From positions 55,999 through 119,998 of IMG/VR virus record IMGVR_UViG_3300027747_000967: a stretch of 64,000 bases of DNA. One strand, written 5' to 3'. Shown here one piece after another: positions 1 to 64,000 of this stretch; position 1 is the first letter of the stretch; the number at the start of each line of letters is the position of its first letter. The stretch comes from a virus. The notes beneath the pieces are model-generated. The model saw nothing but the letters and a program-made list of their open reading frames with translations, had not been told where the DNA came from and ran no database searches. The position numbers and the translations under genes are program-made.

Positions 1-900
1 ATGTTTTTCAACAGCAGATAATTTATACTTACGATAAGCATCAGTTCTCAATAAATCATGTGCTTGTGAAACAGCATCATCATCATTTTTAGCAGTAATT
101 AAAGCCATACTTGCCCATTTATTTGTTTTTGGGTCGTCAAAGTGTGCAGCGTGTGTAATATTTGCTTCATCCAACTCAACATCTTCTTTAGACATTCTAT
201 CCATAACTCTGTGCAACCCATTTTCACGATTATTAGCTTTCCTTGATAAAGTATTTTGATATTGTTTTTCTCTATCCTTATCATCAAGCGGAGGTCTTTT
301 AGAGAAATCATTAATCATACCTAAATCTTGCATTGATTTTGCAGCATAAGAAGCTTGAGTTTTTTTGGAAATCTCATCAATCTGTTCAACTTCTTCTTTA
401 TTCAAATTGGATTTAATTTTATCCATCATCGCTTTCATTTGTTCGCCATGAGGTTTATCTTTAATACTATCCATAAACTTTTTATGCTCTTGGCTTCTTT
501 CATATGCAGCCTTTGCAAATTTTTCTTTGGCTGTTTTTCTTGCTTCTTGTATTCTAGTTTTAGTAGATTTAACAGGAGCAGTTTTAATTTCAGTATGTGC
601 GGACGTTCTGGATTTTAAATTTTTTAATCTTTCGGGTGTAGCATTGTCATCAACGGATTCTATTTGATGACTTTGTTGCCAGGATCTATACGCTGGAGAT
701 TTAGAAATAGATATCTTAGTGTCTCTTGCAACAAACTTAGGATTCATACCTTTTGATTTAAGGTATGCATCTAAACCTGCACTTTCTTCCAATTCATTTT
801 CTGCAATATTTGCTTTTGCTGACCATGGATCCATAGGGTTTACTCCAAAAGTAGGCCTTGACGGCTGAGGATTAATCTTAACTGTTTCTTTCTTTTTCAT
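1..900 (-). CDS. Lys/Glu-rich putative internal head (poly)protein, 3'-truncated by window edge
   Basis: Not in the ORF track. ATG at 898-900 overlaps the upstream stop (TAATG); frame MKKKETVKINPQPSRPTFG... stays open to base 1. Contains the KEEVEQIDEISKKTQASYA module shared with 900-2510. Confidence 0.75.
   Translation of the reverse strand, partial: MKKKETVKINPQPSRPTFGVNPMDPWSAKANIAENELEESAGLDAYLKSKGMNPKFVARDTKISISKSPAYRSWQQSHQIESVDDNATPERLKNLKSRTSAHTEIKTAPVKSTKTRIQEARKTAKEKFAKAAYERSQEHKKFMDSIKDKPHGEQMKAMMDKIKSNLNKEEVEQIDEISKKTQASYAAKSMQDLGMINDFSKRPPLDDKDREKQYQNTLSRKANNRENGLHRVMDRMSKEDVELDEANITHAAHFDDPKTNKWASMALITAKNDDDAVSQAHDLLRTDAYRKYKLSAVEKH
345..398. repeat. Duplicated coding module, second copy at about 1778-1832
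   Basis: gcataagaagcttgagttttttt(g/a)gaaatctcatcaatctgttcaacttcttcttt occurs at both loci; ctatccataactctgtg is also shared (near 197 and 1610). Confidence 0.9.
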
Positions 901-2510
901 TACATAGTATCTTTTTTAATCTTCTTAAAAGATTTTTTTGCTAAGTCTTTTGCACGACTCATTGGTGTATGTGTTGCACCAGACTTATCTTTTACATTAA
1001 CAGCTACTTTTTTCCATGGAGTTTCTTCTCTCCATTTACCAGTATCTTCCTCTTTAGCTTGAACAACTTTGGAAGCAAATGTATCAATTTCTTTATTACG
1101 TTGTTTTACTTCTTTAGAACGAATATGTTTTAATTCTGGTTTAACTTCTTCGTTTTTAACTTGCTTGTCTTTAGAAAAATAAGTATGTGGAGGAGTTGTT
1201 AATTTATCATCTAACTTAATATCTACAGGACCAGGGTTTGTTGAAACTTTTTGTTTTTCTTTTGTATCTACACCTTGGTCAACTACTTCAGGTTTAACTT
1301 CTCTTTCGCTTGTTTTTAAATCTACCTTATAACTTCTAAAAGAATTTAATTTAGCAAACTTGCCATCTCTGACACGACCACGGAGCATATCTACTGTCAA
1401 TAAATCTGCATCAGGATCTTTTTCTATACCAACTGCTTCATCCATTTCAACTTCTTCTTTCATCTTACCTGAACCAAAGTATTGACGACCTTTCATTAAA
1501 TCTTTAACGGTCTTTTTACGGTCAACAACATCAGCCATCTTTTTTGTTGGTGTAGTCTTTTTGTATGTAGCATCACCTTCTTCTAAATCTACTTCTTCTT
1601 TAGCCAATCTATCCATAACTCTGTGTAAACCTTTTTGACGGTTATAGGATGCTCTTGTTAAATTGTCAATAGTTTTTTCTTTTTCGTGGTCGGGATGTAT
1701 CGTGCCGTACATTTTTTGTTGTTGTAAAGCGCTTCTTACATGAGTAGTTTTGGCTAAATCTTGCATTGAGTTGCGAGCATAAGAAGCTTGAGTTTTTTTA
1801 GAAATCTCATCAATCTGTTCAACTTCTTCTTTTTCATTTAATACAAATTCATATGAACCATTCCATGTATCAGAAGAATCTTCTTTCATCGCTTGCTTTG
1901 TAGCAGTAGCATACATGACATTCTTATAGTTTTTACCATAACGCTGTTTGAAACCTGCCAAGCCTTTTTTCATTGACATAACAATCTTCTCACGCTTCTT
2001 CATTTGAGCGTCAGTCATTTCTTCACCCATATTATTATCTGTAAATACTGGTTCAGTACCTGTCGCTTTGTTTTCTTTAATATGTGTCAATAACTTATTT
2101 GCAAAAGAATCTTCACCAATTTTCTTTAATTCTTTTTTAGTTGGTGCTTTGATACCTTTTAAATCTTTTTTACTTGGACCTTTTTCAAAAGGATTTTTAT
2201 GTTGCACTTCATGTGCCTTTTTTGAACCATATCCAGAACCACCAAGAACTTTAGTACCTGTTGCAGTAGGAAGTTTTAATGAAGCTTCACTTGCGATTTC
2301 AATTGATTCTTTGTGAGATTTAGCAGTAACAGGATATTTTTTACCTTGAAACTCGAAGTGTGATTGATTTGCTCTCTTAGCGGCATGAGCAGCCTTATGA
2401 AAACCAGTTTCATCTAATTCTGGTTCAAGTAACATTCTCTTTTTTTCTTCTTCTAATACTTGATTAACTGCATCAATCATAGACTGGCTTATTTTATCTT
2501 TTGCAAACAT
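900..2510 (-). CDS. Lys/Glu-rich putative internal head polyprotein
   Basis: 536 aa; basic modules separated by KEEVEQIDE/KEEVDLEE/KEEVEMDE linkers resembling T4 gp21 (L/I-x-E) cleavage sites; AGGAG SD. Confidence 0.6.
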   Translation of the reverse strand: MFAKDKISQSMIDAVNQVLEEEKKRMLLEPELDETGFHKAAHAAKRANQSHFEFQGKKYPVTAKSHKESIEIASEASLKLPTATGTKVLGGSGYGSKKAHEVQHKNPFEKGPSKKDLKGIKAPTKKELKKIGEDSFANKLLTHIKENKATGTEPVFTDNNMGEEMTDAQMKKREKIVMSMKKGLAGFKQRYGKNYKNVMYATATKQAMKEDSSDTWNGSYEFVLNEKEEVEQIDEISKKTQASYARNSMQDLAKTTHVRSALQQQKMYGTIHPDHEKEKTIDNLTRASYNRQKGLHRVMDRLAKEEVDLEEGDATYKKTTPTKKMADVVDRKKTVKDLMKGRQYFGSGKMKEEVEMDEAVGIEKDPDADLLTVDMLRGRVRDGKFAKLNSFRSYKVDLKTSEREVKPEVVDQGVDTKEKQKVSTNPGPVDIKLDDKLTTPPHTYFSKDKQVKNEEVKPELKHIRSKEVKQRNKEIDTFASKVVQAKEEDTGKWREETPWKKVAVNVKDKSGATHTPMSRAKDLAKKSFKKIKKDTM

Positions 2511-2524
2511 TTTATTCTCCTATT

Positions 2525-3535
2525 TTATCTGCATTTCCACTTGCGTAATGCGAGTGCTTTTCTTGTTGGTTCACCATTTGGTTTCTTCATTGCACCAGGC
2601 ATACCACCCATCCTAGCACAAAATGACTTTCTACGCTTAGCTGCTTTACTTCCTGGTTTTACTTTACCTGTAACTGCTTTCTTTAATGTAGAACCTGGAT
2701 TTTCTCTACGATATGATGCAATACCTTTTGCATTTAGTCCGCCTGTAGGATTCTTACCTTCTTTTCTACGCCAAGCGGCAGTCTCGTATAATTCTTCGTC
2801 TGAAACATCTTCAAGGTTTTCCCAAAGAATTTCAGGATCAATATTACTTTCTTCTGCAATACCGTTAACAACTTCTTCTAAAATGTCAAACAATTCTTCA
2901 ACATCATATTCTTCAACTTCTTCATCAATATCTTCAGCCGTCCATTTATAATAACTGTGTTTATTTAAATGAGCAAGGGCTTCTTTATGTTTGCCAGCAG
3001 CTACTAGATTTCCCACAGCTCTAGCATGGCTCACAGGAACATTATCACCTCCATGACCCCGTGGAAATATATTAGCTGGATGAAGTGCAGAGCGTTCACC
3101 ATGCACTTCATGATATAGTTTACCATTGTTTTTACCGACATTAAAGTGATAATGGTTTTTTGATTGGTCCTGCGCATGAAAAGATGCCAGTCTTGTTTCA
3201 ACCAATTTTTCAACTTCTTCTTTCATTTGCACAACAGAATGTAATTTATCTTGTTTACCATCTTTACGTTCTAATCTATTACCTTGAGCGTGTTTCTTTG
3301 CAGCATCTAAATTTCTATGAGTGAAATCCATATAATGCGTTACTTCATTGGTATCAGGATCGTGATAAGTTGCACGAAATTTATATGGATAGTGTTTTGC
3401 TTCTTCTAATTCAACTTCTTCTTCTTTTACACAAGAACCTTTTGAAAATGCTTTTTTACCAGGAACAGGTTTGTATCCTGACCAGCATCTACCTTTTTCT
3501 TCTAAGTATTCTTTAAATTCTTTAAATGTTCTCAT
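2525..3535 (-). CDS. Putative internal head protein with capsid-targeting-like N-terminus and conserved basic C-terminal domain (DUF6321-like)
   Basis: Starts MRTFKEFKEYLEE; has a CWSGY module, E-rich linkers and C-terminal GKNPTGGLNAKG...RRKSFCARM...LRKWKC, recalled from T4-like phages. Confidence 0.65.
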   Translation of the reverse strand: MRTFKEFKEYLEEKGRCWSGYKPVPGKKAFSKGSCVKEEEVELEEAKHYPYKFRATYHDPDTNEVTHYMDFTHRNLDAAKKHAQGNRLERKDGKQDKLHSVVQMKEEVEKLVETRLASFHAQDQSKNHYHFNVGKNNGKLYHEVHGERSALHPANIFPRGHGGDNVPVSHARAVGNLVAAGKHKEALAHLNKHSYYKWTAEDIDEEVEEYDVEELFDILEEVVNGIAEESNIDPEILWENLEDVSDEELYETAAWRRKEGKNPTGGLNAKGIASYRRENPGSTLKKAVTGKVKPGSKAAKRRKSFCARMGGMPGAMKKPNGEPTRKALALRKWKCR

Positions 3536-5376
3536 TTTTTTCCTTTAATCCAATCGTCAGGTATCTTACCATGTTTCTTTTTAAAATCGTTATGTAAATC
3601 TTTGCCGGTAATTCCATGTTTAACAGCAATTTTTTTCATTAAACTATCAATTGAATCATAACTATGACTATCTAACTTCTGTAAACCTTTTTCTAATTCT
3701 ACTACACAGTCCTCATTAAATTTCTTCTTACCTTTTTTCTTAATGATGACACCAACATTTCTATTTAAATCTTTATAGGTATCCATACCTTCTTTGTTGC
3801 TAGCACCACCTAAAACACCACCTAAACCAGATTCAACATCATTTTGAAAACCATTATATTCTTTAAATGTTCTCAACTTCTTCTTTTTAGGTACATCATA
3901 ATCACTACTTAAAGGATTTACAGAACCACCACCTGGCATTGCGTTACTAGCAGGACTTGCATTACTATATTCTACTGTCTCTCCCATGCCACCTAATCCA
4001 GCACCACCAGTTAATCCCGAACCATTAGTTCTCGTATTCCATTCTCCACCTAAACCAGTTGGTCTTACAGATTTAGGTTCTTTACCTGAAGTATCGCCAC
4101 CTTTTAATCTTTTCTTTTTATCATTATCATAATTAAAATTGGGTTCTTTAGGTAAAGGCAATGCTCTTAAAATAGGTTTACTTTCTGTCAATACACCCCT
4201 ATTCCTTTTCAACCATCCTTCTGCTACATCGGTAAATCTGTTGGAATCTAAAAAGAGGTTTGTATTTTCATATACTGTATGAATATCCTCTTCCTTGGTA
4301 TCTAGGTTTCCTGTGTTGTCAAAGCCTATAAATGTCTCAAAAATTTCATAAAAACTATTAATATTTTTTTGCGATTTATTCCATTTGTGATATCGAGCAG
4401 ATTCATTCATCATTTTAGACAATGATTCATTTCTTTGTTTACTAATTTCATTGGTTGTTCCAACAAAAATCATCATGGTTTCGTAACCAAGTTCTTCAAG
4501 TTCTTCTTTAATATAAGAAACTTTTTCATAATCGTCCGCAGGTCCATTAATGATTAGTGGGCTTCTTCTGCGAATTGACTCTCTACGATAATCGTTGGTT
4601 TTTTCGGATAGTTTTTGTTTATCACCAAGAAAATCAATAGCTTGCGTAAAATTAATTTCAGTCATTTTACTCTCAGCAATGGCTTCACGGATAATAATGT
4701 CTTTACCTGAACCTGGACCACCAGTTAGAAAGATTGCCTTGAATGAACCACGATATATTTGTTCATTTAATCCCATGCCTTTACGGACATCATGCATCAA
4801 TTCTTTTGTGTGTTCGTCAGAAACATGAGATGGAACACCTTCACGAAAGCCAGCGAAATTATTATTTTTTGCGTGTTCTCTCATTTTTGTAGCAGACATA
4901 CCTTCTGCACCTTCAGCGTCAGGGTCACGATGACCAGCAGACACAACACTTATCTTTTTGAACTTATAAAAACCGTGTTTACCTTTTACGTCATTGTATT
5001 TGTCCAATGTTGTTTGGAATTCTTTAACACGGTCAGAACCAGCAACTACGATTAGATGGTCATGTCCTTTATTATAAAGTCTGGTAGCATGATGAAAAAT
5101 AGAAGGTTCTTCGGAACTAGAAGATTCAAAATTTGTACCAGGAGAATATCTTCTTAAATGTTTAATTTTTTGTTTGGCAGACAAAGGATTCTTTTTTGTA
5201 TCTTGTGAATGTGATACAATAATATGATGTGGTGCATGATTTTTTTCTGCAACTTCTCTTATTTTATGAATTAACTTTAAATGACCAGTAGTAGGAGGAT
5301 TCATACGACCAAACGCCATCACCACAGGATTATGTGTTTTTTCTATTTCTTCATATAATTCTAAAAATGATTTCAT
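3532..5376 (-). CDS. HIGH-family cytidylyltransferase-like nucleotidyltransferase fused to a P-loop (zeta-toxin/kinase-like) domain
   Basis: FGRMNPPTTGH (HIGH-like), KKNPL, VAGSDR and MSATKMR motifs; second domain AIFLTGGPGSGKD (Walker A). Confidence 0.8.
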   Translation of the reverse strand: MKSFLELYEEIEKTHNPVVMAFGRMNPPTTGHLKLIHKIREVAEKNHAPHHIIVSHSQDTKKNPLSAKQKIKHLRRYSPGTNFESSSSEEPSIFHHATRLYNKGHDHLIVVAGSDRVKEFQTTLDKYNDVKGKHGFYKFKKISVVSAGHRDPDAEGAEGMSATKMREHAKNNNFAGFREGVPSHVSDEHTKELMHDVRKGMGLNEQIYRGSFKAIFLTGGPGSGKDIIIREAIAESKMTEINFTQAIDFLGDKQKLSEKTNDYRRESIRRRSPLIINGPADDYEKVSYIKEELEELGYETMMIFVGTTNEISKQRNESLSKMMNESARYHKWNKSQKNINSFYEIFETFIGFDNTGNLDTKEEDIHTVYENTNLFLDSNRFTDVAEGWLKRNRGVLTESKPILRALPLPKEPNFNYDNDKKKRLKGGDTSGKEPKSVRPTGLGGEWNTRTNGSGLTGGAGLGGMGETVEYSNASPASNAMPGGGSVNPLSSDYDVPKKKKLRTFKEYNGFQNDVESGLGGVLGGASNKEGMDTYKDLNRNVGVIIKKKGKKKFNEDCVVELEKGLQKLDSHSYDSIDSLMKKIAVKHGITGKDLHNDFKKKHGKIPDDWIKGKK

Positions 5377-6380
5377 TCGTCTATCGTTTTCTTAAAATTG
5401 ATACCTTTATGGCCTAATGTTTTGGCCATTGCTTGTAAGTGTTCATCTTCATCTAAATCAACATGACTTTTTTCCAAATGTTTTACTTTAAACATCACCA
5501 TTCTTTTCATAGGATCGCCAGTTTTTTGATAAACTCTGAATTGTCCTTTACCTTTTGCTTCAGGTAATCCGTGGCCAGTTGCATCTTTTTTTCCTACTTT
5601 ATAAGTACCGTGTTTACCAACTTGCAAAACATGGACATGATGGTCTTTTAAATATCCGTTTGCTGGGTCCAAATTTTCATGTTCAAATAAAACATCTTTA
5701 GCTCTTTTGACATTTTCATTGGGCATATGATGTTTATTCATATGTTCTAAGATACCTTTTGCTTCAATATGTTTTGCATAAGTAGGCCTATTCGCCTTAT
5801 TCTTTTCGGGCATATGCCAACCGCCTTTGTTTTTATCATAGGCAATCGTCAATTGACCAAATGCGGCTGTTTTACCAATTTTTGTTTCACCTTGTAACAC
5901 TTTTTTATCTCCAACTTCTCTTTCACTATGAACTCTACCTTTATGTTTCTGTCCGGTTTTTTTATTAATTAAATTAAAATCATTACCAGCAGAAAAACCA
6001 GCGGCTTCTCCGTGCATCAAACCATGTTTTTTTAATCTTTCAACAAATTGTTTTTCATAATCAAAACCTTTATTAGCTTTTTGTTCACCAGGTTTAACAA
6101 TTTTATTTGCAGGTATTAAAGTTTTCTTTTTTGTAACATTATCGGTAGCATGAACAAATAATTTACCGTCATATCTTTCTGCTTTATGTAATATTAAATC
6201 AGCGCCTGCAGGAACATCTTTATGACCTACGCCTAGTTTATGAGTAGGCGTTTTACTATTCAAATGAGGTGTAACATATTGTTTTTCGTGTCTTTCTGTG
6301 TCAAATCCAGTTGCAGCAATATATCCTCTCGATTCAAGAATTAAATCTTCATAGAGAATATATTCTTTAAAATTAAACAT
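5373..6380 (-). CDS. Hypothetical protein, possible PD-(D/E)XK nuclease fold, capsid-targeting-like N-terminus
   Basis: GFDYE helix ... GNDF ... GETK ... FGQ pattern; starts MFNFKEY. Confidence 0.45.
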   Translation of the reverse strand: MFNFKEYILYEDLILESRGYIAATGFDTERHEKQYVTPHLNSKTPTHKLGVGHKDVPAGADLILHKAERYDGKLFVHATDNVTKKKTLIPANKIVKPGEQKANKGFDYEKQFVERLKKHGLMHGEAAGFSAGNDFNLINKKTGQKHKGRVHSEREVGDKKVLQGETKIGKTAAFGQLTIAYDKNKGGWHMPEKNKANRPTYAKHIEAKGILEHMNKHHMPNENVKRAKDVLFEHENLDPANGYLKDHHVHVLQVGKHGTYKVGKKDATGHGLPEAKGKGQFRVYQKTGDPMKRMVMFKVKHLEKSHVDLDEDEHLQAMAKTLGHKGINFKKTIDE

Positions 6381-6383
6381 TTA

Positions 6384-7559
6384 CTATCTCACCTTTAATA
6401 AATTTGCACGAGCAAATTCGGCTCGGTTGACTAATTTTGTAGGCTCGCCTGCATGATTGACTACAAAACCTTCTGGTTTACTTCTTTTACCTGCAATATG
6501 GTGGTCTAATCCACCTTCATGTTGTTCTAAATTTTTAACTAAAATATTTTTAGCTTGTTGTAAGTGGTGATGCATATTTAATAAATTTTCATAATGGTCT
6601 TTATTTTTTTCTATATGGTCAGTATGCATTTTTGCTTCTTGTTTTTTTCTTGATTGAGCCGCAGGCGTTTTTAATTTAGCAATAGCTTTATTATATTTTT
6701 CTTGTATATGGTTTGATAAACCTTCAGCGGAAGGTTTTTCACCTGTTCTTACTGTTTGATTTATATAGGTTCCTAGTTGACCAGATTCACCACGATGTGG
6801 TTCGGTTGCCTTATACATTTCACCTTTATGTTCATCATGTATTGCTTTTGCGGCATTCATATGATTATTAAATTCTTCTTGGTCTTTTTCTGAGTAGTGT
6901 ATCTGACTAGTATCGTGTTCTGCGGATTTAGTCCAAACATCCGGATGTTGTTTGAAGTTATGTAAATCTGGATGAGGATCAGCAGACATACTATCAATTG
7001 TTTTTCCGTGATATTGTTGGTGAATAACAACACCCATTTTTGCTTTACGAACTTTATCTGCTTCTTCGCCTTTTGCGGTATAACGAATTGTGTTAGGAGT
7101 AAAAGAGACACCCCCATCCGATTCTTCTTTATCACCTTCTGAAAACATCATATCGCCTTGATATACACCAGACTTGGGTGACATCTTTTTAAGATGTTTA
7201 AGTGCTGAATGTAATTTTTCTACAAGGCCAGGAGCGTGTCCGTGATTTTTAACAATATCTGCGTGAGTATAGTTGATTTTAGGATTTTTATTGAAAGCAG
7301 ATTTCGAAGCAACAAAAAATTTACCTGTTTCTGGATGATGACCAAATACAATAGATGGAGAACCATCATACTTCATAGTTAAAGCGGTACTTTTACTTCC
7401 AGATTTAATGTGTTCGTGTGTTTGACTTAAAGCGTTATATGTATGTGTAAAACCTTTTGAGCCATATAATAAAGGTCTATCTTCAGCATGGTCTATATGC
7501 TTAAGTTTTTGACCTTCTTCTTCGGCCTCTTCTTTTATGAATACTAAAAATGGTTTCAT
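6384..7559 (-). CDS. Conserved T4-like protein with ATP-dependent ligase-like nucleotidyltransferase motifs (DUF6267-like)
   Basis: TMKYDGSP (motif I KxDG), YQGDMM (motif III-like), PEGFVV (motif IV), TKLVNR (motif V). Confidence 0.6.
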   Translation of the reverse strand: MKPFLVFIKEEAEEEGQKLKHIDHAEDRPLLYGSKGFTHTYNALSQTHEHIKSGSKSTALTMKYDGSPSIVFGHHPETGKFFVASKSAFNKNPKINYTHADIVKNHGHAPGLVEKLHSALKHLKKMSPKSGVYQGDMMFSEGDKEESDGGVSFTPNTIRYTAKGEEADKVRKAKMGVVIHQQYHGKTIDSMSADPHPDLHNFKQHPDVWTKSAEHDTSQIHYSEKDQEEFNNHMNAAKAIHDEHKGEMYKATEPHRGESGQLGTYINQTVRTGEKPSAEGLSNHIQEKYNKAIAKLKTPAAQSRKKQEAKMHTDHIEKNKDHYENLLNMHHHLQQAKNILVKNLEQHEGGLDHHIAGKRSKPEGFVVNHAGEPTKLVNRAEFARANLLKVR

Positions 7560-7601
7560 TAATTACCTCATGGATTGCAACACACTTTGGTTGCCATGAT
7601 G

Positions 7602-7609
7602 TATTTATA
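7602..7609 (-). promoter_or_regulatory. T4-type late promoter TATAAATA
   Basis: Exact TATAAATA about 40 nt upstream of the 7559 start, which has a GAGG SD. Confidence 0.75.
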
Positions 7610-7691
7610 CAACTTTTGATTTCATATAACCGAACTTTACAAAAATTCGGTTAAATATATAGAGAGAAGTTTGAGCTTAAATTATTGGGTT

Positions 7692-8525
7692 TTATACCAG
7701 TAATTCAATCATCTTTGACATAGGATATTGAGGTTCATATCCTAATTTTTTGATTTTTTTGATGTCTAGTATCATATCTTTTGCTTGAACAATACTATGA
7801 AATCTAGGTGTTGGTATACTATTAAAAGATGAAGAAGAATTTGTCATTTCCTTAACCTTCAACATTACGTCCATCAAACGAATACCTTCACCGTTCGCTA
7901 GGTTGTAGATTTCATTCTTTTTTCCAGAATTTAGAATAAGGTTGATACCAGACACGACATCATCTACATAAATGTAATCTCTATACACTTCACCACCCTC
8001 ATATAGATTGATGGGATTACCTTGTTTAACTTCATTAATCATATATTGTAAAGCATTCTTCTTAGCAGACGCCTTGCCATCTGATTTACCTACCACATTA
8101 CCTAAACGAATAATACGATAAGGTATTTCAAATGTTTTACAATAAGAAATGAGTAATTGTTCAGCTGCTCGTTTGGTAATTGAATAGAACCCTCTAGGGT
8201 CACAACCATAGGTTTCTTTAGCAGGTAGTTTAACGTCACCATAGACAAACCAAGAACTAATAAAGTTAAATGTAATATCTTTACCTTTACAAGACTCTAG
8301 TACTTTAATTAAAGTCGTAAGATTGGTTTCAATGTCAAGATAAGGGTTAGTGTGAACATTATAATTATCAATAGTAGATATAAAGTATAAAACATCCGTA
8401 ACTCCTTCCTTTGCTTTCACTTCATAGTCATTTCTTTCATTAACCCAAAGATATCCATCTGTCAATTCTACATAACGAGAACCTATAAAACCTTTACCTC
8501 CAAAAACATTGATTAATCGTTCCAT
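7692..8525 (-). CDS. NAD-dependent sugar epimerase/dehydratase (extended SDR)
   Basis: GGKGFIG, SSWFVYG, YSITK (YxxxK), RDYIYVDD. Confidence 0.9.
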   Translation of the reverse strand: MERLINVFGGKGFIGSRYVELTDGYLWVNERNDYEVKAKEGVTDVLYFISTIDNYNVHTNPYLDIETNLTTLIKVLESCKGKDITFNFISSWFVYGDVKLPAKETYGCDPRGFYSITKRAAEQLLISYCKTFEIPYRIIRLGNVVGKSDGKASAKKNALQYMINEVKQGNPINLYEGGEVYRDYIYVDDVVSGINLILNSGKKNEIYNLANGEGIRLMDVMLKVKEMTNSSSSFNSIPTPRFHSIVQAKDMILDIKKIKKLGYEPQYPMSKMIELLV

Positions 8526-9796
8526 TTTTTACAAACCTTTTCAATGTAAGCCAAAATCTTTTCATTATAAAGAGGTGAACAACCAATAAAGAATACATTA
8601 CTGAGAGCAAGATTTGAATTAGGATACTTTTTATAGTCATCTAGATGTTTGTATCCTGGATGTAATAAAATGTTACCACTAAAATAATTTCTTGTCTGAA
8701 TCTTGTTTTCTTCAAAGTGAGCAACTAACATTTCTTTTGCTTCTTGTGATTCACAATAGATAGGAACACCAAACCACGAAGTTTCGGCAACAGAAGATTC
8801 GTTAATGACACGAGCCTCTTTGATGTTATTCTCAATAAACTTTTGTATTCTTTCTTTATACTCACGGCGCTTAGAGTGAATAAAATCAAATTTCTTTAAT
8901 TGTTCAATACCAATTGCACCTTGTAAATCTAATGGTTTTAAATTATAACCCATTGTCGTAAACAGATACTTGTGGTCAATCACACCGTCATAGTTTGGTA
9001 ACCAGTTATCAAATCTTTTACCACAACTACCACATTGTAATAGATTGTTTGCACCAACACAATAACAATCACGACCCCACCAGGAAATGCTTCTTGCTAA
9101 CTTAATATATTCTTCATCATTAGAACTGACCATTCCACCTTCACCGGTTGAGATATGATGTGCAGGATAGAATGAAGTAGACCAGCAATAATAGTATTCT
9201 GTTATTAATTCATTCTTGTATTTTGTACCAAGACTATCACAATTATCACCAATCAATAAAATATTGTTACGATAACAAATGTCATGTAATACATCCATAT
9301 CAGGAGGATTACCAAGAACAGGAGATACAAAAATTGCTCTAGTCTTTGATGTAATCTTTTCTTCGATTCTTGTAACATCAAAATTTAGTGTTTTTAACTC
9401 AATATCAATGAAAACAGGTTTCAAACCATTCTGTGAGATTGGTGCAATCGTTGTGGGGAATCCAACAGGAGATACAATAATCTCATCTTCAGGTTCCCAT
9501 TTAAATTTATTCTTTAGTGCCGTAATCATTACAAGGTTCGCTGATGAACCTGAGTTTACCATGTGTGAGTATTTGACATTAAACTTATCACAAAACTCTT
9601 GTTGAAATTGAGACACTTTTTCACCAGAAACAATCCATTTACCATTGACTAATGTATCAATTGCAGCATACATTTCTTTTTCGTCCCACAGTTGGCCTGA
9701 ATACTGAACGAATTGTCCTTCTTCGTAATTGTCATAATTCTTTGCGTAAGCTGGACGCTCTCTCGATAATGCTTCAATCATTTGATGTATAATCAT
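8513..9796 (-). CDS. rfbH: CDP-6-deoxy-4-keto-hexose 3-dehydratase-like PMP enzyme (RfbH/DdhC, DegT family)
   Basis: VNSGSSANL, DNCDSLG and SFYPAHHISTGEGG (His at the usual catalytic Lys position, as in E1); GRDCYC...CG Fe-S cysteines; DHKY, GYNLKP. Confidence 0.85.
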   Translation of the reverse strand: MIIHQMIEALSRERPAYAKNYDNYEEGQFVQYSGQLWDEKEMYAAIDTLVNGKWIVSGEKVSQFQQEFCDKFNVKYSHMVNSGSSANLVMITALKNKFKWEPEDEIIVSPVGFPTTIAPISQNGLKPVFIDIELKTLNFDVTRIEEKITSKTRAIFVSPVLGNPPDMDVLHDICYRNNILLIGDNCDSLGTKYKNELITEYYYCWSTSFYPAHHISTGEGGMVSSNDEEYIKLARSISWWGRDCYCVGANNLLQCGSCGKRFDNWLPNYDGVIDHKYLFTTMGYNLKPLDLQGAIGIEQLKKFDFIHSKRREYKERIQKFIENNIKEARVINESSVAETSWFGVPIYCESQEAKEMLVAHFEENKIQTRNYFSGNILLHPGYKHLDDYKKYPNSNLALSNVFFIGCSPLYNEKILAYIEKVCKKWND

Positions 9797-9797
9797 A

Positions 9798-10508
9798 TTA
9801 TGCCTCTGTATTAAATGTAATTACTTCTTTTATGTCACTACGATATGTATTTGGTGGATAATACCATCTATTTGTTTCACCTGGATGCATATCATAAGCC
9901 TTTGGATTTCCGCTACCGTGCCAACATTCTAAATCATAACGATGGTGCGGTTGACCAGAAAACTGTGGTTGATAATTATTTTCTGGTGGTGGAATTAATT
10001 TTTTACATCTTCTCAAATAAGATGCTTTGGCCCAATAGAAGTTACCAGCATAAAAAGGATGTGGAGGTTCACCTAAAAATGCAGCACCACAAGTATCATA
10101 ACCTTCATCTAATTTAGCTACACATTCTTGCCATTTTTCAATGTTCCAATACTGCATATACTTACGCCAGTTTTGATGGCCGCCATCAGGATGAGAAACA
10201 CCTTTATGTGTCATATGACATACATAAAATTCTTCATCGGAAGAATGTACCATGTTTTGGATGTATTGTGATGTTGTTGCTTCGTACCATTCTTTATATG
10301 ATTCATCAAAGTCATGATAAAAAACATTCGTTCTATTTTCCCAACGTTGTTCTAACCAACGGAAGTTTTCTTCACCAAAATGCAACATCATATGAACTTC
10401 ATCAGCGGCATCAAGTAAACCAGTTTTTTCTAGTAACTCGGTTTGTTCTAAGGTGATTTCTCTACCTCTCATCATGTGCATTGCATGACTAAAAACTTTT
10501 ATTTTCAT
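9798..10508 (-). CDS. Hypothetical, putative glycan-modifying/glycosyltransferase-like protein
   Basis: HKGVSH, WRKYM and FYAGNFYWAKASY motifs recalled from viral glycosylation loci; context. Confidence 0.45.
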   Translation of the reverse strand: MKIKVFSHAMHMMRGREITLEQTELLEKTGLLDAADEVHMMLHFGEENFRWLEQRWENRTNVFYHDFDESYKEWYEATTSQYIQNMVHSSDEEFYVCHMTHKGVSHPDGGHQNWRKYMQYWNIEKWQECVAKLDEGYDTCGAAFLGEPPHPFYAGNFYWAKASYLRRCKKLIPPPENNYQPQFSGQPHHRYDLECWHGSGNPKAYDMHPGETNRWYYPPNTYRSDIKEVITFNTEA

Positions 10509-10510
10509 TA

Positions 10511-11179
10511 TCAATTCCTTTTTGCTATAATGGTCAATATATTTGGTAAGTATGAAACAGATTTACGAATCTCATCTTCGTGATTACAAATATGAATTGG
10601 AGTAAATCCTGCTTTATGAACTAATGTAATTAAACCATGTGAATCAAAATGATGGAAATGTTCATTTTCTTTACGGTGTTTCCATGTTCTAAACCATTCA
10701 GCACCCATACGCTCGTGCATCCACGGTAATGATATCATAATATATTTTGTTTTAATTGAACCAAGTAGTTCATGTATATTAGGTTCAGGAATATGTTCAA
10801 TTGAATCAAAGAATGTAGTTACATCAACATCGATATCTTTGATATCTTTGATAAAAGTAATGCCTTCTGGTAACGGATAATCAGAGATATCATGACCATA
10901 CAATTTTATATCAGGTAAAAATTCTTCATTTTGTTTTTTTACACATTTCAAGAAATTGCCATCGCCATAACCAAAATCACAAATACTATTAAACTCACCT
11001 AAAGGTAAATAACTATCCAATAAATTAAATCTCAACTTTGACATTTCATCGGACATTTTTGTATAATACTCCATATAACGAGTATCATACTTCATAATTT
11101 CACCGGTAGGTTTACTTTGAAACCAATGACCTGGTTCTATCATTTCATAATTATCAATCATAATAAATCTGTTCTCCAA
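10511..11179 (-). CDS. Class I SAM-dependent methyltransferase
   Basis: ICDFGYGDGNF motif I; FFDSIEHI. Confidence 0.75.
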   Translation of the reverse strand: MENRFIMIDNYEMIEPGHWFQSKPTGEIMKYDTRYMEYYTKMSDEMSKLRFNLLDSYLPLGEFNSICDFGYGDGNFLKCVKKQNEEFLPDIKLYGHDISDYPLPEGITFIKDIKDIDVDVTTFFDSIEHIPEPNIHELLGSIKTKYIMISLPWMHERMGAEWFRTWKHRKENEHFHHFDSHGLITLVHKAGFTPIHICNHEDEIRKSVSYLPNILTIIAKRN

Positions 11180-11868
11180 TTGTTATTCCAAAACATATTA
11201 ATATTACCCCGACCTTGCAAAGCATAGAACGGTGTAGTATGTAGTAGCCCTACGGAACCATAATAATAATTAATATGCTTATCATCATCTAAAACAGAAG
11301 CAAAGTGTGATGTACCTGTATCACCACCAACAAAATGACTACAGTCAATAATGTTTTCAATATTTCTTATATAATCAGTATCACAAATAAAACCTTTTTG
11401 TTCTATACCACCAGGATTTGTCATACATAAAACTTTTTCGTAACCATCATATTCAGGTTGCATATAATGTTCAATCATACTGTTAACCATTTCAATTGAC
11501 CAATTTCTATAATGATTATATGGAGCATCCAACAAAGGAAAAATACAAATCTTTTTCTTTAGTGGTTTATTAAATTTTAATTTCAATTTATCACCAGTAA
11601 GTGACCTTAAATCCCAAAGATTTACATTCTGTAAATTTAATGAATTATTACTTGATTCGGAGGTAAGATAAGGAGTATTTTCTACCAACCAATCACGAAA
11701 CTGTAAACAATGTGGTGCTGGATTAACCGAACGGTCAGGAAGATGAAACTTTAAATCTTTGTATAGAGGAGGTTGTTCTTGTAAAAAGGCAAGATAGTTC
11801 AGAACTGCTATTATATCACCTGCTCTTAATCCTCCGCCAAAATTGTACGGCTCAATGTTTACAATCAT
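11158..11868 (-). CDS. GT-B (GT9-like) glycosyltransferase
   Basis: N-terminal RAGD and C-terminal FVGGDTGTSHFA, matching the GT9 DSGxxHxA motif. Confidence 0.55.
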   Translation of the reverse strand: MIVNIEPYNFGGGLRAGDIIAVLNYLAFLQEQPPLYKDLKFHLPDRSVNPAPHCLQFRDWLVENTPYLTSESSNNSLNLQNVNLWDLRSLTGDKLKLKFNKPLKKKICIFPLLDAPYNHYRNWSIEMVNSMIEHYMQPEYDGYEKVLCMTNPGGIEQKGFICDTDYIRNIENIIDCSHFVGGDTGTSHFASVLDDDKHINYYYGSVGLLHTTPFYALQGRGNINMFWNNNWRTDLL

Positions 11869-12599
11869 AATGTATTTGTGTCAAATTTTCTAATGTGTTG
11901 TATTGATGTTTTTCTGTTTGAATAAAAGTGGTCGGTAAAAATTTCTTCTATGGTTTTATTATTCCAATTAGTCATATCATCATCATATAAAATAATAGTT
12001 TCTTTTTTTATTAAATCGGACAATACAGCAATACCTGTTACGGTAGTTATGAACTTATTACTTTTCTTTATCAAATTACAATTATACACTAAATCTTTAG
12101 TATAGTCAAGATAGCTAACATCAAAATCTTTTAATATACCAGAGCCTTCAATGACATTAGATAATCTTCTATCATCCACATCAATAGCGTCTTTTGGTGC
12201 CCATCTGTCACCAACCAAAATACCTGTAATATTTTCTGTTTCCACAAATGGCACTTGTAATTCAAACTCATCATCAATATTAAATTGAATGCCATAATTT
12301 TGTTTAATGAAATTAGCATACCTATGAGCAATGGCTGAATTTAAACCGTGGTTTCCTTTGTCTCCTGTATCATCAATTAAAATAGCTTGTAATGGTTCTT
12401 GTATTTCGTGGACAAAAGATATTTTTTCAAACATTTCTTGTCCTAAAAGTAATTCTTTAATACCTTTAAATCTCTGTAATCTATGACAAATAATAAAGTG
12501 TATTTTTTCATTAGTGTGTTTATATAAACCGGATAATGCAGGTAAACAATGTGAGAAATCGCCTAAATTATGAATACGAGGAGAAGCAATATTAATCAT
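11865..12599 (-). CDS. GT-B (GT9-like) glycosyltransferase
   Basis: NLGDF...LPAL N-terminus; FITTVTG at the position of the DSG motif. Confidence 0.5.
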   Translation of the reverse strand: MINIASPRIHNLGDFSHCLPALSGLYKHTNEKIHFIICHRLQRFKGIKELLLGQEMFEKISFVHEIQEPLQAILIDDTGDKGNHGLNSAIAHRYANFIKQNYGIQFNIDDEFELQVPFVETENITGILVGDRWAPKDAIDVDDRRLSNVIEGSGILKDFDVSYLDYTKDLVYNCNLIKKSNKFITTVTGIAVLSDLIKKETIILYDDDMTNWNNKTIEEIFTDHFYSNRKTSIQHIRKFDTNTL

Positions 12600-13420
12600 T
12601 TTGAATTATTGTATTGGTTGAAGATAATAAACCAGTCGGAAGGATCCACATAATGCATTGAGAACATTTCTGGTTTTGTTAAGTAAGACATTAAGTATAA
12701 TGTTTGGTCGTAATGCACAAGGTTATGTTTTAATAATGCCAACATATTATTATAAACTAAATGCTGATAATCTTTCCACATATGCGTACCTGCTACCATA
12801 TGACAACCCATGACATACACATCGCCACGATAGATGATATCATCAATAGGTCTTTGTGGTTCAATAGGACGCAAACTGAATAGATGAATTTTATCTTTGT
12901 CAAAGTCATATGACCATTCATTAGAAGAAGGTAAGGTCGTATCATTCCTACAATAACCAAAATCAATCCATGCTGTCAAATCTGTTTTTACTAAACCAGA
13001 ATCAATTGCATTATTGATATAAAACACTTTCATTAGTTGAATCATGATGTATTCTGGCCACCAGTATTCAATAAAATGTGGTTTATCTACCTTTTCATAA
13101 AATGATGGAGAATCAAGAACCGTTTTAACTCTTGTTTTCAATTCTTCAAATTCTTTTGGCAAAAAAGATTCTAAAATGACGATAGATGTTTTTTCTTCTA
13201 AACCATTTTCTTTTCTTATATCACGAATTCTCTCGGCAAATTCTTCCGTTGTATAAATCACCATTGGATTTTTAATCTTGGCCAATTTTTCAAAGTATGA
13301 AAAATAAACATCAGTAGAACGATGTTGAAAATGAGGTAATGTTAAACCACGAATTTGTGTTGGTAAATTACCACGTCCAATATCAAAGAAATTGGTGATG
13401 ATTGTTATATTATTATCCAT
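12596..13420 (-). CDS. HtrL/YibB (WlaTC-like) glycosyltransferase family protein
   Basis: TIITNFFDIGRG, YFSYF, AWIDFGY and DQ motifs. Confidence 0.75.
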   Translation of the reverse strand: MDNNITIITNFFDIGRGNLPTQIRGLTLPHFQHRSTDVYFSYFEKLAKIKNPMVIYTTEEFAERIRDIRKENGLEEKTSIVILESFLPKEFEELKTRVKTVLDSPSFYEKVDKPHFIEYWWPEYIMIQLMKVFYINNAIDSGLVKTDLTAWIDFGYCRNDTTLPSSNEWSYDFDKDKIHLFSLRPIEPQRPIDDIIYRGDVYVMGCHMVAGTHMWKDYQHLVYNNMLALLKHNLVHYDQTLYLMSYLTKPEMFSMHYVDPSDWFIIFNQYNNSK

Positions 13421-14264
13421 ATTTTCTCTCAATCTTTTCTTTCCAATCAGGCGCCCTATTATATTGATGCACCATTACATATTTTTCACCTTTGCTTGTG
13501 TAAACATATTCACCGTCAAAATTAGGTTCAGGACTTAATAAATTTGGCCTAAATGAGGCCATTTTATTTGGGTCTACTGTTGTACCACATTCACAAGCCC
13601 AATTTGTATCATGGTCATTAAATTTAGTAATTGATTTATAAGGTTCTAATGATAACATGAGATTTACCCCAGCTTGGTCAGGCATAGGTTCTTGTAAATG
13701 TTGTATAGTAAGAAATACATTTAATGAAAAATCAATAAATGTTTTATATTCCCCTGCCATTGAACCGGCATTATAAATTGGTCGGTCTTTCATATGTTGT
13801 TGCATTACAGGACCAAAAGAGGTTAACATATTATTGTAACCCCACGGTTCGTCTTTATACTTTAAACTTTCACAACCATAATTTAATTTTTTGTTACCTA
13901 AATTCTTTTCTAACCATTCGGATGGATTACTTTGAAATACTACATCAGAACAATCAGTAGAAATAACATAACGAATGTCTTTCATTTCTTTTAAAAACAT
14001 CCAATGAAAATAATGTCGTGTTGCAGGAACTTGATAACCAAAGTTATCAGCAAAATGATAACCATCATTATTTTTATTACGATTATTTGATGTCAACCAA
14101 ACCTCAATACCGTTATCTTTTAATTGTTTAACTGTATCATCGGAAACATTGTGAACAATCATTGCTTTTCTTCCTGTGAAACCACAAGAATTTAATGAGT
14201 TAACCCAACATTTTAATTTGCTGTAATCATAATTTGACACAGCACTAATAACTAAATCTTGCAT
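13413..14264 (-). CDS. Putative GT-A glycosyltransferase
   Basis: TDCSDVVFQSNP, NAG, DQAGVN, VHQYNR. Confidence 0.6.
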   Translation of the reverse strand: MQDLVISAVSNYDYSKLKCWVNSLNSCGFTGRKAMIVHNVSDDTVKQLKDNGIEVWLTSNNRNKNNDGYHFADNFGYQVPATRHYFHWMFLKEMKDIRYVISTDCSDVVFQSNPSEWLEKNLGNKKLNYGCESLKYKDEPWGYNNMLTSFGPVMQQHMKDRPIYNAGSMAGEYKTFIDFSLNVFLTIQHLQEPMPDQAGVNLMLSLEPYKSITKFNDHDTNWACECGTTVDPNKMASFRPNLLSPEPNFDGEYVYTSKGEKYVMVHQYNRAPDWKEKIERKYG

Positions 14265-15040
14265 AATCTTTTTCCCAAATAGTAAAAAATTGTTTCGTAA
14301 TCAATTGGACCTATTTTAATATCTAATGCTTTTTCCAACTTACTTTTATCTAAAATGAATTGTCTTTCAAATACACTTGTAGTATTAATAATACTTGCTT
14401 TATACTTATAACCATCTATTAACCATTGAATTAGTTGTCCAATGCGTAAACCTTCACCCGAACTTAAATTATAAACGCCTAATGGTTTCTTTTTACAAAT
14501 CTTTTCAATAAGATTGGCAGCATAATCAACAGGTAAAAAATCTCTTTGTGTTGCCCAATCAGTAGTTAATTTAATTGAATTATTGTTTACTAATTGCGAC
14601 ATACAGTAACCCATAAATGAATTTCTACCATATTCAAAACCAAATATGTTTGAACCTCTTAATATTGTTGTTTGTTGTGGGAAATTAGATAATAATTTTA
14701 TTTCGGCAATCAATTTATTTTCACTATGACGGTCATAAGGAATGCAAGTTGAAAACTCGTTAAATGTTTTTAACTCTGAAAAATCACCATAGACTTTACT
14801 CGTTGATAACATGATGTAATGTAAACCGGATTCACAAGTACGTTTACCCACAGATAAATCTACATCAATAAATTCACTATAAGGATTTGTTTTAAACAAA
14901 GGATTTAATGCACAATTAATAACAGTATCATATTTACTTAAATCTACATCATTAAAATTATAATATGATACCTTATCAAATGTCAATAGGTGTTTAGCAA
15001 TAAAACTATTCTCACCTACTACGAGGACTTTTTTCTCCAT
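14252..15040 (-). CDS. NAD-dependent epimerase/reductase (SDR)
   Basis: VGENSFIA, STSKVYG, HSENK, RGSNIFG, RDFL. Confidence 0.75.
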   Translation of the reverse strand: MEKKVLVVGENSFIAKHLLTFDKVSYYNFNDVDLSKYDTVINCALNPLFKTNPYSEFIDVDLSVGKRTCESGLHYIMLSTSKVYGDFSELKTFNEFSTCIPYDRHSENKLIAEIKLLSNFPQQTTILRGSNIFGFEYGRNSFMGYCMSQLVNNNSIKLTTDWATQRDFLPVDYAANLIEKICKKKPLGVYNLSSGEGLRIGQLIQWLIDGYKYKASIINTTSVFERQFILDKSKLEKALDIKIGPIDYETIFYYLGKRLCKI

Positions 15041-15747
15041 GGGAAGATTCCATTATATTTTTCATTCATTACTTTATTGCCATTTTCAAAAAATTCTGCA
15101 TTAACAGAACCTTTACCGCCATCTACACGGTAACTTACTGTATATTCGTTTGTGCAGTCCCATTTAGGAAAGTGTTGTGATATAGCCGATAAAAATACTC
15201 TATCTTGCCCCCAACCACCGTGCCATACGCTTGCAATCTTAGTTGCTACCGATGTTTTAATACAGTAACTATTTGTATCAACGTGATTTATGCCATGATA
15301 TGTTTGCCATTTACCTAAAGATTCACAATCATCAAAGCAAATAAAATCACCTTTTTTATCATGTATTTTTCTTAATGAATAACACCAATCCAAATCTCTT
15401 GCTTCAATTGTTTCTACACATTGTTGAACGTGCCTGTCGTATAACCAATTGTCTTGGTCAAGATACATAACATAATCTGTATTAATAAGATGAGTAAAGG
15501 CAGCATATACTCTATGACCATAAAAACCTTTTGCTCCAACATTTTCTGGTAAGGTGCAGATGACTAAATTTTTTGTATCAACACCTTTATTTTTCATATT
15601 TGTTATATGATTTTTTACACCCCAATAATGGTCTTGGCCATCAACAACAAGATAACATTGTGTAGGATAAGTTTGTGTTAATACACTTTTTACTGCATCT
15701 ACAAATTCAGGATTACCTGTAGTAGGTATAATAACGGTAGCACTCAT
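15019..15747 (-). CDS. GT2-family glycosyltransferase
   Basis: TVIIPT, SVLTQT, VVDG, YLDQDN (DxD), QDR. Confidence 0.85.
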   Translation of the reverse strand: MSATVIIPTTGNPEFVDAVKSVLTQTYPTQCYLVVDGQDHYWGVKNHITNMKNKGVDTKNLVICTLPENVGAKGFYGHRVYAAFTHLINTDYVMYLDQDNWLYDRHVQQCVETIEARDLDWCYSLRKIHDKKGDFICFDDCESLGKWQTYHGINHVDTNSYCIKTSVATKIASVWHGGWGQDRVFLSAISQHFPKWDCTNEYTVSYRVDGGKGSVNAEFFENGNKVMNEKYNGIFPWRKKSS

Positions 15748-16338
15748 TTAATATTTCCATAAAAATTGATAACCAGCATGACAAGGTTGTTTATTGACTT
15801 TTAACATATAGTCAGTAACAAATCTTCCTTTACCAGATACTTGATTATTTTCAAACCAACAATCATCAACACCAATTAAAGCACCATCTTTTAAAGAAGG
15901 TAATATTGTTGTTAACTCATAGAGATGATGTAAAGCACTTTGATAAACAACTTCAGGATGTTCTCTAGGAGCATCAAAACTATCTAGATAAAGAAAATCA
16001 ATCTTCTTACCTTTTTCTAATAATTTAAGATTTAATTCTTTAAGAAAAGTAATACTGTCTTTTTGAACAACAGAAGAAAAATTACTTGTTAATTTACTTC
16101 TACAATAATTAACACTTTCTTCAGATATATCTACTGTGATAAAATTACCACCGTATTCATCTATATATTTGTCAAATAATAGACTACTTTGACCATCACC
16201 GGTATAATTATCTTCTTGTCTTGCACAACCTGTTTCAACAATAAAGGGCTCTTCAATTGATTGTAGATAATTAAAGATGTAATCAAATCCACCAATTCGT
16301 TCACCTAATCTATGTCTTACTTCATTATAAAATTGCAT
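15748..16338 (-). CDS. Class I SAM-dependent methyltransferase (Methyltransf_24-like)
   Basis: IVETGCAR, DSITFL, IDFLYLDSFD, IGVDD. Confidence 0.7.
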   Translation of the reverse strand: MQFYNEVRHRLGERIGGFDYIFNYLQSIEEPFIVETGCARQEDNYTGDGQSSLLFDKYIDEYGGNFITVDISEESVNYCRSKLTSNFSSVVQKDSITFLKELNLKLLEKGKKIDFLYLDSFDAPREHPEVVYQSALHHLYELTTILPSLKDGALIGVDDCWFENNQVSGKGRFVTDYMLKVNKQPCHAGYQFLWKY

Positions 16339-16349
16339 ATTATTCCTTA

Positions 16350-17495
16350 TTAATATAATTTTCCAAAAGGACCAAATCCATCACCTCGTTTTTCTGCTAA
16401 GAAAAATAAATCTGTTATAAACTTTTCAGTTTTCTTTTCTGACAACTTTGTCATTTCATATAAAAATTTTAATTGCATTAATTTGGAATTGGCTGTACCA
16501 TAATTTTCCTCATCAGTAATTTGTTTTAATATATTTTTTGAAAAGGTTTTACTGTCTGTAATATTTGTTACAACTTTTTGTTTGATACCGTCAAACATTT
16601 TTTTATATACTTGTTCTTCATTTACAAATTCTGGTGCACTAGAAGGATAATTTTGCCATTTGTTCTCAAAATCCATTTTATTTCTTTTGCAGGCTTCATA
16701 TACCAATTCAACAGGAGCTTTACCAATTTGGGCTGAACCTCCGGGTTCTTGAAATTCAAATATTAAATTACCAGGTCTATATGTTCTACCTGAAGTTCTA
16801 ATTGTTAAAGTGTATTTAATCAATTCTTTTGTATATTTTACTGTAAAAGCAACAGTAGCATTTGCTGCCTTAAATGTATTGTCATTTCTTAATAAAAAAT
16901 CACACTTTATATCTGTAATTGTAAATGTTGGATGTTTTCCGCTAGTGAATAAAATACCTTCTTGAACATTAACTTCTTGGTATCTGGCTTTATCTACTCT
17001 TTTATCTACGAGTTTTAATGAAATACCTACAACTTTTCTTTCTTTGAAAAGTGTTCTTAATATAGCATTTAATATTTCAATATCGTCAGTATTTTGTACA
17101 GCGTCTTTAATTTGTTTAACAACTTGTTGTTCATTTTGAATACACCACACATCAGCAGGATCCCAAGCATCTTTTTTAGAAATACCATATTTTTGATTTA
17201 CTAATTTAGAAACAAAATCCATAAATCCACCTTTAACACTAAACTCTTTAAACTTATCTTGTGAAAATTCTTTTAGAAATCCTTGTTGTTGTTTATAAAA
17301 ACTAACAATCCATTCTTTGGTAACATATGGGTAAATTCCTTTTTTTGAAGGTGTTCCTATAATTTCTTTTTTAAATTTTTCATCTTCAAAAATTTCATCT
17401 GCACTTTTATATTTTACATTGTGATTTAACGCTTGGTCAAAAATCCATGCGGATGTTTTTTCTTGCATTTCAGTTAATTCGGTTGAACTAGGCAT
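16350..17495 (-). CDS. Hypothetical, possible PD-(D/E)XK-type nuclease
   Basis: QE helix ... WDPADVW ... GISLK pattern; C-terminal GPFGKLY. Confidence 0.45.
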   Translation of the reverse strand: MPSSTELTEMQEKTSAWIFDQALNHNVKYKSADEIFEDEKFKKEIIGTPSKKGIYPYVTKEWIVSFYKQQQGFLKEFSQDKFKEFSVKGGFMDFVSKLVNQKYGISKKDAWDPADVWCIQNEQQVVKQIKDAVQNTDDIEILNAILRTLFKERKVVGISLKLVDKRVDKARYQEVNVQEGILFTSGKHPTFTITDIKCDFLLRNDNTFKAANATVAFTVKYTKELIKYTLTIRTSGRTYRPGNLIFEFQEPGGSAQIGKAPVELVYEACKRNKMDFENKWQNYPSSAPEFVNEEQVYKKMFDGIKQKVVTNITDSKTFSKNILKQITDEENYGTANSKLMQLKFLYEMTKLSEKKTEKFITDLFFLAEKRGDGFGPFGKLY

Positions 17496-17496
17496 T

Positions 17497-18612
17497 TTAT
17501 CTTATAATCTGTATATCTTTACCTGAAGTCCATACTTCAAGTTCGGTTCTTAATCGTCCTTCTTTTTGAAGGGTCTCATATCTATTTATAGCTTTATTCC
17601 GCCACCATTCTACAATATTACCAAGTTCATGTTTATCATAGTTATCGCCTTTTACCAATTGCTCGGCCTTACCATTCATGTAGTCAATCATATTAGAAAA
17701 ACCATAATCTGACACATAATATCTTTTGTGTTCTGTCAACTTCTTAGCGTTCTCAATCGTTAAACTGAATGCCTCCCCTTCAGAACTACCTTTAAGTGCT
17801 GCTTTAGTCATAGATATAATCTTAGTAAATGTTCTTAATTTCCTACTTGTAGTAGATTCATCTTCTTCTAAAATATCTCCACCAACTCTTGCTTCAACAT
17901 ATTCTTTTAAATCTGTATATCTTTTACCATTCATCATAGGTACAAAATCAGATACAGTTAAACCTTTATACCGAATGAATGGTTTCATACCATCATATTG
18001 AGATACTTGTTTTGTTGAACCATAAAGACTTGTTGTTTCAAACAAACAAAGATTCATATTATACTTTTTGTTTACCATTTCTCTTACGGTATGTGATGTG
18101 CAGATGGCGGCCAATAGTTTACCACCAAGATAATTAAATCCAAATGGCTGTGCTGGTACAATTGCAAATCCCATAATTGTTGATTCATTAAATCGTTTTG
18201 TTGATACAGGATTCTGTATCCAAACTTGTCCAAGCATATCATTACGAGGTTTCATATAGATAACAGGTGATGCTAAACGAATTAAACCTAGAATCTTTCC
18301 TGAGTTTTTTTCCTTGACAGCAAATGGTATATTTCTGCCGACAGGTGCTCTATTTACATGAGAAGAAGTAATCGCTAATAATGTATCCCATTGTTGTATT
18401 GGTATTTCACCAATTTCAATATCCATATCTTTTGGGTGCATTGTAAAGTCTGAGAACAAATCATCTTCGGGAGGCCATAAAGCAGAAGTTTGAAAGTTAG
18501 AAACATGGTTAATCTTTTCTTCTCTCATATATTCTTCAATACTACCATAATTACTAAAGTAATCGTGAAATACTTTTGATACATGAATTGCCGCATCTCT
18601 CTCTAATTTCAT
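17497..18612 (-). CDS. DUF4338 (DruA-like) domain protein, paralogue 1
   Basis: VGRN, VPAQPFGFNYLGGKLLA, FETTSLYG, SQYDGM. Confidence 0.7.
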   Translation of the reverse strand: MKLERDAAIHVSKVFHDYFSNYGSIEEYMREEKINHVSNFQTSALWPPEDDLFSDFTMHPKDMDIEIGEIPIQQWDTLLAITSSHVNRAPVGRNIPFAVKEKNSGKILGLIRLASPVIYMKPRNDMLGQVWIQNPVSTKRFNESTIMGFAIVPAQPFGFNYLGGKLLAAICTSHTVREMVNKKYNMNLCLFETTSLYGSTKQVSQYDGMKPFIRYKGLTVSDFVPMMNGKRYTDLKEYVEARVGGDILEEDESTTSRKLRTFTKIISMTKAALKGSSEGEAFSLTIENAKKLTEHKRYYVSDYGFSNMIDYMNGKAEQLVKGDNYDKHELGNIVEWWRNKAINRYETLQKEGRLRTELEVWTSGKDIQIIR

Positions 18613-19976
18613 ACTTTAAAACCTTCAAATGATTTCTTTGCTAATTTATCATGGTTAGTGCCAGCGTCAGCAATACCTTCTTGTGCAGATTGTTCTACAT
18701 CATATAATTTCATTTTTGCTCTATCTACACCGATTGTAAATCTCTTGTAGTGTGTTGGGTCATTATAACGATTCTTTAATTGTTTGACCATCAGTTGACC
18801 AAGTTCTTCTAATTCTTCAGAAGAAATTAATGCAAACATCAAATCTGCTGTTGCTGGTAATCCAAAGGATTCGGAGGTATCTTCAAGGCCAGGATCGCTT
18901 GATGTAAATCCTGACCGAGTGGTCTGTGTGGCAGAAACAATAGGTACATTATACTCAACAGCAAGACCTCGCAGTTCTTCTGCAATGGATTTGACGTATG
19001 TGTAAGAGTTAATATTTGCGCCTGCTTTAATACGAGAAGAACAACAGATATTAAGATAATCAATAAAGATAATATCAGGTATAAAAGACTTTTTAAGATT
19101 AAGTTCATTGAGTAATGTTCTAAAGTGAGTTGTTGATGCAGATGCGGTTGGATATTCTTTAATGATTAGTTTACCTGTAGTATTTTTTCTTACACGGTCT
19201 ACTTTTTTATCATAAATATCTTTTGGTAATTCCATTAAATCGTCAAGTGTAACATTTAAAAGATTTGCATCTATTCTTTCAGCAATCTTTTCTTCAGCCA
19301 TTTCCATAGTGATATACAATACATTTTTACCTTGTGACATTGCTCCTGCAGCCACATGACACATAAAGAGAGATTTACCAACTCCCGTGCCAGCAAGAGC
19401 AATATTAAGCGTTTTCGCTGGGAGTCCACCTTTTGTGATTTTGTTAAAATACTCCAAATCAAAGGGAATTCTTTCTTCTTTACGGTGATAAAATTCGTAT
19501 CGTTCATCTGAGTCCTGTAAGTAATCGTGTCCAACTGAATTATCAAAGCTTACGGCCAAAGCGTCCGATAATATCTTGGGAATCTGACCTTTGTCGTGTG
19601 TTTTAGAACTGCCGTCCAGTATGGAAATAGACCCCAATACTGCATTGTATATTGCTTTTTCCTGGCAAAATTTTTCTGTTTTGTCAACAAGCCATTGTAT
19701 CTCAGCTTTTGCTTCCTTACTACTTTCAATTTCTTGAAGATAATTTTGCAACTTCTGAACTTCGTCATCTGTAAGAGAATTCTTTTCCTTGACGGCAATT
19801 GACAACGCTTCAATCTGCGGTGTAGTATTGTAAGATTCCGTGAATGATGTAATTTCATTAAATAATGTTCTCTCAGCTTTATCTGAGAAATATTCTGGTT
19901 TGATAAATGGTAATGTTTTTCTTAAATAATCTTCATTGTAAATCAGGTGTTTCAGTATCGCTTGTTCTATTCTCAT
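18609..19976 (-). CDS. gp41: Replicative DNA helicase
   Basis: LAGTGVGKS Walker A, YITMEM, IDYLNI, SATQT, SESFGLPATAD; T4 synteny. Confidence 0.97.
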   Translation of the reverse strand: MRIEQAILKHLIYNEDYLRKTLPFIKPEYFSDKAERTLFNEITSFTESYNTTPQIEALSIAVKEKNSLTDDEVQKLQNYLQEIESSKEAKAEIQWLVDKTEKFCQEKAIYNAVLGSISILDGSSKTHDKGQIPKILSDALAVSFDNSVGHDYLQDSDERYEFYHRKEERIPFDLEYFNKITKGGLPAKTLNIALAGTGVGKSLFMCHVAAGAMSQGKNVLYITMEMAEEKIAERIDANLLNVTLDDLMELPKDIYDKKVDRVRKNTTGKLIIKEYPTASASTTHFRTLLNELNLKKSFIPDIIFIDYLNICCSSRIKAGANINSYTYVKSIAEELRGLAVEYNVPIVSATQTTRSGFTSSDPGLEDTSESFGLPATADLMFALISSEELEELGQLMVKQLKNRYNDPTHYKRFTIGVDRAKMKLYDVEQSAQEGIADAGTNHDKLAKKSFEGFKV

Positions 19977-20259
19977 CAATAAATTCCTCGTTCATGTTAC
20001 CACTCATTATTTCCACTAATAAATCACCAATATAATTTTTAAACGATTCATCTTTTTCTAATTTTTTTGGCTTGTCTACTTTAGATTCTAACACATCATA
20101 AGCGAAAAGTAAATAGACCTGGTCATTTTTTTCTTCAAACTTTACCTTACCATATTTAAATACGGTATCTTTATATGGACCGGATAAAAACCGAATATGT
20201 ACTGAAGTAGTATCATCTTTTGGGTAAATAAAACAGTAATCAATTCCTTCTACCATCAT
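19933..20259 (-). CDS. Small conserved protein between uvsX and gene 41 (positional gp40 equivalent)
   Basis: Synteny uvsX-40-41; 108 aa. Confidence 0.5.
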   Translation of the reverse strand: MMVEGIDYCFIYPKDDTTSVHIRFLSGPYKDTVFKYGKVKFEEKNDQVYLLFAYDVLESKVDKPKKLEKDESFKNYIGDLLVEIMSGNMNEEFIDENRTSDTETPDLQ

Positions 20260-21299
20260 TCCTCCGAATAATTTTCTGTATTCATAATTTCTGTTGTTGC
20301 CACTTTATAAGTCTTTTCAATGTATTCTTGGAAAGATTTCATCTTTAAAATTGGTAACCAAAATTCTTTAGTATTAGTATCTGCCATACGATATTTCTTA
20401 TCTTCTATAACTCCATCAGCATCAACTTTTGTATACCATCCGTTGGTTGGTTTGACTACATGGCCGCTATCTAAAGCAATATCAAGTAGACCAGACCATT
20501 TACTAATACCGCCATCAAAATTAACTGTAACAGGAATCTTAGACTTTTCTTTAACATATCTACTCTTTTCTACATTGATGATGAAATTATAACCAACAAT
20601 TTCTCCGCCTTCTTTTTCTTGTTGGCGCCCAATAATAAAAATATTATCCGCTGAATAATATGAACCTGTTCCACCACCAACAATATCTTTAGGGAACATA
20701 CCAATTTCTTTGTAGGTGTGGTTTACAACCACCATCGGAATATCTTTTAATGATAAATGTGGTGTCACCATTCTAAACAAGGACTTTGTTTGCTTTGCTC
20801 TTGACATATCAGCAACAGATTTTTGGTCCATTGCGTCCTCAACTTCTTTCTTTGATGCCAGGTTACCGATTGAATCTAATATAATGATTAGTTTATCACC
20901 ACGTTTGATTTCACTTAACTGCTTCATAATATCAAACTTTAATTCTTCAATATCAGTCAAAGGAGTATGTAACACTCTATCAGGATCAATTCCAAAAGAA
21001 GTAAAGTAAGCTTGAGGAGTACCAAACTCAGAATCATAAAATAAAAGTGCCGCATCAGGATACTGGTCAAGATATGATTTTGCCATTAACAATGAGAAAG
21101 CAGTCTTAAAGTGTTTTGAAGGACCTGCCCACATCGTAAGGCCTGGCGTTAAACCACCATCTAATTTACCGCTTAGTGCTACGTTAATCATTGGTACAGG
21201 AGTAGGAATCATATCTTTCTCCGTAAAAAACTTTGATTTTGAAAGAATGGCAGATTCGCCAATGGTTGTATTCTTTTTCAGTCTGTCTAATATGCTCAT
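20256..21299 (-). CDS. uvsX: RecA-like recombinase
   Basis: AGPSKHFKT, YDSEFG, DSIGNLASKKE, VNHTY. Confidence 0.97.
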   Translation of the reverse strand: MSILDRLKKNTTIGESAILSKSKFFTEKDMIPTPVPMINVALSGKLDGGLTPGLTMWAGPSKHFKTAFSLLMAKSYLDQYPDAALLFYDSEFGTPQAYFTSFGIDPDRVLHTPLTDIEELKFDIMKQLSEIKRGDKLIIILDSIGNLASKKEVEDAMDQKSVADMSRAKQTKSLFRMVTPHLSLKDIPMVVVNHTYKEIGMFPKDIVGGGTGSYYSADNIFIIGRQQEKEGGEIVGYNFIINVEKSRYVKEKSKIPVTVNFDGGISKWSGLLDIALDSGHVVKPTNGWYTKVDADGVIEDKKYRMADTNTKEFWLPILKMKSFQEYIEKTYKVATTEIMNTENYSEE

Positions 21300-21308
21300 A
21301 ATATTCCT

Positions 21309-22412
21309 TTAATTAAAAAAATCTTCTAACGAATTTACTTCTTCAGTTGTCCACTTCATACAATCTAAAATAACTTTAATTGGTTCAATAAATGCTTTGT
21401 CAAATTGTTTATCATAGTCAATATACTCCTGTAAATCAAATTCTTTTGGTAATCTTGATGGATAGGATATCACATCTGTTTTATAGTTATTAGGTAATTT
21501 GAGATATGTAAATTTGATTTTTTCTCCTTCTTGAATCAAAGGATATTTCTTTGTCAAACCTTTTTCTTTTAGATAATGATTATAAACAATGGCGCCTCTC
21601 ACATGAATTGGTGTGCCTGATTTGTAAGCACCATTTGCTTCTGAGTATTTATTCAAACCGTTTAGGCCTCTAGGAAAAGAAATATCTTCAGGTGGTAACT
21701 CACGAAATTCTTTTCTAAAGTTTTCAATAAAATCATGTATATCTTTTTGAGTACCATTCAACATTAACTTAATGGACTCTTTCATCTTTTCACGAATAGC
21801 GGATGGTGTAGAAGATTTAACCATCTCTAAACCCATCACTTTCATTTGAGGTTCTTTATACTCAACACCTTCGTTATTATAGATGTTCATAATGTATCGT
21901 TTCTTAGCAGTCCAGATTCCTTTGTTTGCCAACGCTTCACGTTTCATTTCCATCTTCTGCTGATAAGCTCTAGTATAGTCTGCCAACTCATGATAAGATT
22001 TATCAATAAATGGTTGAATCTTAGTCTCACAGACTTTATCCATGAACGAGATAATCTTTTTATCATCTTCTGTCTTTTCAGCAAAGACTTTTTTGACCAA
22101 CTCTCCAAGACGGAGATAAATTGAGTCAGTATCACTTGCAATAACATAATCTACTTCCTCCGTTTCTAATAGTTTGTTCATGTATTGATTTAATTTTGCT
22201 TCTATCCAACGAATGCTTAGTTGGCCTGCTGTCGTAACACCAAGAGCCATCCGTAAATCATAAAACCGAAAGTATTGAGAGCCGCATGCTCCGTAAAGAG
22301 AATTTAATCCGACTTTTTTAGCTAACTGTATATTATTATTTTTTGATATAGATTTCTTTAGATTATAGTACATTTCAATTAATTCGGTATCAGATAAATT
22401 TTTATAATCCAT
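21309..22412 (-). CDS. gp43: Family B DNA polymerase, C-terminal subunit (gp43B)
   Basis: QLAKKVGLNSLYGACG (motif B), SDTDS (motif C), KKRY, GLEMVKSSTP. Confidence 0.92.
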   Translation of the reverse strand: MDYKNLSDTELIEMYYNLKKSISKNNNIQLAKKVGLNSLYGACGSQYFRFYDLRMALGVTTAGQLSIRWIEAKLNQYMNKLLETEEVDYVIASDTDSIYLRLGELVKKVFAEKTEDDKKIISFMDKVCETKIQPFIDKSYHELADYTRAYQQKMEMKREALANKGIWTAKKRYIMNIYNNEGVEYKEPQMKVMGLEMVKSSTPSAIREKMKESIKLMLNGTQKDIHDFIENFRKEFRELPPEDISFPRGLNGLNKYSEANGAYKSGTPIHVRGAIVYNHYLKEKGLTKKYPLIQEGEKIKFTYLKLPNNYKTDVISYPSRLPKEFDLQEYIDYDKQFDKAFIEPIKVILDCMKWTTEEVNSLEDFFN

Positions 22413-23097
22413 TATTTAATTTTCCATAATATAATTCTACATCATTGTTTCTATATACTAAAGCTCTTGTAAGATTAGGATTCCTTTTACCATCTTTTCT
22501 GAACGGTTTCTGTTTTTTTAACCATTCGTTAAATTCTACATCACTCATATTAATATACTTTTCTTTTGTTTTCAACCTAGATTCACTAATTTTTTTGGTT
22601 TTTTCAGTTGAACAAGGAGATGATTTTCTATTTTTAGGATAATTTATTATTTTCATTCCTGTTTTTTTAACTCGCATTTTTTCAATACCATTTTTTATTG
22701 ACTCCTCAGAAGCTCCAAAATATTTTTTTCCAAACATATCATTTCTTATTTTTCCTTTTTTAGCTTCATACATTGCTAGTTTAGCTGAAGCAAATTGTTT
22801 AGATGTATAACTAACTTTTCTGTGGTTATCGCCACCAGTACCTAATACCATCATATGATATGCTTGTGCCATTTTTCTTGTTTTGTGATTATTGGTTCCA
22901 TATCTTTTTTTAAAAAGTTTCCATAAAAGGTGGTGTGCAATATAGTGTTCCCGTAAAGTTAACTTAACAATATTTTTATTTTTTCCGTAAATGGACTCTG
23001 GAAAAATATGATGGTTTTCATAATTTTTTCTTTCAAATATTACTGTTCTAGTTTTTGCTTTTCTACAAAGTTTTATATAATGTTTTATATAATTCAT
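22402..23097 (-). mobile_element. Free-standing HNH homing endonuclease between the gp43 halves
   Basis: YENHHIFP...NIVKLTLREHYIAHHLL (MobE-like HNH) followed by a basic NUMOD-like tail. Confidence 0.88.
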
Positions 23098-23127
23098 TTT
23101 TTTGTCCTTAGATTTGAATACCTTTAG

Positions 23128-23135
23128 TATTTATA
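23128..23135 (-). promoter_or_regulatory. Late promoter TATAAATA for the HNH gene
   Basis: Exact match in the 46-bp gap; AAGGA SD follows. Confidence 0.7.
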
Positions 23136-23143
23136 AATAAAGA

Positions 23144-24649
23144 CTATTCAACTCTAAGATTTCTTCTTTCTAATTCAGTTAAAATTAACTCCAATTGTTG
23201 TTTTTCCTTTAACATTATTTTTTTTGCATCTTGCCTTTCTTTAAACATTTTTTCAATTAAACTTGGCATAAATCCTTTAATATCGGTTCTGAAGAATTGT
23301 CCATTTGGCGTTAATGTTGCATTAACCAATCTAGAAGTCTCTACCTGTTTCATTAATAAACCGTCAAGTGATATACCATCAGATAAAATCTTACGCATTT
23401 CATCAGTATAGTTTTCAGGTTCAATTAAAGTTTCGGGACTTATATTGTATTGCATCATTAAACTTGGATATAGTGATGTTAAATCAAACGAAACAATCCA
23501 ATCATGTTTGCCTACTTGAACTTCTTTGACATATGCACCCTCAAACATACCGTCTTTTTCTTTATGTTCTTTTGGTGGAACAATGATTTTCTTATCCAAC
23601 AAATACGAATATGTGAGAGCGTCCCACATTCTTGTTTGTGCAAAGACATCTTCAAAGTTTGATTTTGTGTCGTATGCTAGTGTTACTGCTAATTCTAATA
23701 ATTTTAATTTTTCTTCAAGTTTTAGAATCAACATTACGTCTTTAATGTTATACTCAATAAATTTTTGGAAGTTTAGACGATATAACGCATGAAGATTGTC
23801 ATACTCATCATAAGATATTTTACCTTCACCCAACTCAACTTGAGCGATAGCATCCAAACGATAAGATTCTTGTGACTTACCGCCAGGAGCATACCATTTA
23901 TACAACTCAATATAATCTAATGATGCAAGACCCATCAAACTATATTCAATTAATGTTTTACCATTTACAAGTGTTTTTTTGTCACGAATATAATTCCATG
24001 GTGATAGTTTTTTTGCTTCATCTTCACCGAGAATCTTACGAAAACGATTTACAAGATAAGGTATATCGAAGAACTTTGTATTCCATCCTGTGATAATGTC
24101 TGGACACTTTTTAGACCACATTGTAAGAAACTTTTTACATAAAGTATATTCATCTTTACATTGTAAATAAATTTCATCACCTTGTGCATAGTATTCACCA
24201 CATCCAAACACTACGGTTTCGCCATTAAGATACTTTACACAAATAGCAGTAATAGGTTCATTGGCTTCGTATGGGTCAGGAAATCCATTCTCTGAACCTA
24301 CCTCAATATCTATTACGCCTATGAGAACTCTATCAAAATCATAATCAACTAATTTAGGATGCTGGTCAGCAATAAAGGCATACTCATAACGAGTTTGGCC
24401 ATACATTACAGGTGCACCAGGAAGTCCATCAAATTGTTTAATGTAATCTCTTGCTTCACGAATGTCTTGAAATTGTTTTCTATCTAATGGAAGGCCAGTG
24501 AGTGACTTATAAATTCCTTGTGGATTTTTTCTAGAAGGCAAAAAAAGAGAAGGCGCATAAGCAATCTTCTCTTTTACTCTCTTACCATTTTCTATTCCTC
24601 GGTAAAGAATATTATTACCGAGGACTTCTACGCTTGTATAAAAATTCAA
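23144..24649 (-). CDS. gp43: Family B DNA polymerase, N-terminal subunit (gp43A: exonuclease, motif A)
   Basis: IDIEV (Exo I), GWNTKFFDIPY (Exo II), YNIKDV (Exo III), SFDLTSLYP (motif A); ends in the fingers helix. Confidence 0.92.
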   Translation of the reverse strand: MNFYTSVEVLGNNILYRGIENGKRVKEKIAYAPSLFLPSRKNPQGIYKSLTGLPLDRKQFQDIREARDYIKQFDGLPGAPVMYGQTRYEYAFIADQHPKLVDYDFDRVLIGVIDIEVGSENGFPDPYEANEPITAICVKYLNGETVVFGCGEYYAQGDEIYLQCKDEYTLCKKFLTMWSKKCPDIITGWNTKFFDIPYLVNRFRKILGEDEAKKLSPWNYIRDKKTLVNGKTLIEYSLMGLASLDYIELYKWYAPGGKSQESYRLDAIAQVELGEGKISYDEYDNLHALYRLNFQKFIEYNIKDVMLILKLEEKLKLLELAVTLAYDTKSNFEDVFAQTRMWDALTYSYLLDKKIIVPPKEHKEKDGMFEGAYVKEVQVGKHDWIVSFDLTSLYPSLMMQYNISPETLIEPENYTDEMRKILSDGISLDGLLMKQVETSRLVNATLTPNGQFFRTDIKGFMPSLIEKMFKERQDAKKIMLKEKQQLELILTELERRNLRVE

Positions 24650-24651
24650 AA

Positions 24652-24960
24652 TTAACCTGTGATTAATTGTTTTGATGGAAGAACGATACCTGAACCAAAG
24701 ATTTGATTATAGTTATTTACAAAATCTTCTGCTGGTTCATAAGAGTATACTACATTCTTCTTAGCGATGGCAATAGTGGCACCTTTCTTTTGTGGTGCAT
24801 GAAGTGGAAATGGAGCAAAGCCAATGTTGGGTTGTCCGTCTTTACCACGAACTACAGCAATACCTACAGGGTTTGATAACACATATTCAGTTTCAGATTG
24901 TGATTCAATCTCACCTAAAACTTCTTCACCGTTAATTAATTTTAAGACTTGAATATTCAT
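24652..24960 (-). CDS. Small Sm-like-fold hypothetical protein
   Basis: KLINGEEVLG ... YNQIFGSGIVLP pattern common upstream of gene 43 in T4-like phages. Confidence 0.55.
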   Translation of the reverse strand: MNIQVLKLINGEEVLGEIESQSETEYVLSNPVGIAVVRGKDGQPNIGFAPFPLHAPQKKGATIAIAKKNVVYSYEPAEDFVNNYNQIFGSGIVLPSKQLITG

Positions 24961-24977
24961 AATTTTCCTTTGTTGAA

Positions 24978-25052
24978 TGGAGCGGATAGTCAGATTTGAA
25001 CTGACGACATTTTCGTTGGCAACGAAACATTCTACCCCTGAATTATACCCGC
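24978..25052 (-). tRNA. tRNA-Gly(GCC)
   Basis: GCGGGTA/TATCCGC acceptor, anticodon loop TTGCCAA, TTCAAAT T-loop, TCCA end. Confidence 0.92.
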
Positions 25053-25060
25053 ATGATACT

Positions 25061-25089
25061 ATTATATAATACTTATGAACGATTGTAAA
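25061..25089 (-). promoter_or_regulatory. Sigma70-like promoter for tRNA-Gly
   Basis: TTTACA-17-TATAAT. Confidence 0.65.
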
Positions 25090-25129
25090 GCACTATATAA
25101 TAATATACCACATTAAAAAAGAGAACAAA

Positions 25130-25411
25130 ATGAAAAAAACTATACTCAGTTTGTTATTTGTACCTATATTATCTTTTTCTCAAATCTCAGCACAAAAACC
25201 AGTCGCTTGTTTTCCAATGGATTATTTACAAAAAGAATTAAAAAAAGGCGAAGAAACACCTTTATTAATTTCAAAAAATAAAATGACCAACGAATCTACA
25301 ATCATTGTATTCAAAAATGAAAAAAATGGAACATGGACTATTATTGAATTCAAAGATGATTTTGGATGTGTTTTAGGTTTTGGTGTTGATAAAACAGGAA
25401 AATCTATTTAA
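25130..25411 (+). CDS. Small exported protein (signal peptide, two Cys)
   Basis: MKKTILSLLFVPILSFSQ leader; fills the gap between tRNA genes; the only credible plus-strand CDS. Confidence 0.7.
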   Translation: MKKTILSLLFVPILSFSQISAQKPVACFPMDYLQKELKKGEETPLLISKNKMTNESTIIVFKNEKNGTWTIIEFKDDFGCVLGFGVDKTGKSI

Positions 25412-25412
25412 T

Positions 25413-25486
25413 TGGTAGCGGGACCTGGATTTGCACCAAGAACTAAGGCTTATGAGGCCATTGTGATACTCTTTCACTATCCCGCA
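25413..25486 (-). tRNA. tRNA-Met(CAT), initiator-like
   Basis: Loop CTCATAA; unpaired U1:U72; T-loop TGCAAAT; ACCA end. Confidence 0.8.
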
Positions 25487-25496
25487 ATAGAAATTG

Positions 25497-25565
25497 TGGA
25501 GCGGTGTCTTTGAGTTGCACAAAGATAATTAAGAGGGAATCTCAATTTGTTCTCCAACCCACCGC
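25497..25565 (-). tRNA. Non-canonical tRNA-Gly(TCC)-like RNA
   Basis: 6-bp acceptor, 6-bp T-stem, 8-bp anticodon stem, 3-bp D-arm, U73-CCA. Confidence 0.6.
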
Positions 25566-25571
25566 ATATTC

Positions 25572-25715
25572 TTAATTTAATGTTATCTGCTCGATTTAGG
25601 GGTCTGGTGCTTCCATCCCATAGCGAATAAGCAGTTATCTCAGGACCTATTCCTCGCCAGTTAGACCCGAATAGTTAATACGTCTATTAACGATACCTTG
25701 ATAACACTAAATTAA
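25572..25715 (-). ncRNA. Structured RNA closed by a 16-bp stem
   Basis: TTAATTTAGTGTTATC/GATAACATTAAATTAA (G-U wobble only on the minus strand); internal GTTAATA/TATTAAC and GGGTCT/AGACCC helices. Confidence 0.65.
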
Positions 25716-25798
25716 AAATCCCGCTTACCGTTTGCGGGGTCATCATACCAGATTACTCGGTTCTATGACGGTCACAACTTGCTGTTTCTCAACAGTAG
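25711..25798 (-). ncRNA. Small promoter-proximal RNA with three hairpins
   Basis: CTGTT-GAGA-AACAG, GTCAT..ATGAC, CCCGC..GCGGG followed by ATTTTT. Confidence 0.45.
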
Positions 25799-25803
25799 AT
25801 ACT

Positions 25804-25832
25804 AGTATAACATTATATATATCAAAAGTCAA
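25804..25832 (-). promoter_or_regulatory. Sigma70-like promoter with extended -10
   Basis: TTGACT-17-TATACT with TG at the extended -10 position. Confidence 0.75.
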
Positions 25833-25851
25833 GCGACTTTTTGGTATACTT

Positions 25852-25929
25852 TGGAGCAACGGGTCAGATTTGAACTGACGGCTTTACGGCTTTGCAGGCC
25901 GTTGCATTTGACCACTCTGCCACCGTTGC
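25852..25929 (-). tRNA. tRNA-Cys(GCA)
   Basis: GCAACGG/CCGTTGC acceptor, loop CTGCAAA, U73-CCA. Confidence 0.92.
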
Positions 25930-25937
25930 ATAATGAA

Positions 25938-26044
25938 TTTGTAGTAGGCATGAACACAATCATATTAGTTTGCGCTTCGATATTTAACGCCACTTGCGTG
26001 GTTCCGCAACACCTTTTACATATCATCACGATAGTTACTACAAA
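25938..26044 (-). ncRNA. Stem-closed inter-tRNA RNA
   Basis: TTTGTAGTA/TACTACAAA terminal stem; internal TTGCG/CGCAA hairpin. Confidence 0.45.
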
Positions 26045-26046
26045 AC

Positions 26047-26122
26047 TGGTGCCCCATGTCCGACTCGAACAGACCACCTACTGATTACAAATCAGTTACT
26101 CTACCAGATGAGCTAATGGGGC
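26047..26122 (-). tRNA. tRNA-Thr(TGT)
   Basis: GCCCCAT/ATGGGGC acceptor, ACTGA-TTTGTAA-TCAGT anticodon arm, ACCA end. Confidence 0.93.
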
Positions 26123-26178
26123 AATTGTATCCTATTATATACAATAACTCAAATTAATGCACATAATAGGATACAATT
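26123..26178. repeat. Perfect 16-bp inverted repeat overlapping the 3' end of the small ORF
   Basis: aattgtatcctattat (26123-26138) / ataataggatacaatt (26163-26178). Confidence 0.9.
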
Positions 26179-26299
26179 TTTTAGATTTCTCTTTACGTCT
26201 TAAAGCTTTGTTACTTTTTTTATGACTACCCGCTTTACGAAACAATGCCAATTTGACAAGATAGTTTCGTTCTTTGGGAGTAGAATCTTTCTTTTTCAT
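26135..26299 (-). CDS. 54-aa basic protein, ArfA-like candidate
   Basis: AAGGAGAG SD; MKKKDSTPKERNYLVKLALFRKAGSHKKSNKALRRKEKSKKLYPIMCINLSYCI; below the ORF-track length cutoff. Confidence 0.65.
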   Translation of the reverse strand: MKKKDSTPKERNYLVKLALFRKAGSHKKSNKALRRKEKSKKLYPIMCINLSYCI

Positions 26300-26316
26300 C
26301 TTACTCTCCTTAAAAT

Positions 26317-26546
26317 TAGGACGGGCTACTTCCTGTCATAGAAGCCCCCGATTGGAATTCATCGTTAGCCATATTCCCGATATGTAATGGCAAACATTGT
26401 CAATTAATAAGGGTAATGTGACAACCCACTTGCGTAAGCAGAGCAAGATAACCCCCGATTTAAAGCTCGGCAACTTATGACAACTGATTGGCCGGCCCCA
26501 CTCATGGGATACCATTTAATCTAGGCTTTCTTCGTGCTATATCCTA
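26317..26546 (-). ncRNA. About 230-nt structured RNA or leader
   Basis: GC-enriched and ORF-free; TAGGAT/GTCCTA closing helix; AATCGGGGG twice; TGTCATA/TATGACA possible pseudoknot. Confidence 0.55.
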
Positions 26547-26557
26547 GAACCAAAACT

Positions 26558-26634
26558 TGGCGGTCTGTATCGGACTTGAACCGATGGTCTCCTCCGTGAC
26601 AGGGAGGCGATTTAACCAACTAATCTAACAAACC
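26558..26634 (-). tRNA. tRNA-Asp(GTC)
   Basis: CCTCC-CTGTCAC-GGAGG anticodon arm, G73-CCA. Confidence 0.93.
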
Positions 26635-26729
26635 ATATTGAAGCACACTATTGAGATTCCACTTTTCAAGTCAGGGTCCGGATGACCAAGCGCCGCTTCT
26701 CGCAGGTAGGGAATAATGTGCTTCAATAT
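26635..26729 (-). ncRNA. Stem-closed inter-tRNA RNA (18-bp stem)
   Basis: ATATTGAAGCACATTATT/AATAGTGTGCTTCAATAT (U-G wobble on the minus strand), exactly filling the Glu-Asp spacer. Confidence 0.6.
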
Positions 26730-26803
26730 GGCGCTCGGTACCAGATTCGAACTGGTGTGACCGCCGTGAAAGGGCGATATCCTAACCGCTAGATGAACCG
26801 AGC
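26729..26803 (-). tRNA. tRNA-Glu(TTC)
   Basis: GCTCGGT/ACCGAGC acceptor, loop CTTTCAC, G73-CCA. Confidence 0.93.
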
Positions 26804-26829
26804 ATATTTACAACATTTACAACATGAAT

Positions 26830-26841
26830 TTTTAAAGAACA
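26830..26841 (-). promoter_or_regulatory. boxA-like antitermination element
   Basis: TGTTCTTTAAAA versus rrn boxA TGCTCTTTAACA, between the promoter and the first tRNA. Confidence 0.6.
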
Positions 26842-26862
26842 GTTATTACTTAATATACAACC

Positions 26863-26890
26863 ATTATACATGAACCACCGAATAAGTCAA
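26863..26890 (-). promoter_or_regulatory. Sigma70-like promoter of the tRNA operon
   Basis: TTGACT-16-TATAAT. Confidence 0.75.
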
Positions 26891-26904
26891 TCATTATTTT
26901 ACTA

Positions 26905-26946
26905 CTGTTGTTTTTTTACTACAGATGTGTTGTATTTCTACAACAC
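26905..26946. repeat. Two 20-bp palindromic STGTTGT-N6-ACWACAS boxes (third copy at 27580-27599)
   Basis: ctgttgtttttttactacag and gtgttgtatttctacaacac. Confidence 0.7.
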
Positions 26947-27459
26947 TTATTGATATTGTTTCCAACCAATAGGTTCTTCCTCTATTGGGTCATCTGGATT
27001 ACAAATGCCTTCAAATACTTCCCATAATTTTTCTTGAACTACAAATTTACGAAATAAACCACCTTCCATTCCGTATGCTTCTATTTCCCAAGGTTGACTC
27101 CAATAATCCAAATCTTCTGCTACATGAGCACCTTTCCAACGAGTTAGGTTATCATTGGTTTCACTATAAGCGTATTGTTTAATGTGAACCATCTCATGGC
27201 CTAAAGATTTAAGAATATTTCTTCCACCAATCTTTGGATTCATTTCAATCAAAAAGTTTCTGGCTTTACCTAAATCTGTTCTTTCTTCAACGGAAGCATA
27301 TCCATAAACATCATCAATCTTTTTATTAAAGATAACTTTGATACAGATATTTTCCAACATTTTTGCGGTAAGTAATTCTTGCGCATAGAATAAAATAGCC
27401 CTTTTGACATAAGGACGGAATCGCTCTTTATCGGGACAACCAACTATACTTAACTTCAT
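26947..27459 (-). CDS. HExxH zincin-like metallopeptidase-domain protein
   Basis: LGHEMVHIKQY, PWEIEAY. Confidence 0.7.
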   Translation of the reverse strand: MKLSIVGCPDKERFRPYVKRAILFYAQELLTAKMLENICIKVIFNKKIDDVYGYASVEERTDLGKARNFLIEMNPKIGGRNILKSLGHEMVHIKQYAYSETNDNLTRWKGAHVAEDLDYWSQPWEIEAYGMEGGLFRKFVVQEKLWEVFEGICNPDDPIEEEPIGWKQYQ

Positions 27460-27536
27460 TTAGGTCTCTCCTTAGAAAATTGACCCAATAATTGGCATGA
27501 TACCGTTCTTACTCACACATGACTATTTATTGTATT

Positions 27537-27565
27537 ATTATACTCTGGTTTAAGAGTTTTGTCAA
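27537..27565 (-). promoter_or_regulatory. Consensus sigma70 promoter
   Basis: TTGACA-17-TATAAT. Confidence 0.85.
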
Positions 27566-27599
27566 GAAGATTTTGTAAACTGTTGTTTTTTTACAACAC

Positions 27600-27953
27600 T
27601 TATGCTTGACGCCTGAAAAATCTTTGTTTGATATTTTTTGGTTTGAAATGTTCTTCAATTGATTTGACCACTTTTGTTTCATCAAAATCTTTGCAACTAA
27701 AGATATCCATATAAAGGTCACCATTAATATCTAAAAAGTGACCCATAATATTAGAAGTTTCAATAAGTTGTGATACTGTCCATCCTGCTTTATCTGTTCC
27801 ATCAGCAAAATGAACAAGTTGTGGTTCACCATAAGGAACCATTTCAATTAAACGAACTAAATCTTTAGTGAAGTGTGTAATGTATTCTGGATCCGTTGCT
27901 CTTTGAATTTCGCAACCCTTTATATCTAACATTAAATGGTAACCCCAATACAT
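27600..27953 (-). CDS. speD: S-adenosylmethionine decarboxylase proenzyme
   Basis: WGYHLMLD, QLIETSNI (pyruvoyl-forming Ser), YMDIFSCK. Confidence 0.88.
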   Translation of the reverse strand: MYWGYHLMLDIKGCEIQRATDPEYITHFTKDLVRLIEMVPYGEPQLVHFADGTDKAGWTVSQLIETSNIMGHFLDINGDLYMDIFSCKDFDETKVVKSIEEHFKPKNIKQRFFRRQA

Positions 27954-27962
27954 AACTACTCC

Positions 27963-28166
27963 TTAATAGATATTAAGATAATATTTAGTTAGTTTATCCT
28001 TAAGCATATCAGGAATTGTTAGATAAGGCCATTCAAGGTAAAATGGACATCCTTTATTACCCCATTGTTTTTTAACAAGAAAACTTTTTGTTATTTCAAT
28101 ATCTTCCTTGGAACCTTCAAATTGTCTTTTTTGAGGTGTGAACATCATTTCAAGTTTATTACTCAT
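27963..28166 (-). CDS. Small hypothetical protein
   Basis: Start revised to MSNKLE, downstream of the promoter; WG..GCPFYLEWPY motif. Confidence 0.6.
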   Translation of the reverse strand: MSNKLEMMFTPQKRQFEGSKEDIEITKSFLVKKQWGNKGCPFYLEWPYLTIPDMLKDKLTKYYLNIY

Positions 28167-28197
28167 AATATTATCACTTTCATCATTATAAAGTACC

Positions 28198-28226
28198 ATT
28201 ATAACATAAAAAAAGAGGACTGTCAA
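28198..28226 (-). promoter_or_regulatory. Consensus sigma70 promoter overlapping the hsp20 terminator hairpin
   Basis: TTGACA-17-TATAAT with extended -10 TG; the -35 box lies in the loop of AAAAGAGG/CCTCTTTT. Confidence 0.8.
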
Positions 28227-28264
28227 GCCCTCTTTTCGGTTATTTACCAGATACAGGTCACCAA

Positions 28265-28726
28265 CTATTCATCTTTGGCTTTTACGGTAATCTTTTTTAC
28301 CATATCCTGTGCTTTAATCATGTTTTCCAACCAAACTCTTAACATACCATTCATTAATTCAGCATCTTTAATTTCTACCGAATCAGCCAATGTAAATGTA
28401 CGTTCAAAGTTACGGCCAGCAATACCTTTGAAAATGTATGAACCGTCTGTTTCATTATCTTTTGATACTCCTTTGATAACCAATTTGTCGCCTTGTAAAG
28501 TAACTTCAATATCAGACTTAGCAAAACCAGCAACTGCCATTTCAATAACATACTTGTTTTCTTTTACTTGTTTGATATTGTATGGAGGATAACCAGGTGT
28601 TGCTTTGGCCATTTCGGTGTGCATAGATTGAAGTTTATCAATCACTTCATCAAAACCGATGGTGAAAGGGTCAAAAGATTTGTGGATTTTATCCCATTGT
28701 GGGAATAGAGTGAGGGTGCTTGTCAT
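28265..28726 (-). CDS. hsp20: Small heat shock protein (IbpA-like)
   Basis: IGFD, YPPYNI, IEMAVAGF, GIAGRNFERTF, NGML. Confidence 0.95.
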   Translation of the reverse strand: MTSTLTLFPQWDKIHKSFDPFTIGFDEVIDKLQSMHTEMAKATPGYPPYNIKQVKENKYVIEMAVAGFAKSDIEVTLQGDKLVIKGVSKDNETDGSYIFKGIAGRNFERTFTLADSVEIKDAELMNGMLRVWLENMIKAQDMVKKITVKAKDE

Positions 28727-28758
28727 AGATTTTCTCCTTGTTAAGCGAGTTAATAAAA

Positions 28759-28796
28759 AAGTGTAGACCCCGAAGGCATCTACACTTATATTTATA
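28759..28796 (-). promoter_or_regulatory. Late promoter TATAAATA (28789-28796) followed by a UUCG hairpin/terminator
   Basis: AAGTGTAGA..TTCG..TCTACACTT followed by a T run. Confidence 0.6.
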
Positions 28797-28815
28797 CACT
28801 AAATTACAATATTTG

Positions 28816-29235
28816 TCAATAACTACCTGGTTTTTTACCAATTGAATACTTGGTAACAAGTTCCCATTCGTCTTTTTCTTTGTGAGAAAGAATCTTAATT
28901 TGTGATAGGAAAATTGGAGGTGGTGTCTGTGCTTTGGCTTTATTGACGATTTCAACCAAACCCCAATCAGACAAAAGTACCGCAATAGCATTCCTACGAG
29001 ATAAATCGTTTTCTGAAATGTCTGTTGGTTTACCATCTAATGCAAACAGTTCTTTAAAGTGAACGATTGCATAATGGCCTCTTTTGTGTAATATATGGCA
29101 AGACTGGTATAAAATTCTGTCTTTTTTAGAAGCAACACCGATACGGGTTAATGTTTCACGAACCTTCAAAAAATCATCTTTTTCTTTTAATTTTATCTCA
29201 ATACCATGTCCTAAAAATATATCCACTTCACTCAT
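28816..29235 (-). CDS. regA: Translational repressor
   Basis: DFLKVRETLTRIGVAS, LYQSCHILHKRG, VHFKELF. Confidence 0.97.
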   Translation of the reverse strand: MSEVDIFLGHGIEIKLKEKDDFLKVRETLTRIGVASKKDRILYQSCHILHKRGHYAIVHFKELFALDGKPTDISENDLSRRNAIAVLLSDWGLVEIVNKAKAQTPPPIFLSQIKILSHKEKDEWELVTKYSIGKKPGSY

Positions 29236-29621
29236 TTTTTAACTCCGCCTTTATTTGTTTTATCTTTTATTATGGCGACTTGTTCTGGAGTCAATATCTT
29301 TAAAGCGTCTCTGGCTTTTTCGTTTGAATAACCAAAATATTCTTTAATAGAATCAATGTCTTTATTAACTTCAGCTTTTTGCCAAGGTTGAAACTTTCGT
29401 TTCATGCCTCGGATAATATTTAGATAAAACAAATATTGCATATCTTTATCAAGTTCTGGATAAAGATTCATTTCATTGGCATACAATATACAATCTACAT
29501 GATACGAGAGAGCTCTGTTTACGACAAAAGGCGTGTAATCTTTATAGTCATAATCATCTTTAAATGGATTTTTTTTCGTTTGAAGTATGGATGGTACGAT
29601 TTCTTTGAATAAATCTGGCAT
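29232..29621 (-). CDS. gp62: Clamp loader small subunit
   Basis: YTPFVVNRALS, ANEMN, YFGYS; synteny. Confidence 0.92.
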   Translation of the reverse strand: MPDLFKEIVPSILQTKKNPFKDDYDYKDYTPFVVNRALSYHVDCILYANEMNLYPELDKDMQYLFYLNIIRGMKRKFQPWQKAEVNKDIDSIKEYFGYSNEKARDALKILTPEQVAIIKDKTNKGGVKK

Positions 29622-30562
29622 TATTTGAACTCCACATCAACCATTATCTCCGTTAAGCAAGCCATTAAATTAATCTCGGCATCAGCAACAAAAGCGGCTT
29701 GGTACTGATACTTCGCCAGAATTAAAACAAGTTGTGGTACAGATTGTGGTTTGAGTAGTTCATATAGACCATCATACAATTTACGATAAATCTTTGTAGG
29801 GTCATTGTCAAGGTTTGATGTTACCCATTTACGAGCAGAACCAAAATCCTTATCTTTTAATGCTACATTAAGAGTATCAAGTTGTATATCAGCAACGTTA
29901 CCGAGAATACCTTTATCAATAACACCAGATACGGAGTAACGTTGAAGTTCATTCAAAATCCTTCTGTTATCGGGAAAGTGTTTGGTAATAACTGCCGCAA
30001 CTACTTGTTTATCATATTGAACATTTTCTTGTTCTAGAATCCACTCAACTCTTTTGAAGAATTGAGATGCCATCTTTGCTTTAGAACCATTGAGTTTGAA
30101 GTCAATCACAGAACATCTGGAATGAATCGGGTCAATAATACGATTCTTAAAGTTACAAGTAAAAATGAATGAACAGTTTGAGGAGAACTCCTCGATTGCA
30201 CCACGCAATGCAGGTTGCGTTGAATTTGGATTTAGATAGTCCGCTTCATCTATGATGATGACTTTTCGACCACCCGTAAAAGATACCGAAGAAGCATAAT
30301 TTTTAATTTTATTACGCAAGACATCAATGCCTGACTCATCAGAACCATTAATAACAATATAGTCACAGCCCACATCTTCACAGAGGGCTTTTGCGATTGT
30401 AGTTTTTCCGACACCTGCCGTACCAGAAAGAAGTAAGTTCGGTATTTCTTTTCTATTGACATACTCTAAGAAAGTGGATTTGATTGCATCAGGTAAGATA
30501 CAATCTTCCACGGTTGATGGCCTGTATCGTTCCACCCAGAGCGCATGATTTAAATCTTTCAT
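29621..30562 (-). CDS. gp44: Clamp loader large subunit
   Basis: WVERYRP, GTAGVGKT, IIDEAD, SRC. Confidence 0.97.
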   Translation of the reverse strand: MKDLNHALWVERYRPSTVEDCILPDAIKSTFLEYVNRKEIPNLLLSGTAGVGKTTIAKALCEDVGCDYIVINGSDESGIDVLRNKIKNYASSVSFTGGRKVIIIDEADYLNPNSTQPALRGAIEEFSSNCSFIFTCNFKNRIIDPIHSRCSVIDFKLNGSKAKMASQFFKRVEWILEQENVQYDKQVVAAVITKHFPDNRRILNELQRYSVSGVIDKGILGNVADIQLDTLNVALKDKDFGSARKWVTSNLDNDPTKIYRKLYDGLYELLKPQSVPQLVLILAKYQYQAAFVADAEINLMACLTEIMVDVEFK

Positions 30563-30598
30563 TCAATACTCCCATAATATAATATTTACAACTCAAAA

Positions 30599-30808
30599 TT
30601 ACTTCAATTCGCCTTGTATGCGTCCAACAACTTCACTATATGCTTCCGTTAATACAATTGTTCCACCTGGTAAACCAATAACAGTTTTTTCTACTGTTTC
30701 TTCTGATCCTTCTGAAAGAGGAATTTCGGCAATAAACACACAAATAACTTGTGATGGATTTATTGACACAGGAAAACCTGTTTGGTCATTTACAAAATTT
30801 ACTAACAT
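30599..30808 (-). CDS. Small hypothetical protein
   Basis: In-operon ORF with GGAG SD. Confidence 0.6.
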   Translation of the reverse strand: MLVNFVNDQTGFPVSINPSQVICVFIAEIPLSEGSEETVEKTVIGLPGGTIVLTEAYSEVVGRIQGELK

Positions 30809-30810
30809 AC

Positions 30811-31491
30811 TTATTCTCCAATTTTAGTGTGTTTCTTTTCAAAAGCAACCCAATATTGAATATCGGCATCTTTACTCTTAAAGTGAGCATAACCTTTAAA
30901 AGAAACAGAAACAACATAAGAACCTTGAATGAACTTAAAATTGTCGGTTCTAAAAACAATCTTATATACTTTACCATTACCTTCAGCAACTTCCATTGAG
31001 TTTGTATGAGATACTGGATTACTTTTCTCATCAAAACTAATATTAGTCATTAAGACTTTTTCACCATCAGATTCTAACAAAACGTGTTCCGTTTGAAGAA
31101 CTTTAGCGGTAGTAATAAATGAACTATAATCTTCCGCTGACATTTCAAATGAAACATCTTCAGCATCAGGTAAAGTTTTATCACCAGCAACAACAATACT
31201 TTTCTTGTCTGCTTTGCGATATGTTACTTTGTTCTTACCATTTTTGATGGTAACATTTTGTTCATCAAAAACTAATTCTGCTTTATCTTTAAATAAACTA
31301 CACACAGATAAAAATTGATTTAAATCAAAAATACAAAAATCTTCAGGAAAACTGTCTTTGGTTGTTGCTTCTGCCATAACAGTTTTGTCATTAGATACTG
31401 TTCTTAATTTGGTACCTTGTTTAAACTCAATACCAGAATTGATTGAAGAAAAATTCTTCAACACATTAATTGTTTCACTTGAAAGTTTCAT
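30811..31491 (-). CDS. gp45: Sliding clamp
   Basis: MKLSSETINVLKNFSSIN, IFDLNQFL; synteny. Confidence 0.95.
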   Translation of the reverse strand: MKLSSETINVLKNFSSINSGIEFKQGTKLRTVSNDKTVMAEATTKDSFPEDFCIFDLNQFLSVCSLFKDKAELVFDEQNVTIKNGKNKVTYRKADKKSIVVAGDKTLPDAEDVSFEMSAEDYSSFITTAKVLQTEHVLLESDGEKVLMTNISFDEKSNPVSHTNSMEVAEGNGKVYKIVFRTDNFKFIQGSYVVSVSFKGYAHFKSKDADIQYWVAFEKKHTKIGE

Positions 31492-31855
31492 TTACTTCTC
31501 CATTATTTAAAAAATCTATTGTATCATGTTCATACAAAAACATCAAGCAGCACAGTGCGTGTGCTAAGTGATTCTTACCAGTTTCTTGGTCATTTTGTTC
31601 TCCAGATTTCCAAGCCCATAGATGTCGTTGTGCGGCATCAAAGTATCTACGCTTAGAGTCTGGTACTTTTTTCCAGTTATCTGGTTCATACTTCTCTGCA
31701 CCAAAAGTCAGTATCTCTACTGTTGCCATCAATGCGTTTGGTGGTACTAAACCATATTGCAATTTACCACCATCAAACTTACGTCCACCTTTTTTTGCGG
31801 TTTGTGATTCTTTAACAATATCCGAAAAACTAGGTTTGTCAATAGAACCTAACAT
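31475..31855 (-). CDS. DUF5664 / dATP-dGTP diphosphohydrolase-like protein
   Basis: GRKFDGGK, FGAEKY..DNW, HLAHALCCLMFL. Confidence 0.8.
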   Translation of the reverse strand: MLGSIDKPSFSDIVKESQTAKKGGRKFDGGKLQYGLVPPNALMATVEILTFGAEKYEPDNWKKVPDSKRRYFDAAQRHLWAWKSGEQNDQETGKNHLAHALCCLMFLYEHDTIDFLNNGEVNETFK

Positions 31856-32649
31856 TACATTTCACCAACATAATTAGCAACAGCAGGCATATCACCTTGG
31901 AAGTGATAAGTACCGATATGTGATGTTTTCATCCAAGGACATAAGTAGATTGAACCACCGATGTTTCTCCACCATTGACAGAACATATAATCTTCTGACA
32001 GATAACGCTCTGATTGTTTGTCAATTACAGTATCAAAGTAAGCATGAATGTAACGTGAACCATCAAAGTTTGCTTGACCCACATGGTCAGGTTTGTATTT
32101 GAGTTCAGGATAAGCAGCTTCAAACTTAGGAAATACTTCACGTTTTACCATCATGAAACCTGTACCAATTTCTAACACTTCTAAAGGTTCTGTCACAGAG
32201 AACTGAGCAGTACCTTTAACGGGATTAAACACATAATCACCAGTTACTTTTTCAAGTAGATGAGCTTCCATATCAGGATTTTTTATAATTGCCTTCTTAA
32301 CTGATGACCACTTAATGGCTTTCTTGGGATAAGGGGCGCCGATAACATCTTTATCCAAAGCAAGCAGAGCAATCACATCTTGTGGATTAAAGTGAATATC
32401 GGAATCAATGAACAACAAATGGGTACAATCGGAACGTAAGAATTCATCAACGAGATAATTTCTAGCACGGGTAATCAACGACTCATTAAACAAAAATGAG
32501 AATTTTACCTGCACGCCATACTGCATACATAAACCTTGTAAGTCAAGGCAAGCCTTCATATACAAACCACAATTCATACCACCATACATTGGCGTTGCTA
32601 CGAAAAGTTTTTTCGTTTGTAATACTTCTTTTGTTATTGAAATTTCCAT
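31855..32649 (-). CDS. GT-A glycosyltransferase-like protein
   Basis: ATPMYGG, SLITRARN, LFIDSDI (DxD), GTGFM, LSEDYMFC, HIG. Confidence 0.75.
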   Translation of the reverse strand: MEISITKEVLQTKKLFVATPMYGGMNCGLYMKACLDLQGLCMQYGVQVKFSFLFNESLITRARNYLVDEFLRSDCTHLLFIDSDIHFNPQDVIALLALDKDVIGAPYPKKAIKWSSVKKAIIKNPDMEAHLLEKVTGDYVFNPVKGTAQFSVTEPLEVLEIGTGFMMVKREVFPKFEAAYPELKYKPDHVGQANFDGSRYIHAYFDTVIDKQSERYLSEDYMFCQWWRNIGGSIYLCPWMKTSHIGTYHFQGDMPAVANYVGEM

Positions 32650-32667
32650 TTGTTCTCCGAAAATAGG

Positions 32668-32690
32668 AAAAAGGGGATTTCTCCCCTTTT
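32668..32690 (-). terminator. Intrinsic terminator
   Basis: AAAAGGGGA-GAAA-TCCCCTTTT. Confidence 0.75.
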
Positions 32691-32705
32691 ATTATTGCCT
32701 ATAAA

Positions 32706-32975
32706 TTAGGCTGTGAAGCGATAACCAGCAGATAAGGCTGCTTGTACCATTGCTTTAGTTGGTGTACCTAAACGGTAGTAATTAATCTTACGACCATCAG
32801 ATAACTTACGAGTGTTTGTATAGATACAATGACCTTCTTTACGAAGTTCTTCAATGCGAGCAGATACGTTGGTAACTCCAAAACGCTTCTGTGCTTGTTT
32901 AACGGTGAAAGTGTTGTAACCTTCTGTCTTTTTGAGAGCAACTAACATACGCTCTTTAGCTGATAACTTAGCCAT
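32706..32975 (-). CDS. Winged HTH DNA-binding protein
   Basis: FTVKQA..RFGV.NVSARIEELRKEG; AGGAG SD supports the MAKLS start. Confidence 0.7.
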   Translation of the reverse strand: MAKLSAKERMLVALKKTEGYNTFTVKQAQKRFGVTNVSARIEELRKEGHCIYTNTRKLSDGRKINYYRLGTPTKAMVQAALSAGYRFTA

Positions 32976-33061
32976 AATAAAACTCCTTTTCATAATTTAA
33001 AATTACTCAATTTGCTTGAGTAGACACATCATAACATTATTTATGCTAGTTTGTCAAGCGT

Positions 33062-34327
33062 TTAACGCCCAACTTGTGGTAAATATTTCGCCTTGGTTTC
33101 TTCCCAAGTTAGGTAAATAAGGTCATCATAAAATAATGATTCGTATGATACCGTATTCTTTTTCTTTAACATGGAAATACGGCCTTTGGCATATTTTGTT
33201 TTCCACAAATTGGATAATGTTTGTTCGCTGGTATCAAACATTTTTAATAATTTTTCTTCTGGTATTTGTTTACAAAGATATTCATTAGTATTATAATACA
33301 AAGGCGAAAAATAAATTCCACGCTGGTGTTCGCTACGAATCAGTTCTTTAGGTATACCAAGTTTAGGATAGGCAAAGTTTAATGAACGATTTTTATGGTC
33401 ACGCTTGAGTGGTAGACCTTGAGTGTTCTTTGCGTCCCACCATTCAAAATATTTTCTAGGATAATTTTCTTTAATCCATTCGTAAACCATTTTAGATGTA
33501 GTTCTTTTAGGTTCAAATACAACTGAACCTGATGAGAATCCCATCTTGTTCCAATGTTCTAGTCCATCATACTGAGAAAGACCATTAGACTTAGTGTTGC
33601 CATAAAGAGAAGTTGTTGTAACTCCGACAAGGACATCTTCATATCTTTCTTTCCAATCTTTTTGAACTGTATCAGATAAACATAATAATGCAAGTAACTT
33701 ACCGCCCATATAATTATAACCGAGAGGTTGCATAGGAACGATTGTAGAACCAATGGCCGTATGATTAATCATGCCCTGTTGTGTTTTTACATCTCTTGGC
33801 CAGCCAATTGCTTTATCTCTTGGCGTTAAATCAAGAAAGTCGGAAGAAATACAAATGACACCAAGATACTTGCCTGTTACTTCATCAATGATTGTATAAA
33901 ATAGATTACGACCAATGTTTGAATTATTTTTCATTGTAGAAGAAAAGGTACGAATGGCATTCCATGTTTCTGCTAAAGGACCATTCGATAAAACAAGTTT
34001 TGGTTTTAATAAAATATAATCATCAGGATTTTTTGGCATCCAAAAATTAGATTTAACTTGTTCAATAAGTTTTTCTTGTTCAGCATTTACCATTTGCATT
34101 TCTGTACCAAACAATGTATCTACTTCTTGAACAGGATATCTTTCTTTAACTTCACACCACTTTTGGTACAAAGTATATTCTTTGACATCCATTTTAGAAG
34201 CGTAAGTTAAATCTTCAATTAACTGATTTTTAAGTTGTTCAGTATCAATGTGTTTAAAGGAAGAAACAGGATTCTTTTCTTGCCATTCTACCCATTGTTT
34301 TTCAACAAATTCAATTGGAGTTGCCAT
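33062..34327 (-). CDS. DUF4338 (DruA-like) domain protein, paralogue 2
   Basis: IGRN, VPMQPLGYNYMGGKLLA, VTTTSLYG, SQYDGL, RGIY. Confidence 0.7.
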   Translation of the reverse strand: MATPIEFVEKQWVEWQEKNPVSSFKHIDTEQLKNQLIEDLTYASKMDVKEYTLYQKWCEVKERYPVQEVDTLFGTEMQMVNAEQEKLIEQVKSNFWMPKNPDDYILLKPKLVLSNGPLAETWNAIRTFSSTMKNNSNIGRNLFYTIIDEVTGKYLGVICISSDFLDLTPRDKAIGWPRDVKTQQGMINHTAIGSTIVPMQPLGYNYMGGKLLALLCLSDTVQKDWKERYEDVLVGVTTTSLYGNTKSNGLSQYDGLEHWNKMGFSSGSVVFEPKRTTSKMVYEWIKENYPRKYFEWWDAKNTQGLPLKRDHKNRSLNFAYPKLGIPKELIRSEHQRGIYFSPLYYNTNEYLCKQIPEEKLLKMFDTSEQTLSNLWKTKYAKGRISMLKKKNTVSYESLFYDDLIYLTWEETKAKYLPQVGR

Positions 34328-34899
34328 TATTTTATTCTTAGACCTTTTAACATTTTATTTCGCTTCTTCATACCAGACTGTAAAGCCATTGGTTTAGCTC
34401 TTTCAGTATAACACACTCCATTCAAATGGTCGAGCTCATGCAAGAAAACTCTTGCAGATATACCAACCAATTTTGTTTGTTTCTTTAATCCGTTGAAGTC
34501 GGTATATTCCACTTCAATCTCTTTAGGTCTGGTAATTGATAGTCCTAATAATGGAAAAGATAAACAACCTTCTACCATGTGGCATTCACCTTCAAACGAT
34601 AATACTTTTGGATTAAAAAATGCCACATACTCATCTTCAGCACCCATTACAAAAACACGATATGGTAATCCACATTGATTAGCAGATAAACCATAACCTT
34701 TGTTTTCTTTACAGGTTTCCACTAGACCAGAAGCAAGTTCATTTGGATTAATTGGTGGATTTGTAAAGTCAAACTCAGGTAGTACCTGTTTTAATAACGG
34801 ATGTTTTTCATGAACTAGTTGATATATTTTTTTTATTTCTGGTTGTGAAATATTTTTAAAAGCAGATTCTTCTGTATTAAAGGTTATAATTTCGCTCAT
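34327..34899 (-). CDS. def: Peptide deformylase
   Basis: GLSANQ, EGCLS, HELDHLNG. Confidence 0.95.
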   Translation of the reverse strand: MSEIITFNTEESAFKNISQPEIKKIYQLVHEKHPLLKQVLPEFDFTNPPINPNELASGLVETCKENKGYGLSANQCGLPYRVFVMGAEDEYVAFFNPKVLSFEGECHMVEGCLSFPLLGLSITRPKEIEVEYTDFNGLKKQTKLVGISARVFLHELDHLNGVCYTERAKPMALQSGMKKRNKMLKGLRIK

Positions 34900-36611
34900 T
34901 TTTCCACCTGACTAAAATTGTTTACTTTTTTAAATTTGATTACGCTTAGGAATTTCTCAAACAACATATCACCTTTATGTGAGATAACAAAGATGTTTGT
35001 GTCTTTATCCATTGCGCGGATTAACTTCATAAACTCATCTGTACCAACAGCATCTAATGATGAATCAAATACTTCATCTAAAATAAGAAGATTGGTATTG
35101 GTTGAGTTTTTCATCTTAGCAATCTGACGCCATGTAAAAAGTAATGCCAAATCAATACGCATCTTTTCACCCTCAGAAAAGTTGGCATAACTAAACTCAT
35201 CACGGTGCCTACTCTTAATTGTTTCTTCAAAGTTTTCATTGATATTGAAGTTTACAAAGAAGTCCATTGCTGTCAAATACTTATTAATAAGTTTATTCAT
35301 TACAGGTAGATATTGTTTAATAATTTTTGTTTTAATACCTGTATCTTTTAACAAAGAACTAGCAAACTCTAAGTATTGTTTTTCGATTGCCAATTCTTCT
35401 TGTTTCTTTGTTGCCAATTGTAACTCTTGTTTTAAGTCTTTTAACTTTTGGTTTTCTTCTTCTACATTATTTTTATTTTTTTCTATTTCATTTATTTCAT
35501 TGTTTATTTTTTCGTTATAATTATGAATAGCAACAATCGTTGAATTTTTTCTGACAATTTCGTTGTTGTGTTCTTGTATTTGTTTTACTATCTTTTGGAT
35601 TTCTTCAATGCGTTCGTTTGCCTTTTGGATTTTATTCTCGACATCTTTAATTCCAATTCCAACTTCTCCTTTTGTCTGATTGATTCCACTAAGTTGGTTA
35701 TGTCTGAAGGTGTCAGCGATACTTTGCTTGCAGGTTGGACAGTCGTGGTTTTCTTCATAAAATTTCTCCTCTTTTTCTAATTTTTTTAAACGAGATTCAA
35801 GTTTAGCTTCTATCTGTAATAGCTTAGAGCTTTTTCTTTCAACATCTACTTTGTCAGAAATTTTATTATTTAATACATCAATGTGCTTTTGTATTAAAGA
35901 TATGTCATTGGTGAATTGAGTTGTCTGTATTACATTGTTTGACACCTCTTTTCTTTTTTTGTCTATTTCTACTTCAGAACGACTTTTATGTTCTTCAATA
36001 TTTTGTTTTTGTAATATAATCTTTTCTGCTGTAATGTCCATAGCATACTTGTTTTTGGTATAATCATCTTTGAGAACAGTCATTTTTTCTTTGACTACAT
36101 TATTCATTGACGAGAAGATACCAATGTCTAATAAATCTTCAATGACGGTTCTTCTGTCACCAGGAGATAATTGCATAAACGGAACAAATGAAGCAGAACC
36201 TAATATGACTACTTGTGTAAATGTTTTATAGTTTAGTTTAAGAATAAACTTTTCTAAGTGTTCCTGATAATCTTTAATAGCGGCATCTTGATTTAACATT
36301 GTACCGTTACACCAGATTTCAAATACATTTGGTTTAATGCCACGAACTACTTTATATTTTTTCTTACCAATAGAAAACTCAATCTCTACAACACATTGTT
36401 GTTGATTGATAGAATTAATTAAATTGGGTTTGTTAATCTTACGAAAAGGTTTATTAAACAAACCAAAACAAATAGCATCAAGTATCGTTGATTTACCTGC
36501 ACCATTATTACCAATAATCAATGTATTGGCAGATTTGTCTAATTGTATTTCAGTAAAGGCATTACCTGTGCTTAGCAGATTACGCCAGCGTATCACTTCA
36601 AATTTAATCAT
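34896..36611 (-). CDS. gp46: Recombination endonuclease ATPase subunit (Rad50-like)
   Basis: GNNGAGKST, CPTC zinc hook, FSEGEK, LDEVFD, SH. Confidence 0.97.
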   Translation of the reverse strand: MIKFEVIRWRNLLSTGNAFTEIQLDKSANTLIIGNNGAGKSTILDAICFGLFNKPFRKINKPNLINSINQQQCVVEIEFSIGKKKYKVVRGIKPNVFEIWCNGTMLNQDAAIKDYQEHLEKFILKLNYKTFTQVVILGSASFVPFMQLSPGDRRTVIEDLLDIGIFSSMNNVVKEKMTVLKDDYTKNKYAMDITAEKIILQKQNIEEHKSRSEVEIDKKRKEVSNNVIQTTQFTNDISLIQKHIDVLNNKISDKVDVERKSSKLLQIEAKLESRLKKLEKEEKFYEENHDCPTCKQSIADTFRHNQLSGINQTKGEVGIGIKDVENKIQKANERIEEIQKIVKQIQEHNNEIVRKNSTIVAIHNYNEKINNEINEIEKNKNNVEEENQKLKDLKQELQLATKKQEELAIEKQYLEFASSLLKDTGIKTKIIKQYLPVMNKLINKYLTAMDFFVNFNINENFEETIKSRHRDEFSYANFSEGEKMRIDLALLFTWRQIAKMKNSTNTNLLILDEVFDSSLDAVGTDEFMKLIRAMDKDTNIFVISHKGDMLFEKFLSVIKFKKVNNFSQVEK

Positions 36612-37690
36612 AAATGAGATTCGTTTAATGCCTCAACGTAGAGTTCACGCATGAGTGTTTTTAGTCTGTCGTTTTCAATATTTGCTTCAGTAATACTGTC
36701 TACGAAACGATTAATAATTGTTACAGTATCTTCAGTTTCATCTATTGTATCATCTTCTATGCCTTCTGTCAAGTCAGCAAAATCTTCAACAATGGTAATA
36801 TCAATAGGATTAACATCATAAAGACTATTCATAAATCTATCAAAAAGATATGGATTTGTTTTATTTACAACAACCACTTTGACATAAGTATTTTTATAAA
36901 TGCTTACATCTCTTTCCATAACTTCGGTAATAGTTTCTTTTTTATCATCATAAAGAATACGATAAAACATGGTATTTGGATTAGGTACGAATTTTAATTC
37001 ATAAGTGTCTGTGTCAAAGATATTAAAGCCTTTTTGGTCGTTATAATCGTTCCATGTTATTTCCATTGGTGTGCCGACATAATATATGTTACCACTATGA
37101 GAACGATGATGATAATGACCTGAAAAAATTCTATCAAATTTACCAAAAGGTTTAGGGTCAATACCTTCTTCGTTGACATGACCACGGTGCATTTGAAATC
37201 CAGCAAACTCAAAATGGCCAAAACAAATCTTAGCCGTTGTTGATTCAACTTCTTTTAAGCATTGTTCATAATTGTCTGTACATATCCATGGTATAAAACA
37301 CATATCCGAATCCGGTTCGTGTGTTATATAAGGAATTGTCATTGGCCTATCTACTACTGTAACATTCTTATATTCTTTAAAGAGTAAATCAGGAGAATTA
37401 ATTTGATTGGTATTTTTGTGATATGTATCGTGATTGCCAGCAAGAACTATCATACGCATATTATACTCAACCAACTTGTCAAGGAACATTTCTCTTGTTC
37501 TACTTAAAGTCAAAAAGTTAATATACTTTCTACGGTCAAAGAAGTCTCCTACCTGTATGATAGTATCAATGTTATTTTCAATAAGGTATGGAAAGAATGT
37601 TTGTGAATAAAACTTTTCGGCAAAGTCCATAAAAGCAAGAGCGTCTCCTCGCATGCCGAAATGACAATCACCCAATATTGCAATCTTCAT
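36608..37690 (-). CDS. gp47: Recombination endonuclease nuclease subunit (Mre11-like)
   Basis: GDCHFG, GDFFD, GNHD, GHF, SGHYH. Confidence 0.97.
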   Translation of the reverse strand: MKIAILGDCHFGMRGDALAFMDFAEKFYSQTFFPYLIENNIDTIIQVGDFFDRRKYINFLTLSRTREMFLDKLVEYNMRMIVLAGNHDTYHKNTNQINSPDLLFKEYKNVTVVDRPMTIPYITHEPDSDMCFIPWICTDNYEQCLKEVESTTAKICFGHFEFAGFQMHRGHVNEEGIDPKPFGKFDRIFSGHYHHRSHSGNIYYVGTPMEITWNDYNDQKGFNIFDTDTYELKFVPNPNTMFYRILYDDKKETITEVMERDVSIYKNTYVKVVVVNKTNPYLFDRFMNSLYDVNPIDITIVEDFADLTEGIEDDTIDETEDTVTIINRFVDSITEANIENDRLKTLMRELYVEALNESHL

Positions 37691-37704
37691 AATATAACCT
37701 TAAT

Positions 37705-38373
37705 TTATAAATTAGGAACAGGTCCATCACAACCAATTCTAGGTTCTGGATCCAGACCATTCAAATAATATTTTTTATACAAGTGTTTTGTAACTTTTGT
37801 ATTTTCTTCTAATTCACGCCAACCATAGTATACCACACCTTTATACTCCAAGGCAATAGAGTTATGTGCTTTATTTCCTTTTAATCCGTGTTTTCCATTT
37901 TTTCTAGAAATTTCGGTATTAAGTAATCCGGATTTCCATTTTTGTTTCATTTGCTCAGCATGATGTTTTTTTCTTTCATCATCATTCCGCCATTGTTTTT
38001 TTACTCTAACACTTATTTTTTTGCCATAATTTATATCTTTTTTTGAAGGATGATTAATTTTTAATGATTCTAAAAATTCAATTCTCCACTTTTCATATAA
38101 TCGGGAAGCTTGTCCATATTTACCAGAAAAACACATCCTATGTAAAGCATATAACATTTTGTGTTTATTTTCTCCAGTTAACATTTTAACTAATAATAAA
38201 TGTGCAATATAATGTTCTCGTAAAGAGAGATTGACAATATTTTCGGATTTATTTGAACCACCTAAACTCTGAGGTATGATGTGATGTTTTTCAAAAATTT
38301 TATATTTTTTTGTTTTAGCATTTTTAATTAATTGTAAATACCATTTTGTATATTTGTTGTCTATAAAAATCAT
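37705..38373 (-). mobile_element. Free-standing HNH homing endonuclease between genes 55 and 47
   Basis: EKHHIIPQSLGGSN..NIVNLSLREHYIAHLLL; late-like ACTAAATA upstream near 38399-38406. Confidence 0.88.
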
Positions 38374-38435
38374 TTTGTGTTCCAAACAGTTATACTACTA
38401 TTTAGTGTTCTTTGGTATTCAAAATGATTAGTATA

Positions 38436-38972
38436 TCACTCATCTAACAAATCTTCAAGCCCTTTTGACTTCTTTACCACCTTTTTATTCTTTTTGGCTT
38501 CTTCGTAATTACCAATGAATTCAGATATATTGTCATAGAGTTCAAATTGTTTGGTTGTACCATCATCAAATTCTAACATTTCAAATTCGTCTAAAATACC
38601 CATTTGTTCGGTGGCTTTGTATTTGGTATACAGTTGTTTCTTTTCTTTTTGTATTCTTCGTAAAAAGGCAAAGTAAATAATCTGTGTAAAATAAGCAAAT
38701 GGGTTCTTAGATTTCTCAGGATCAAAATTGCTAAAATACATTAGACAGTTTTCAATACCATCAGATATCATTTCATCACGATAACTGTAATTGATAAAAT
38801 TAGGTTTATGTGACAAACCTTCTGCTATTTTCATAAAGCATTCGCCAATGTAGTTAGGAATTGCAGGAGGTGGTAATTTCTTCTTCTTGTTCTCAATGTC
38901 TTTAGCTTTATAATCAGCCAAGGCTTTAAGAAAATCAGCGTTATTTACATATTGTTTTTGCTTAGTCGCCAT
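38436..38972 (-). CDS. gp55: Late sigma factor
   Basis: YVNN, YIGECFMKIA, EMISDGIENC, NPFAYFTQI; AGGTGG SD. Confidence 0.97.
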   Translation of the reverse strand: MATKQKQYVNNADFLKALADYKAKDIENKKKKLPPPAIPNYIGECFMKIAEGLSHKPNFINYSYRDEMISDGIENCLMYFSNFDPEKSKNPFAYFTQIIYFAFLRRIQKEKKQLYTKYKATEQMGILDEFEMLEFDDGTTKQFELYDNISEFIGNYEEAKKNKKVVKKSKGLEDLLDE

Positions 38973-39040
38973 GTTTACCACCTAAATGCTTGACAAACGC
39001 TTGACAAGTCTGTAATATTGAGTATGTCCCGGTTTCAAGA

Positions 39041-39433
39041 TTAATGTAATATATTTCCATTTTGTTCCATTTCTATAAATGCTTCCATCAGTTCAGTAAG
39101 TTCTTCATCAGTTGTTTCAATAATATCATTCATTTCAATTTCTTGTTGTTTCTTTAACACCCTGTTAATCTTTTCCACGGTAGTGTTATAGTATTCAGTA
39201 AACTCATCAGTTGGTTCCATAGCAAACATAACATCACATTTTGATATGACAATAGTTTTATTCTTTACAAGTTGAACAGGTAACCAATGATGCATGACCA
39301 ATCCGTTATACTTTCCACGAGGTTCTATTCCAACAGACATAGGTTCAGTTACTTTATAATTCTCATCAGAAATATCCACTAGACCTATGATATCTTCACC
39401 ACTCTGTAAACGTAAGATTTTGATGTTATTCAT
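39041..39433 (-). CDS. Conserved hypothetical (Sm-like N-terminus) between uvsW and gene 55
   Basis: LRLQSGEDIIG; C-terminal LH; synteny. Confidence 0.65.
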   Translation of the reverse strand: MNNIKILRLQSGEDIIGLVDISDENYKVTEPMSVGIEPRGKYNGLVMHHWLPVQLVKNKTIVISKCDVMFAMEPTDEFTEYYNTTVEKINRVLKKQQEIEMNDIIETTDEELTELMEAFIEMEQNGNILH

Positions 39434-40925
39434 TTTTTAATCCTATCTTATATATTTTGAATGGGAACTGCTCTTCCATATATATCTTACTGCGTTCCAC
39501 AAAATGTTTTAATGTGTAATTCATATGTTTTTTATATCTCATGTCATCTGCTATATCGTAAAGAACTGCTTTATCTTTGCCTTCAGCTTGTCGTAACCCA
39601 CGGCCAATTGATTGTAAATTCCTGATTCTGCTTTTAGAAGGACTTGCAAATATAATATTGTGTAAGTTACGAATATTAATTCCGGTACTAAAAGTACCAA
39701 AAGAAGCCACAATGATTGCATCATTTTCTATCTCCATTATTCTTCGTATTTCTTCTCTGTCATCGGTTTCTGTATTACCATGCACAAAGAAAACTTTTCT
39801 GTTGCCAATTTTCTCTGTATCCTTTATCATATTATACAGGATTTCTCCGTGCTTTTCAACCATTTGATAAAGAATTAATGTATTATTGCCTAAGCTAACC
39901 GCCAGATTTTTAATGAATTTATTTCTTGCCGTGTTAGAAATGAGATACTGAATTTCATCTTGGTAAGATTTATCTTTATACTCTAAACATTTATCATCTG
40001 GATGTTTTAATACAAGACATTTAATTTCAAAGTCTGATACCTGTTTCTTATCAATCAGTTCTTTTGTTGTAATCACTTGATTAACTTTACCAAATAATCC
40101 TTCTAACACAAGTTTATGTGTTTTAGTTCCGTCCAAAGTTCCTGTTAATCCAATACGATATTTGGCATTGACACAAGCAGTCAATATAGTTGTTAATGAT
40201 TGTGCTTTGAAGTTGTGTGCTTCATCACCTATAACATAATCAAACTGTTCAAAATATTCTTTAGGCATTTTATACAAAGATTGCCATGTGGAAATTGTTA
40301 AAGGTTTGCTTGACACCTTGTCTTTTCCCTGATATATTTTGTGTATACTTTCTTCCATTGAATTATTATTGTAATCAGCAAAGTCTGATGCTAATTGTTC
40401 CACCAAAGATGTGGTTGGAACAATAATAAGTCCTTTAAGATTTTGATAACGATATAACTGTTGAAAGATTAAGTAAATGATAAGTGATTTACCAGAAGCA
40501 GTAGGAGATAATAATAATGTTCTACGCTTACGCATTGCATGAACAAATGCTTCAATTTGATGTTCACGAACTTGTATAGTATTACCGTTAGAATGTATAT
40601 TTAATTCTTCAATAAATTTTGTGGCATGATAAACAGGATAATCATCATGAATATCTAAATTGTTTTCATACTCAAATGTGTATTCACGTTCTTCACAAAA
40701 CGATTCAATATAAGGCAATAATCCTGTATAAATTTGTGATGTTTGTAAATTTAAAAGTCTTATTTTTCCATCCCACACTTTGTTTTTAAAAGCAGGAACA
40801 AATGTATAACCAGGAACAAAAAAAGTAAAATATTCTGATAACTCTTTTAATGTATGTTTTTCACAAGTTATCTTGACATATACTTCATTTACTTTAGAGA
40901 TTAAAATATCTTTAGTTTCCACCAA
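39426..40925 (-). CDS. uvsW: SF2 DNA/RNA helicase
   Basis: SPTASGKS, GDEAH, TGT, QSIGRGLR. Confidence 0.96.
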   Translation of the reverse strand: MVETKDILISKVNEVYVKITCEKHTLKELSEYFTFFVPGYTFVPAFKNKVWDGKIRLLNLQTSQIYTGLLPYIESFCEEREYTFEYENNLDIHDDYPVYHATKFIEELNIHSNGNTIQVREHQIEAFVHAMRKRRTLLLSPTASGKSLIIYLIFQQLYRYQNLKGLIIVPTTSLVEQLASDFADYNNNSMEESIHKIYQGKDKVSSKPLTISTWQSLYKMPKEYFEQFDYVIGDEAHNFKAQSLTTILTACVNAKYRIGLTGTLDGTKTHKLVLEGLFGKVNQVITTKELIDKKQVSDFEIKCLVLKHPDDKCLEYKDKSYQDEIQYLISNTARNKFIKNLAVSLGNNTLILYQMVEKHGEILYNMIKDTEKIGNRKVFFVHGNTETDDREEIRRIMEIENDAIIVASFGTFSTGINIRNLHNIIFASPSKSRIRNLQSIGRGLRQAEGKDKAVLYDIADDMRYKKHMNYTLKHFVERSKIYMEEQFPFKIYKIGLKNE

Positions 40926-41346
40926 TAAATTTTTCCCAGCTAATAAAATCTTTTAATTGATAGGTTCTAGAATTTAATTCTTTCATAATGGCTTCAATCA
41001 CAATAACTGTTTCATCGTGATACATTTTCTTTTCAAGTAAACGAATTAAGTCGTTATCAGATTCTAAGTATAAATTAATATCCGATTTTAAAGTAAACTG
41101 AAATGGTTGCCATCCTTGTTCGTCTAATTCTTCTTTAGACATTTTACCCGTATAGTATTCCCATTTGATTTTACGCATACGCAGATAATCAAAATGAGCC
41201 TTTTTAACTGCCATCTTATGATTGATTAAAACATTGAGATACTTACTGTGTAACTTAGGTATTTTTAATAATTCTCTACCTGGTTCCGTTTGGTCAATAT
41301 CTGCGTCTGTTTCCCACGTTTTTAATATTTCTTCAAGATTTTTCAT
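40912..41346 (-). CDS. uvsY: Recombination mediator
   Basis: KIPKLHSKYL, WEYYTGK; synteny; start revised to MKNLEE. Confidence 0.93.
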   Translation of the reverse strand: MKNLEEILKTWETDADIDQTEPGRELLKIPKLHSKYLNVLINHKMAVKKAHFDYLRMRKIKWEYYTGKMSKEELDEQGWQPFQFTLKSDINLYLESDNDLIRLLEKKMYHDETVIVIEAIMKELNSRTYQLKDFISWEKFIGGN

Positions 41347-41352
41347 CACTAT

Positions 41353-41381
41353 AGTATAACACAAATATTGTTATTTGTCAA
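41353..41381 (-). promoter_or_regulatory. Sigma70 promoter, 6 nt from the uvsY ATG
   Basis: TTGACA-17-TATACT with extended -10 TG. Confidence 0.8.
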
Positions 41382-41389
41382 TAACTTAT

Positions 41390-41926
41390 TTAAATAAATT
41401 CAAAATAATCGTAAGCGAATGTTGCGGTACCTGTGATAACATCATCAACAGATTGTTTCACATCAAAATTGATATCAGATAAACTGGTAGGAAATAAATC
41501 ATAAAATTGAATTTTTAATACCGGATTGTTTAATCCTGATAATACTGTCAAAATACCATCTGAAAAAGGATTAATTGGATGTGTTTGATTTAATGGTTTG
41601 TATGCATTTTGTTTTTGTGACAGACGATTTCTTTCACCATAACCTTTTGGTGAAGCAATAGAATACATCCACAAGTATATTTGTTTCCATGAATCTAACG
41701 AACCGTCTACTATCCAAGAAATGGATAATGTGTTATAATTTAATTTGGTACCGGGAGAGCTCATATCTAAGAAAGGAGTTGCAATTTTAATTTCAGGTAA
41801 AGACATTCCTGGTATATTAATCTCTTGACAAAAATACTTTACAGAACCAATTCTATCTAAAGACAATAGGTATTTGGTTGGTTGTAATGGATTGGTATTT
41901 TGTGGTGTATTTTTAAGTGCGCTCAT
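41390..41926 (-). CDS. gp3: Tail completion / tube terminator
   Basis: YFCQEINIPG, FYDLFPTSLS; position after gene 23; CCTAAATA late-like promoter upstream. Confidence 0.85.
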   Translation of the reverse strand: MSALKNTPQNTNPLQPTKYLLSLDRIGSVKYFCQEINIPGMSLPEIKIATPFLDMSSPGTKLNYNTLSISWIVDGSLDSWKQIYLWMYSIASPKGYGERNRLSQKQNAYKPLNQTHPINPFSDGILTVLSGLNNPVLKIQFYDLFPTSLSDINFDVKQSVDDVITGTATFAYDYFEFI

Positions 41927-41943
41927 ATAGGTATTTAGGTGAT

Positions 41944-41971
41944 AAAAAAAAGACCTCCGAAGAGGTCTTTT
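41944..41971 (-). terminator. Intrinsic terminator after gene 23
   Basis: AGACCTC-TTCG-GAGGTCT followed by a T run. Confidence 0.9.
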
Positions 41972-42010
41972 AAATAATAAAGTATTGCTTTACGCTGAAG
42001 CAAACATCAA

Positions 42011-43348
42011 TTACATTAAGTTACGAACACCAAAAATACGGTAGTAAACGTTAGTACGAGCAGTCAACTGACCTAAATTGGAAGTACCTAAGCCTTGTGC
42101 GAATGGATTTGCAACCATGCCGTAACGAGTCTTGAAACCAATTTTTGGTTGGAAAGTGAACTGGTCTACTGCACGAACCATTTGTAATGGAACGTATGGG
42201 CAATAGAACAAACCAGCATCGTATGGTGAAGAACCTTTGTAACCAATTGTTACTAACTCTTGGTTAGAAGTATAACCACCAAAATATGGGTCAATGTAAA
42301 CCTTGATACGACCATGTAACATACCAGCAAATGTATTACCTGTATCATCTACTTGCAAGTCAGTTTGTAAAGCAGGAGTATAAGATAATACACCAGCCAT
42401 TGCCATAGCAGAAGCAACGTCAGAAGAAACGATAAGAACATTACCTTTACCTCTACGAGTCTGTTTAGCAATAACGTTTGCATCACGTTCAATTTGGAAA
42501 ATCAAACCTTTGAAACGCTCAACTGACCAACGACCGTTTGAGTCTGTATCTAAGTCAAAATAACCAGAAGTTGTTGTACCATACTGAGCACCAGCAACAG
42601 CACAAGTATAGATTGTACGAATAACTTCACGGTTAATTTCAGCAAGAATTTCTGTAGAAAGAATGTTTGACAATTCTGTTTCAGCGTCAAGACCATGAAT
42701 TGCTTTTAAGTCTTGTGCTAATTCTAAAGAATACTCTGCCTTTAAAGCACGGGACTGAGCAGTTACAGTAACTTTTTCAATTGAGAATGCCATCTGTGGG
42801 AAAGCATTAGCACCTGAAGTATCTGTAGAACCTAACTGTTCAGCAGCTGAGGTTGTCATGCCGATACCAGAAGTGGTAGCACCTGAAGTAACGTTAGCAA
42901 AGTTATTTGCTGTATCTGTTGTAGTTGTACCTTGGAAACCGTATGGGTTACCAGCAGAACCAACACCAGAGAACATTGTGTTTGCTTCGTTGTAGAAAGC
43001 TTCAGTACCTGTTTGTGTAGCATAACGAGCACGCATTGCGAAAATTAATCCTGTAGGACCTGTCATTGGTTGAACACCAGCAACGTCATAAGCGATTAAG
43101 TTAGGTAATGCACGGCGAACTAAAGAAATCAAGATTGGGTCAAAGTTAGAAATGTTAGCGCCAGTTACGTTTGTTGGAACAACTGTGTTAACTTCGTTCA
43201 ATGACTGACGGTCTTGAGACATAGCTTGCTGTTGATTTTCCAAAACAAGTGCAGTAACTGCTTTCTTGTATGGGTCTTTGATGGACTCTAGTTCTGGATG
43301 ATCCAGAACTGGCTGCCATTTTTGTTGTAGTTCTTCTGTTAAATACAT
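42011..43348 (-). CDS. gp23: Major capsid protein
   Basis: VQPMTGPTGLIFAMR, SRALKAEYSLELAQDLKAIHGLDAE, FQPKIGFKTRYG. Confidence 0.99.
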   Translation of the reverse strand: MYLTEELQQKWQPVLDHPELESIKDPYKKAVTALVLENQQQAMSQDRQSLNEVNTVVPTNVTGANISNFDPILISLVRRALPNLIAYDVAGVQPMTGPTGLIFAMRARYATQTGTEAFYNEANTMFSGVGSAGNPYGFQGTTTTDTANNFANVTSGATTSGIGMTTSAAEQLGSTDTSGANAFPQMAFSIEKVTVTAQSRALKAEYSLELAQDLKAIHGLDAETELSNILSTEILAEINREVIRTIYTCAVAGAQYGTTTSGYFDLDTDSNGRWSVERFKGLIFQIERDANVIAKQTRRGKGNVLIVSSDVASAMAMAGVLSYTPALQTDLQVDDTGNTFAGMLHGRIKVYIDPYFGGYTSNQELVTIGYKGSSPYDAGLFYCPYVPLQMVRAVDQFTFQPKIGFKTRYGMVANPFAQGLGTSNLGQLTARTNVYYRIFGVRNLM

Positions 43349-43390
43349 TTAAATCTCCTTGTTTTTTGTATTTTTATTTTGGTAATTTAT

Positions 43391-44686
43391 TTATTTTACC
43401 AAAGTTTTAGAAATTGCTTGTGAATATGCTTCCATTAAATTATCAGAAGATTTATATTTTACTTTTTCTTCTTCAATTTCAACTTCATCATCCAGTGCAG
43501 AATTATCAGCAGATTTTACGTTAGAAGAAAAATAAGATTCTCTTATTACTTCCAACTTTTCTACAAATTCTTCTTCAGTAGTAAATTCTACGTTCTCTGC
43601 GAGCGATTTTAATTTTTCTACTTGGGTTTGCGACAGGCCTTCACACGCTGTGTAGATAGCCTCAATTTTTTTCTGTTCGTTTAATTCTTTAGATAATTGG
43701 ATACCACGATGAATTTGTTCATTTAATGCATCCTCAAGTTCTTCAACTTTAGCACTTAAACCTTCAACGACATCAACCTTATCTTCAGGAATGTCAATAT
43801 AGTGTTCAACAAATAAATCACGCAGACCATTAATAAAATCTTCAGTTACTTCAGAACGCAAACCAGATTCAACTGCTAATTGGTTTTCTTGCATCCATTC
43901 TTCTACCATATAGTTAAGATAGTCATCAACTTTAGATGCTAATTCTTCTTTAATTTGCTCTACGGCAATTTCAAATTCTTCTACTAATTCTTGTTCTGCT
44001 TCGGCAATAACTTCTTCTGCACGAGCAATAACAGCTGCTTCGAAAATTGTAGTGGCTTTATTAACAAATTCTTCAGAAAGATTTTCGCCAGATAAAAGAG
44101 CATCAATATCTTCTTTCATTTTTTCTTTCATCTTATCTTGCATCATTTTCTTTTTTTCCATTTTCATTCCTTCTTCAGAAATTGTTTCTTCGTCATCAAA
44201 TTCAGTTTCTTCACTTTGACCACCATAAGATTGAAAATTAGCATTTGCATTTTTTTGCCATGTGTTTGTTGGTAATTTGTGAACTGCACGGTCACGAATT
44301 TTTTCATAAGGGGTTTCTACATTTTGATATGAACCCATCTCGCCTGGTTTATCAACGTCACCTGCTTTTTCTTGACCTGGTTGACGTGGCAATGTTTTCA
44401 TTGGTTCACAACCTACAGGAGGTGTTGCACCTGGAGGAGTTGCTGTTTTAGTACCTTTGAAATAATCTGGTAACGGATCGTTAACATCATTTGGTGAATC
44501 GCCAATTTTACCAGCATCGTTTGTACCATATGCAGTTTTAGAATCTATACGACTAACACCAACTTTATCGGGATTAGTTAATTCACGTTGACCTTTTTTT
44601 GAAGCGATATTACTATCAAAGGTTTCTTTTGAACCTTCGCTTAAAATTTCTTTGGCAGCGTCAGATAAATTAAATTTTGATGACAT
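43391..44686 (-). CDS. gp22: Prohead core scaffold with long N-terminal extension
   Basis: LSEEF..KATTIFEAAV, VDDYLNY; TATAAATA at 44715-44722. Confidence 0.93.
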   Translation of the reverse strand: MSSKFNLSDAAKEILSEGSKETFDSNIASKKGQRELTNPDKVGVSRIDSKTAYGTNDAGKIGDSPNDVNDPLPDYFKGTKTATPPGATPPVGCEPMKTLPRQPGQEKAGDVDKPGEMGSYQNVETPYEKIRDRAVHKLPTNTWQKNANANFQSYGGQSEETEFDDEETISEEGMKMEKKKMMQDKMKEKMKEDIDALLSGENLSEEFVNKATTIFEAAVIARAEEVIAEAEQELVEEFEIAVEQIKEELASKVDDYLNYMVEEWMQENQLAVESGLRSEVTEDFINGLRDLFVEHYIDIPEDKVDVVEGLSAKVEELEDALNEQIHRGIQLSKELNEQKKIEAIYTACEGLSQTQVEKLKSLAENVEFTTEEEFVEKLEVIRESYFSSNVKSADNSALDDEVEIEEEKVKYKSSDNLMEAYSQAISKTLVK

Positions 44687-44733
44687 TTTGAAAATCTCCT
44701 TGATTTATATTGGATATTTATAATTAAAGTTTT

Positions 44734-45381
44734 TTATAACCGTTTGATGAAGTTTTCAAAAATGCGTAAACTTACCGCTTCAATATCTTTTCTGGAAGCT
44801 TGTTTAATTTCTTTTTTAGCTTCTTCAACATATTGTTCAGTCCATACGCCATTGACTAACATCCACTCTTTGCCTTCCATAATGCCTTGAACAAATGCTC
44901 CAGGCGCAGAAGGGTCTGCTACAATATCTGCCGCTGTGGCTAGATAAAAATCGTTCTGAACAACATTAACACCGTTAATGTTTTTCAATGAACCCATGCC
45001 TCTTGATGATACGCCTAACTGAGCACCGCCTTCAATTAATTGTTTTGCGATTGTTCCCATTGGTGTATCTAAAATTTTTGCTTTACCAATCCATTGATTA
45101 CCATCTTCACTTAAAGATACAATCATATGAGACACACGGTCAAGATTGATAGTAGGAGTTTCAGGATGACCTAATTCTCCAAAAGCACGATTTTTGTTTA
45201 TATATTCTTCTGAATAACGAGCAACTTCTTTTTTCATAGTGTCGTATTCGTACAAACGACCATTTTTATTCTTTTTTTCGGAAACTAAAAAAGGACCTTC
45301 AATGAATAAAGATTTTTTGCCACTAGATTCCTCAATCATTTCATAATGAACTGTTTCTTGGATTTCTTTAATAAGTTTCAT
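44734..45381 (-). CDS. gp21: Prohead protease
   Basis: MKLIKE start, GELGHP, GVSSRGMGS, DIVADPS. Confidence 0.97.
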   Translation of the reverse strand: MKLIKEIQETVHYEMIEESSGKKSLFIEGPFLVSEKKNKNGRLYEYDTMKKEVARYSEEYINKNRAFGELGHPETPTINLDRVSHMIVSLSEDGNQWIGKAKILDTPMGTIAKQLIEGGAQLGVSSRGMGSLKNINGVNVVQNDFYLATAADIVADPSAPGAFVQGIMEGKEWMLVNGVWTEQYVEEAKKEIKQASRKDIEAVSLRIFENFIKRL

Positions 45382-45394
45382 TATTGTTCCGTTA

Positions 45395-45934
45395 TTATGG
45401 TTTGCCTGAATATAGGCCGTAATTAAATGCGGCAGGGTCATTAAACTGACCACGTTGGTAGTATGCGTTATCTTTACGGAGAGAAATCATAATTGTGTAT
45501 GCTGTATTTGCAGTCGCACCGTAAGTAATAATACCTATATTACCATTTGATTTTGGTGAGTTGTTTAGAATAGCAGGATTTTGTTGACTACCAAATTCGC
45601 CATTACCATTTAGATAGAAAATGGTAGCATTGTTTGCGGCAACATCGCCAGCCCAAAAAACTTCAACGGCACCAGGAGGATTTCCAGTTCCCATGTTTAC
45701 GAAATATTGACAAGCAGTTAATTGAATGTTGTAATATGGTAAAGTAGTATTTGCTATGAAACCTGCTGTGTTTACTACAGGGAAACCATTGGTTGCCAAA
45801 GCACCATATAAAGAATTTGCAACGATGCGAACATTGTTTGATTCTTGGCCGGAACCATCAAACTGGCCTGTTATCTTAATAACCGCATCGGTTGTTGTAT
45901 CTCTCAATACTTGATATGTAAATTTATTTGGCAT
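45395..45934 (-). CDS. Hypothetical virion protein
   Basis: In the head operon; Asn/Gly-rich. Confidence 0.55.
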   Translation of the reverse strand: MPNKFTYQVLRDTTTDAVIKITGQFDGSGQESNNVRIVANSLYGALATNGFPVVNTAGFIANTTLPYYNIQLTACQYFVNMGTGNPPGAVEVFWAGDVAANNATIFYLNGNGEFGSQQNPAILNNSPKSNGNIGIITYGATANTAYTIMISLRKDNAYYQRGQFNDPAAFNYGLYSGKP

Positions 45935-45937
45935 TCT

Positions 45938-46168
45938 TTATCCTAAATTGTTTTCTTCTGTTACGCCTAATATTTCATCCATATTATATGGAATGGTAAC
46001 ATATTTATCTATTGCACTAATATAATATAAAGCAATCGTTTTGTTACCTGGATACTGTCTCATTGACTGTCTTTTCATCACTAATACTGCCGGTAAAGAT
46101 GAAGTTTTGGAATTTTTTTTACCTTTAGCCTCATCTAATTGCTGACGAAAATTGGAAAATAATTTCAT
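45938..46168 (-). CDS. Small prohead-core-region protein with capsid-targeting-like N-terminus
   Basis: MKLFSNFRQQLDE; position near T4 gene 68. Confidence 0.55.
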   Translation of the reverse strand: MKLFSNFRQQLDEAKGKKNSKTSSLPAVLVMKRQSMRQYPGNKTIALYYISAIDKYVTIPYNMDEILGVTEENNLG

Positions 46169-46180
46169 CTGTTTTAGTTC

Positions 46181-46573
46181 TTACTTCATTTTACTAAATG
46201 ATTTAGAGAGATTACCTAAGGTTTCTTTAGCGGACGGCATTTTTAAATCTTTTGAATGTTTCTCAGACTTTTTTTTCATCTTCATTTTTAATAATTCTTT
46301 GCCCTCTTTACTATCTGGATGTGGATAACTATCCATCTCGTCCAATTCTTCAACTTCTTCTTCCATTGTAACTTCTTCTTGTTCTTCTTCGCCATCAAAT
46401 TCTTCTTCTTCATTATCATTCAGACCAAGTAAATTTTCAGCAACTTCTTGTTTCTTTGCTTCAATTGCTGCTGCAACTTTGTCATGAATTGATGCGTATA
46501 ATGCTTTGCGGAATTCTACGCCTTCGTCATCATATGCGTAATCAATAATTTGTTTTGTTGAATAATCTGCCAT
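46181..46573 (-). CDS. gp67: Prohead core protein (gp67-like)
   Basis: Acidic, follows the portal gene; TATAAATA at 46604-46611. Confidence 0.6.
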   Translation of the reverse strand: MADYSTKQIIDYAYDDEGVEFRKALYASIHDKVAAAIEAKKQEVAENLLGLNDNEEEEFDGEEEQEEVTMEEEVEELDEMDSYPHPDSKEGKELLKMKMKKKSEKHSKDLKMPSAKETLGNLSKSFSKMK

Positions 46574-46619
46574 TTTTTTCTCCAATTAAGGTGTGTTATA
46601 TGATATTTATAATACAAAT

Positions 46620-48212
46620 TTATTCGTCTGCCTGTTCGCTTTCATCTGGCGGCGTAGGAAGTTGATTCATCATAGATTGTTGTGCCACGTTGTTCATGAC
46701 TTGATTAGGCATTCCTAATCCATTTTCTTTTTCTTCATCAATCTCTGATTGCATTTCTTTAATTTGGTCATCAGTTAAACGTAATACTTGTCTTTGTATC
46801 CACGCTTGTGAGAAGTAACGACCGGTATACGGGTCAACTTGTTCTAACAATGCCAATCTTTCTTTCATTAATTCAGCATCTTTGAGTTCTGTGAAGTTAT
46901 TGTCTTTGATGAAATCATAATAAACGTGTTCACGGATATCTAACCACTCATCATCGGTACAAATACCTTTTAGTACACATTGAACACGAAGCGCTTGGTC
47001 AAATATATCAGCAAATTTATTTCTAAGTCTATCAACAAACTTAGCAAACTTTAATTCATCACGGGTAATCTCATTGGTACGACCTAATGAAAAACCAGAA
47101 CTTTCTGGATTTAAACGAGAAACAGGAACACATAACGCTTTATATAATTTCTTTTCAAAGTATTTGACATCTTCTAATTCACCTAAGTTTTGTGCACCAG
47201 GTAATGTTGTAATCTCTGTACCTTTGCCACCTTCTCTACGAGGTAACCAAAAGTCTTCCATCATAGACATAAATTTACGGTCATCACGAACTTCACCTGT
47301 GTTGGCATCATATACTAATTTGTTCTTATACTTCACCATAATATCACGAAGATATTGTTCTGCTTTTAATTTAGGCAAATTACCTACGTCAATATAAAAG
47401 ATTCTACGCTCGGGTGCTCTAGAAATACGATAGATAACCGTTGCATCTTCAATCATACGCAACTGGTTGAGTGGTTTGATTGCTTTGTGTAGATATGATA
47501 GAACTACAGCACGGCGTGAATCCATGAGTCCTGATACAACGGAGATGATAGAATCTGTTGTAATACGAACACCTACAGGACCAAAGTTAGAAGAACCACC
47601 AGTTACCACTTTATCATTATAGATATAGTATTCATTAATAATGTTCATTACCTCAACGCCGGTACGTTCATCTTTTTTCTTTTTGATTTCACGAACTTTT
47701 TTCAACTTGCGTGGGTCAATGTAACGTAACTCACGGATACCTTGAACTGGATTTTCACGGTCAATAATAATGTGGTAATACATCCTACCGTCTACATACC
47801 ATCTACGAAAAATGTCTTGTGCTAGGTTACTATAATTGAGTAATTTTAGAATGTTATTAAATTCTGTCTTGATTGCTTTTTTGATTTTGTCTGGTTGTTG
47901 TAAATCATCTAAAACAATTTGAATATTTTTACCATCATCATCGGTACAAATTGCTTCATTGATAATATCATCAATAGCAGATTCAATTTCAGGTTGCATG
48001 GCCATTTCACGATAACGAGAAATTAGTTCAACCTCATTCTTAGCGGTACCATCTAAATCAACATATGTTCCATAATAAGCCGCAGAGGTAATGGTTAAGG
48101 CGCCATCATCATTGTTTGGAGGAGAAAATGATTGTTGAACCTTTTGGTCATCTTCCGCTTTTTCACGGGAGATGCTAAAACCAAAGAGTGAAAATTTATT
48201 GTTATTTGCCAT
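46620..48212 (-). CDS. gp20: Portal protein
   Basis: YRISRAPERRIFYIDVGNLPK, EDFWLPRREGGKGTEI. Confidence 0.99.
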   Translation of the reverse strand: MANNNKFSLFGFSISREKAEDDQKVQQSFSPPNNDDGALTITSAAYYGTYVDLDGTAKNEVELISRYREMAMQPEIESAIDDIINEAICTDDDGKNIQIVLDDLQQPDKIKKAIKTEFNNILKLLNYSNLAQDIFRRWYVDGRMYYHIIIDRENPVQGIRELRYIDPRKLKKVREIKKKKDERTGVEVMNIINEYYIYNDKVVTGGSSNFGPVGVRITTDSIISVVSGLMDSRRAVVLSYLHKAIKPLNQLRMIEDATVIYRISRAPERRIFYIDVGNLPKLKAEQYLRDIMVKYKNKLVYDANTGEVRDDRKFMSMMEDFWLPRREGGKGTEITTLPGAQNLGELEDVKYFEKKLYKALCVPVSRLNPESSGFSLGRTNEITRDELKFAKFVDRLRNKFADIFDQALRVQCVLKGICTDDEWLDIREHVYYDFIKDNNFTELKDAELMKERLALLEQVDPYTGRYFSQAWIQRQVLRLTDDQIKEMQSEIDEEKENGLGMPNQVMNNVAQQSMMNQLPTPPDESEQADE

Positions 48213-48246
48213 ATTATCTATTCCATTTCAATTCAAAAAAACATAA

Positions 48247-48266
48247 GAGAGGGCCGAGACCCTCTC
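48247..48266 (-). terminator. Hairpin/terminator after gene 19
   Basis: GAGAGGG-6-CCCTCTC followed by a T-rich tract. Confidence 0.6.
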
Positions 48267-48281
48267 ATAAAAAAATACAAA

Positions 48282-48827
48282 TTAGGAATCTGTAACGTCT
48301 GAAGTCCAGTATTGGTATGCAAATGTTACTTGATATTCTTCAATAGCATCATTTTGGTCCCAACCTAAATCGATTGGTGAAATATCTATTGGAAACATAC
48401 CAACCATATTAATTTGTTTTAATATGGAACCATCTTTACCATATTGAACTACGGAAGAATCGGCTGTGTAACCTAAAGGTGTATTTGTAGTAGCCGCACG
48501 AATATTACCTGCGTGACTATTAATTTTACCTAACCAAACTTCTAAAGAATTACGAATTGCAAAATCTTCATCGTTAATAATCGTTACTGTCCAATCAGTA
48601 AATGTTCTATTACCTGCCATCTTTAATTCACGACCAAAATAATACATTGGCACAGTACCTATTGAAGAACCAGGTAATTGTGCTGCTTTGGCCATGAATA
48701 AGGCTTTTTGTCCTGATGTTGTACCATCAGTTACTACTGACGGAAAACCTAAATTAACTTCAAAAAGGTTTGGACGAGCGCCGTCAAATAATAAATTTGA
48801 CCTAAATTGAGATACATTAAATGCCAT
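48282..48827 (-). CDS. gp19: Tail tube protein
   Basis: GARPNLFEV, AAQLPGS, WTVTIINDEDF. Confidence 0.97.
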   Translation of the reverse strand: MAFNVSQFRSNLLFDGARPNLFEVNLGFPSVVTDGTTSGQKALFMAKAAQLPGSSIGTVPMYYFGRELKMAGNRTFTDWTVTIINDEDFAIRNSLEVWLGKINSHAGNIRAATTNTPLGYTADSSVVQYGKDGSILKQINMVGMFPIDISPIDLGWDQNDAIEEYQVTFAYQYWTSDVTDS

Positions 48828-48852
48828 TTTTTTCTCCTGTTATTTTTATTTA

Positions 48853-50565
48853 TCAAGCATTCTGAACAATAGTCTGGAAGTCTACGCCAGTTCTTACAGC
48901 AACAAAATTCAACTGAATAAAGTTAACAGAACGAGCAGGCTGAATGTAAATATCACCAACAAATTGATTAGAATCAACAACTTGTTGTGGATTATTTGTA
49001 CCATCACAAACAACACGGAAATTATAGATACCACGGCGTGCCTGAACTTGTCTCAAGAAAGGTGTAACAAGAGCAATAAATTGATTTCTTGTTGTCACAT
49101 CATTAAATTCAAATAAAGAAAATTTAGATGCAGCTGCAATTGACTTTTCTAAAGTTAAGAATAATCTGCGAACATTAATACGGTCAAAGGCTGATGGTTG
49201 ACTTAACAATGTCTTATCGCCAAATAATACGGTACCTTGTCCTGGGAATGTTACAACAGGATTAACACCTTGGCCATAAAGGACATCACGATAAGTTTTA
49301 TTTGGATTCCATGCCAATTTAACGACATTTCTTAAATTACCACGATTGTAACCAGCTGGTGAATACCATGGGTCACGAACGGCATCGGTATACGCACATA
49401 GACCTGCTATGTCACCATTTAAAGGTATCCAACGATATACATTATTAAATTTATCAAACATATATTTCCAACCAGAATCAGCAACAGCGTAAGATGTTGA
49501 ACGAGCTAGTTGATTCAACCAAGTTGTAATATTAGCACTTTCATTACCTGGTTGATTAACAACAGAGGATGAAGGCGGTGAAACAAACGCTAAACAATCT
49601 TGACGTTGATTTGCAATATTATCAATAATATACTGTTGAGTTGCAACAGAAGCATCGCCAGAAATAACCAAATTAATATTTGTTTCGTCTGCGTTAGTAA
49701 AATAACTATATGCAGTTTGTGTATTTGCGTCTAAAATATTAGAATCAGCACCACCACCTAAAGTAATTGTCTGTACGCTTGTTAAATTAGCAAAATTTAT
49801 ATTTGTTGCATTTAATCCCCAAGTTGTGGATGTGTTTGCATAATTTGGTGGATCCATAGCGTAAATATATTTTGAATTTCTGAAAATATAATTTTTGTAA
49901 TAATTTGAGTTTCCTAAAGAATCATCAACATCCGCTCCTTTAGATAAAAACGGAAACACTTCTAAAATAGTATTTTTTGCGCCTGTAAATAAACCACCAG
50001 TATCCACAACTACAACGTGAACTTGGTCGTATAAAGCACCAGCACCAGCTGCTTGAATAGAAGTATTAGGAGCAACAGGAATTCTTGTAGCAAGACCTAC
50101 ACCATTTACATTCCATGTATTTGAGTATGTATTTGCATCAACTATTGAAACTGTTAATGAATTACCTAAAGCGCCAGGATAACGAGCTATAAAAGGACCA
50201 GCAATGTTTGCATTAGTTGTGGTATTTAAATAACTATATTCAAACGTATCTTCATTTGCAATTGCAATAGAAGCATTAGCGTTAGCGGAAGAATTTTTAT
50301 GATTAGGACCAATTGGTCTAACGATTGTTAAATTATTACCATATGCTAAGAAAGATGCAGCAGTAAAAAAAGAAACTGCTGTATTTGTATCTGGACTAAA
50401 AAAAGTACTTACCATTTGTGTTTCATTGGTAATTAAAACTCTTTTATTTGCTGGACCCCATCTAAAAGCTCCTGCAAAAGCACCTGCTGTTGTCAGTACG
50501 GCCGGAACTACAGTCGTTAAATCAACTTCCGATACTGAAACACCTGGAGAGATTGAATATGCCAT
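48853..50565 (-). CDS. gp18: Tail sheath protein
   Basis: SPGVSVSEVDLT, WYSPAG, FDRINVRRLF; CATAAATA at 50624-50631. Confidence 0.98.
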   Translation of the reverse strand: MAYSISPGVSVSEVDLTTVVPAVLTTAGAFAGAFRWGPANKRVLITNETQMVSTFFSPDTNTAVSFFTAASFLAYGNNLTIVRPIGPNHKNSSANANASIAIANEDTFEYSYLNTTTNANIAGPFIARYPGALGNSLTVSIVDANTYSNTWNVNGVGLATRIPVAPNTSIQAAGAGALYDQVHVVVVDTGGLFTGAKNTILEVFPFLSKGADVDDSLGNSNYYKNYIFRNSKYIYAMDPPNYANTSTTWGLNATNINFANLTSVQTITLGGGADSNILDANTQTAYSYFTNADETNINLVISGDASVATQQYIIDNIANQRQDCLAFVSPPSSSVVNQPGNESANITTWLNQLARSTSYAVADSGWKYMFDKFNNVYRWIPLNGDIAGLCAYTDAVRDPWYSPAGYNRGNLRNVVKLAWNPNKTYRDVLYGQGVNPVVTFPGQGTVLFGDKTLLSQPSAFDRINVRRLFLTLEKSIAAASKFSLFEFNDVTTRNQFIALVTPFLRQVQARRGIYNFRVVCDGTNNPQQVVDSNQFVGDIYIQPARSVNFIQLNFVAVRTGVDFQTIVQNA

Positions 50566-50650
50566 TTGTGTTCTCCTTAAATTATTATGTTATGAATGTT
50601 TGGCAACTAGATTACTATGAATATATTTATGAAAGCGGTTATTTAGAGTT

Positions 50651-52441
50651 TTATCTTTTCATTTCTCTAAAATAATTAGCATAAACTTCACCACTACCTG
50701 CTTTTTCCCATAAATCACCATCAATCAAGTCAAAAGGTACATCTAAACCATTATCTATGACTGGTGCAGGCAATACTTCTTCAAATTCCTGATTCATATT
50801 TTCTAATTGAATCTGCTTACGAATATCGTGATTGACAATTTTTTTGAAATAATCTTGTGATGTTACCCATGAAAACATGACCAAACTCATCACCAAATCA
50901 TCATTGGCATCAGATTCGGCAGAGAAAGAATTTTTCTGTGAAACAAAAGTAGTTAATTCTGAATAGGTATCAAAGTCATTTACAAGTAATTTGTTACCTT
51001 CAATCAAAGTTTTTAAATTGGCACAACCAATTCGTTTGACTTGAGGTGACATTTTGAGACCCATTTGTGTGCCTCTTTGAAAACCTTCTGATAATTTTTG
51101 TGGTTTTTTATTACCCGTATACACTTTCCAAAGATTTTCATACTCAAAGTCTTGGTGTAAAATGTCAGCAACTTGTGGATTGTTATTAATCTCAACGAGA
51201 ATATATGCGTCATTATAATACTTTGCCGCATTATATACATGAGTTGGTAATAACATAGGTGACACAGTAGAACTTTTGTATCTTGCTACCTGTTTATAAG
51301 GAGTAGTGGAAATATTAATCACATTAAAAGCAGAACAGTCTAGATTACGACCTTCTGAAACGTCTACGGTAATACAATATAAATTGTCTTTTGTGGGCTC
51401 ATCTTCAATTTCTTTGATTGGATGTTCAAATATCATTAACTCATCATGTTCAGCAATAGCATCCACATAACTTATTTCTTGTAATTTTTTACCAGATATT
51501 AAAGTATTTGAAGAACCTAAGAACGTGGTATTAAATTCTTGGTCAAACTGCCTTTCTGAAGTATTACGAATTGTTTCTTCTTTCCAAGCCTCATCACGAC
51601 CAGGAACTTGCGACCAATGAATTTCAAATGGTACATAATTGTTCTTTTTATTCAGTGCGTCTTGCCAAATCTTGTAGAAAAGATTCATACCGTTTGGTGT
51701 AGATACAATTAAAATCTTTGTTTTTGTACCAGCAGTAATCACAGGATAAACAGAAGTAAAGAATTCGTAGGCAATATTTGAAGGCACGAAAGCAAATTCG
51801 TCTAAGAACACAATGTTAAAAGAACCTGAACGAGCCGCTGATGAAGATGTTGAGTCTGCTATAATAACCGATTTATTTTCTAATTCAATACGACCTTTGT
51901 TCCATTCCACAACACCTTGTTGTAGCCACATAGGTAAATTTTCATAGGCCAACTGAAGTTTTTGTAGAATTTTACGAGCAGTATCACCACGATTGGCAAG
52001 AATAGCAATCGTCTGTGCGTCTTGGAATAATATAGTCCATAAAAGATATGCAACTGCTGTGGTTGTATTATGTGATAATATATTACCTGTATAAAATCTA
52101 TGGTCATCAGAATTTATAGTTAAATCAAACATATGAGAATATTCTTCTGTTTGAATTACTTTTGTAATTAATTGTGGACCTGATTTAGTCATGATAAACG
52201 ATTTATTTGTAATTAAATCTTTAGCAAAAATTTCATTTAAACTCTCATCAAAGAGAATATGAGTATCAGCACAAATTAAATATGAACCATCTTCCGTTTC
52301 AATATACCATTCTTGATATTCAACGGTTTTATGAATTTGAGTTACAGGTACCCAACCAGAATCGGATTCAATTTCCCATTCATCATCTAAATCAATTGAA
52401 TCTACAAATTTTCTTTCTATTGTGTCAGAAAGTTTATACAT
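50651..52441 (-). CDS. gp17: Terminase large subunit C-terminal part preceded by a split-intein C fragment
   Basis: After ...ILSHN comes TTTAVAY; LDEFAF (Walker B), STPNG, DVSEG, DDLVM. Confidence 0.95.
   Translation of the reverse strand: MYKLSDTIERKFVDSIDLDDEWEIESDSGWVPVTQIHKTVEYQEWYIETEDGSYLICADTHILFDESLNEIFAKDLITNKSFIMTKSGPQLITKVIQTEEYSHMFDLTINSDDHRFYTGNILSHNTTTAVAYLLWTILFQDAQTIAILANRGDTARKILQKLQLAYENLPMWLQQGVVEWNKGRIELENKSVIIADSTSSSAARSGSFNIVFLDEFAFVPSNIAYEFFTSVYPVITAGTKTKILIVSTPNGMNLFYKIWQDALNKKNNYVPFEIHWSQVPGRDEAWKEETIRNTSERQFDQEFNTTFLGSSNTLISGKKLQEISYVDAIAEHDELMIFEHPIKEIEDEPTKDNLYCITVDVSEGRNLDCSAFNVINISTTPYKQVARYKSSTVSPMLLPTHVYNAAKYYNDAYILVEINNNPQVADILHQDFEYENLWKVYTGNKKPQKLSEGFQRGTQMGLKMSPQVKRIGCANLKTLIEGNKLLVNDFDTYSELTTFVSQKNSFSAESDANDDLVMSLVMFSWVTSQDYFKKIVNHDIRKQIQLENMNQEFEEVLPAPVIDNGLDVPFDLIDGDLWEKAGSGEVYANYFREMKR
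52067..52441 (-). mobile_element. Split intein C fragment (125 aa)
   Basis: Block B CADTH, block F MFDLT, terminal HN followed by Thr+1. Confidence 0.92.
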
Positions 52442-53373
52442 TTTTGTATTGTACCTTGCTTGTCGTTTTTATAATCATTTTCTTTTATTCTTAATAATTT
52501 ATAACCATTATTATTTAAATCAATTTCTCTATTTTTATCTTTTTCAATTATAAAAGTATAGTTTTTATTTTTAACACTATGCCAATATTCACCATCAAAT
52601 TCAATAACTTTTTTGGTTGAAACATTAATAAAATCAGGTTTTATTGACCTGTTTGACAATAATAAAGTATATTCGTAATTTTTACCAGAATCATCTTTTT
52701 GTTTATTTTTATTTAATTCAGCAAAATAAATATTATCTAAAGAAGGTAAATTATCACAAATATTCCAAAATAATTCTTGTGATATTTTACTAAAATTAGA
52801 TTTAGGAAAAGATTTCAACCATTTTTCTTGTCTTTTATTCCATCTTTTTGTACCTTCTTCAACGCCATATTTTTTTATACATTTTTCTAAAGAAAAAGTT
52901 GATTGCCTTTCTGATAATAATTTTTTGGCTTCTACTTCATTACCATTTGTTTTTTCTAACCAATATTCTAATTTTGTATTATCTTTATTTAATATTTTTT
53001 TATTTTGTTTGGCTTTTTTCTTTGTTTCTTCAATATGATTTATTCCTTTAATGAACTTATCGGAAAAAGGTGAATATTTACCGCCATGTTGAAAAGCCGG
53101 ATTATTTTCTCCTTTTAACCTATCAATTGATTTTTGTGATTTAATTGTTGTAACATTATGTTTATTTTTATAATCATTTACAGACATATTATGTTTGTTG
53201 ATTATGTGTGTTGCTAATTCTGAACTTTTAAAACCACACTCTTTGCACACAATATAATCATACCCTTCAATCAATCCTTCATATTTTGCGTTTCTAATAG
53301 CTTGATGTTGTGCTAGTATTTTATCTTTATTTTTTTGGTAATAACTTTGATTTTTTTGCAGCTTGTTGTTCAT
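52417..53373 (-). mobile_element. Free-standing endonuclease (zinc finger plus Vsr/PD-(D/E)XK-like) between intein halves
   Basis: CKECG..H...H; SKISQELF, PDF, IEFDGEYWH, RIKE. Confidence 0.85.
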
Positions 53374-53713
53374 AAAATTCTCCTACTGTAGTTTCAATAA
53401 TTTCTCCGGTTTTTTTGTTTTTTAACCGTATAGGAGTATTTAGTTGAAAACATTTTCCAACTTGCCTTGGACATTTTGTAATGACGAAACGATTATCATG
53501 AAACGTCTTAATCATGTCCTTTTGAAAATCATACATATCAAAAGGTACCACACCATCATCTAGTGTAATAATTTTGATATATTTGGTAAAATAGATAGGG
53601 TCTTTAGAACACTTAATGTATTCTTCAAGTTCTTCTTGTGTATAGTTAAGTGAAACCCCAACTCGTTTTAGTAGTGGGTTGTCACGGTAGCTTTGCTTAT
53701 TATTTGTTGCCAT
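53327..53713 (-). CDS. gp17: Terminase large subunit N-terminal part followed by a split-intein N fragment
   Basis: YRDNPLLK, DPIYF, YDFQ, KCPRQVGK, then intein Cys1. Confidence 0.93.
   Translation of the reverse strand: MATNNKQSYRDNPLLKRVGVSLNYTQEELEEYIKCSKDPIYFTKYIKIITLDDGVVPFDMYDFQKDMIKTFHDNRFVITKCPRQVGKCFQLNTPIRLKNKKTGEIIETTVGEFYEQQAAKKSKLLPKK
53330..53452 (-). mobile_element. Split intein N fragment (41 aa)
   Basis: CFQLNTPIRL block A directly after the Walker A lysine. Confidence 0.88.
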
Positions 53714-54119
53714 TGTCTTTTAGAAATTTAGCCAGTTCATTGGTACTACCTACAAAAATTGCTTTATCTATATTGGTATTGTTGACTTCTTTTTTCTTGT
53801 CCATATCACGCATTGTTTTTTGAATACTAAGAAGTTCTTTATTGGCATCTACCATATTTTTGAGTAGGCCGCTATAAACTTCAAATGCACGAGGATGTTG
53901 ACCTGCTTTTGCTATCTCTAAAATTTCGTGCATTGCTTCTTGGCCTTGGTCAATAATGCCTTGAAGATTTTCTCTTGACTGTTGATAAGCGTCACCTAAA
54001 TCTTCTTCAATATTAGGTGCGTTATAAAGTGGTGTAGTTTTAGTCACAACAGGTAAATCTTTAGTCTCTTTTGCAGGAACATCAAAGATTTTTTCCATGT
54101 TTTTATCAAAATTATTCAT
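53700..54119 (-). CDS. gp16: Terminase small subunit
   Basis: HPRAFEV, FVGSTNEL. Confidence 0.93.
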   Translation of the reverse strand: MNNFDKNMEKIFDVPAKETKDLPVVTKTTPLYNAPNIEEDLGDAYQQSRENLQGIIDQGQEAMHEILEIAKAGQHPRAFEVYSGLLKNMVDANKELLSIQKTMRDMDKKKEVNNTNIDKAIFVGSTNELAKFLKDNGNK

Positions 54120-54128
54120 TTTATATTA

Positions 54129-55118
54129 TTATCTATATTCTTGAATTGTAGTTGTATAGGTATAATTACTGTTAGCGTTTGCTGTGGTTGGATTTGGAAC
54201 TACAGTAATTTTAGCATATTGATGTGAATTTACATAATATGAAGTAAATGTATAATTTGCATTTGTTTTTGAACCAATAATTGGTTGATTTGAAACAAAA
54301 TTACCAGATATATCTGTTAGTACTAATTCTTTTTTTGTTCCAATTGTTTTAAACTCTAATACTTTTCCTGTTGCTGTTGATGTATTTAGTGAGTATCCTT
54401 GGTAAACAATTTCACCGGTTTGATAAGTTCCAATACCTGTATTTGCCACATTAAAGATAACAGAATTTTCGCCTTGAATATTATTCAGAACATTTGTAAT
54501 AGAAGTTTTAATAAGACCCGTTGACGATGTTGGTCCGTAAATAAATCCTTTGGCTGTAAAATTTAATGTCCAAATAATGATTCTTGTATCAATACTTCTG
54601 TCACCTTCTGAAGTAATTTCTTGTGAAACATCGTTTAATAATATAGGAACTTCTTTAATGATACCCATTTCAGGTATTAAATTTAATTTTAATGTGTAAT
54701 CTGGTGTAAAATAAGCCAATATATGTTCAATGATTTGTGAAGCATCTTCAATGTTTCTTACATAAAGATATAATGAAAAATTAAAATTATAAGGCACAGG
54801 ATTGTATTGAGATTTTACTCCTGTCGGTGTTTGTGCAAAGTTTTGTATATTAGTATTTTGCTTTCTTGATGTGTCATAAGAAATACCAGTCATTTCATAA
54901 GCCATTGTTGGCAAAGTAATTCTAGTTTTCTTATCTAAATTTGGGTCATCAGATAAACGGTCAACATAATTTTCTTTACTTGCAAACCCAATAGGAACAA
55001 TAAATCTTTCTTGTTCTGAATCATCTTCATTATAACGAACCAATGTAATATTATCAAAGATGCTTCCAAAACCAACAATCATTTTTCGTATAATACGATT
55101 ATAGAAAACATTGGCCAT
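54129..55118 (-). CDS. gp15: Tail sheath stabilizer / completion protein
   Basis: FGSIFDNI, PVPYN, QIIEHIL..FTPDY. Confidence 0.93.
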   Translation of the reverse strand: MANVFYNRIIRKMIVGFGSIFDNITLVRYNEDDSEQERFIVPIGFASKENYVDRLSDDPNLDKKTRITLPTMAYEMTGISYDTSRKQNTNIQNFAQTPTGVKSQYNPVPYNFNFSLYLYVRNIEDASQIIEHILAYFTPDYTLKLNLIPEMGIIKEVPILLNDVSQEITSEGDRSIDTRIIIWTLNFTAKGFIYGPTSSTGLIKTSITNVLNNIQGENSVIFNVANTGIGTYQTGEIVYQGYSLNTSTATGKVLEFKTIGTKKELVLTDISGNFVSNQPIIGSKTNANYTFTSYYVNSHQYAKITVVPNPTTANANSNYTYTTTIQEYR

Positions 55119-56002
55119 TATATTTTACCTATTGGATTTATTTCTGTTGAAACCAAAACTGTATTTGCTTCACCTTTAATTGTAATATTATCATAACCTT
55201 CTTTTTTCGCTGGACTCTCCAACGGATCAAAATTACCAAGAGACCATAAAGCACCGCTGGTTGAACCTACAATATTATTATTAGCTATAAATTCACCAAA
55301 AATGTTGGTAACAGATAGTGTCTTTGAAGAAGGTATCCAACTTTGAACGGTAGCAGAAGCAAAAATATTATTTGCTGTACCATCTGATGATTGATATACA
55401 AATTCTTTAATATTGTAATTAATATTATTTCCTGAACTTATATGTAAATGTATCGTGTAAGCAGAATCAGTAACAACAGAATCAATATCTTCAATACCAG
55501 TAGAAATAACTTCTTGTGAAAATCTGTATTTCTCTAACTCTAATTCATAAAAATAAGGAACTTTTCTACCTAACATAAAGAAATCTTTTGTTTGATTGGT
55601 AAATTTAATTTCAAATAATTCACCTGTACCATTTAAAAAAGGTATGTAAATTAAATCACCTTCTCTTGGTCGTGTAAAACTATTTTGTGGAACTCTTTCT
55701 GAAAATGACCTTCTTGAAACAATTACATTGACATTATTTCTAATTTCTAAACCAAACTTAGAGAAGAATTCTTTTTCACCCAAATATTCCATTGAATTTG
55801 AAAGATACATTTCTAAAGGAAAAGCAGATTCAAATTTTTTGACAGGATCCTCACCTAATAATAAATCACGAGCTTGGTCGTTATCATTAGGTAGATAATA
55901 GGTGTCAAATCCTTGAACTTTGATAGATTCACATATTAAATCTTCAATGACTCGTTGTTCGGATAGACCGCCATAAGAATTAAAATAAAAATTTGTAGGC
56001 AT
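55118..56002 (-). CDS. gp14: Neck protein
   Basis: FSKFGLEIR, RPREGDLIY. Confidence 0.93.
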   Translation of the reverse strand: MPTNFYFNSYGGLSEQRVIEDLICESIKVQGFDTYYLPNDNDQARDLLLGEDPVKKFESAFPLEMYLSNSMEYLGEKEFFSKFGLEIRNNVNVIVSRRSFSERVPQNSFTRPREGDLIYIPFLNGTGELFEIKFTNQTKDFFMLGRKVPYFYELELEKYRFSQEVISTGIEDIDSVVTDSAYTIHLHISSGNNINYNIKEFVYQSSDGTANNIFASATVQSWIPSSKTLSVTNIFGEFIANNNIVGSTSGALWSLGNFDPLESPAKKEGYDNITIKGEANTVLVSTEINPIGKI

Positions 56003-56003
56003 A

Positions 56004-56774
56004 TTAATTCATCAAAAATTCCAAAGGAGCACCGTAATTGTTTTCCATTTCTTTCTCTAGTCTTTCTATTTCTTCTACCGCTTCGGTGTAAATTGTTTTA
56101 CCATCTAAGGTAACGCCACCTGGTAATTGTAGACCAGCGAATTTACTGAGGTTGTTTCCCCATGTTCTTTTAATAAGAGCGGTAGCATACTCTTTAATCC
56201 AACGGTCGTTCCAAACTCTGGTATAAACATCTGGATTAATTACCGCATACGCTTCGGCAATAACAGTATTACCGACATACACATCATTACCCCATGACCA
56301 ATCAATATATAGTCTCTGCATATGTCTTTGAAAACGAATAGGAACCTCTCCAGTAAACATCAATTCTAGTGAACGTAAGTGTTGCTGTGTTAATGTATAG
56401 TTGACGTATGATGCGGAGGTGAAGTCATACAATTCATTTAATCGTAATTGATATCTCAAATCAAACATATTTACCGAGGCTTGCGAATCGGTAATGGGAA
56501 ATATACGAGTAATGCCAACAATTTCCATAGAATTACCATCAGCATCTTTAGCATTACTTAAATCTAAGTATTTTTGTGTAATGTCTGTCTGTTGTATACC
56601 TTTGATGTAATATACTTTTTGTAAACCATCAAAATGGTAATCTTGCCAATATTGCAAAGCGTCATCAATACGGTCTGATACTTGATCCCGGTCAACATTT
56701 ATTTCTATCACAGGAAATCCTAATCTACGCAGGCAATAATCGGTGAAATCTTTCCTATTAGTTATTGTTGCCAT
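56004..56774 (-). CDS. gp13: Neck protein
   Basis: YCLRRLGFPVIEINV, WGNNLSKF..LPGGV; CATAAATA at 56797-56804. Confidence 0.95.
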   Translation of the reverse strand: MATITNRKDFTDYCLRRLGFPVIEINVDRDQVSDRIDDALQYWQDYHFDGLQKVYYIKGIQQTDITQKYLDLSNAKDADGNSMEIVGITRIFPITDSQASVNMFDLRYQLRLNELYDFTSASYVNYTLTQQHLRSLELMFTGEVPIRFQRHMQRLYIDWSWGNDVYVGNTVIAEAYAVINPDVYTRVWNDRWIKEYATALIKRTWGNNLSKFAGLQLPGGVTLDGKTIYTEAVEEIERLEKEMENNYGAPLEFLMN

Positions 56775-56818
56775 CAATTTCTCCTCTTAATGGAAGTATT
56801 TATGTATATCGTGGAAAC

Positions 56819-56843
56819 AAAAAAACCACCCGAAGGTGGTTTC
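56819..56843 (-). terminator. Intrinsic terminator
   Basis: AAACCACC-TTCG-GGTGGTTTTTTT. Confidence 0.85.
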
Positions 56844-56858
56844 TTTAATCACTTCTTA

Positions 56859-57023
56859 TTAATTTAAAGACTTTAATTTCTCTAAAGTACCTTGTGTAGA
56901 CAATATCTCATTATCAATGTCAATAACGGCTTGTAGATTGCCTTGATGTGCAAGAGCAATCCTAGCTGCCTGTAATCCTGTAACTTTATTTTGTAAAATT
57001 ACAATTATTTCTTCAATTGTCAT
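56859..57023 (-). CDS. 54-aa coiled-coil hypothetical protein
   Basis: MTIEEIIVILQNKV...LEKLKSLN; AAGG SD; not in the ORF track. Confidence 0.6.
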   Translation of the reverse strand: MTIEEIIVILQNKVTGLQAARIALAHQGNLQAVIDIDNEILSTQGTLEKLKSLN

Positions 57024-57037
57024 AGGAACCTTTGATG

Positions 57038-57063
57038 TAAAAAAACCACCCGTAGGTGGTCTT
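57038..57063 (-). terminator. Intrinsic terminator
   Basis: ACCACC-TACG-GGTGGTTTTTTTT. Confidence 0.8.
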
Positions 57064-57079
57064 TAATAACTCAATTAAA

Positions 57080-57715
57080 TTAAACTGGAACTTCTTCCCA
57101 TGAAATTGAACCTTGAAAACCAGATGCAGCAGTAGCAACAGAAGTAATCAAGCACAAATATGCACCAGCAGGTAATATAACTGAACCCTCTAAATCATAC
57201 AATGTTGTAGCTGGTAAAGTTGTTGCAGTTGGCATAGATGCTAATTGTGCAATCGTGTTAGGAGCTGTTGGTAAAGTAGCAACAGAATAAACTAAACCAG
57301 TACCAGCCGCACCAACACCAACAAAGTTAGAACGGACAGTTAATGCTGTAGTGGCAGATGGTGCAGTTGTTGCATTGTAACCAGCAGCTAAAATAACAGT
57401 ATTAACTGTAGTATTGATTACTGGAAATGCAAAACCAATTTTGTTTACCACTAAGTTAACTAAAGAACCAATTGGATTATAAAGTATAGTTCCAGTAACA
57501 CCAGTTATAGTAGTACCTGATGTAAACGCAACAGTAGTCACACCAGTTGGGTTGGCTGCAACAAATCCGTTACGTCTGTAAGTTGTTTCATAATAACGAC
57601 CATGAAGTTCTGAAACAATCATGTCCCCTAATTGTCCTGCACGAGCAGGGGCTTGTAAGCCAGCAGAAATACTTGTTGTGGTCGCTACTGGACCTACTTG
57701 GTTTTGAATTAACAT
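57080..57715 (-). CDS. Thr/Ala-rich putative virion structural protein
   Basis: Tandem TATAAATA at 57763-57778, AAGGAG SD and own terminator; ends WEEVPV. Confidence 0.6.
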   Translation of the reverse strand: MLIQNQVGPVATTTSISAGLQAPARAGQLGDMIVSELHGRYYETTYRRNGFVAANPTGVTTVAFTSGTTITGVTGTILYNPIGSLVNLVVNKIGFAFPVINTTVNTVILAAGYNATTAPSATTALTVRSNFVGVGAAGTGLVYSVATLPTAPNTIAQLASMPTATTLPATTLYDLEGSVILPAGAYLCLITSVATAASGFQGSISWEEVPV

Positions 57716-57789
57716 TCTCTAAATCTCCTTGTTATTAATAATTTAATTACTACACGTTGATGTATTTATATATTTATATAAAATAATTT

Positions 57790-59124
57790 TTACTGCTGGT
57801 TTATGAATAATGATGCATCGTTACGCATTTGTGTTGGTTCGTCACCTAATTGAACGATTGTACCTGTAGTAGGAACTGTGGAACCTTGTAAAGCACCAGC
57901 CAATATTTTAGGTAACTCATATAACTGTTGGTTTAGTATTTTCATTTCTTGTAATATTTGTGCCAACAATTCAACCTGATTCTGTCCTTCAAACTGCGAG
58001 GTATCTTGAGTAGTCTGTGGTACTTGGTTGTTATAACCAGCCGCACCTATTGGAGTATTACCTGTAGTGGCAGAAGATAATGCAGCACTACTTGTTGGTA
58101 TTGTTCTGTTAGATGTAATTAAATCACCTAACATGGTTGTAGTTGCCCTTCTTGCCAAACCTGTAGGATCTACACCACCAACAACAAGTGGGTTATTTGC
58201 AGGAGCAACACCTACGGCACTTGTACCACCAACAGCTAATGTACCTGCAATACCGCCTGTTACAGCAGCGGTATTAGCTATGTTAACAATGTTCATACCT
58301 AACTGAGCAGTTGTAACCGAAGTTGTTGCACCAGCAATTTGTTGTAAGTTTACTTGAGTATTTGTATAAGGTTGATTTCTTAAATAATATGTAAATTGAC
58401 CCGCAACTGATGCAGTAACTTTTATGTAACGAGTTAAACATGGAAATACAAAGTTGCCTACAGCTGCTAATGCGGTAGTTGCTACAGCAGTTGATAAGTT
58501 ATACCCAGTTATATTGTTAAATGTAATTCCATCATTTGAACCTGCAACTGTTCCAACAAGACCTGTACCTGTTGTAAAAGATATAGTCTGGTAACCTTGT
58601 GTATCAATAATTGTTGGAGCATTAACACCTTGAATAACCGTTGTGGGTTGCGGTGCATCCGATAATATAAATGCACCTGATAAATCTTGTTTGATACCTG
58701 AGTTCTGTAGCTGAAGCTTGACGTTTAATGGTGAGTTATTTGTCTCATCCATGGCTAACGATAAACGGTCAACAGGATTACTTGACAAGTAATTATTACC
58801 TAAAATCAATAGTGTTGCGGCACCAGAAATATTTGTTACGTTATAACGAATATAACGACTATCAGCTTTAACTAGATAAACACCATCAACTTCAATTTGT
58901 GATTTTGATCCTAAACTGGCCAATTCTGTGACAAATGTTGGTGTCCAATACACGCCATCTAAAGAATTTTCAACTGTTATGATACCAGAAAATGTGTTAC
59001 CCGAAACTTGCCAAACACTTTGAACATAACCTGTGGTATCAATTGCTGGACCAGCACCAGTAGTTGTTAATGTTCCGGTGAATAAAGTTGCATTATCAGG
59101 ATATTGTAAACCAAAAGAACTCAT
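57790..59124 (-). CDS. Putative virion structural protein
   Basis: Two beta-rich repeats (IDTxGY...S.DG...RYI); late operon. Confidence 0.55.
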   Translation of the reverse strand: MSSFGLQYPDNATLFTGTLTTTGAGPAIDTTGYVQSVWQVSGNTFSGIITVENSLDGVYWTPTFVTELASLGSKSQIEVDGVYLVKADSRYIRYNVTNISGAATLLILGNNYLSSNPVDRLSLAMDETNNSPLNVKLQLQNSGIKQDLSGAFILSDAPQPTTVIQGVNAPTIIDTQGYQTISFTTGTGLVGTVAGSNDGITFNNITGYNLSTAVATTALAAVGNFVFPCLTRYIKVTASVAGQFTYYLRNQPYTNTQVNLQQIAGATTSVTTAQLGMNIVNIANTAAVTGGIAGTLAVGGTSAVGVAPANNPLVVGGVDPTGLARRATTTMLGDLITSNRTIPTSSAALSSATTGNTPIGAAGYNNQVPQTTQDTSQFEGQNQVELLAQILQEMKILNQQLYELPKILAGALQGSTVPTTGTIVQLGDEPTQMRNDASLFINQQ

Positions 59125-59444
59125 TAGGTCACCTCAATTGAAGAAACAATCACATCAACAGAAAATGATGATGATACGTTGACAAAATTACCTTGACCGA
59201 CAACAATTTTGTTGGAGTCAATTAAACTTAAAGAAGTTCCGCCAGGTATAATAATATTTCTTGCTATGTTTGCTGTGTATGATGTTGTATTTGCTAATGT
59301 AACATTTGCAACTGCCGTGTTTGCAGTATTGTTACAAATGAGTAATCCTACCATCGTGGCTTGTACACCTGATGTTGTTGGATTATAAACAACCGTTGAA
59401 GTTGTCACATTGTTGGCGAGATAATTATTATAATTGATTGGCAT
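59124..59444 (-). CDS. Small Asn-rich virion protein
   Basis: TATAAATA at 59450-59457; LICN ... S.IE motif. Confidence 0.55.
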   Translation of the reverse strand: MPINYNNYLANNVTTSTVVYNPTTSGVQATMVGLLICNNTANTAVANVTLANTTSYTANIARNIIIPGGTSLSLIDSNKIVVGQGNFVNVSSSFSVDVIVSSIEVT

Positions 59445-59452
59445 AGTGTTAT

Positions 59453-60886
59453 TTATACAATAAAAGATTGAGCTAAAGCAATTTTAGAAATATCAACAAG
59501 ACTTTGAGATGTTCCGTATGCTACAAAAATTGTTGACTTAATATTAGCATTGGTAGTTACTAAAGTATTATTAGATGTGTAATAAGATAAATTTATTGTA
59601 TTTGAAATGTATCCTGTTGTATTAGCAAAAACAATTGAATTTACGGTATAACCAGATGAAGAGGCACGGGTATTTGCCTGATTATATGCTGATTGTGCTA
59701 GAACATTTGATGCGTTAGCTTGATTATATGCTGATTGCGTAAAAGTATTGGTACTATTTGCTTGATTGTATGATGATTGTGTAAAATTATATAATGTATT
59801 TGAATATGCTAATAAATTAATACCTTGTGAATATACATTAGATGATTGAACGTCACCTTGAATACCTACGCCACCAACAACTTGTAACGCACCAGATGTT
59901 TTGCTGGTTGTTGCAATTGAAGATTTAATCAATACAGTATTAGCAGCCGTAATTCTTAGGACTTCATTAGGCGTATCTAAACCGTTAGTAGCAAATATAA
60001 TATCATTAGTTAAATATGTTGCAATGATAACATTACCGCCACCGGTGGTTGTATTTCCAGACACATAAAAATAACCATCATTTGGTTTTATTAAACCATA
60101 ACCAGGATAATTATAGGTGCTACTACCAATACCTAAATCAACATATCCTTCAATTGCTGTTCCATTATCTGCGGTAAGAAAAATATCTGAAGAAGAATTT
60201 GCACCAGAATTAATGTTTTGATGGTTAACACCAGCATAACCATCATAGTTAGCTGTAAATTGTGTTATCATCTGAGGTTCAATTAAATAACCTGTAGGAA
60301 TACCAGTATATAAAGAATTGAATCCATTAGAAGAATAACCAAAAAATTGACCAGTATTACCTGTAACGGTGACCGAGGTTACATTACCTGTAAACGTAAT
60401 GTTACCGGTTACTGTTAGGTCATTTTGAATTGTAACGGCACCGGAAATTGTTCCACCTGATGAACTAAATTTAGTATTTGAACTTGCATATGCCGATTGT
60501 GCTAGAACATTTGATGAGTTAGCTTGATTGTATGCAGACTGCGCTAAAACATTGGCTGAATTTGCTTGAGCAAAACCGCCTTGAGCATATATGTTTGTAA
60601 CATTTGAAAAATTGTATGATGATTGTGCTAGAATTGTTGCTATATTTGCTTGATTATATGCTTGTTGAACAAAAGCACTAGAACCTGCTGAATTTGCCGC
60701 ATTATAGGCTGCTTGAGCAAAATCTAAACGTGACAAATAGATACCACCAGGAGTAACACCATCTTGTATGGTTAATGTTTTCTGGTCAGTATCAACAATC
60801 AGTTCCGCTAAAGGACCAGTATAGCTGGCCGTCTGAGCAGAAGTACCTCTTTTGATTTGAACGGTTAAAGAATTATTGGCAGCCAT
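59453..60886 (-). CDS. Fibre protein with Mtd_N-like N-terminus and AQSAYNQAN repeats
   Basis: QIKRGT...GPLAELIVDTD...QDGVTPGG; SKTSGALQVVGGVGIQG repeat; TATAAATA at 60909-60916. Confidence 0.7.
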   Translation of the reverse strand: MAANNSLTVQIKRGTSAQTASYTGPLAELIVDTDQKTLTIQDGVTPGGIYLSRLDFAQAAYNAANSAGSSAFVQQAYNQANIATILAQSSYNFSNVTNIYAQGGFAQANSANVLAQSAYNQANSSNVLAQSAYASSNTKFSSSGGTISGAVTIQNDLTVTGNITFTGNVTSVTVTGNTGQFFGYSSNGFNSLYTGIPTGYLIEPQMITQFTANYDGYAGVNHQNINSGANSSSDIFLTADNGTAIEGYVDLGIGSSTYNYPGYGLIKPNDGYFYVSGNTTTGGGNVIIATYLTNDIIFATNGLDTPNEVLRITAANTVLIKSSIATTSKTSGALQVVGGVGIQGDVQSSNVYSQGINLLAYSNTLYNFTQSSYNQANSTNTFTQSAYNQANASNVLAQSAYNQANTRASSSGYTVNSIVFANTTGYISNTINLSYYTSNNTLVTTNANIKSTIFVAYGTSQSLVDISKIALAQSFIV

Positions 60887-60911
60887 TTATTTTCCAAAGT
60901 AATAAGATTAT

Positions 60912-62006
60912 TTATAGAGTTCCATAATCGTAAATAATAGGAACAGGAGTATAACCTATCCAACCATAATCGGTATATGCACTACTATTTAAGCCAATAA
61001 CAAAAGTACCGCCTCCTGCACCTCCGCCTGTGTTTGCCTTATTATATGCCGATTGAGCAAAAGTATTGACGGCAATAATATTAGCATTTGCTGAATTAAG
61101 ACCGCCTTGTAAGTAAACTGTATTAGCAGCTGCCGTGTTGGCCGCATTAAAAGCAGCTTGTGTATACGCACTAGAACCAGCATTATTGGCAGCCGCATAT
61201 GCCGAATAAGCATAAGTATTTACAGCATTAGCATAAGCATATACTTGTTGTGTATAAACATTTAAAGCGGAAGCGTTAGCGTTGGCCGTTAAACCATATG
61301 CCAAAATATAAGAAATATTAGCATTGGCTGTATTCAGACCACCTTGTAAGTATATGGTATTTGCTGATGCTGAATTTGCTTGTGCATATGCTGAAGTAGA
61401 ATAAGTATTTAATGCAGAAGCATTGGCATTAGCAGATGAACTATAATTAAACAACAGACTTATATTGGCGTTTGCTGAATTTAATGCACCTTGTAAGTAT
61501 ATGGTATTGGCCGATGCTGAATTGGCCGTATTGGCTGCATTGTTAGCGGCACTAAAGGCTGCTTGTGAATAGGCACCAGAACCAGCATTATTAGCTGCAT
61601 TGTATGCCGAATATGCGTAGGTATTTACAGCATTAGCATAAGCGTATGCTGATTGGGAGTATGTATTTAATGCTGAAGCATTAGCATTGGCTGAAGCACT
61701 ATAATTAAATAATAGAGTGATATTAGCATTGGCAGAATTTAAACCACCTTGTAAAATAATAGTATTAGATGAAGCATTATTTGCCGTATTTTCTACTTTG
61801 AGAATTAAGTTAGCATCTGCCGTACCATCTCTAAACCAGTATTCAACGATTGCACCACCACTAATAATACCTACAGTTAAACCTTGAAAACGATTTGCTA
61901 AAATGACGGCAGTTAGAGCAGTAGCAACATCAACATGAGGACCATACCTTGAATCGGCCGACTTTGGCGCTTGTATACTTAGATTGTCGTTTAATAAGAT
62001 TGCCAT
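60912..62006 (-). CDS. Ala/Asn-rich repetitive fibre protein
   Basis: Repeated LQGGLNSANANI and YAYANAVNTYA modules. Confidence 0.65.
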   Translation of the reverse strand: MAILLNDNLSIQAPKSADSRYGPHVDVATALTAVILANRFQGLTVGIISGGAIVEYWFRDGTADANLILKVENTANNASSNTIILQGGLNSANANITLLFNYSASANANASALNTYSQSAYAYANAVNTYAYSAYNAANNAGSGAYSQAAFSAANNAANTANSASANTIYLQGALNSANANISLLFNYSSSANANASALNTYSTSAYAQANSASANTIYLQGGLNTANANISYILAYGLTANANASALNVYTQQVYAYANAVNTYAYSAYAAANNAGSSAYTQAAFNAANTAAANTVYLQGGLNSANANIIAVNTFAQSAYNKANTGGGAGGGTFVIGLNSSAYTDYGWIGYTPVPIIYDYGTL

Positions 62007-62009
62007 GGA

Positions 62010-63734
62010 TTAACTGAACTGTATTGAACCGCTGGTTGTGGTAGCATAACCTGATATGTAAATATTAAATGTTACACCAGACCAATATGCACTAGGTGAA
62101 GTTACTGCTTGTGATACGCCAGCCAAAATAAATTGTCCCGCACCAATTAAACCATTATTTAGAGCGGTATTATACCAAGTTGTCTTTGCGGCATATCCTG
62201 TTTGAACTGCCAACCAAACATATTGTGACGAAGCATTAAAGGTAATCGTTAATGTTCCTGAACCTACTGCTAAAACTCTGTTTGTTGTACCTGCTTGTAT
62301 AGCTGTAGCGATTGAAGCGGCCGTAGGTTGTGTTGATGAAACACCCCAGAAATATGGGTAAATACCTGTAATCACAGATGTTGTAGATGCAAACGTGGTC
62401 GCATTGGCTGATTGTGGATTTGTAGTTGATAACACAGCAAACGCATTAGAATCTGTTGCACCTTTGTTATTTAACTTTGCTAGGCCTGCACTATAATTAC
62501 CTAAACCTTGCCATGTTGTTGTTCCTGATACGATTGTATTAGAATCAATATATGTGTTTGCGTAGAAATAGTTTGGATTATTTGGATCCGCAGCGCCAAA
62601 TTGTGGACCTATATTCGTAGTTGCAGTTGCTGGAGGGCTATTATTTGCATTAATCACCGTACCATTTCGTGTTATTCTTAATTGAGTAAACGGACCAGCA
62701 TCATTTTTAGTACCTGTTACAGTCAATGATTGATTAATTGATTGTCCAATTTCAAATGTTCCAGTATTGTTTGCACTTAAAGTAATAGTAGGTACCGTAT
62801 AAGATGGACCAAGTGTTGGAAATAATATTGCATCAAAAACTTGTGTCATTGTGTATGTTGACCACACTTGAGCATTTTGAACAGGGGCGCCACCTACTGC
62901 AATACTATTGACTGTAGGACTGATTGAAGTTGTGTATAAATTTGGTGAAACATTACCTGTGAGTAAGGTAATATTAGCATTAGCAGAATTTAATGCACCT
63001 TGTAAATAAACGGTATTTGAACTGGCAGTATTAGCAACAGAATATGAAGCGTAACTATAAGTATTAATTGCTGATATACTAGTATTTTGTGCAATATCAA
63101 TAGCAAATAATAATGTAATATTAGCGTTTGCTGAATTTAAACCACCTTGAAGATAAACGGTATTAGCTCCAGCAGTATTAGCTGTATTATATGCTGACTG
63201 TGCCAAAACATTGGCTGCATTTGCTTGATTAAAGGCCGCTTGAGTGTATGCACTAGAACCGGCTGCATTTGCTTGAGCATAAGCAGAAACTGCATAAGTA
63301 TTTACGGCATTTGCATAAGCGTATATCTGTTGTGAGTAAACATTTAAAGCAGAAGCATTAGCATTAGACGATAAAGAATAATTAAATAGTAATGAAATAT
63401 TAGCATTTGCTGAATTCAAACCACCTTGAAGATAGATGGTGTTTGCAGAAGCAGTATTGGCTACATTAAATGCAGCTTGAGTATATGCACTAGAACCAGC
63501 TGCATTTGCGGCATTATATGCTGACTGTGCTAATACTGTTGCTGAGTTTGCTTGATTGTATGCTGACTGTGCTATGACTTTTGTTGATGGGTCACCAATT
63601 TGTATAATACCTGTATTTGAACCAATAAAAAGTGTATTGGAAACAAAAGAATAGGCTAACTGACCATCAAGTAAACTTATTGGTGTTGTATTTGTATATG
63701 AACGGAGTATCTGTAAATTGACTGTATTGGCCAT
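62010..63734 (-). CDS. Fibre protein with tail-fibre-type N-terminus, repeat stalk and C-terminal domain
   Basis: LQILRS..P..LLDGQLAYSF...LFIG; repeats shared with 60912-62006. Confidence 0.65.
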   Translation of the reverse strand: MANTVNLQILRSYTNTTPISLLDGQLAYSFVSNTLFIGSNTGIIQIGDPSTKVIAQSAYNQANSATVLAQSAYNAANAAGSSAYTQAAFNVANTASANTIYLQGGLNSANANISLLFNYSLSSNANASALNVYSQQIYAYANAVNTYAVSAYAQANAAGSSAYTQAAFNQANAANVLAQSAYNTANTAGANTVYLQGGLNSANANITLLFAIDIAQNTSISAINTYSYASYSVANTASSNTVYLQGALNSANANITLLTGNVSPNLYTTSISPTVNSIAVGGAPVQNAQVWSTYTMTQVFDAILFPTLGPSYTVPTITLSANNTGTFEIGQSINQSLTVTGTKNDAGPFTQLRITRNGTVINANNSPPATATTNIGPQFGAADPNNPNYFYANTYIDSNTIVSGTTTWQGLGNYSAGLAKLNNKGATDSNAFAVLSTTNPQSANATTFASTTSVITGIYPYFWGVSSTQPTAASIATAIQAGTTNRVLAVGSGTLTITFNASSQYVWLAVQTGYAAKTTWYNTALNNGLIGAGQFILAGVSQAVTSPSAYWSGVTFNIYISGYATTTSGSIQFS

Positions 63735-63967
63735 TAAAAGAATCCGTTATCCGCAGTTGTAAGTGATGAAGCTACTGCATTTACGGTAAAAAGACCTGTA
63801 TTTGCATGATAGGTAATTGCCCCACCGTCAACTGCACCGACCAAACTTAAATCGGATGCAGTTTTTAATTGATTCTGACCACCATAGTTAATAGCTGCTA
63901 CCTGAGGATTTGTAGCAACTCCATTACGAACTTTAACAACTGCTGGTGGTGTGACGATAACTGGCAT
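63734..63967 (-). CDS. Small virion-associated hypothetical protein
   Basis: Translationally coupled to the next gene; ends DNGFF. Confidence 0.55.
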   Translation of the reverse strand: MPVIVTPPAVVKVRNGVATNPQVAAINYGGQNQLKTASDLSLVGAVDGGAITYHANTGLFTVNAVASSLTTADNGFF

Positions 63968-64000
63968 GATTACCTCGTTACACTTGGTGAAACATTAACT

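What the first reader, a model, noticed from the sequence alone, without database searches (positions are those of the whole stretch)
25497..25565. Non-canonical 6/6 tRNA-Gly-like RNA with a miniature D-arm
It folds as GCGGUG/CACCGC (6 bp) plus UCUUUG/CAAAGA (6 bp), keeping the 12-bp acceptor-T helix. It has an 8-bp anticodon stem around UUCCC, a GUU-GGAG-AAC D-arm, one variable base, and Gly identity elements G1-C72, C2-G71, U73-CCA. Full pairing argues against simple decay. It may be a non-ribosomal glycyl donor, a decoy for anticodon nucleases or a synthetase inhibitor.
Basis: partly seen in the sequence, partly recalled or inferred. Interest (0 to 1): 0.7.

Follow-up and report, generated by a model that had tools for sequence, protein, structure and literature searches.

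The report
Phage mini glycine-tRNA, likely private donor
This 69-base gene in a freshwater T4-like phage belongs to a large unannotated family of shrunken glycine-tRNA look-alikes that keep every mark needed for loading with glycine but have lost the marks of a codon reader, and that probably hand glycine to a phage enzyme resembling the DNA-modifying protein Mom.

Summary
Window 25497-25565 (minus strand) encodes a 69-nt cloverleaf-like RNA that ARAGORN and Rfam's tRNA model both miss. It is one member of a large family. A pattern scan of IMG/VR found at least 119 stretches. I collected 91 distinct sequences of 65-70 nt, all in uncultured T4-like phages related to Pelagibacter phages.

On 92 aligned sequences, 98.9% of cells pair and 16 of 20 pairs show compensatory changes. 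Invariant features are G1-C72, C2-G71, G3-C70, U73, CCA, C35 and C36, which is the full bacterial glycine identity set. Decoding marks are not kept:
- Position 33 is U, G, C or A.
- Position 34 is any base.
- Position 37 is C or A.
- Positions 32 and 38 always pair.

Canonical tRNA-Gly(UCC) and tRNA-Gly(GCC) genes sit in many of the same clusters.

The best reading (about 0.45) is a GlyRS-charged, non-decoding glycine carrier for the phage's DruA/DUF4338 GNAT enzyme. The best solved structural match of that enzyme is phage Mu Mom, which uses Gly-tRNAGly to modify DNA adenine. The enzyme gene ends 20-67 nt upstream of the mini in 31 of 162 copies. Here it lies 7.5 kb away. Charging, expression and the partner are all untested.

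This scan had already noted the family on other DNA (e1-5632233 and others). I found no paper describing it.

The parts
25497..25565 (-). 69-nt miniaturised tRNA-Gly-like RNA (class I, 'type A'). RNA positions and window coordinates: acceptor 1-6/60-65 (25565-25560 / 25506-25501); D arm 8-17 (25558-25549); anticodon arm 19-39 (25547-25527) with loop UUCCC at 25539-25535; T arm 41-59 (25525-25507) with loop UGCAACU; U73-equivalent at 25500; CCA at 25499-25497.
   Evidence: Sequence. Fold. Covariance model R1 scores 73.9 bits, E = 2.7e-16. Covariation.
25804..25832 (-). Sigma-70-like promoter (TTGACT, 17-nt spacer, TATACT, with TG). It probably drives a leader, a 144-nt structured RNA, the mini and tRNA-Met.
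   Evidence: Consensus scan; the number of such sites in the region is not above shuffles. The same promoter and leader are conserved upstream of the identical mini in L002.
25572..25715 (-). Unassigned structured RNA immediately upstream on the same strand. It is the subject of other findings of this scan and probably lies on the same transcript.
   Evidence: Earlier notes e1-6147035 and e1-6147048. No Rfam match at E <= 10. Not analysed further here.
25413..25486 (-). Initiator-like tRNA-Met(CAU) 10 nt downstream of the mini. It has a U1-U72 mismatch and shares the mini's unusual elbow: no GG in the D loop, and T loop UGCAAAU.
   Evidence: ARAGORN. Rfam alignment. 28 of 137 tRNA-Met genes in the loci have a UGC T loop; no other isotype does.
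25244..25263 (-). Terminator-like hairpin with a T run, about 150 nt after tRNA-Met. It is the likely end of the transcription unit.
   Evidence: Consensus scan. It is the only such site in 24900-26900, and that count is not above shuffles.
33062..34327 (-). 421-aa DruA/DUF4338 protein with a central GNAT domain whose best solved match is Mu Mom. It is the proposed user of the glycine carried by the mini. Same strand, 7.5 kb upstream.
   Evidence: ORF. Pfam DruA, 69.1 bits. AlphaFold2 model, pLDDT 95.8. VIA-align on the domain model: Mom 8bv8_B Z 12.0, rmsd 4.0, 169 of 202 residues aligned, rank 1 of 48,161 chains. Orthologues end 20-67 nt upstream of a mini in 31 copies.

Best explanation
The gene makes a stable, tRNA-shaped RNA derived from tRNA-Gly. 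It is cut out of a tRNA-operon transcript like its neighbours and charged with glycine by the host glycyl-tRNA synthetase. Every bacterial Gly identity element is kept, as is the acceptor/T helix of 11-12 stacked pairs.

Its shrunken D arm, altered elbow, long anticodon stem and non-canonical loop would keep it out of ordinary decoding. The loop has no fixed U33, any base at position 34, C37, and a paired 32-38. The glycine would therefore stay available to a non-ribosomal user.

The most likely user is the phage's own DruA/DUF4338 GNAT enzyme, a structural look-alike of phage Mu Mom. It would transfer the glycine to a nucleic-acid target, most likely adenine in phage DNA, as an anti-restriction hypermodification.

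Shown here: the family, its fold, the conservation pattern, gene linkage, and the enzyme's fold.

Inferred: processing, charging, exclusion from translation, and the enzyme-RNA partnership and its target.
For: 1. A real, selected RNA. There are at least 119 IMG/VR stretches and 91 distinct sequences. Covariation is strong. A D-loop/T-loop tertiary pair is kept as G-C in 89 rows, A-U in 1 and U-A in 1.

2. The Gly identity set of PMC9976931 Table 1 (U73, G1-C72, C2-G71, G3-C70, C35, C36) is invariant in all aligned rows, while 16 other pairs have turned over.

3. Decoding marks are not conserved.
- N33 is U in 64, G in 13, C in 11 and A in 1.
- N34 is A in 46, U in 34, C in 8 and G in 1.
- N37 is C in 76 and A in 13.
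- The 32-38 pair is always standard, with four Watson-Crick types.
- Near-identical copies differ only at N34.

4. Canonical tRNA-Gly(UCC) and/or tRNA-Gly(GCC) lie in many of the same clusters.

5. The phenomenon is Gly-specific. Of 67 short acceptor/T-arm candidates missed by ARAGORN, 66 belong to this family.

6. Linkage to the enzyme.
- The DruA-like gene is the nearest upstream same-strand feature for 31 of 162 copies, at 20-67 nt, and these copies span 20 distinct mini sequences.
- Among ten phage records tested for both genes, the long DruA-like gene and the mini were both found in six, plus a seventh where the gene is cut by the contig end. Both were missing in the other three, which are fragments.

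7. The enzyme.
- It matches Pfam DruA.
- The model is confident.
- Mom is the top structural match.
- A cyanophage homologue is described by its authors as structurally similar to Mu Mom (PMC12801897; passages read).

8. Mu Mom transfers glycine from Gly-tRNAGly to N6 of adenine in dsDNA and probably recognises the acceptor end (PMC13219725; abstract, Discussion and passages read).

9. The cultured relative Pelagibacter phage HTVC008M has the enzyme gene. Its only tRNA gene is an odd tRNA-Gly(ACC) with a non-TPsiC T loop, 3.9 kb downstream of that gene.
Against: - No expression, processing or charging data exist.
- In this window the two genes are 7.5 kb apart, and no second mini lies beside the enzyme gene.
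- Only 31 of 162 copies are directly adjacent. The others follow a SprT-like gene (34) or tRNAs (40).
- Co-presence in fragments may only reflect that the two genes lie within about 0-17 kb of each other.
- Pelagibacter phage Mosig has the enzyme gene but only tRNA-Pro, tRNA-Arg and tRNA-Leu.
- Similarity to Mom is at fold level only. Pfam Mom (PF25680) is not matched. hhalign of the two family alignments gives probability 0.1%. Many GNATs score Z 9.4-11.
- Mu Mom works with all three host isoacceptors, so a private carrier is not required in principle (PMC13219725).
- The lengths of the anticodon stem and D stem (7-8 bp plus 3 bp) roughly preserve canonical tRNA dimensions. That would also suit a ribosomal role.
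Confidence: 0.45

Rival explanations
1. It is a working decoder: a structurally streamlined tRNA-Gly that still reads GGN codons. It may have been reshaped so that host anticodon nucleases or other tRNA-targeting defences no longer recognise it.
For: - The Gly identity set and NCC at the loop centre are kept in all copies.
- The acceptor/T branch has 11-12 layers, and the D stem plus anticodon stem has about 10-11 layers, close to canonical dimensions.
- Class II copies have the loop UGUCCAA, which is the tRNA-Gly(UCC) loop with only U33 changed to G.
- tRNAPyl and mt-tRNASer(UCN) show that a one-base connector, a small D loop and a long anticodon stem are compatible with translation (PMC7609411; passages read).
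Against: - U33 is not conserved, and position 37 is a pyrimidine in 76 of 89 copies.
- The 32-38 pair co-varies like a stem pair.
- A34, rare in bacterial tRNAs (recalled), is the commonest wobble base.
- N34 flips between near-identical copies.
- Canonical Gly isoacceptors sit in the same clusters, so no decoding gap is filled.
Confidence: 0.17
2. It is a decoy or sponge. The RNA, charged or uncharged, soaks up a host factor that attacks tRNA-Gly, for example a TacT-type GNAT toxin that acetylates Gly-tRNAGly, or an acceptor-end or anticodon nuclease. It could instead titrate GlyRS.
For: - TacT specificity rests on U73 and G71 (PMC9976931 section 91; passage read), and both are invariant here.
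- The family has diversified into several classes, and two different copies often sit in tandem. That pattern fits an arms race.
- The phenomenon is Gly-specific.
Against: - No host factor is known.
- A competitive substrate is a weak defence against a catalytic toxin.
- C35 and C36 are conserved although acceptor-end toxins do not need them.
- This reading does not explain the recurrent position right behind the DruA-like gene.
Confidence: 0.13
3. It is a decaying tRNA-Gly pseudogene, or merely a tRNA-like processing signal (an RNase P/Z punctuation mark) for neighbouring RNAs.
For: - It is missed by tRNA finders.
- It lies between other RNAs in one transcription unit.
Against: - 98.9% of cells pair, and 16 of 20 pairs have compensatory changes across 92 sequences.
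- The 69-nt sequence is identical in a second contig whose flanks differ.
- Loop C35 and C36 and U73 are invariant, which a processing signal would not need.
- The phenomenon is Gly-specific.
Confidence: 0.03

Closest known systems
Staphylococcal non-proteinogenic tRNA-Gly (NP1-3), glycine donors for FmhB/FemA/FemB (PMC7826273; passages read)
   Same: Both are extra tRNA-Gly species charged by the normal GlyRS. Both have altered D-loop, T-loop and anticodon-stem features thought to weaken EF-Tu and ribosome use, so that glycine goes to a GNAT-fold transferase.
   Different: The staphylococcal RNAs are full-size cellular tRNAs with a normal 7-nt UCC loop, and they feed peptidoglycan synthesis. 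This family is phage-encoded, 65-70 nt, with a 3-bp D stem, a 7-8-bp anticodon stem and a variable N33/N34. No FemAB gene was found in 5 phage records.
Phage Mu Mom with host Gly-tRNAGly (PMC13219725)
   Same: It is a phage GNAT enzyme that takes glycine from charged tRNA-Gly. The phage here encodes a GNAT whose best solved structural match is Mom.
   Different: Mu encodes no tRNA and uses any host isoacceptor. The protein here belongs to Pfam DruA, not Pfam Mom. It is about 180 residues longer, and sequence-profile comparison shows no relationship. Its substrate is unknown.
tRNAPyl and mammalian mt-tRNASer(UCN) compact-core tRNAs (PMC7609411; passages read)
   Same: All have one nucleotide between the acceptor and D stems, a D loop of about 4-5 nt, an elongated anticodon stem and a very short variable region.
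   Different: Those have 6-bp anticodon stems and normal 7-nt loops, and they decode. Here the stem is 7-8 bp, the D stem only 3 bp, the T loop reads NGC instead of TPsiC, and the loop lacks U33 and R37.
tRNA-Gly(ACC) of Pelagibacter phage HTVC008M (KC465899, 91140-91213)
   Same: Both come from the same phage lineage, with the enzyme 55% identical. Shared features are the Gly acceptor end, an ACC anticodon, no GG in the D loop and T loop AGCGUUA.
   Different: It is 74 nt, with a normal 5-bp anticodon stem and loop UUACCAA, and is called by ARAGORN and Rfam (49.5 bits). It scores only 16.4 bits with the mini model. It looks like an intermediate form.
Phage T4 stable RNAs C and D (species 1 and 2) of the tRNA region
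   Same: They are unexplained small stable RNAs encoded inside a T4-type tRNA cluster.
   Different: They are 139 and 119 nt. The mini model finds only T4's canonical tRNA-Gly, at 17.2 bits, and nothing at rnaC or rnaD.
allo-tRNAs and other 8/4 or 9/3 tRNAs of bacteria and phages (PMC5389517; abstract and passages read)
   Same: They are natural tRNAs, some from phages, that redistribute the 12-bp acceptor/T branch.
   Different: Those lengthen the acceptor (8/4, 9/3), belong to Ser, His, Cys or Sec, and keep normal anticodon arms. No tRNA-Gly or D-arm-reduced type appears in the passages I read.

Membership tests
Canonical tRNA (Rfam RF00005) | Scores at or above the family's gathering threshold (29 bits) with the tRNA covariance model, or is called by a tRNA finder | tested here: not met
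   No RF00005 match at 25497-25565 even at E <= 10. ARAGORN in standard, ps80 and mitochondrial modes does not call it.
Canonical tRNA (Rfam RF00005) | Two-base connector (U8, N9), 4-bp D stem and a D loop with G18 G19 | tested here: not met
   There is a one-base connector (U in 44, G in 27, A in 16, C in 2, none in 2), a 3-bp D stem, and a loop of mostly 4 nt ending in AG.
Canonical tRNA (Rfam RF00005) | 5-bp anticodon stem and a 7-nt loop with U33 and a purine at 37 | tested here: not met
   The stem is 7-8 bp. N33 is U in 64, G in 13, C in 11 and A in 1. N37 is C in 76 and A in 13. The 32-38 pair is always standard.
Canonical tRNA (Rfam RF00005) | T loop with U54-U55-C56 (TPsiC) closed by G53-C61 | tested here: not met
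   G53-C61 is kept in 92 of 92 rows and A58 is kept, but loop positions 1-3 read U/A-G-C.
Canonical tRNA (Rfam RF00005) | Acceptor/T coaxial branch of 12 pairs ending in NCCA | tested here: met
   In the window copy the branch is 6+6. Across the family, the strand from the T loop to position 72 is 12 nt in 46 sequences and 11 nt in 45. UCCA is encoded in all.
Bacterial tRNA-Gly identity (GlyRS substrates) | U73, G1-C72, C2-G71, G3-C70, C35, C36 (PMC9976931 Table 1) | tested here: met
   All are invariant in the aligned rows. This is sequence evidence only.
Bacterial tRNA-Gly identity (GlyRS substrates) | Aminoacylation with glycine by GlyRS | not testable with these tools
   This needs an in vitro charging assay.
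Non-proteinogenic tRNA-Gly / Fem system | A FemABX-family transferase as partner | tested here: not met
   PF02388 gave no match in 5 of 5 phage records, two of them complete. A host-encoded enzyme is not excluded.
Mom-type tRNA-dependent DNA aminoacyl-transferase system | An enzyme with a GNAT fold closest to Mu Mom | tested here: met
   With the domain model, 8bv8_B scores Z 12.0, rmsd 4.0, 169 aligned, rank 1, and the next chain scores Z 11.0. With the full-length model, it scores Z 9.4 and is tied with other GNATs.
Mom-type tRNA-dependent DNA aminoacyl-transferase system | Membership of Pfam Mom (PF25680), or profile-level homology to Mom | tested here: not met
   Pfam reports DruA only, at E <= 1. 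hhalign of A7 against A8 gives probability 0.1%.
Mom-type tRNA-dependent DNA aminoacyl-transferase system | Equivalents of Mom's essential residues R111, S124 and R151 | tested here: inconclusive
   No residue-level structural alignment was available. Near-invariant S162, D163, R170, K210 and R336 are candidates only.
Mom-type tRNA-dependent DNA aminoacyl-transferase system | Gly-tRNAGly-dependent modification of DNA | not testable with these tools
   This needs a coupled enzyme assay and nucleoside mass spectrometry.
Druantia DruA (PF14236) | Match to the Pfam DruA model above its cut-off | tested here: met
   69.1 bits against a cut-off of 27. This applies to the partner protein, not the RNA. 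The gene sits in a phage, not in a druABCDE operon; I did not search for druB-E.
T4 stable RNAs C/D | Sequence or structure similarity to rnaC or rnaD | tested here: not met
   Model R1, with filters off, on the T4 tRNA region hits only tRNA-Gly, at 17.2 bits.

The most novel reading that the evidence does not exclude
These phages encode the first known viral 'cofactor tRNA'. It would be a miniaturised, non-proteinogenic tRNA-Gly evolved solely to carry host-activated glycine to a DruA/DUF4338 enzyme that aminoacylates nucleic acid. That would make the whole DruA family, including the unexplained first gene of the Druantia type I defence system, aminoacyl-tRNA-dependent nucleic-acid modifiers.
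Probability: 0.35. Interest if true: 0.9.

Novelty: new variant of a known kind. Interest (0 to 1): 0.78.

Why it matters
Several things would follow if this reading is right.

- It would be a virus-encoded RNA dedicated to non-ribosomal use of an activated amino acid.
- It would be a natural example of how far a tRNA can be trimmed while remaining a synthetase substrate.
- It would give a concrete, testable biochemical function to DUF4338/DruA proteins. These are widespread: 852 representative clusters. They occur in abundant SAR11-type and cyanobacterial phages and in Druantia defence.
- It predicts a glycine-derived DNA hypermodification in some of the most abundant aquatic phages.
- It flags a family of at least 119 genes that standard tRNA annotation misses.

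Tried and rejected
**Expression.** The look-up of sequencing runs listed no RNA holder. Two metatranscriptome runs from a sample that holds the DNA laid nothing on 25300-25950. I draw no conclusion either way.

**FemAB partner.** PF02388 was absent from 5 of 5 phage records.

**T4 analogy.** rnaC and rnaD are unrelated by the mini model.

**Cultured phages.** blastn of three mini types against 50,697 phage records found nothing relevant. megablast and blastn of the whole tRNA cluster matched only canonical tRNAs.

**Bacterial genomes.** The class I pattern hit 2 stretches in 185,579 species genomes. Both lie in GC-rich sequence and lack the family's fold. Classes II and D were not scanned there.

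**Sequence-level link to Mom.** All of these were not significant:
- BLASTP.
- hhalign with A6 or A7 against Mu Mom alone.
- hhalign of A7 against the Mom alignment A8.
- hmmsearch of A6 and A7 against PDB sequences.

**SprT-like gene.** I considered the SprT-like HExxH gene as partner. I judged it to be simply the gene that precedes the tRNA cluster. It does so in this window too, where the mini is five tRNAs away.

**Second mini.** A search beside the DruA-like gene in the window gave 8.2 bits at best, which is noise.

**Pelagiphage whole-record search.** A search of HTVC008M and Mosig with R1 returned nothing. cmsearch on the locus did find the HTVC008M tRNA-Gly(ACC) at 16.4 bits, so that empty answer is not informative.

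**Literature.** Searches for a published description of such phage mini tRNAs found none (terms as listed in those calls). Supplements were closed. The supplementary homologue lists of PMC13219725 and PMC5389517 may bear on this.

**Not done.**
- No census with an all-class model.
- No phylogenetically controlled association test.
- No RNA-protein modelling.
Full report
**What is at the coordinates**

On the minus strand, 25497-25565 reads as a 69-nt RNA.
- a 6-bp acceptor;
- one connector base;
- a 3-bp D stem with a 4-nt loop;
- an 8-bp anticodon stem around UUCCC;
- one variable base;
- a 6-bp T stem with the 7-nt loop UGCAACU;
- U73 and an encoded CCA.

The energy is -19.8 kcal/mol with z = -2.98, and none of 200 shuffles folds as well.

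The RNA sits in a minus-strand cluster of six ordinary tRNA genes: Glu, Asp, Thr, Cys, Met and Gly(GCC). It lies 10 nt upstream of tRNA-Met. ARAGORN does not call it in any mode. Rfam's tRNA model gives no match even at E <= 10.

**The genome**

The window is part of a 119,998-base IMG/VR virus record, estimated 71% complete. It encodes a split T4-type DNA polymerase with an HNH insert, UvsX and a clamp loader.
- By DNA polymerase, the best cultured match is only 43.5% identical, a cyanophage.
- By the DruA-like protein, the nearest cultured relatives are Pelagibacter phages Mosig (59%) and HTVC008M (55%).
- DNA runs that hold the stretch are labelled freshwater, lake or aquatic.

**A family, not an oddity**

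An identical 69-nt copy lies in a second contig whose flanks differ. Fetching 80 loci around DNA-polymerase relatives and searching them by nhmmer, regex and a covariance model built here found divergent copies.

From 201 loci I collected 91 distinct sequences of 65-70 nt.

The same pattern found only two unrelated GC-rich stretches in one genome each of 185,579 prokaryote species. blastn of three types found nothing in 50,697 deposited phage records. Three 100%-complete genomes (G002, G003, G006) carry the family; the two I searched whole with the model (G002, G003) have one copy each. Many contigs carry two different copies in tandem.

**Structure is under selection**

- On 17 sequences aligned without reference to structure, 98.0% of cells pair and 10 of 21 pairs have changes on both sides, with 0 of 500 shuffles as high.
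- On 92 distinct rows aligned to the model, 98.9% pair and 16 of 20 pairs have such changes. Slid partners give 32-61% pairing. One of these rows is a canonical tRNA-Gly. The alignment is fitted to the structure and so leans towards it.
- Every pair of the anticodon stem and D stem varies with compensation.
- A candidate tertiary pair between the last D-loop base and the third T-loop base is G-C in 89 rows, A-U in 1, U-A in 1 and unpaired in 1. This suggests the elbow of the L-shape is kept.

**What is conserved and what is not**

Invariant features are G1-C72, C2-G71, G3-C70, U73, CCA, the two central loop bases C35 and C36, the G53-C61 pair, and T-loop positions 2 (G) and 5 (A). G4-C69 holds in 90 of 92 rows. 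The first six are exactly the bacterial glycine identity set listed in Table 1 of PMC9976931.

The hallmarks of a decoder are not conserved:
- Position 33 is U in 64, G in 13, C in 11 and A in 1.
- Position 34 is A in 46, U in 34, C in 8 and G in 1.
- Position 37 is C in 76 and A in 13.
- Positions 32 and 38 form a standard pair in all 92 rows, with four Watson-Crick types.

Near-identical copies differ only at position 34.

Two classes emerge. Class I has loop NNCCC; this window's copy belongs here. Class II has loop GUCCA inside UGUCCAA, which is the tRNA-Gly(UCC) loop with U33 changed to G.

The strand from the T loop to position 72 is 12 nt in 46 sequences and 11 nt in 45. The 3-bp D stem plus the 7-8-bp anticodon stem roughly restores canonical arm length.

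**Context**

All copies lie in or at the edge of phage tRNA clusters, on the same strand. Canonical tRNA-Gly(UCC) and/or tRNA-Gly(GCC) are often present in the same cluster.

A general scan of all loci for short RNAs with an acceptor stem, T arm and CCA that ARAGORN misses gave 67 candidates. Of these, 66 belong to this Gly family. The miniaturisation is therefore Gly-specific.

In the window, a sigma-70-like promoter at 25832-25804 precedes conserved leader hairpins, a 144-nt unassigned RNA, the mini and tRNA-Met. A terminator-like hairpin follows at 25263-25244. Such consensus sites are not more frequent here than in shuffles.

**The functional lead**

An earlier follow-up in this scan, on other DNA (e1-5632233), proposed a Mom-like partner enzyme. 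I tested this here.

I clustered same-strand ORFs within 2.5 kb of 162 mini copies in 141 loci. A 421-466-aa protein is the nearest upstream feature for 31 copies, ending 20-67 nt before the mini, and these 31 copies span 20 distinct mini sequences. Other copies follow:
- a SprT-like gene (34 copies);
- a tRNA (40);
- another mini (14);
- another feature (4);
- nothing within 300 nt (39).

The protein matches Pfam DruA/DUF4338, at 68-69 bits against a cut-off of 27. The window's orthologue is at 33062-34327 on the same strand, 7.5 kb upstream. No second mini lies beside it.

I tested ten phage records for both genes.
- Six have both the long DruA-like gene and a mini.
- A seventh has a mini and the gene cut off at the contig end.
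- Three fragments have neither.

Because the two genes lie within about 0-17 kb of each other, this concordance is weak evidence.

**The enzyme**

AlphaFold2 with 50 diverse homologues gives a confident model, with pLDDT 95.8 and pTM 0.92. Foldseek finds only weak GNAT matches.

VIA-align against 48,161 chains puts phage Mu Mom (8bv8_B) first:
- With the full-length model: Z 9.4, tied with other GNATs.
- With the central domain folded alone: Z 12.0, rmsd 4.0, 169 of 202 residues aligned, with the next chain at Z 11.0. FemA scores Z 9.8.

At sequence level there is no detectable link. Pfam Mom is not matched. hhalign of the two family alignments gives probability 0.1%. PDB sequence searches are empty.

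A cyanophage homologue is described by its authors as structurally similar to Mu Mom (PMC12801897; passages read).

**Why that matters**

Silva et al. 2026 (PMC13219725; abstract, Discussion and passages read) showed three things:
- Mu Mom is a GNAT that transfers glycine from Gly-tRNAGly to N6 of adenine in dsDNA, followed by rearrangement to the carbamoylmethyl base.
- All three E. coli isoacceptors work.
- Recognition is probably at the acceptor end.

In the passages I read there is no mention of a phage-encoded tRNA.

A carrier that keeps the acceptor end and GlyRS identity but is unfit for EF-Tu and the ribosome is what staphylococci use for Fem transferases (PMC7826273; passages read). 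The same logic would let a phage of a streamlined host feed a glycyl-transferase without draining translation. That last step is inference.

**Cultured relatives**

HTVC008M carries, in order, the DruA-like gene, the 787-aa 'peptidase' gene and cobS. These are followed by its only tRNA gene.

That gene is a 74-nt tRNA-Gly(ACC) with no GG in the D loop and T loop AGCGUUA, but a normal anticodon arm. It looks like an intermediate between a canonical tRNA-Gly and the mini. No tRNA feature appears among the annotated features listed for that stretch.

Mosig has the enzyme gene but only tRNA-Pro, tRNA-Arg and tRNA-Leu. This is a counter-example to strict coupling.

**Verdict**

- The RNA is a member of a large, selected family of tRNA-Gly derivatives that I did not find described in print.
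- That it is recognised by GlyRS is strongly suggested by sequence.
- That it does not decode is likely.
- That it serves the DruA/Mom-like enzyme is the best-supported mechanism, at about 0.45, and is unproven.

The rivals are a defence-resistant decoder, a decoy for tRNA-Gly-directed toxins, and, very unlikely, a pseudogene or processing signal.

No expression data could be obtained.

Noticed in passing
window 25413-25486 (-); also 27 other tRNA-Met genes in the loci: An initiator-like tRNA-Met(CAU) with a 1-72 mismatch shares the mini's unusual elbow: no GG in the D loop and T loop UGC(A/G)A. 28 of 137 tRNA-Met genes have this T loop. None of the other 25 anticodon classes called by ARAGORN does.
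   Followed up: partly
window 25572-25715 and 25716-25800 (-): A conserved leader with hairpins and a 144-nt multi-stem RNA lie between the promoter and the mini. The leader is conserved in L002, but the 144-nt part differs there. Rfam gives no match. Other findings of this scan cover it.
   Followed up: no
window 26947-27459 (-): A 170-aa HExxH protein (phrog_16532/10499, weak SprT-like) is the gene just upstream of the tRNA cluster. Its orthologue lies upstream of a mini within 2.5 kb in 69 of 141 loci and is the nearest upstream feature (within 300 nt) for 34 copies.
   Followed up: partly
window about 17542-18528 (-): This is a second, shorter DruA-like paralogue (about 370 aa; Pfam DruA 33-38 bits). 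It was found in all 10 phage records searched, including the three fragments that lack the mini.
   Followed up: no
L014:1338-1544, L017:2815-2991 and about 45 further loci: A conserved small basic ORF of 58-104 aa with a KPRLGPLNL motif starts about 20 nt after the mini or overlaps it. It has no family match. I did not look for it in the window.
   Followed up: no
L213:9013-9086 (KC465899 91140-91213): The only tRNA gene of Pelagibacter phage HTVC008M is a non-canonical tRNA-Gly(ACC). It lies between cobS and the S21 gene. It does not appear among the annotated features listed for that stretch.
   Followed up: partly
L105:4173-6536 and 30 other loci; KC465899 87395-89749: A 787-aa 'peptidase' (phrog_459, with an HExxH motif near the N terminus) lies within 2.5 kb downstream of the mini on the same strand in 31 loci. 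In HTVC008M it lies between the DruA-like gene and cobS.
   Followed up: no
L002 about 4466-4557 and 4880-4955 (+): Two further tRNA-like stretches are not called by ARAGORN. One has a long variable arm and a UGA-centred loop. The other is Glu-like with a broken acceptor stem.
   Followed up: no
L153 4488-4553 (-): A single 66-nt RNA with a reduced D arm, a GCA-centred loop and UCCA end looks tRNA-Cys-like. It was the only non-Gly hit of the general scan for short tRNA-like genes.
   Followed up: no
window 25130-25411 (+): A 93-aa plus-strand ORF between tRNA-Met and tRNA-Gly has no family match. It overlaps the minus-strand terminator-like hairpin and is probably not a gene.
   Followed up: no
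window 25527-25540, run X2: A relative's contig laid on the mini differs at five listed places. Two of them turn the A26-U32 pair (RNA numbering) into G-C, and one turns G23-U35 into G-C.
   Followed up: partly

Follow-up and report, generated by a model that had tools for sequence, protein, structure and literature searches.

Since T4, phage tRNA clusters have been known to include RNAs that are not tRNAs, and these have never been explained. RNAC (species 1) and RNAD (species 2), both encoded in the T4 tRNA cluster, still lacked a known role after decades (PMC3014915, in excerpt). The tRNA array of an uncultured freshwater (lake) T4-like virus raises the same question, namely what the spacers between its tRNA genes encode and whether they are maintained as RNA. 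The array lies in a 64-kb stretch of the viral record (64,000 nucleotides, designated the window). An earlier note had proposed that most of the spacers are closed by long terminal stems next to the tRNA ends and that tRNA processing releases them as small RNAs analogous to those of T4. The sequence comparisons described here indicate that the spacers carry a number of conserved, folded RNAs, the majority of which are clamped by a stem, together with a tRNA-Gly look-alike (E5), and that none of these is in Rfam. The inventory in the earlier note lacked E5, a promoter-hairpin unit (E6) and the pattern of conserved stalks around exchangeable cargo.

ARAGORN and Rfam agreed on six tRNA genes, all on the minus strand, as are the other features described below. 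They are tRNA-Glu(UUC) with an encoded CCA (26729-26803, 55.1 bits), tRNA-Asp(GUC) (26558-26634, 66.1 bits), tRNA-Thr(UGU) (26047-26122), tRNA-Cys(GCA) (25852-25929), tRNA-Met(CAU) (25413-25486) and tRNA-Gly(GCC) (24978-25052). A sigma-70-like site upstream of tRNA-Glu (26863-26890, TTGACT-16-TATAAT) agreed with the consensus at 11 of 12 positions and, judging from this match, is likely to be the start of the first array transcript. Promoter-like sites also precede E6 and tRNA-Gly, the latter at 25089-25061. Across the region 12 sigma-70-like sites were found versus 10.6 expected in shuffles, that is, not in excess. The array also contains a gene for a small basic protein, ORF54 (26135-26299), for which tblastn gave 33 matches comprising 18 distinct peptide variants with a conserved core in common; there was no Pfam or PHROG match.

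A scan with Rfam 15 (E up to 1) of window positions 24000-28000 and of ten relatives' loci, a check proposed in the earlier note, returned only tRNAs and sub-threshold chance matches, and no RNA family for any spacer. A blastn search (word size 11) of positions 24900-27000 against 50,697 phage records gave tRNA matches only. The comparison set consisted of 246 related loci, which were searched with nhmmer and are designated by L numbers. The closest known case is T4 RNAC and RNAD, which are also non-tRNA small RNAs and share a strand and a head-to-tail arrangement with the neighbouring tRNAs; rnaD of T4 starts 1 nt past tRNA-Arg and rnaC 6 nt past rnaD. The proposed analogy held for genomic context but not for build. 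In T4, rnaC has a canonical T-arm and a short pairing between its ends, and a long stalk is missing from rnaD, whereas three of the modules described here have stalks of 9-24 bp and their cargo is interchangeable. The modules showed no homology to these T4 RNAs in sequence or in fold, the blastn matches being confined to tRNAs and the folds being different, and it is the tRNA-shaped E5, not E1-E4, that resembles rnaC. The features newly described here are E5 and the shared stalks with swapped interiors.

Stem-closed modules and selection on the RNA strand

The 94-nt module E1 occupies the whole spacer between tRNA-Glu and tRNA-Asp (26635-26728), its extent being from the base after the CCA up to 2 nt short of tRNA-Asp. 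In the minimum free energy fold of the minus strand, the stem that closes the module measured 17 bp (z = -3.63; 1 of 200 shuffles folded equally well), or 20 bp when the CCA of tRNA-Glu and the UGG at the start of tRNA-Asp, which form part of the stalk, are counted. The corresponding inverted repeat was 20 nt long and 95% complementary, with arms at 26633-26652 and 26712-26731. E4, a 144-nt module at 25572-25715 that was found at 18 loci (10 unique sequences), had a 19-24-bp stalk and a multi-hairpin interior. Its fold was closed by a stem of about 19 bp (z = -2.71; 3 of 200 shuffles) and its inverted repeat was 20 nt long and 90% complementary. E3, a 117-nt module at 25930-26046, combined a stalk of 9 bp, formed by 26036-26044 and 25938-25946, with a hairpin capped by a GNRA loop and two more helices; the 9-bp stem claimed at 25938-26044 was present in the fold, and the fold of the whole spacer was unremarkable (z = -1.10; 30 of 200 shuffles).

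The terminal stems that had been described for these three spacers were thus all recovered (E1, 17-20 bp; E3, 9 bp; E4, 19-24 bp). Their position next to tRNA ends was borne out for E1 and E3 but not for E4, whose neighbours in the window are the non-tRNA RNAs E6 and E5 and no tRNA. In four relatives (L238, L232, L235 and L229) E4 lies directly after ...ACCA and the CCA is within the stalk. The statement that most spacers are stem-closed applied to the three window spacers but did not extend to the relatives, where the 236 unique spacers with a length of 50-450 nt had a closing stem of at least 9 bp in 24% of cases and beat all 30 shuffles in 13%.

Among the 25 longest of the 83 inverted repeats in the window, those of E1 and E4 were the only ones of at least 20 nt with at least 90% complementarity. 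As the best near-perfect inverted repeats of the window, they might act at the level of DNA, for example as cruciforms, as recombination hot spots or as sites of replication or packaging, and be located in the array by chance. Three classes of observation make this extremely unlikely, 1) mismatches are asymmetric between the strands, 2) the interiors contain covarying hairpins with GNRA loops and 3) the modules are in exact register with the tRNA ends. With respect to the first, each of the two long stems has a single G-U pair on the tRNA strand, as the earlier note had observed, and the plus-strand folds are interrupted at that place; the minus-strand folds are the more stable, with energies of -30.6 versus -26.0 kcal/mol for E1 and -37.8 versus -29.4 kcal/mol for E4. 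In the E4 family there were 41 G-U cells versus 2 A-C cells. When stalks were chosen by Watson-Crick pairs only, 17 G-U versus 4 A-C were counted and the sense strand was the stabler in 15 of 18.

Compensatory changes in the interiors, another check suggested in the earlier note, were found in E4, E3 and E2b. The alignment of the E4 family had 47 pairs with 96.2% of cells paired and a compensatory change in 29 of the 47, statistics matched by none of 500 shuffles, while slid controls were 38-48% paired. Homologues of E3 occur in the His-Val spacer of L129 and the Ser-Cys spacer of L238, compared with Thr-Cys in the window, and the homology begins at the first base past the upstream tRNA in all three contexts. 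Across these three sequences, two interior hairpins with 8 pairs between them had 6 pairs altered on both sides, and the GNRA loop was kept. The preponderance of G-U over A-C, together with the interior covariation, shows selection on the RNA of the tRNA strand, as had been proposed.

The fourth spacer for which a long terminal stem had been described, 26317-26546, proved different. The longest possible terminal stem was 6 bp (UAGGAU with GUCCUA) and was absent from the minimum free energy fold, the fold energy was at shuffle level (z = -0.05; 93 of 200 shuffles), and the 5' part was absent from every relative. The spacer was consequently no longer treated as a single unit but as two elements. 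E2a (26485-26557) is a 73-nt insert with local hairpins that is specific to the window, there being no nhmmer match in the 246 loci; it is missing even from L003, although the downstream E2b of L003 is 99% identical. E2b (26319-26484) is a 166-nt structured RNA with an invariant 20-nt core, found at 21 loci as 11 unique sequences of three subtypes, and in relatives it begins directly after a tRNA CCA. Instead of a stalk, it is closed by a pseudoknot of 6-7 bp between its 5' end and the loop of its 3' hairpin. Three helices covaried across the subtypes, the closing helix and two hairpins, one of 4 bp (CCGA/UCGG to CCUC/GAGG) and the other of 5 bp (GCCAU/AUGGC to GUUAC/GUAAC).

The 5'-end pseudoknot of E2b and its location invite comparison with theta ribozymes, HDV-like structured RNAs that gut phages encode directly 3' of their tRNA genes and that are thought to function in tRNA maturation (PMC10879173, in excerpt). 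That the spacer RNAs are self-cleaving ribozymes that mature the adjacent tRNA ends is nevertheless very improbable. With E values up to 1 admitted, neither an HDV-like nor any other ribozyme model matched the window region or ten relatives' loci, the helix topology is unlike that of the theta ribozymes, and the partner of the E2b 5' end sits 16-20 nt from the 3' end, leaving no room for the other HDV helices.

Conserved stalks and exchangeable cargo

Only near-identical copies of E1, at 5 loci, were detected by nhmmer in the 246 loci. When the 12 unique Glu-Asp spacers, including that of the window, were compared, they were found to have a common outer stalk and unrelated interiors of 61-297 nt. 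The spacers open with UAUUGAA or UAUUAAAA and close with UUCAAUAU or UUUUAAUAU. In L003 the same stalk is set 14 nt in from the 5' end of the spacer, and in L164 there are two stalk modules in tandem. The design rule suggested by these sequences is a conserved stalk, including the CCA of the upstream tRNA, around swappable cargo.

Hypervariable cargo at one site is also compatible with interiors of no importance. The stalks could be processing punctuation only, separating or folding the tRNAs or serving as RNase III sites, with the interiors as tolerated filler. The unrelated interiors of different length within a conserved outer stalk are what this would predict, the strain-specific insert E2a fits it, and 54 of 80 spacer clusters were singletons, although single-linkage clustering says little here since it merges units via shared promoters. 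This explanation has a modest probability. Against it stand E4, E3 and E2b, whose interiors are conserved with compensatory changes in phages where the neighbouring protein is only 50-53% identical, and the finding that the same module, interior together with stalk, also occurs between different tRNA pairs.

The exchange among relatives extends to presence and absence. E4, which occurs in three different array contexts, is absent from L009 and L164, and tRNA-Glu and tRNA-Cys are adjacent in L056. In variant DNA contigs, 220-226 different letters replace 26054-26121, most of the tRNA-Thr gene, and E3 is retained. E6 (25716-25851), found at 40 loci (17 unique sequences), consists of three hairpins preceded by a promoter (25832-25804, TTGACT-17-TATACT) that is conserved. 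The second and third hairpins covary; the final hairpin is GC-rich and is followed by a U run, as in a terminator. Relatives have insertions exactly beside E6, and those between E6 and E5 have an outer stalk in common, as in the Glu-Asp spacers. The strong-looking sigma-70 promoter, the stem-loops ending in a terminator-like one and the adjacent insertions are reminiscent of PeSL, the promoter/stem-loop cassettes at which T4-type phages shuffle genes (PMC2839356, in excerpt). PeSL cassettes are repeated units scattered through plastic regions, whereas E6 is single-copy in the genome, is part of a tRNA array and stands ahead of non-coding RNAs, not ORFan genes.

These observations bear on whether the modules are selfish mobile cassettes, MITE-like or PeSL-like, whose terminal inverted repeats serve transfer and not an RNA function. 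Variable presence in near-identical relatives (E2a, E4 and the Glu-Cys adjacency), the occurrence of one module in different contexts and the swapping of single units in the contig variants would all be expected of such elements. Cassettes of this kind are still unlikely, because the 1242-nt array region matched itself alone within the 120-kb record, so that terminal inverted repeats are present but the multiple dispersed copies of a MITE-like element are not, because no transposase or endonuclease gene is among the array ORFs, and because the excess of G-U over A-C and the interior covariation indicate selection on RNA.

A tRNA-Gly look-alike and an Sm-like neighbour

E5 (25497-25565) is a 69-nt tRNA-Gly look-alike of the form GCGG...CCGC-U-CCA that ends 10 nt before tRNA-Met. 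It has a 3-bp D hairpin, an 8-bp arm with a 5-nt loop in the place of the anticodon loop, a T-like arm and an encoded UCCA end. There were 129 copies in 125 of the 246 related loci, representing 44 unique sequences. GCGG...CCGC-U-CCA was invariant in all 44, a cloverleaf with four helices was found in 40 and the 5-nt loop in 42. Since MAFFT/RNAalifold on all 44 mis-registered the central arm, covariation was counted in type C alone (23 of the 44), leaving out type B; 11 of 22 pairs were compensatory and 99.6% were paired, which none of 500 shuffles matched. E5 did not qualify as a canonical tRNA (RF00005), there being no ARAGORN or Rfam call and no 7-nt anticodon loop, and the 5-nt loop on an 8-9-bp arm indicates that it is unable to decode.

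E5 has the complete bacterial glycine acceptor set, U73, G1-C72, C2-G71 and G3-C70 (PMC9976931, in excerpt). The loop always contains CC (UACCC, GUCCA, UUCCC, CACCC or AACCC), in a pentaloop on a longer arm as compared with C35/C36 of glycine identity. The T-loop is altered, with G where pseudouridine 55 would be. The non-proteinogenic tRNA-Gly of Staphylococcus, which has 'GUGC' in the T-loop, is similar in that E5 also keeps the glycine acceptor set and has an altered T-loop. Dedicated tRNA-Gly species that escape EF-Tu are noted in a review (PMC9976931, in excerpt). E5 differs from the staphylococcal species in that it is phage-encoded, has a 3-bp D hairpin and a 5-nt loop on an 8-9-bp arm, and is invisible to ARAGORN and Rfam. 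A loose pattern gave at least 120 loci in bacterial genomes; model R1 was applied to 100 of these, the other 20 being unscored, and there was no real E5 among the 100 (best, 16.2 bits).

Two specific roles were considered and rejected. A glycyl donor was set aside since Mom (family or Mu protein), FemAB and GNAT were not found in the virus's own record, which is 71% complete; Mom was also missing from the records of 12 relatives, of which one is complete, and a GNAT was found in one of three relatives. A Y-RNA was rejected since no TROVE/Ro60 protein was found.

Just downstream of the array is a gene for a 102-aa protein (24652-24960) with a predicted Sm/LSm-like fold. The best AF2 model had a pLDDT of 71.7 (38-45 for the other four), and the top Foldseek match was 3by7 (E = 9e-6; TM normalised to the target, 0.79-0.81), with many Sm/LSm chains ranking below it. 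The Pfam Sm_like score, 17.3 bits, was below the cut-off of 29.4. The predicted structure has an Sm-type small beta-barrel and a C-terminal helix, a trait of the pentameric 'cyanophage' type of Sm-like proteins, PDB 3BY7 (PMC3710371, in excerpt). The protein is a possible RNA-binding partner of the array RNAs, the link between them being weak. It was rejected as a dedicated partner, because it lies less than 700 nt from a tRNA in just 11 of 74 distinct relatives' loci.

Proposed processing and significance

The reading that is favoured, with moderate confidence, is that the array consists of polycistronic units from which tRNA processing, possibly with RNase III, would free small RNAs protected from exonucleases. 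Sigma-70-like promoters would drive co-transcription of tRNAs and, in alternation with them, of structured RNA modules that are autonomous. The stalk of E1, E3 and E4, which encloses the folded cargo, is formed by pairing of the sequence directly after the CCA of the upstream tRNA with that directly before the next RNase P substrate, the CCA itself participating in E1 and in E4 of four relatives; in E2b, the pairing of the 5' end with the 3' loop takes the place of the stalk. Since the modules lie directly against tRNA ends, they would be freed when the tRNAs are processed. The 3' side would be set by the RNase P cut at the downstream tRNA or E5 and the 5' side by tRNA 3'-end processing or, for stalks of 17-24 bp, alternatively by host RNase III. 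The paired ends would shield the released RNA against exonucleases. The products may accumulate and may act in trans, for example by binding or titrating host or phage proteins. Among the sequencing runs listed for the stretch, none was recorded as RNA.

In the RNase III stalks of rRNA operons and phage T7 early RNA, the flanks of the released RNA form a long duplex that joins the two processing sites, and RNase III usually requires about two helical turns of duplex. E1 (20 bp) and E4 (19-24 bp) reach this length of about 20 bp. By this rule the 9-bp stalk of E3 is too short for RNase III, and so is the closure of E2b (6-7 bp). The array also differs in that the enclosed RNA is 60-170 nt and not rRNA, and in that the stalk uses the CCA end of the neighbouring tRNA. 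The virus's own record and three relatives, including one that is 100% complete, yielded no RNase III gene, so any cut by RNase III would need the host enzyme.

That bacterial immunity and phage DNA modification work through the acceptor end of tRNA-Gly is a recent finding (PMC11559606, PMC13219725, in excerpt). It is conceivable, if doubtful, that the array serves as an RNA toolbox directed at host immunity. In that case E5 would be a chargeable, non-decoding mimic of tRNA-Gly that soaks up immune effectors reading the acceptor stem, for instance toxic alarmone synthetases of the FaRel2 type or acetyltransferases of the TacT type, or that supplies glycine to some transferase, while the stalk-closed cargos would be rapidly exchanged decoy RNAs that titrate proteins, in a standard nuclease-proof package.

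The locus supplies at least five RNA families that are absent from Rfam and have clear boundaries and covariation. One of them, the very widespread tRNA-Gly look-alike, retains exactly the acceptor bases that are read by glycyl-tRNA synthetase. Since these bases are kept, and since the tRNA-Gly acceptor end is used in both immunity and DNA modification, the array RNAs are concrete candidates for RNA-based counter-defence or for a reusable logic of packaging and processing, and the stalk and cargo arrangement could be reused in synthetic tRNA arrays.

Setting of the array

The window was the final 64 kb of a 120-kb IMG/VR virus record whose completeness was rated at 71%, and the array region had a GC content of 40-52%, compared with an AT-rich genome. 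Read on the minus strand, the array began with a promoter-like site (26890-26863) ahead of tRNA-Glu, followed by the spacer RNA module E1 (26728-26635), tRNA-Asp, the modules E2a (26557-26485) and E2b (26484-26319), ORF54 (26299-26135), tRNA-Thr, module E3 (26046-25930), tRNA-Cys, the promoter and hairpin unit E6 (25851-25716), in which a promoter-like site (25832-25804) preceded three hairpins, module E4 (25715-25572), the 69-nt non-decoding tRNA-Gly look-alike E5 (25565-25497) and then tRNA-Met. A 93-aa plus-strand ORF (25130-25411) lay between tRNA-Met and a minus-strand promoter-like site (25089-25061) ahead of tRNA-Gly, also on the minus strand, which was followed by a 102-aa gene and then by a family-B DNA polymerase fragment with 43% identity to the polymerases of Synechococcus T4-like myophages. 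The N-terminus of the 93-aa ORF was hydrophobic and signal-peptide-like, and the ORF had no match in Pfam or PHROG. A 170-aa protein (26947-27459, minus), with an HEMVH motif that is a possible zinc protease signature, was a conserved upstream neighbour of tRNA arrays, with 343 IMG/VR relatives and PHROG matches that were all unannotated. Two genes upstream of the array, 27600-27953 (minus) encoded a 117-aa S-adenosylmethionine decarboxylase family protein (Pfam AdoMet_dc, E 4.9e-18).

Two flanking proteins, together with DNA patterns, served to gather relatives' loci, of which 246 were left once two from the window's own genome had been removed; the related contigs came from lake and other freshwater metagenomes. 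Searches of these loci with nhmmer gave homologues of E5 in 125 loci (131 hits, 129 extracted, 44 unique sequences), of E2b in 21 (11 unique), of E4 in 18 (10 unique, including the window copy), of E1 in 5 (3 unique) and of E3 in 2 (3 unique, including the window copy), and none of E2a. The hairpin part of E6, E6b, occurred in 40 loci.

Closing stems and the strand under selection

The earlier note had proposed that most spacers between the tRNA genes are closed by long terminal stems and released as stable RNAs. The stems that it placed at E1, E4 and E3 were real: in the folds, the ends of E1 were joined by a helix of 17 bp (z = -3.63; 1 of 200 shuffles equally stable) and those of E4 by one of ~19 bp (z = -2.71; 3 of 200), and E3 was closed by 9 bp, yet had an ordinary total energy (z = -1.10; 30 of 200). 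The corresponding inverted repeats were 20 nt each and 95% (E1) and 90% (E4) complementary; the window had 83 inverted repeats, and no other of the longest 25 reached both 20 nt and 90% complementarity. The E1 repeat reached into the genes on either side, where the CCA of tRNA-Glu pairs with the UGG that starts tRNA-Asp. The spacer 26317-26546, also put forward as a stem-closed unit, did not hold up as one. Its energy was that of its shuffles (z = -0.05; 93 of 200), its ends paired over 6 bp at most by eye, and it is a composite of E2a and E2b.

Selection at the RNA level had been argued from the single G-U pair in each long stem, and this observation was borne out, since E1 and E4 each have one G-U when read as the minus strand and fold more weakly as the plus strand. 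Stalks, the closing terminal stems, were then selected in relatives by Watson-Crick pairs only, so that the choice was strand-neutral. Their other positions comprised 17 G-U, 4 A-C and 6 of other kinds, and the sense strand was the more stable in 15 of 18 such stalked spacers; over the full set of 236 unique spacers, this was so in 175. Among these 236 (50-450 nt), 24% had a closing stem of at least 9 bp (shuffle mean 5.6) and 13% surpassed all 30 of their shuffles; long stalks are thus recurrent in the arrays of this phage group without being the rule.

Conserved folds and exchanged interiors

The consensus of E4 (RNAalifold) comprised a 24-bp stalk, a 7-bp hairpin with the loop RGACGY, a 6-bp hairpin and smaller helices. 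When this structure was counted on the same alignment from which it had been predicted, 96.2% of 470 cells were paired and 29 of 47 pairs showed compensatory change. None of 500 column shuffles attained any of the five measures, and controls in which the partners were slid by 1-3 columns gave 38-48% pairing and 6-7 compensatory pairs. G-U cells numbered 41 and A-C cells 2. The module stood between E6 and E5 in the window, between tRNA-Glu and tRNA-Lys in L229 and between tRNA-Pro and tRNA-Asn in L130. In L229, L232, L235 and L238, where the neighbouring 170-aa protein was 50-53% identical to that of the window, E4 directly followed a tRNA ending in ACCA, with the CCA inside the stalk (CCAUUUG with CAAAUGG).

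For E3, 22 hand-drawn pairs were 97% paired in only three sequences, in which 6 of the 8 pairs of two interior hairpins had changed on both sides and a GNRA tetraloop was retained (CCAC[GCAA]GUGG to UGGC[GAAA]GUCA). The observed values were matched by 3 of 500 shuffles, and slid controls had 0 or 1 such pair. Whether the module stood in the Thr-Cys, the His-Val or the Ser-Cys spacer, homology set in at the base adjoining the upstream tRNA and stopped just beyond the stalk. In contigs from other samples, 220-226 different letters replaced 26054-26121, most of the tRNA-Thr gene, and E3 was intact. The contig of L003, whose 170-aa protein is 100% identical to that of the window, lacked the 73-nt E2a, and its E2b (99% identity) began right behind the CCA of tRNA-Asp. 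By eye from script output rather than by formal count, E2b fell into three subtypes, in which the first 6-7 bases paired with a segment 16-20 nt from the 3' end (UGUCAUA/UAUGACA, GUUGUC/GACAAC or GUGUCA/UGACAC) that sits in the loop of a GGGCU/AGCCC hairpin; two more hairpins covaried, and a 20-nt core was invariant.

The relatives of E1 itself were near-identical, with little diversity among them. The 12 unique Glu-Asp spacers, including that of the window, opened with UAUUGAA.../UAUUAAAA... and closed with ...UUCAAUAU/...UUUUAAUAU, except that in L003 a 14-nt leader preceded the stalk. Their stalks were 9-20 bp, their interiors unrelated and their total lengths 61-297 nt, and L164 had two stalked modules in tandem. 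The E6 unit consisted of a conserved sigma-70-like promoter, a GNRA-capped hairpin, a variable covarying hairpin and a GC-rich hairpin. Where the E6/E5 junction had no insert (L009, L164, L117, L042, L033), the last hairpin directly abutted E5 with no U run; a U run followed it only where an insert parted the two. The inserts, whether E4 or other sequence, started with AUUUUUAA... and ended with ...UUAAGAAUAU immediately ahead of E5. Because the Glu-Asp spacers and the E6/E5 inserts share their ends around unrelated interiors, the outer stalk is kept at each site while the enclosed cargo is swapped.

The earlier observation was largely correct, and these RNAs are real. Judged by its anatomy, the array is best read as one from which tRNA processing releases the modules, a model that we consider somewhat better than an even prospect. 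In mechanism, E1 and E4 may come closest to RNase III stalks. T4 RNAC and RNAD occur in the same context and their role is equally unexplained, but they have neither sequence nor a long stalk in common with the modules. Theta ribozymes occupy the same position, yet none of the models matched. E6 looks similar to a PeSL cassette, though the genome has a single copy of it. A keyword search of the open-access literature gave no description of these RNA families, of the stalk-plus-cargo arrangement or of a pentaloop tRNA-Gly mimic, which does not prove absence.

The tRNA-Gly look-alike and candidate partners

All 44 unique E5 sequences (67-70 nt) started with GCGG and ended with CCGC-U-CCA, and in 40 the single-sequence MFE fold was a four-helix cloverleaf with an acceptor helix, a 3-bp D-like hairpin, an 8-9-bp arm and a T-like arm whose 7-nt loop had an invariant G and C. 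The bacterial glycine acceptor determinants are G1-C72, C2-G71, G3-C70 and U73, and those in the anticodon C35 and C36, according to an excerpt of PMC9976931. The long arm was capped by a 5-nt loop in 42 of 44 (UACCC 15, GUCCA 15, UUCCC 8, CACCC 3, AACCC 1). The formal count was confined to 23 sequences belonging to one subtype, since MAFFT had mis-registered the central arm in the remaining 21, among them the window copy; 22 pairs were 99.6% paired and 11 compensatory, values attained by 0 of 500 shuffles. The pair closing the pentaloop changes from A-U to G-C, and by eye to C-G in L056, and this covariation makes the loop one of five bases rather than a seven-base anticodon loop. Neither in the window nor in relatives was E5 called by ARAGORN or Rfam. 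A covariance model built from the 23 sequences found one copy in the window's own genome (49.8 bits), and a stricter DNA pattern retrieved 110 further IMG/VR stretches with 41 distinct matches. Most of these were cloverleaf E5 variants, some of which repeated sequences among the previous 44, and new subtypes as well as tandem pairs occurred.

E5 was often the first gene after a promoter and often had tRNA-Gly behind it: in 66 distinct contexts, a -10-like box ended 4-9 nt upstream of G1 in 49, of which 39 also carried TTGAC farther upstream, and tRNA-Gly lay within 15 nt downstream of 23 copies. Two different E5-like RNAs stood in tandem, 6 nt apart, in L401, L404, L406, L407, L417, L424, L433, L437, L443 and L376. 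A degenerate tRNA (L010 5987-6063; 26.6 bits) lay just behind an E5 copy, and ARAGORN called a CUA-anticodon (amber-reading) tRNA in L129 (992-1066).

By analogy, E5 could hypothetically serve as a glycyl donor, phage Mu Mom being described in part of PMC13219725 as modifying DNA using Gly-tRNA-Gly. This idea was unsupported: the 71% complete record held no Mom, FemAB or GNAT, and the records of 12 relatives no Mom; a GNAT was present in 1 of 3 relatives' records. E5 could also, hypothetically, be a decoy for effectors that read tRNA-Gly. TacT acetylates Gly-tRNA-Gly via U73 and G71 (PMC9976931, in part), and the toxic alarmone synthetase FaRel2, implicated in anti-phage immunity, chooses tRNA-Gly by its acceptor stem (PMC11559606, in part).

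Two proteins are possible partners of the array RNAs. The 102-aa gene (24652-24960, minus), directly after tRNA-Gly, had a sub-threshold Pfam Sm_like match and an unannotated PHROG. Its best AF2 model (pLDDT 71.7; four others were poor) matched 3by7, a pentameric Sm/LSm-like protein putatively from a cyanophage (E 9e-6, TM ~0.8), and then dozens of Sm/LSm chains. The adjacency is no conserved linkage, because only 11 of 74 distinct loci had the gene at 700 nt or less from a tRNA. ORF54, the second candidate, encodes a very basic 54-aa peptide, located within arrays, with the conserved core …FRKAGSH(R/K)KSNKA… and no family match; tblastn gave 33 hits in related loci, with 18 distinct variants. 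A 25-nt inverted repeat (26123-26178, 88%) overlaps its 3' end just before tRNA-Thr.

Within these arrays, the stalk-plus-cargo architecture and E5 are the features most worth experiment.

Follow-up and report, generated by a model that had tools for sequence, protein, structure and literature searches.

The window, by which we mean the whole 64,000-nt stretch of viral DNA analysed here, contains a phage tRNA array, and a small ORF that we call P0001 sits among its tRNA genes (Table 1). ORF calling agrees with the preliminary description of this gene, which had reported a 54-aa ORF with a strong Shine-Dalgarno sequence, a basic body and a hydrophobic tail. The ribosome site is conserved among P0001 relatives. 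Assembled RNA contigs of one run (share 0.07) include a 53-nt piece on part of the tRNA-Thr and a 114-nt piece on 26314-26427, with no piece over the P0001 ORF; being contigs only and not reads, they are uninformative on expression.

Table 1. Features of the P0001 locus, in window coordinates.
Feature	Position	Strand	Basis and remarks
Shine-Dalgarno sequence AAGGAG	26306..26311	minus	Read from sequence; 6 nt upstream of ATG 26299-26297
P0001 ORF, 54 codons, ATG start, stop codon included	26135..26299	minus	ORF calling
Conserved core of P0001, codons 1-41, basic	26177..26299	minus	Alignments A1, A2, A4 and A5
Hairpin, 21+4 bp	26123..26178	minus	Arm complementarity and RNA folding
TAA stop of P0001, within hairpin 3' arm	26135..26137	minus	12 nt before tRNA-Thr 5' end
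tRNA-Thr(UGU)	26047..26122	minus	ARAGORN; Rfam RF00005, 61.5 bits; 5' end is the RNase P site
tRNA-Asp(GUC)	26558..26634	minus	Next upstream same-strand tRNA, 258 nt before the P0001 ATG

The 3' end of P0001 lies in a long hairpin with arms at 26123-26147 and 26154-26178. The perfect 16-bp stem noticed earlier (26123-26138 with 26163-26178) proved to be the core of this larger structure, which as RNA forms 21 contiguous pairs and four more (-30.6 kcal/mol, z = -7.87), a stability matched by none of 200 dinucleotide shuffles. It starts 2 nt past the conserved core and encloses the unconserved tail, that is, the last ~14 codons of P0001 together with the TAA. Since the last base of the hairpin is 26123 and the tRNA-Thr runs from 26122, the hairpin is flush with the first base of the tRNA, as had been claimed. 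The window ORF keeps a stop codon that would be lost only on cutting of the stem; otherwise, the 54-aa form would be made normally.

The stem is kept in relatives; elsewhere in the family, a stem of another sequence occupies this position after the core, varying by clade. Within the window's own clade, double changes were found in 4 of 20 pairs (12 sequences), a weak covariation signal because the stem is nearly invariant. Stems that differ by clade and hold one place are the stronger argument. ORF-less spacers of the window array (26633-26731, 25568-25719 and 25056-25106) also have long closing stems flush with tRNA ends, with arms of 19-20 nt and 84-95% complementarity, so the hairpin may be a general processing or stabilising element.

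In the family alignments the first ~41 residues are nearly invariant, while the tails are unconserved in both length and sequence. The core carries the motif RN..V....FRKAG.H.K..KA.R, in which R11, G24, H26 and the Arg of KA.R (R34 in the window) are invariant in 53 sequences. Alignment A5 was made without L088, which has an uncertain start, and without L111 and L113-L116, which had the weakest E-values. Among 57 distinct 84-nt cores, the entropy at codon positions 1, 2 and 3 is 0.51, 0.32 and 1.14, respectively, and synonymous codon differences outnumber non-synonymous ones by about 2 to 1 (15908 versus 8568). The other five frames hold stops in 43-57 of the 57 core sequences. If P0001 were no gene but an ORF open by chance above an RNA element under conservation, its shortness, its RNA-rich surroundings and the absence of Pfam, PHROG, NCBIfam or PDB matches would be as expected, but the strong third-position variation, the synonymous excess, the closed alternative frames and the conserved ribosome site would not. 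The coding signature of the 57 cores refutes this reading for practical purposes, and we give it next to no credence. P0001 is a genuine gene under purifying selection.

The family of P0001 is large and unnamed. Its members occur on some Burkholderiales chromosomes and, in phages (uncultured T4-like ones and others), within tRNA arrays. The family comprises 104 protein clusters (90% identity, E ≤ 0.01), and a profile search retrieved 460 representatives (50% identity) at E ≤ 1e-3, 50 of them at E ≤ 1e-10. Every named family protein is labelled 'hypothetical protein', and an ESM Atlas search returned unnamed clusters only. P0001 itself had no match at E ≤ 10 in Pfam, PHROGs, NCBIfam or the PDB sequences. 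Weak Pfam matches to TPR_WDR35, YnfU, WKF, CP2 and TEA (38 + 29 members) were set aside as stray, and weak NCBIfam matches to FliX and TrpC among ten bacterial members as noise. We also rejected DUF7230, which occurs on 39% of the members of the rank-15 ESM Atlas cluster and matched no scanned family member. A DNA search of the phage GenBank collection gave matches at tRNAs only. The protein search of that collection revealed three distant relatives, annotated or not, in Acidovorax phage ACP17, Synechococcus phage BUCT-ZZ01 and Variovorax phage V45v66. The BUCT-ZZ01 relative (ORF 2501-2647) runs into a tRNA-Lys at 2627, while those in ACP17 and V45v66 have no tRNA nearby. An AlphaFold2 model of the core consists of two short helices (residues 13-22 and 31-40) at moderate confidence (mean pLDDT 72.6). 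Our search of the available literature on ribosome rescue, non-stop mRNA and phage-encoded factors found no description of the P0001 family or of a phage-borne ArfA-like factor. The supplementary gene-neighbourhood lists of RtcB-associated genes in PMC6514570 could already hold bacterial members, which would bear on novelty.

Of 120 confirmed phage loci, 80 were kept for comparison, including six outside the motif regular expression that were inspected separately and that all run into a tRNA-Lys. No in-frame stop precedes the 5' end of the next tRNA in 43 of the 80 loci, where cleavage by RNase P would thus produce a messenger without a stop. In 39 of these 43, a tRNA-Lys(UUU) lies ~6 nt past the core, and the remaining four have a hairpin and then a tRNA. 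The first in-frame stop of many tRNA-Lys loci falls at tRNA positions 8-10, and four loci, with three distinct sequences between them, stay open across the entire tRNA. Translated tRNA was recognised as a 6-residue word in the tails of 35 of 136 distant representatives, against 1 of 136 in a reversed-tail control.

The comparison set of distinct phage loci numbered 62, with the window included and the six loci outside the motif expression left out. A tRNA directly follows the core in 27 of them. Another 33 have a stem with 15 bp or more of unbroken pairing that begins at -3 to +8 nt relative to the end of the core, and two fit neither pattern; the phage loci are mutually related, so these are not counts of independent events. 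As a control, a stem of at least 12 bp was found in 79 of 946 random start windows. For 29 of the 33 stem loci, the stop could be assigned to a part of the hairpin or its far side: 18 have it in the 3' arm, six in the loop and five past the structure. A stop codon before the tRNA is kept in 29 hairpin loci, namely the window and 28 others.

Chromosomal copies, one per genome, were identified in 30 of 201 genomes of the order Burkholderiales by a six-frame profile search, which was far more sensitive than a scan for an exact nine-residue pattern (one locus). In 11 of the 30 copies, the ORF fully contains a GC hairpin with a T-run ahead of its stop codon, compared with 24 of 325 control frames. 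Three copies have a terminator only after the stop and 16 have none according to the scan. The Phe/Pro-rich bacterial tails are translated terminator T-runs, and several copies that have no in-ORF terminator end in ordinary hydrophilic tails. Comparison across the family thus puts a processing signal at the point where the conserved core stops: a long stem, the start of a tRNA or, for bacterial copies, an intrinsic terminator. This is the arfA-style non-stop architecture that the preliminary description had proposed, and it suggests that the genes are built so that the messenger would end before a usable stop.

In 7 of the 30 bacterial loci, which form one neighbour cluster, rtcB (PF01139, E 1e-130) lies directly ahead of the P0001-family gene. 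At one of them (L106), rtcB (274-1482) is followed on the same strand by the small ORF (1486-1629) after a gap of 3 nt. All seven copies linked to rtcB seem to belong to a single clade. A PrfH model found nothing over its cut-off in the five rtcB-linked genomes tested (5/5), and three of these five encode, as a third RF-1-domain protein, one that resembles ArfB, so the P0001 family is not just a substitute for ArfB. RtcB was found neither in the phage record, which is 71% complete, nor in the 1.5-2.5 kb of sequence flanking each of 84 phage loci (L001-L084). The ArfA domain PF03889 occurs in 3 of the 201 Burkholderiales genomes, none of which carries the P0001 family. ArfA is also described as rare in Betaproteobacteria (37 of 1000, PMC11633108). 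A complex prediction for the member of a Massilia genome with the RF2 of the same genome, both given as alignments, scored 0.00; it was run without controls and gives no verdict.

The earlier proposal of an ArfA-like rescue candidate has to be divided: the family comparison bears out the non-stop architecture, but kinship with ArfA is not supported by the PF03889 and hhalign results. PF03889 matched nothing at E ≤ 10 in P0001, in the six-frame translation of the phage record or in 67 family members (38 from A2 and 29 from A4), and the same model scored 89.7 bits on E. coli arfA. The profile comparison with ArfA, run with hhalign, gave probabilities of 0.1-0.2%, so there is no detectable kinship. 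Alignment A2 aligned to E. coli ArfA over 5 columns (0.19%), and A5 and A4 gave 0.10% and 0.11% against a shallow alignment of 13 ArfA sequences (A7; ten enterobacterial sequences and three identical ones from Burkholderiales). The KGKGS block, invariant in A7, is absent from the P0001 family. A Lys-His motif of ArfA that contacts 16S rRNA is described in PMC6881298. H26 is invariant among P0001 relatives, yet it can be preceded by S, V, A, T, K or E, and a conserved Lys-His motif is absent. Of the weak sequence likeness to ArfA that had been claimed, one LFR-type tripeptide, aligned by hhalign, is what is left. This tripeptide, the similar size and charge, the hydrophobic tail and the coding-region hairpin are what might be expected of a divergent true ArfA homologue. 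Against these stand the PF03889 and hhalign results and the missing KGKGS, and we consider such homology very improbable.

The likeness to ArfA is thus one of design. P0001 is also small and basic, with a coding-region stem-loop ahead of the stop and an unconserved hydrophobic tail. In arfA, known from E. coli and Neisseria, the stem-loop serves termination or RNase III cutting (PMC6881298, PMC8012679). Synthesis of the ArfA type, from a non-stop mRNA, implies repression by trans-translation (PMC8012679). The P0001 family differs in that it is phage-borne, has no detectable homology to ArfA and lacks the KGKGS block. In P0001 relatives, moreover, a tRNA 5' end or a terminator, and not an RNase III stem, sets the end of the messenger.

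BrfA, an RF2-dependent rescue factor of Bacillus subtilis, offers a parallel for the bacterial copies. An intrinsic terminator inside the brfA ORF yields a non-stop mRNA (PMC6881298), as the in-ORF terminators of the 11 bacterial copies may do. BrfA lacks homology to ArfA yet functions in a similar way, and so sets an example of such factors arising independently. Both ArfA and BrfA are poorly compatible across species (PMC6881298). The P0001 family has two features of the ArfA/BrfA kind, a stem-loop or terminator in the ORF ahead of the stop, and unconserved, often hydrophobic residues past the truncation point. BrfA is described as limited to Bacillus (PMC8012679), and its fold on the ribosome, with N-terminal helices and a β-strand, differs. 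We set it apart from P0001 by description; P0001 has no Pfam or PDB match of any kind.

ArfT, a factor of ~40 aa from Francisella tularensis, can act with either RF1 or RF2 (PMC8012679, PMC6514570). The P0001 core likewise has ~40 residues and is basic and helical, and ArfT illustrates that tiny peptides can recruit release factors. No Pfam family matched P0001 members at E ≤ 10, and ArfT was compared by description only. We know of no report of ArfT being made from a non-stop mRNA; Burroughs and Aravind are said to have characterised the ArfT family as a repeated charged helix in stress proteins.

A further comparison is with the two-gene operon in which rtcB2 is normally paired with the rescue factor prfH (PMC9304027). 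The small gene that adjoins rtcB in the seven bacterial loci resembles prfH in this position, where we took the E. coli gene order from the operon name. Adjacency and co-orientation of the candidate rescue gene with rtcB are seen in the bacterial relatives, but not in phage. PrfH is a release-factor homologue with a GGQ hydrolase domain, whereas the product here is a ~45-residue peptide without one. In mitochondria, the coding RNA ahead of a tRNA is terminated by excision of that tRNA and is left with an incomplete stop codon, which polyadenylation completes. Most tRNA-Lys loci of the P0001 family differ in that the bases left before the tRNA (two, T-ending, from a split codon) give no stop when A is added.

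Our preferred reading, which we hold with about as much belief as doubt, is that the P0001 family is new, is not homologous to known factors, is built like ArfA and BrfA, and probably acts in ribosome rescue. In the series of events that we infer, P0001 would be co-transcribed as part of the tRNA array, and RNase P would cut at the 5' end of the tRNA-Thr. A double-strand-specific nuclease, for which RNase III is the obvious candidate, would cut the 25-bp stem right after codon 41 and remove the TAA lying in the 3' arm. Ribosomes would then reach the 3' end of a messenger that lacks a stop. As long as trans-translation has spare capacity, tmRNA would tag the P0001 peptide for degradation; the peptide would accumulate once trans-translation is saturated. 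By analogy with ArfA and BrfA, the peptide might then bind ribosomes with an empty mRNA channel and help a release factor to free them.

The non-stop design may also be real and serve a peptide with a function other than release-factor-dependent rescue. The peptide could gauge trans-translation capacity and regulate something else, assist RNA repair with RtcB or the tRNAs, or bind and modulate the ribosome, for example as a hibernation or takeover factor. The phage tRNA arrays and the adjacency to rtcB in the seven bacterial loci are equally compatible with RNA repair and with rescue, the searches revealed no homologue among rescue factors, and the structural model amounts to two short basic helices. 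To our knowledge, ArfA and BrfA are the only proteins purposely made from non-stop mRNAs. That both are rescue factors (PMC6881298, PMC8012679) speaks against another function, as do the usual pairing of rtcB2 with PrfH and the lack of RtcB in the phage flanks and the incomplete phage record. We rate another function as rather unlikely, but as a serious competitor.

Alternatively, P0001 may be an ordinary small phage protein that terminates normally, with the hairpin as one of several generic stem-closed spacers of the array, which would serve as a processing stalk or, once RNase P has cut, as a 3' stabiliser. The tRNA overlap in relatives would then be genome compaction, and the conserved TAG or TAA at tRNA positions 8-10 would be the stop used on the unprocessed precursor. 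Such a protein would be at home in an array whose ORF-less spacers have similar stems, and both the TAA of the window ORF and the first stops of the many tRNA-Lys loci agree with it. It would not, however, explain why the stems of the 33 loci always start so close to the core end, whatever their sequence or interior, why the tails past that point are unconstrained, or why the frame of four loci reads through the whole tRNA. The unrelated bacterial copies carry terminators inside the ORF, which compaction in a tRNA array cannot explain. We therefore consider an ordinary protein unlikely and retain a rescue factor made from a non-stop messenger as the preferred reading.

A bolder claim, which we put forward as possible and somewhat short of an even prospect, is that P0001 represents a fourth independent family of release-factor-dependent rescue peptides and the first in phages, in which tRNA excision by RNase P makes the messenger non-stop and in which an RNase III-type stem or an in-ORF terminator can take its place. 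Homology searches are of little help in detecting back-up rescue factors, as ArfA, BrfA and ArfT share no sequence, and a 2021 review states that further small unidentified rescue factors may exist (PMC8012679). The P0001 family provides a purely genomic search signature, in which a processing signal marks the end of a conserved core and the tail behind it is unconstrained. If the preferred reading is true, it would add a candidate rescue factor for Burkholderiales, where ArfA is rare in the present set, and the first phage-borne case of such a factor. On the bolder claim, some Burkholderiales would have the same peptide stand in for PrfH next to the RNA ligase gene rtcB. The 5' processing of tRNA would gain a new role, as a switch that makes a messenger stop-less. 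Phages would, on that claim, carry the peptide in their tRNA arrays beside spare tRNAs, freeing ribosomes when mRNAs broken by host or phage nucleases saturate tmRNA. The family also suggests that phage tRNA arrays may be translation-maintenance modules and not aids to codon usage alone.

The 54-codon ORF among the tRNA genes of this phage encodes a basic peptide and is a genuine gene under purifying selection. A word-indexed protein search returned 104 clusters at E ≤ 0.01. A profile of its first ~41 residues, run against 1.84 billion representatives, matched 460 representative clusters at E ≤ 1e-3, and 50 of these matches reached E ≤ 1e-10. Residues 11-34 are nearly invariant, with the motif RN..V....FRKAG.H.K..KA.R. 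Across 57 distinct 84-nt cores, the first, second and third codon positions had entropies of 0.51, 0.32 and 1.14, synonymous codon differences outnumbered non-synonymous ones (15908 vs 8568), and stops interrupted each of the five other frames in 43-57 of these cores. Searches of Pfam, PHROGs, NCBIfam and the PDB gave no match to the protein at E ≤ 10, and family members named in their source are all called 'hypothetical protein'. [quoted passage not shown]

The IMG/VR virus record comprises 119,998 bases and is estimated to be 71% complete. Judging by its sequence, the source virus is a distant T4-like phage, since the polymerase fragment is 43% identical to cyanophage polymerases. This ORF of only 501 aa matches the N-terminal part of T4-type gp43, which suggests a split polymerase gene. 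The small gene interrupts a run of tRNA genes on the same strand and has a ribosome site, AAGGAG, 6 nt upstream of its ATG. Its TAA and final ~14 codons sit within a hairpin whose 5' foot lies 2 nt past the end of the conserved core and whose last base, 26123, adjoins base 1 of tRNA-Thr (26122). The hairpin arms contain a perfect 16-bp core. Folded as RNA, they form 21 contiguous pairs plus four more at −30.6 kcal/mol (z = −7.87), and each of 200 shuffles folded less well. Coordinates and folding thus bear out the preliminary description of an ORF with a ribosome site and a stem at the 5' end of tRNA-Thr.

Features of the tRNA array and its surroundings
Feature	Position	Strand	Remarks
ORF, 153 aa	28265-28726	minus	near the array; presumably resembles a small heat-shock (alpha-crystallin type) protein
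tRNA-Glu	26729-26803	minus	ARAGORN, Rfam-confirmed
Stem-closed spacer	26633-26731		20-nt arms, 95% complementarity, flush with tRNA ends
tRNA-Asp	26558-26634	minus	ARAGORN, Rfam-confirmed
Spacer between tRNA-Asp and small-gene ribosome site	26316-26552		~235 nt, GC-richer
Small gene	26135-26299	minus	54 codons
Conserved core of small gene	26177-26299	minus	codons 1-41
Hairpin arms	26123-26147, 26154-26178
tRNA-Thr	26047-26122	minus	ARAGORN, Rfam-confirmed
tRNA-Cys	25852-25929	minus	ARAGORN, Rfam-confirmed
Stem-closed spacer	25568-25719		20-nt arms, 90% complementarity, flush with tRNA ends
tRNA-Met	25413-25486	minus	ARAGORN, Rfam-confirmed
Stem-closed spacer	25056-25106		19-nt arms, 84% complementarity, flush with tRNA ends
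tRNA-Gly	24978-25052	minus	ARAGORN, Rfam-confirmed
DNA polymerase ORF	23144-24649	minus	501 aa

The spacer upstream of the small gene had no Rfam match at E ≤ 1. A 114-nt piece at its edge (26314-26427) was found with two differences in a contig from an RNA library, where unrelated sequence follows on the ORF side; the ORF itself is not covered by the RNA contigs recovered. In 22 of 74 related loci just ~18-28 nt separate the upstream tRNA from the ATG, so this spacer looks like an insertion.

Across the family, the conserved part of the gene stops where an RNA-processing signal starts. The C-terminal tails vary in length and sequence, and many can be recognised as translated tRNA genes. Among 136 more distant profile-search representatives with tails of at least six residues, a six-residue word of a translated tRNA was present in 35 tails, compared with one of 136 in a reversed-tail control. 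We located tRNAs and stems in the best 80 of 120 confirmed phage loci. In one subfamily, tRNA-Lys(UUU) begins ~6 nt past the core and the frame meets no stop ahead of this tRNA; the first one lies within the tRNA or further on, often as a conserved TAG/TAA at tRNA positions 8-10. This pattern was found at 33 loci and at six more missed by the motif regular expression; four of these six, of which three share one sequence, have a frame that stays open across the entire tRNA. Four further loci (L019, L020, L026 and L043) have a hairpin and then a tRNA, again with no stop ahead of the tRNA. RNase P cuts all pre-tRNAs at their 5' ends. At these 43 of the 80 loci, such a cut would yield a messenger without a stop codon.

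Removal of duplicates left 62 distinct phage loci, including the window; as the phage loci are related to one another, the counts make them seem more independent than they are. A tRNA directly follows the core in 27, a contiguous stem of 15-26 bp has its start between −3 and +8 nt relative to the end of the core in 33, and two show neither pattern, one of which runs off its contig. Stems of at least 12 bp occurred in 79 of 946 random start windows from the same loci. The stop lies ahead of the tRNA in 29 of the 33 stem loci, in the loop (6), in the 3' arm (18, including the window) or beyond the hairpin (5). Stem sequences are clade-specific and interiors range from ~10 to ~100 nt, with the 5' foot fixed at the same codon. 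In the window's clade the stem is near-invariant, with both-sided changes in four of 20 pairs (12 sequences). The tRNA downstream of the stem in relatives is Thr, His, Cys, Met or Arg. Locus L005, on another contig, carries an identical 54-aa ORF and the same hairpin (1501-1682) ahead of tRNA-His instead of tRNA-Thr, so the ORF-plus-stem unit is mobile or shuffled among tRNAs.

Alternatively, the stem may serve processing or stabilisation more generally, with the ORF merely running into it, because three other spacers in the array have similar closing stems and enclose no ORF. Their stem sequences are unlike that of the small gene, and these spacers may act as processing stalks of the RNase III type or be small stable RNAs. 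The non-stop design has strong backing, with three different implementations in one family.

Other structured elements were seen in related arrays. A ~70-nt element directly 5' of tRNA-Gly(UCC) (L033 ~1700-1772, L034, L039, L042, L021, L035) consists of two inner hairpins and an outer stem (GCGGTG with CACCGC); Rfam at gathering scores reported only tRNAs on these loci. In L022, L027, L039 and L044, the 20-26 bp stem after the small gene encloses ~70-100 nt that are conserved between some contigs and carry a T-loop-like GGTTCGAAAC motif. These interiors may be small RNAs themselves.

Bacterial relatives show a third version of the non-stop design. When 201 genomes from one order, that of a copy-bearing Rhodocyclaceae MAG, were searched in six frames with the profile, a single copy was found in each of 30, including Chitinimonas, Andreprevotia, Massilia, Pseudoduganella and Undibacterium. 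Their folded 3' regions contain GC-rich hairpins followed by T-runs within the ORFs, and their Phe/Pro-rich 'hydrophobic tails' are terminators in translation. A simple terminator scan placed a terminator wholly within the ORF, ahead of the stop, in 11 copies, only after the stop in three and nowhere in 16. The resulting 19 of 30 copies with no in-ORF terminator count against this route; the control rate was 24 of 325, taken from frames of 100 codons or more at these bacterial loci.

The preliminary description had read the gene as an ArfA-like rescue-factor candidate with an arfA-style non-stop messenger. The architecture held up, in three implementations; kinship with ArfA did not. Neither the protein nor the phage record nor any of 67 family members matched the ArfA model PF03889 at E ≤ 10; the model scores 89.7 bits on E. 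coli arfA. Comparison of the family profile with E. coli ArfA by hhalign aligned five columns (ALFRK/PLFRQ) at 0.19% probability, and with a shallow 13-sequence ArfA alignment gave 0.10-0.11%. The KGKGS block, invariant in ArfA, is absent from the family. On these comparisons, the family is not ArfA. ArfA occurred in three of the 201 bacterial genomes and the family in none of those three, an exclusion that is not significant at such numbers. The likeness is one of design, as it is between ArfA and BrfA, which also resemble each other without homology. According to PMC8012679, the arfA stem-loop leads to premature termination or RNase III cutting, and a hydrophobic C-terminus destabilises the rare full-length ArfA. 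For brfA, PMC6881298 reports experiments in which transcription ends at an intrinsic terminator within the coding region, leaving a non-stop mRNA whose product is degraded after tmRNA tagging; the 11 bacterial copies match this arrangement.

All-against-all comparison of neighbouring frames at the 30 bacterial loci identified one conserved neighbour, RtcB (PF01139, E 1e-130), at seven (L106, L092, L093, L104, L107, L109 and L110), which belong to Burkholderiales-order genomes. In L106, rtcB (274-1482) and the small ORF (1486-1629) are co-oriented and 3 nt apart, and in five of the seven the terminator of the rtcB operon is inside the small ORF. Since the seven proteins resemble one another, they are probably one clade. 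According to PMC9304027 and PMC6514570, the genes for RtcB2 ligases and PrfH typically form an operon of two. PrfH, which is homologous to release factors, rescues ribosomes with a damaged decoding centre, and RtcB2 then reseals the rRNA. In these bacteria the small gene likewise immediately adjoins rtcB, here assigned at the level of PF01139. In all five rtcB-linked genomes tested, a PrfH model gave just two sub-threshold matches, RF1 and RF2. RtcB was not found in the phage record (71% complete) or near any of 84 phage loci. Our literature search returned no paper that describes the family or a comparable factor carried by a phage, and the supplements of PMC6514570 might list the rtcB-linked bacterial genes.

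By analogy, a ribosome-rescue function is a well-motivated inference. The tRNA array and small gene would be transcribed as a single precursor, RNase P would cut at 26122/26123, and the 25-bp stem, suitable in size for RNase III, would be cleaved with loss of the TAA. The window's stop codon is present, and its loss would hinge on this proposed cut. Ribosomes would then run to the 3' end of a stop-less messenger, and tmRNA would tag the peptide for destruction unless trans-translation were saturated. The surviving basic peptide of ~41-47 residues would enter stalled ribosomes at their empty mRNA channel and help a release factor act.
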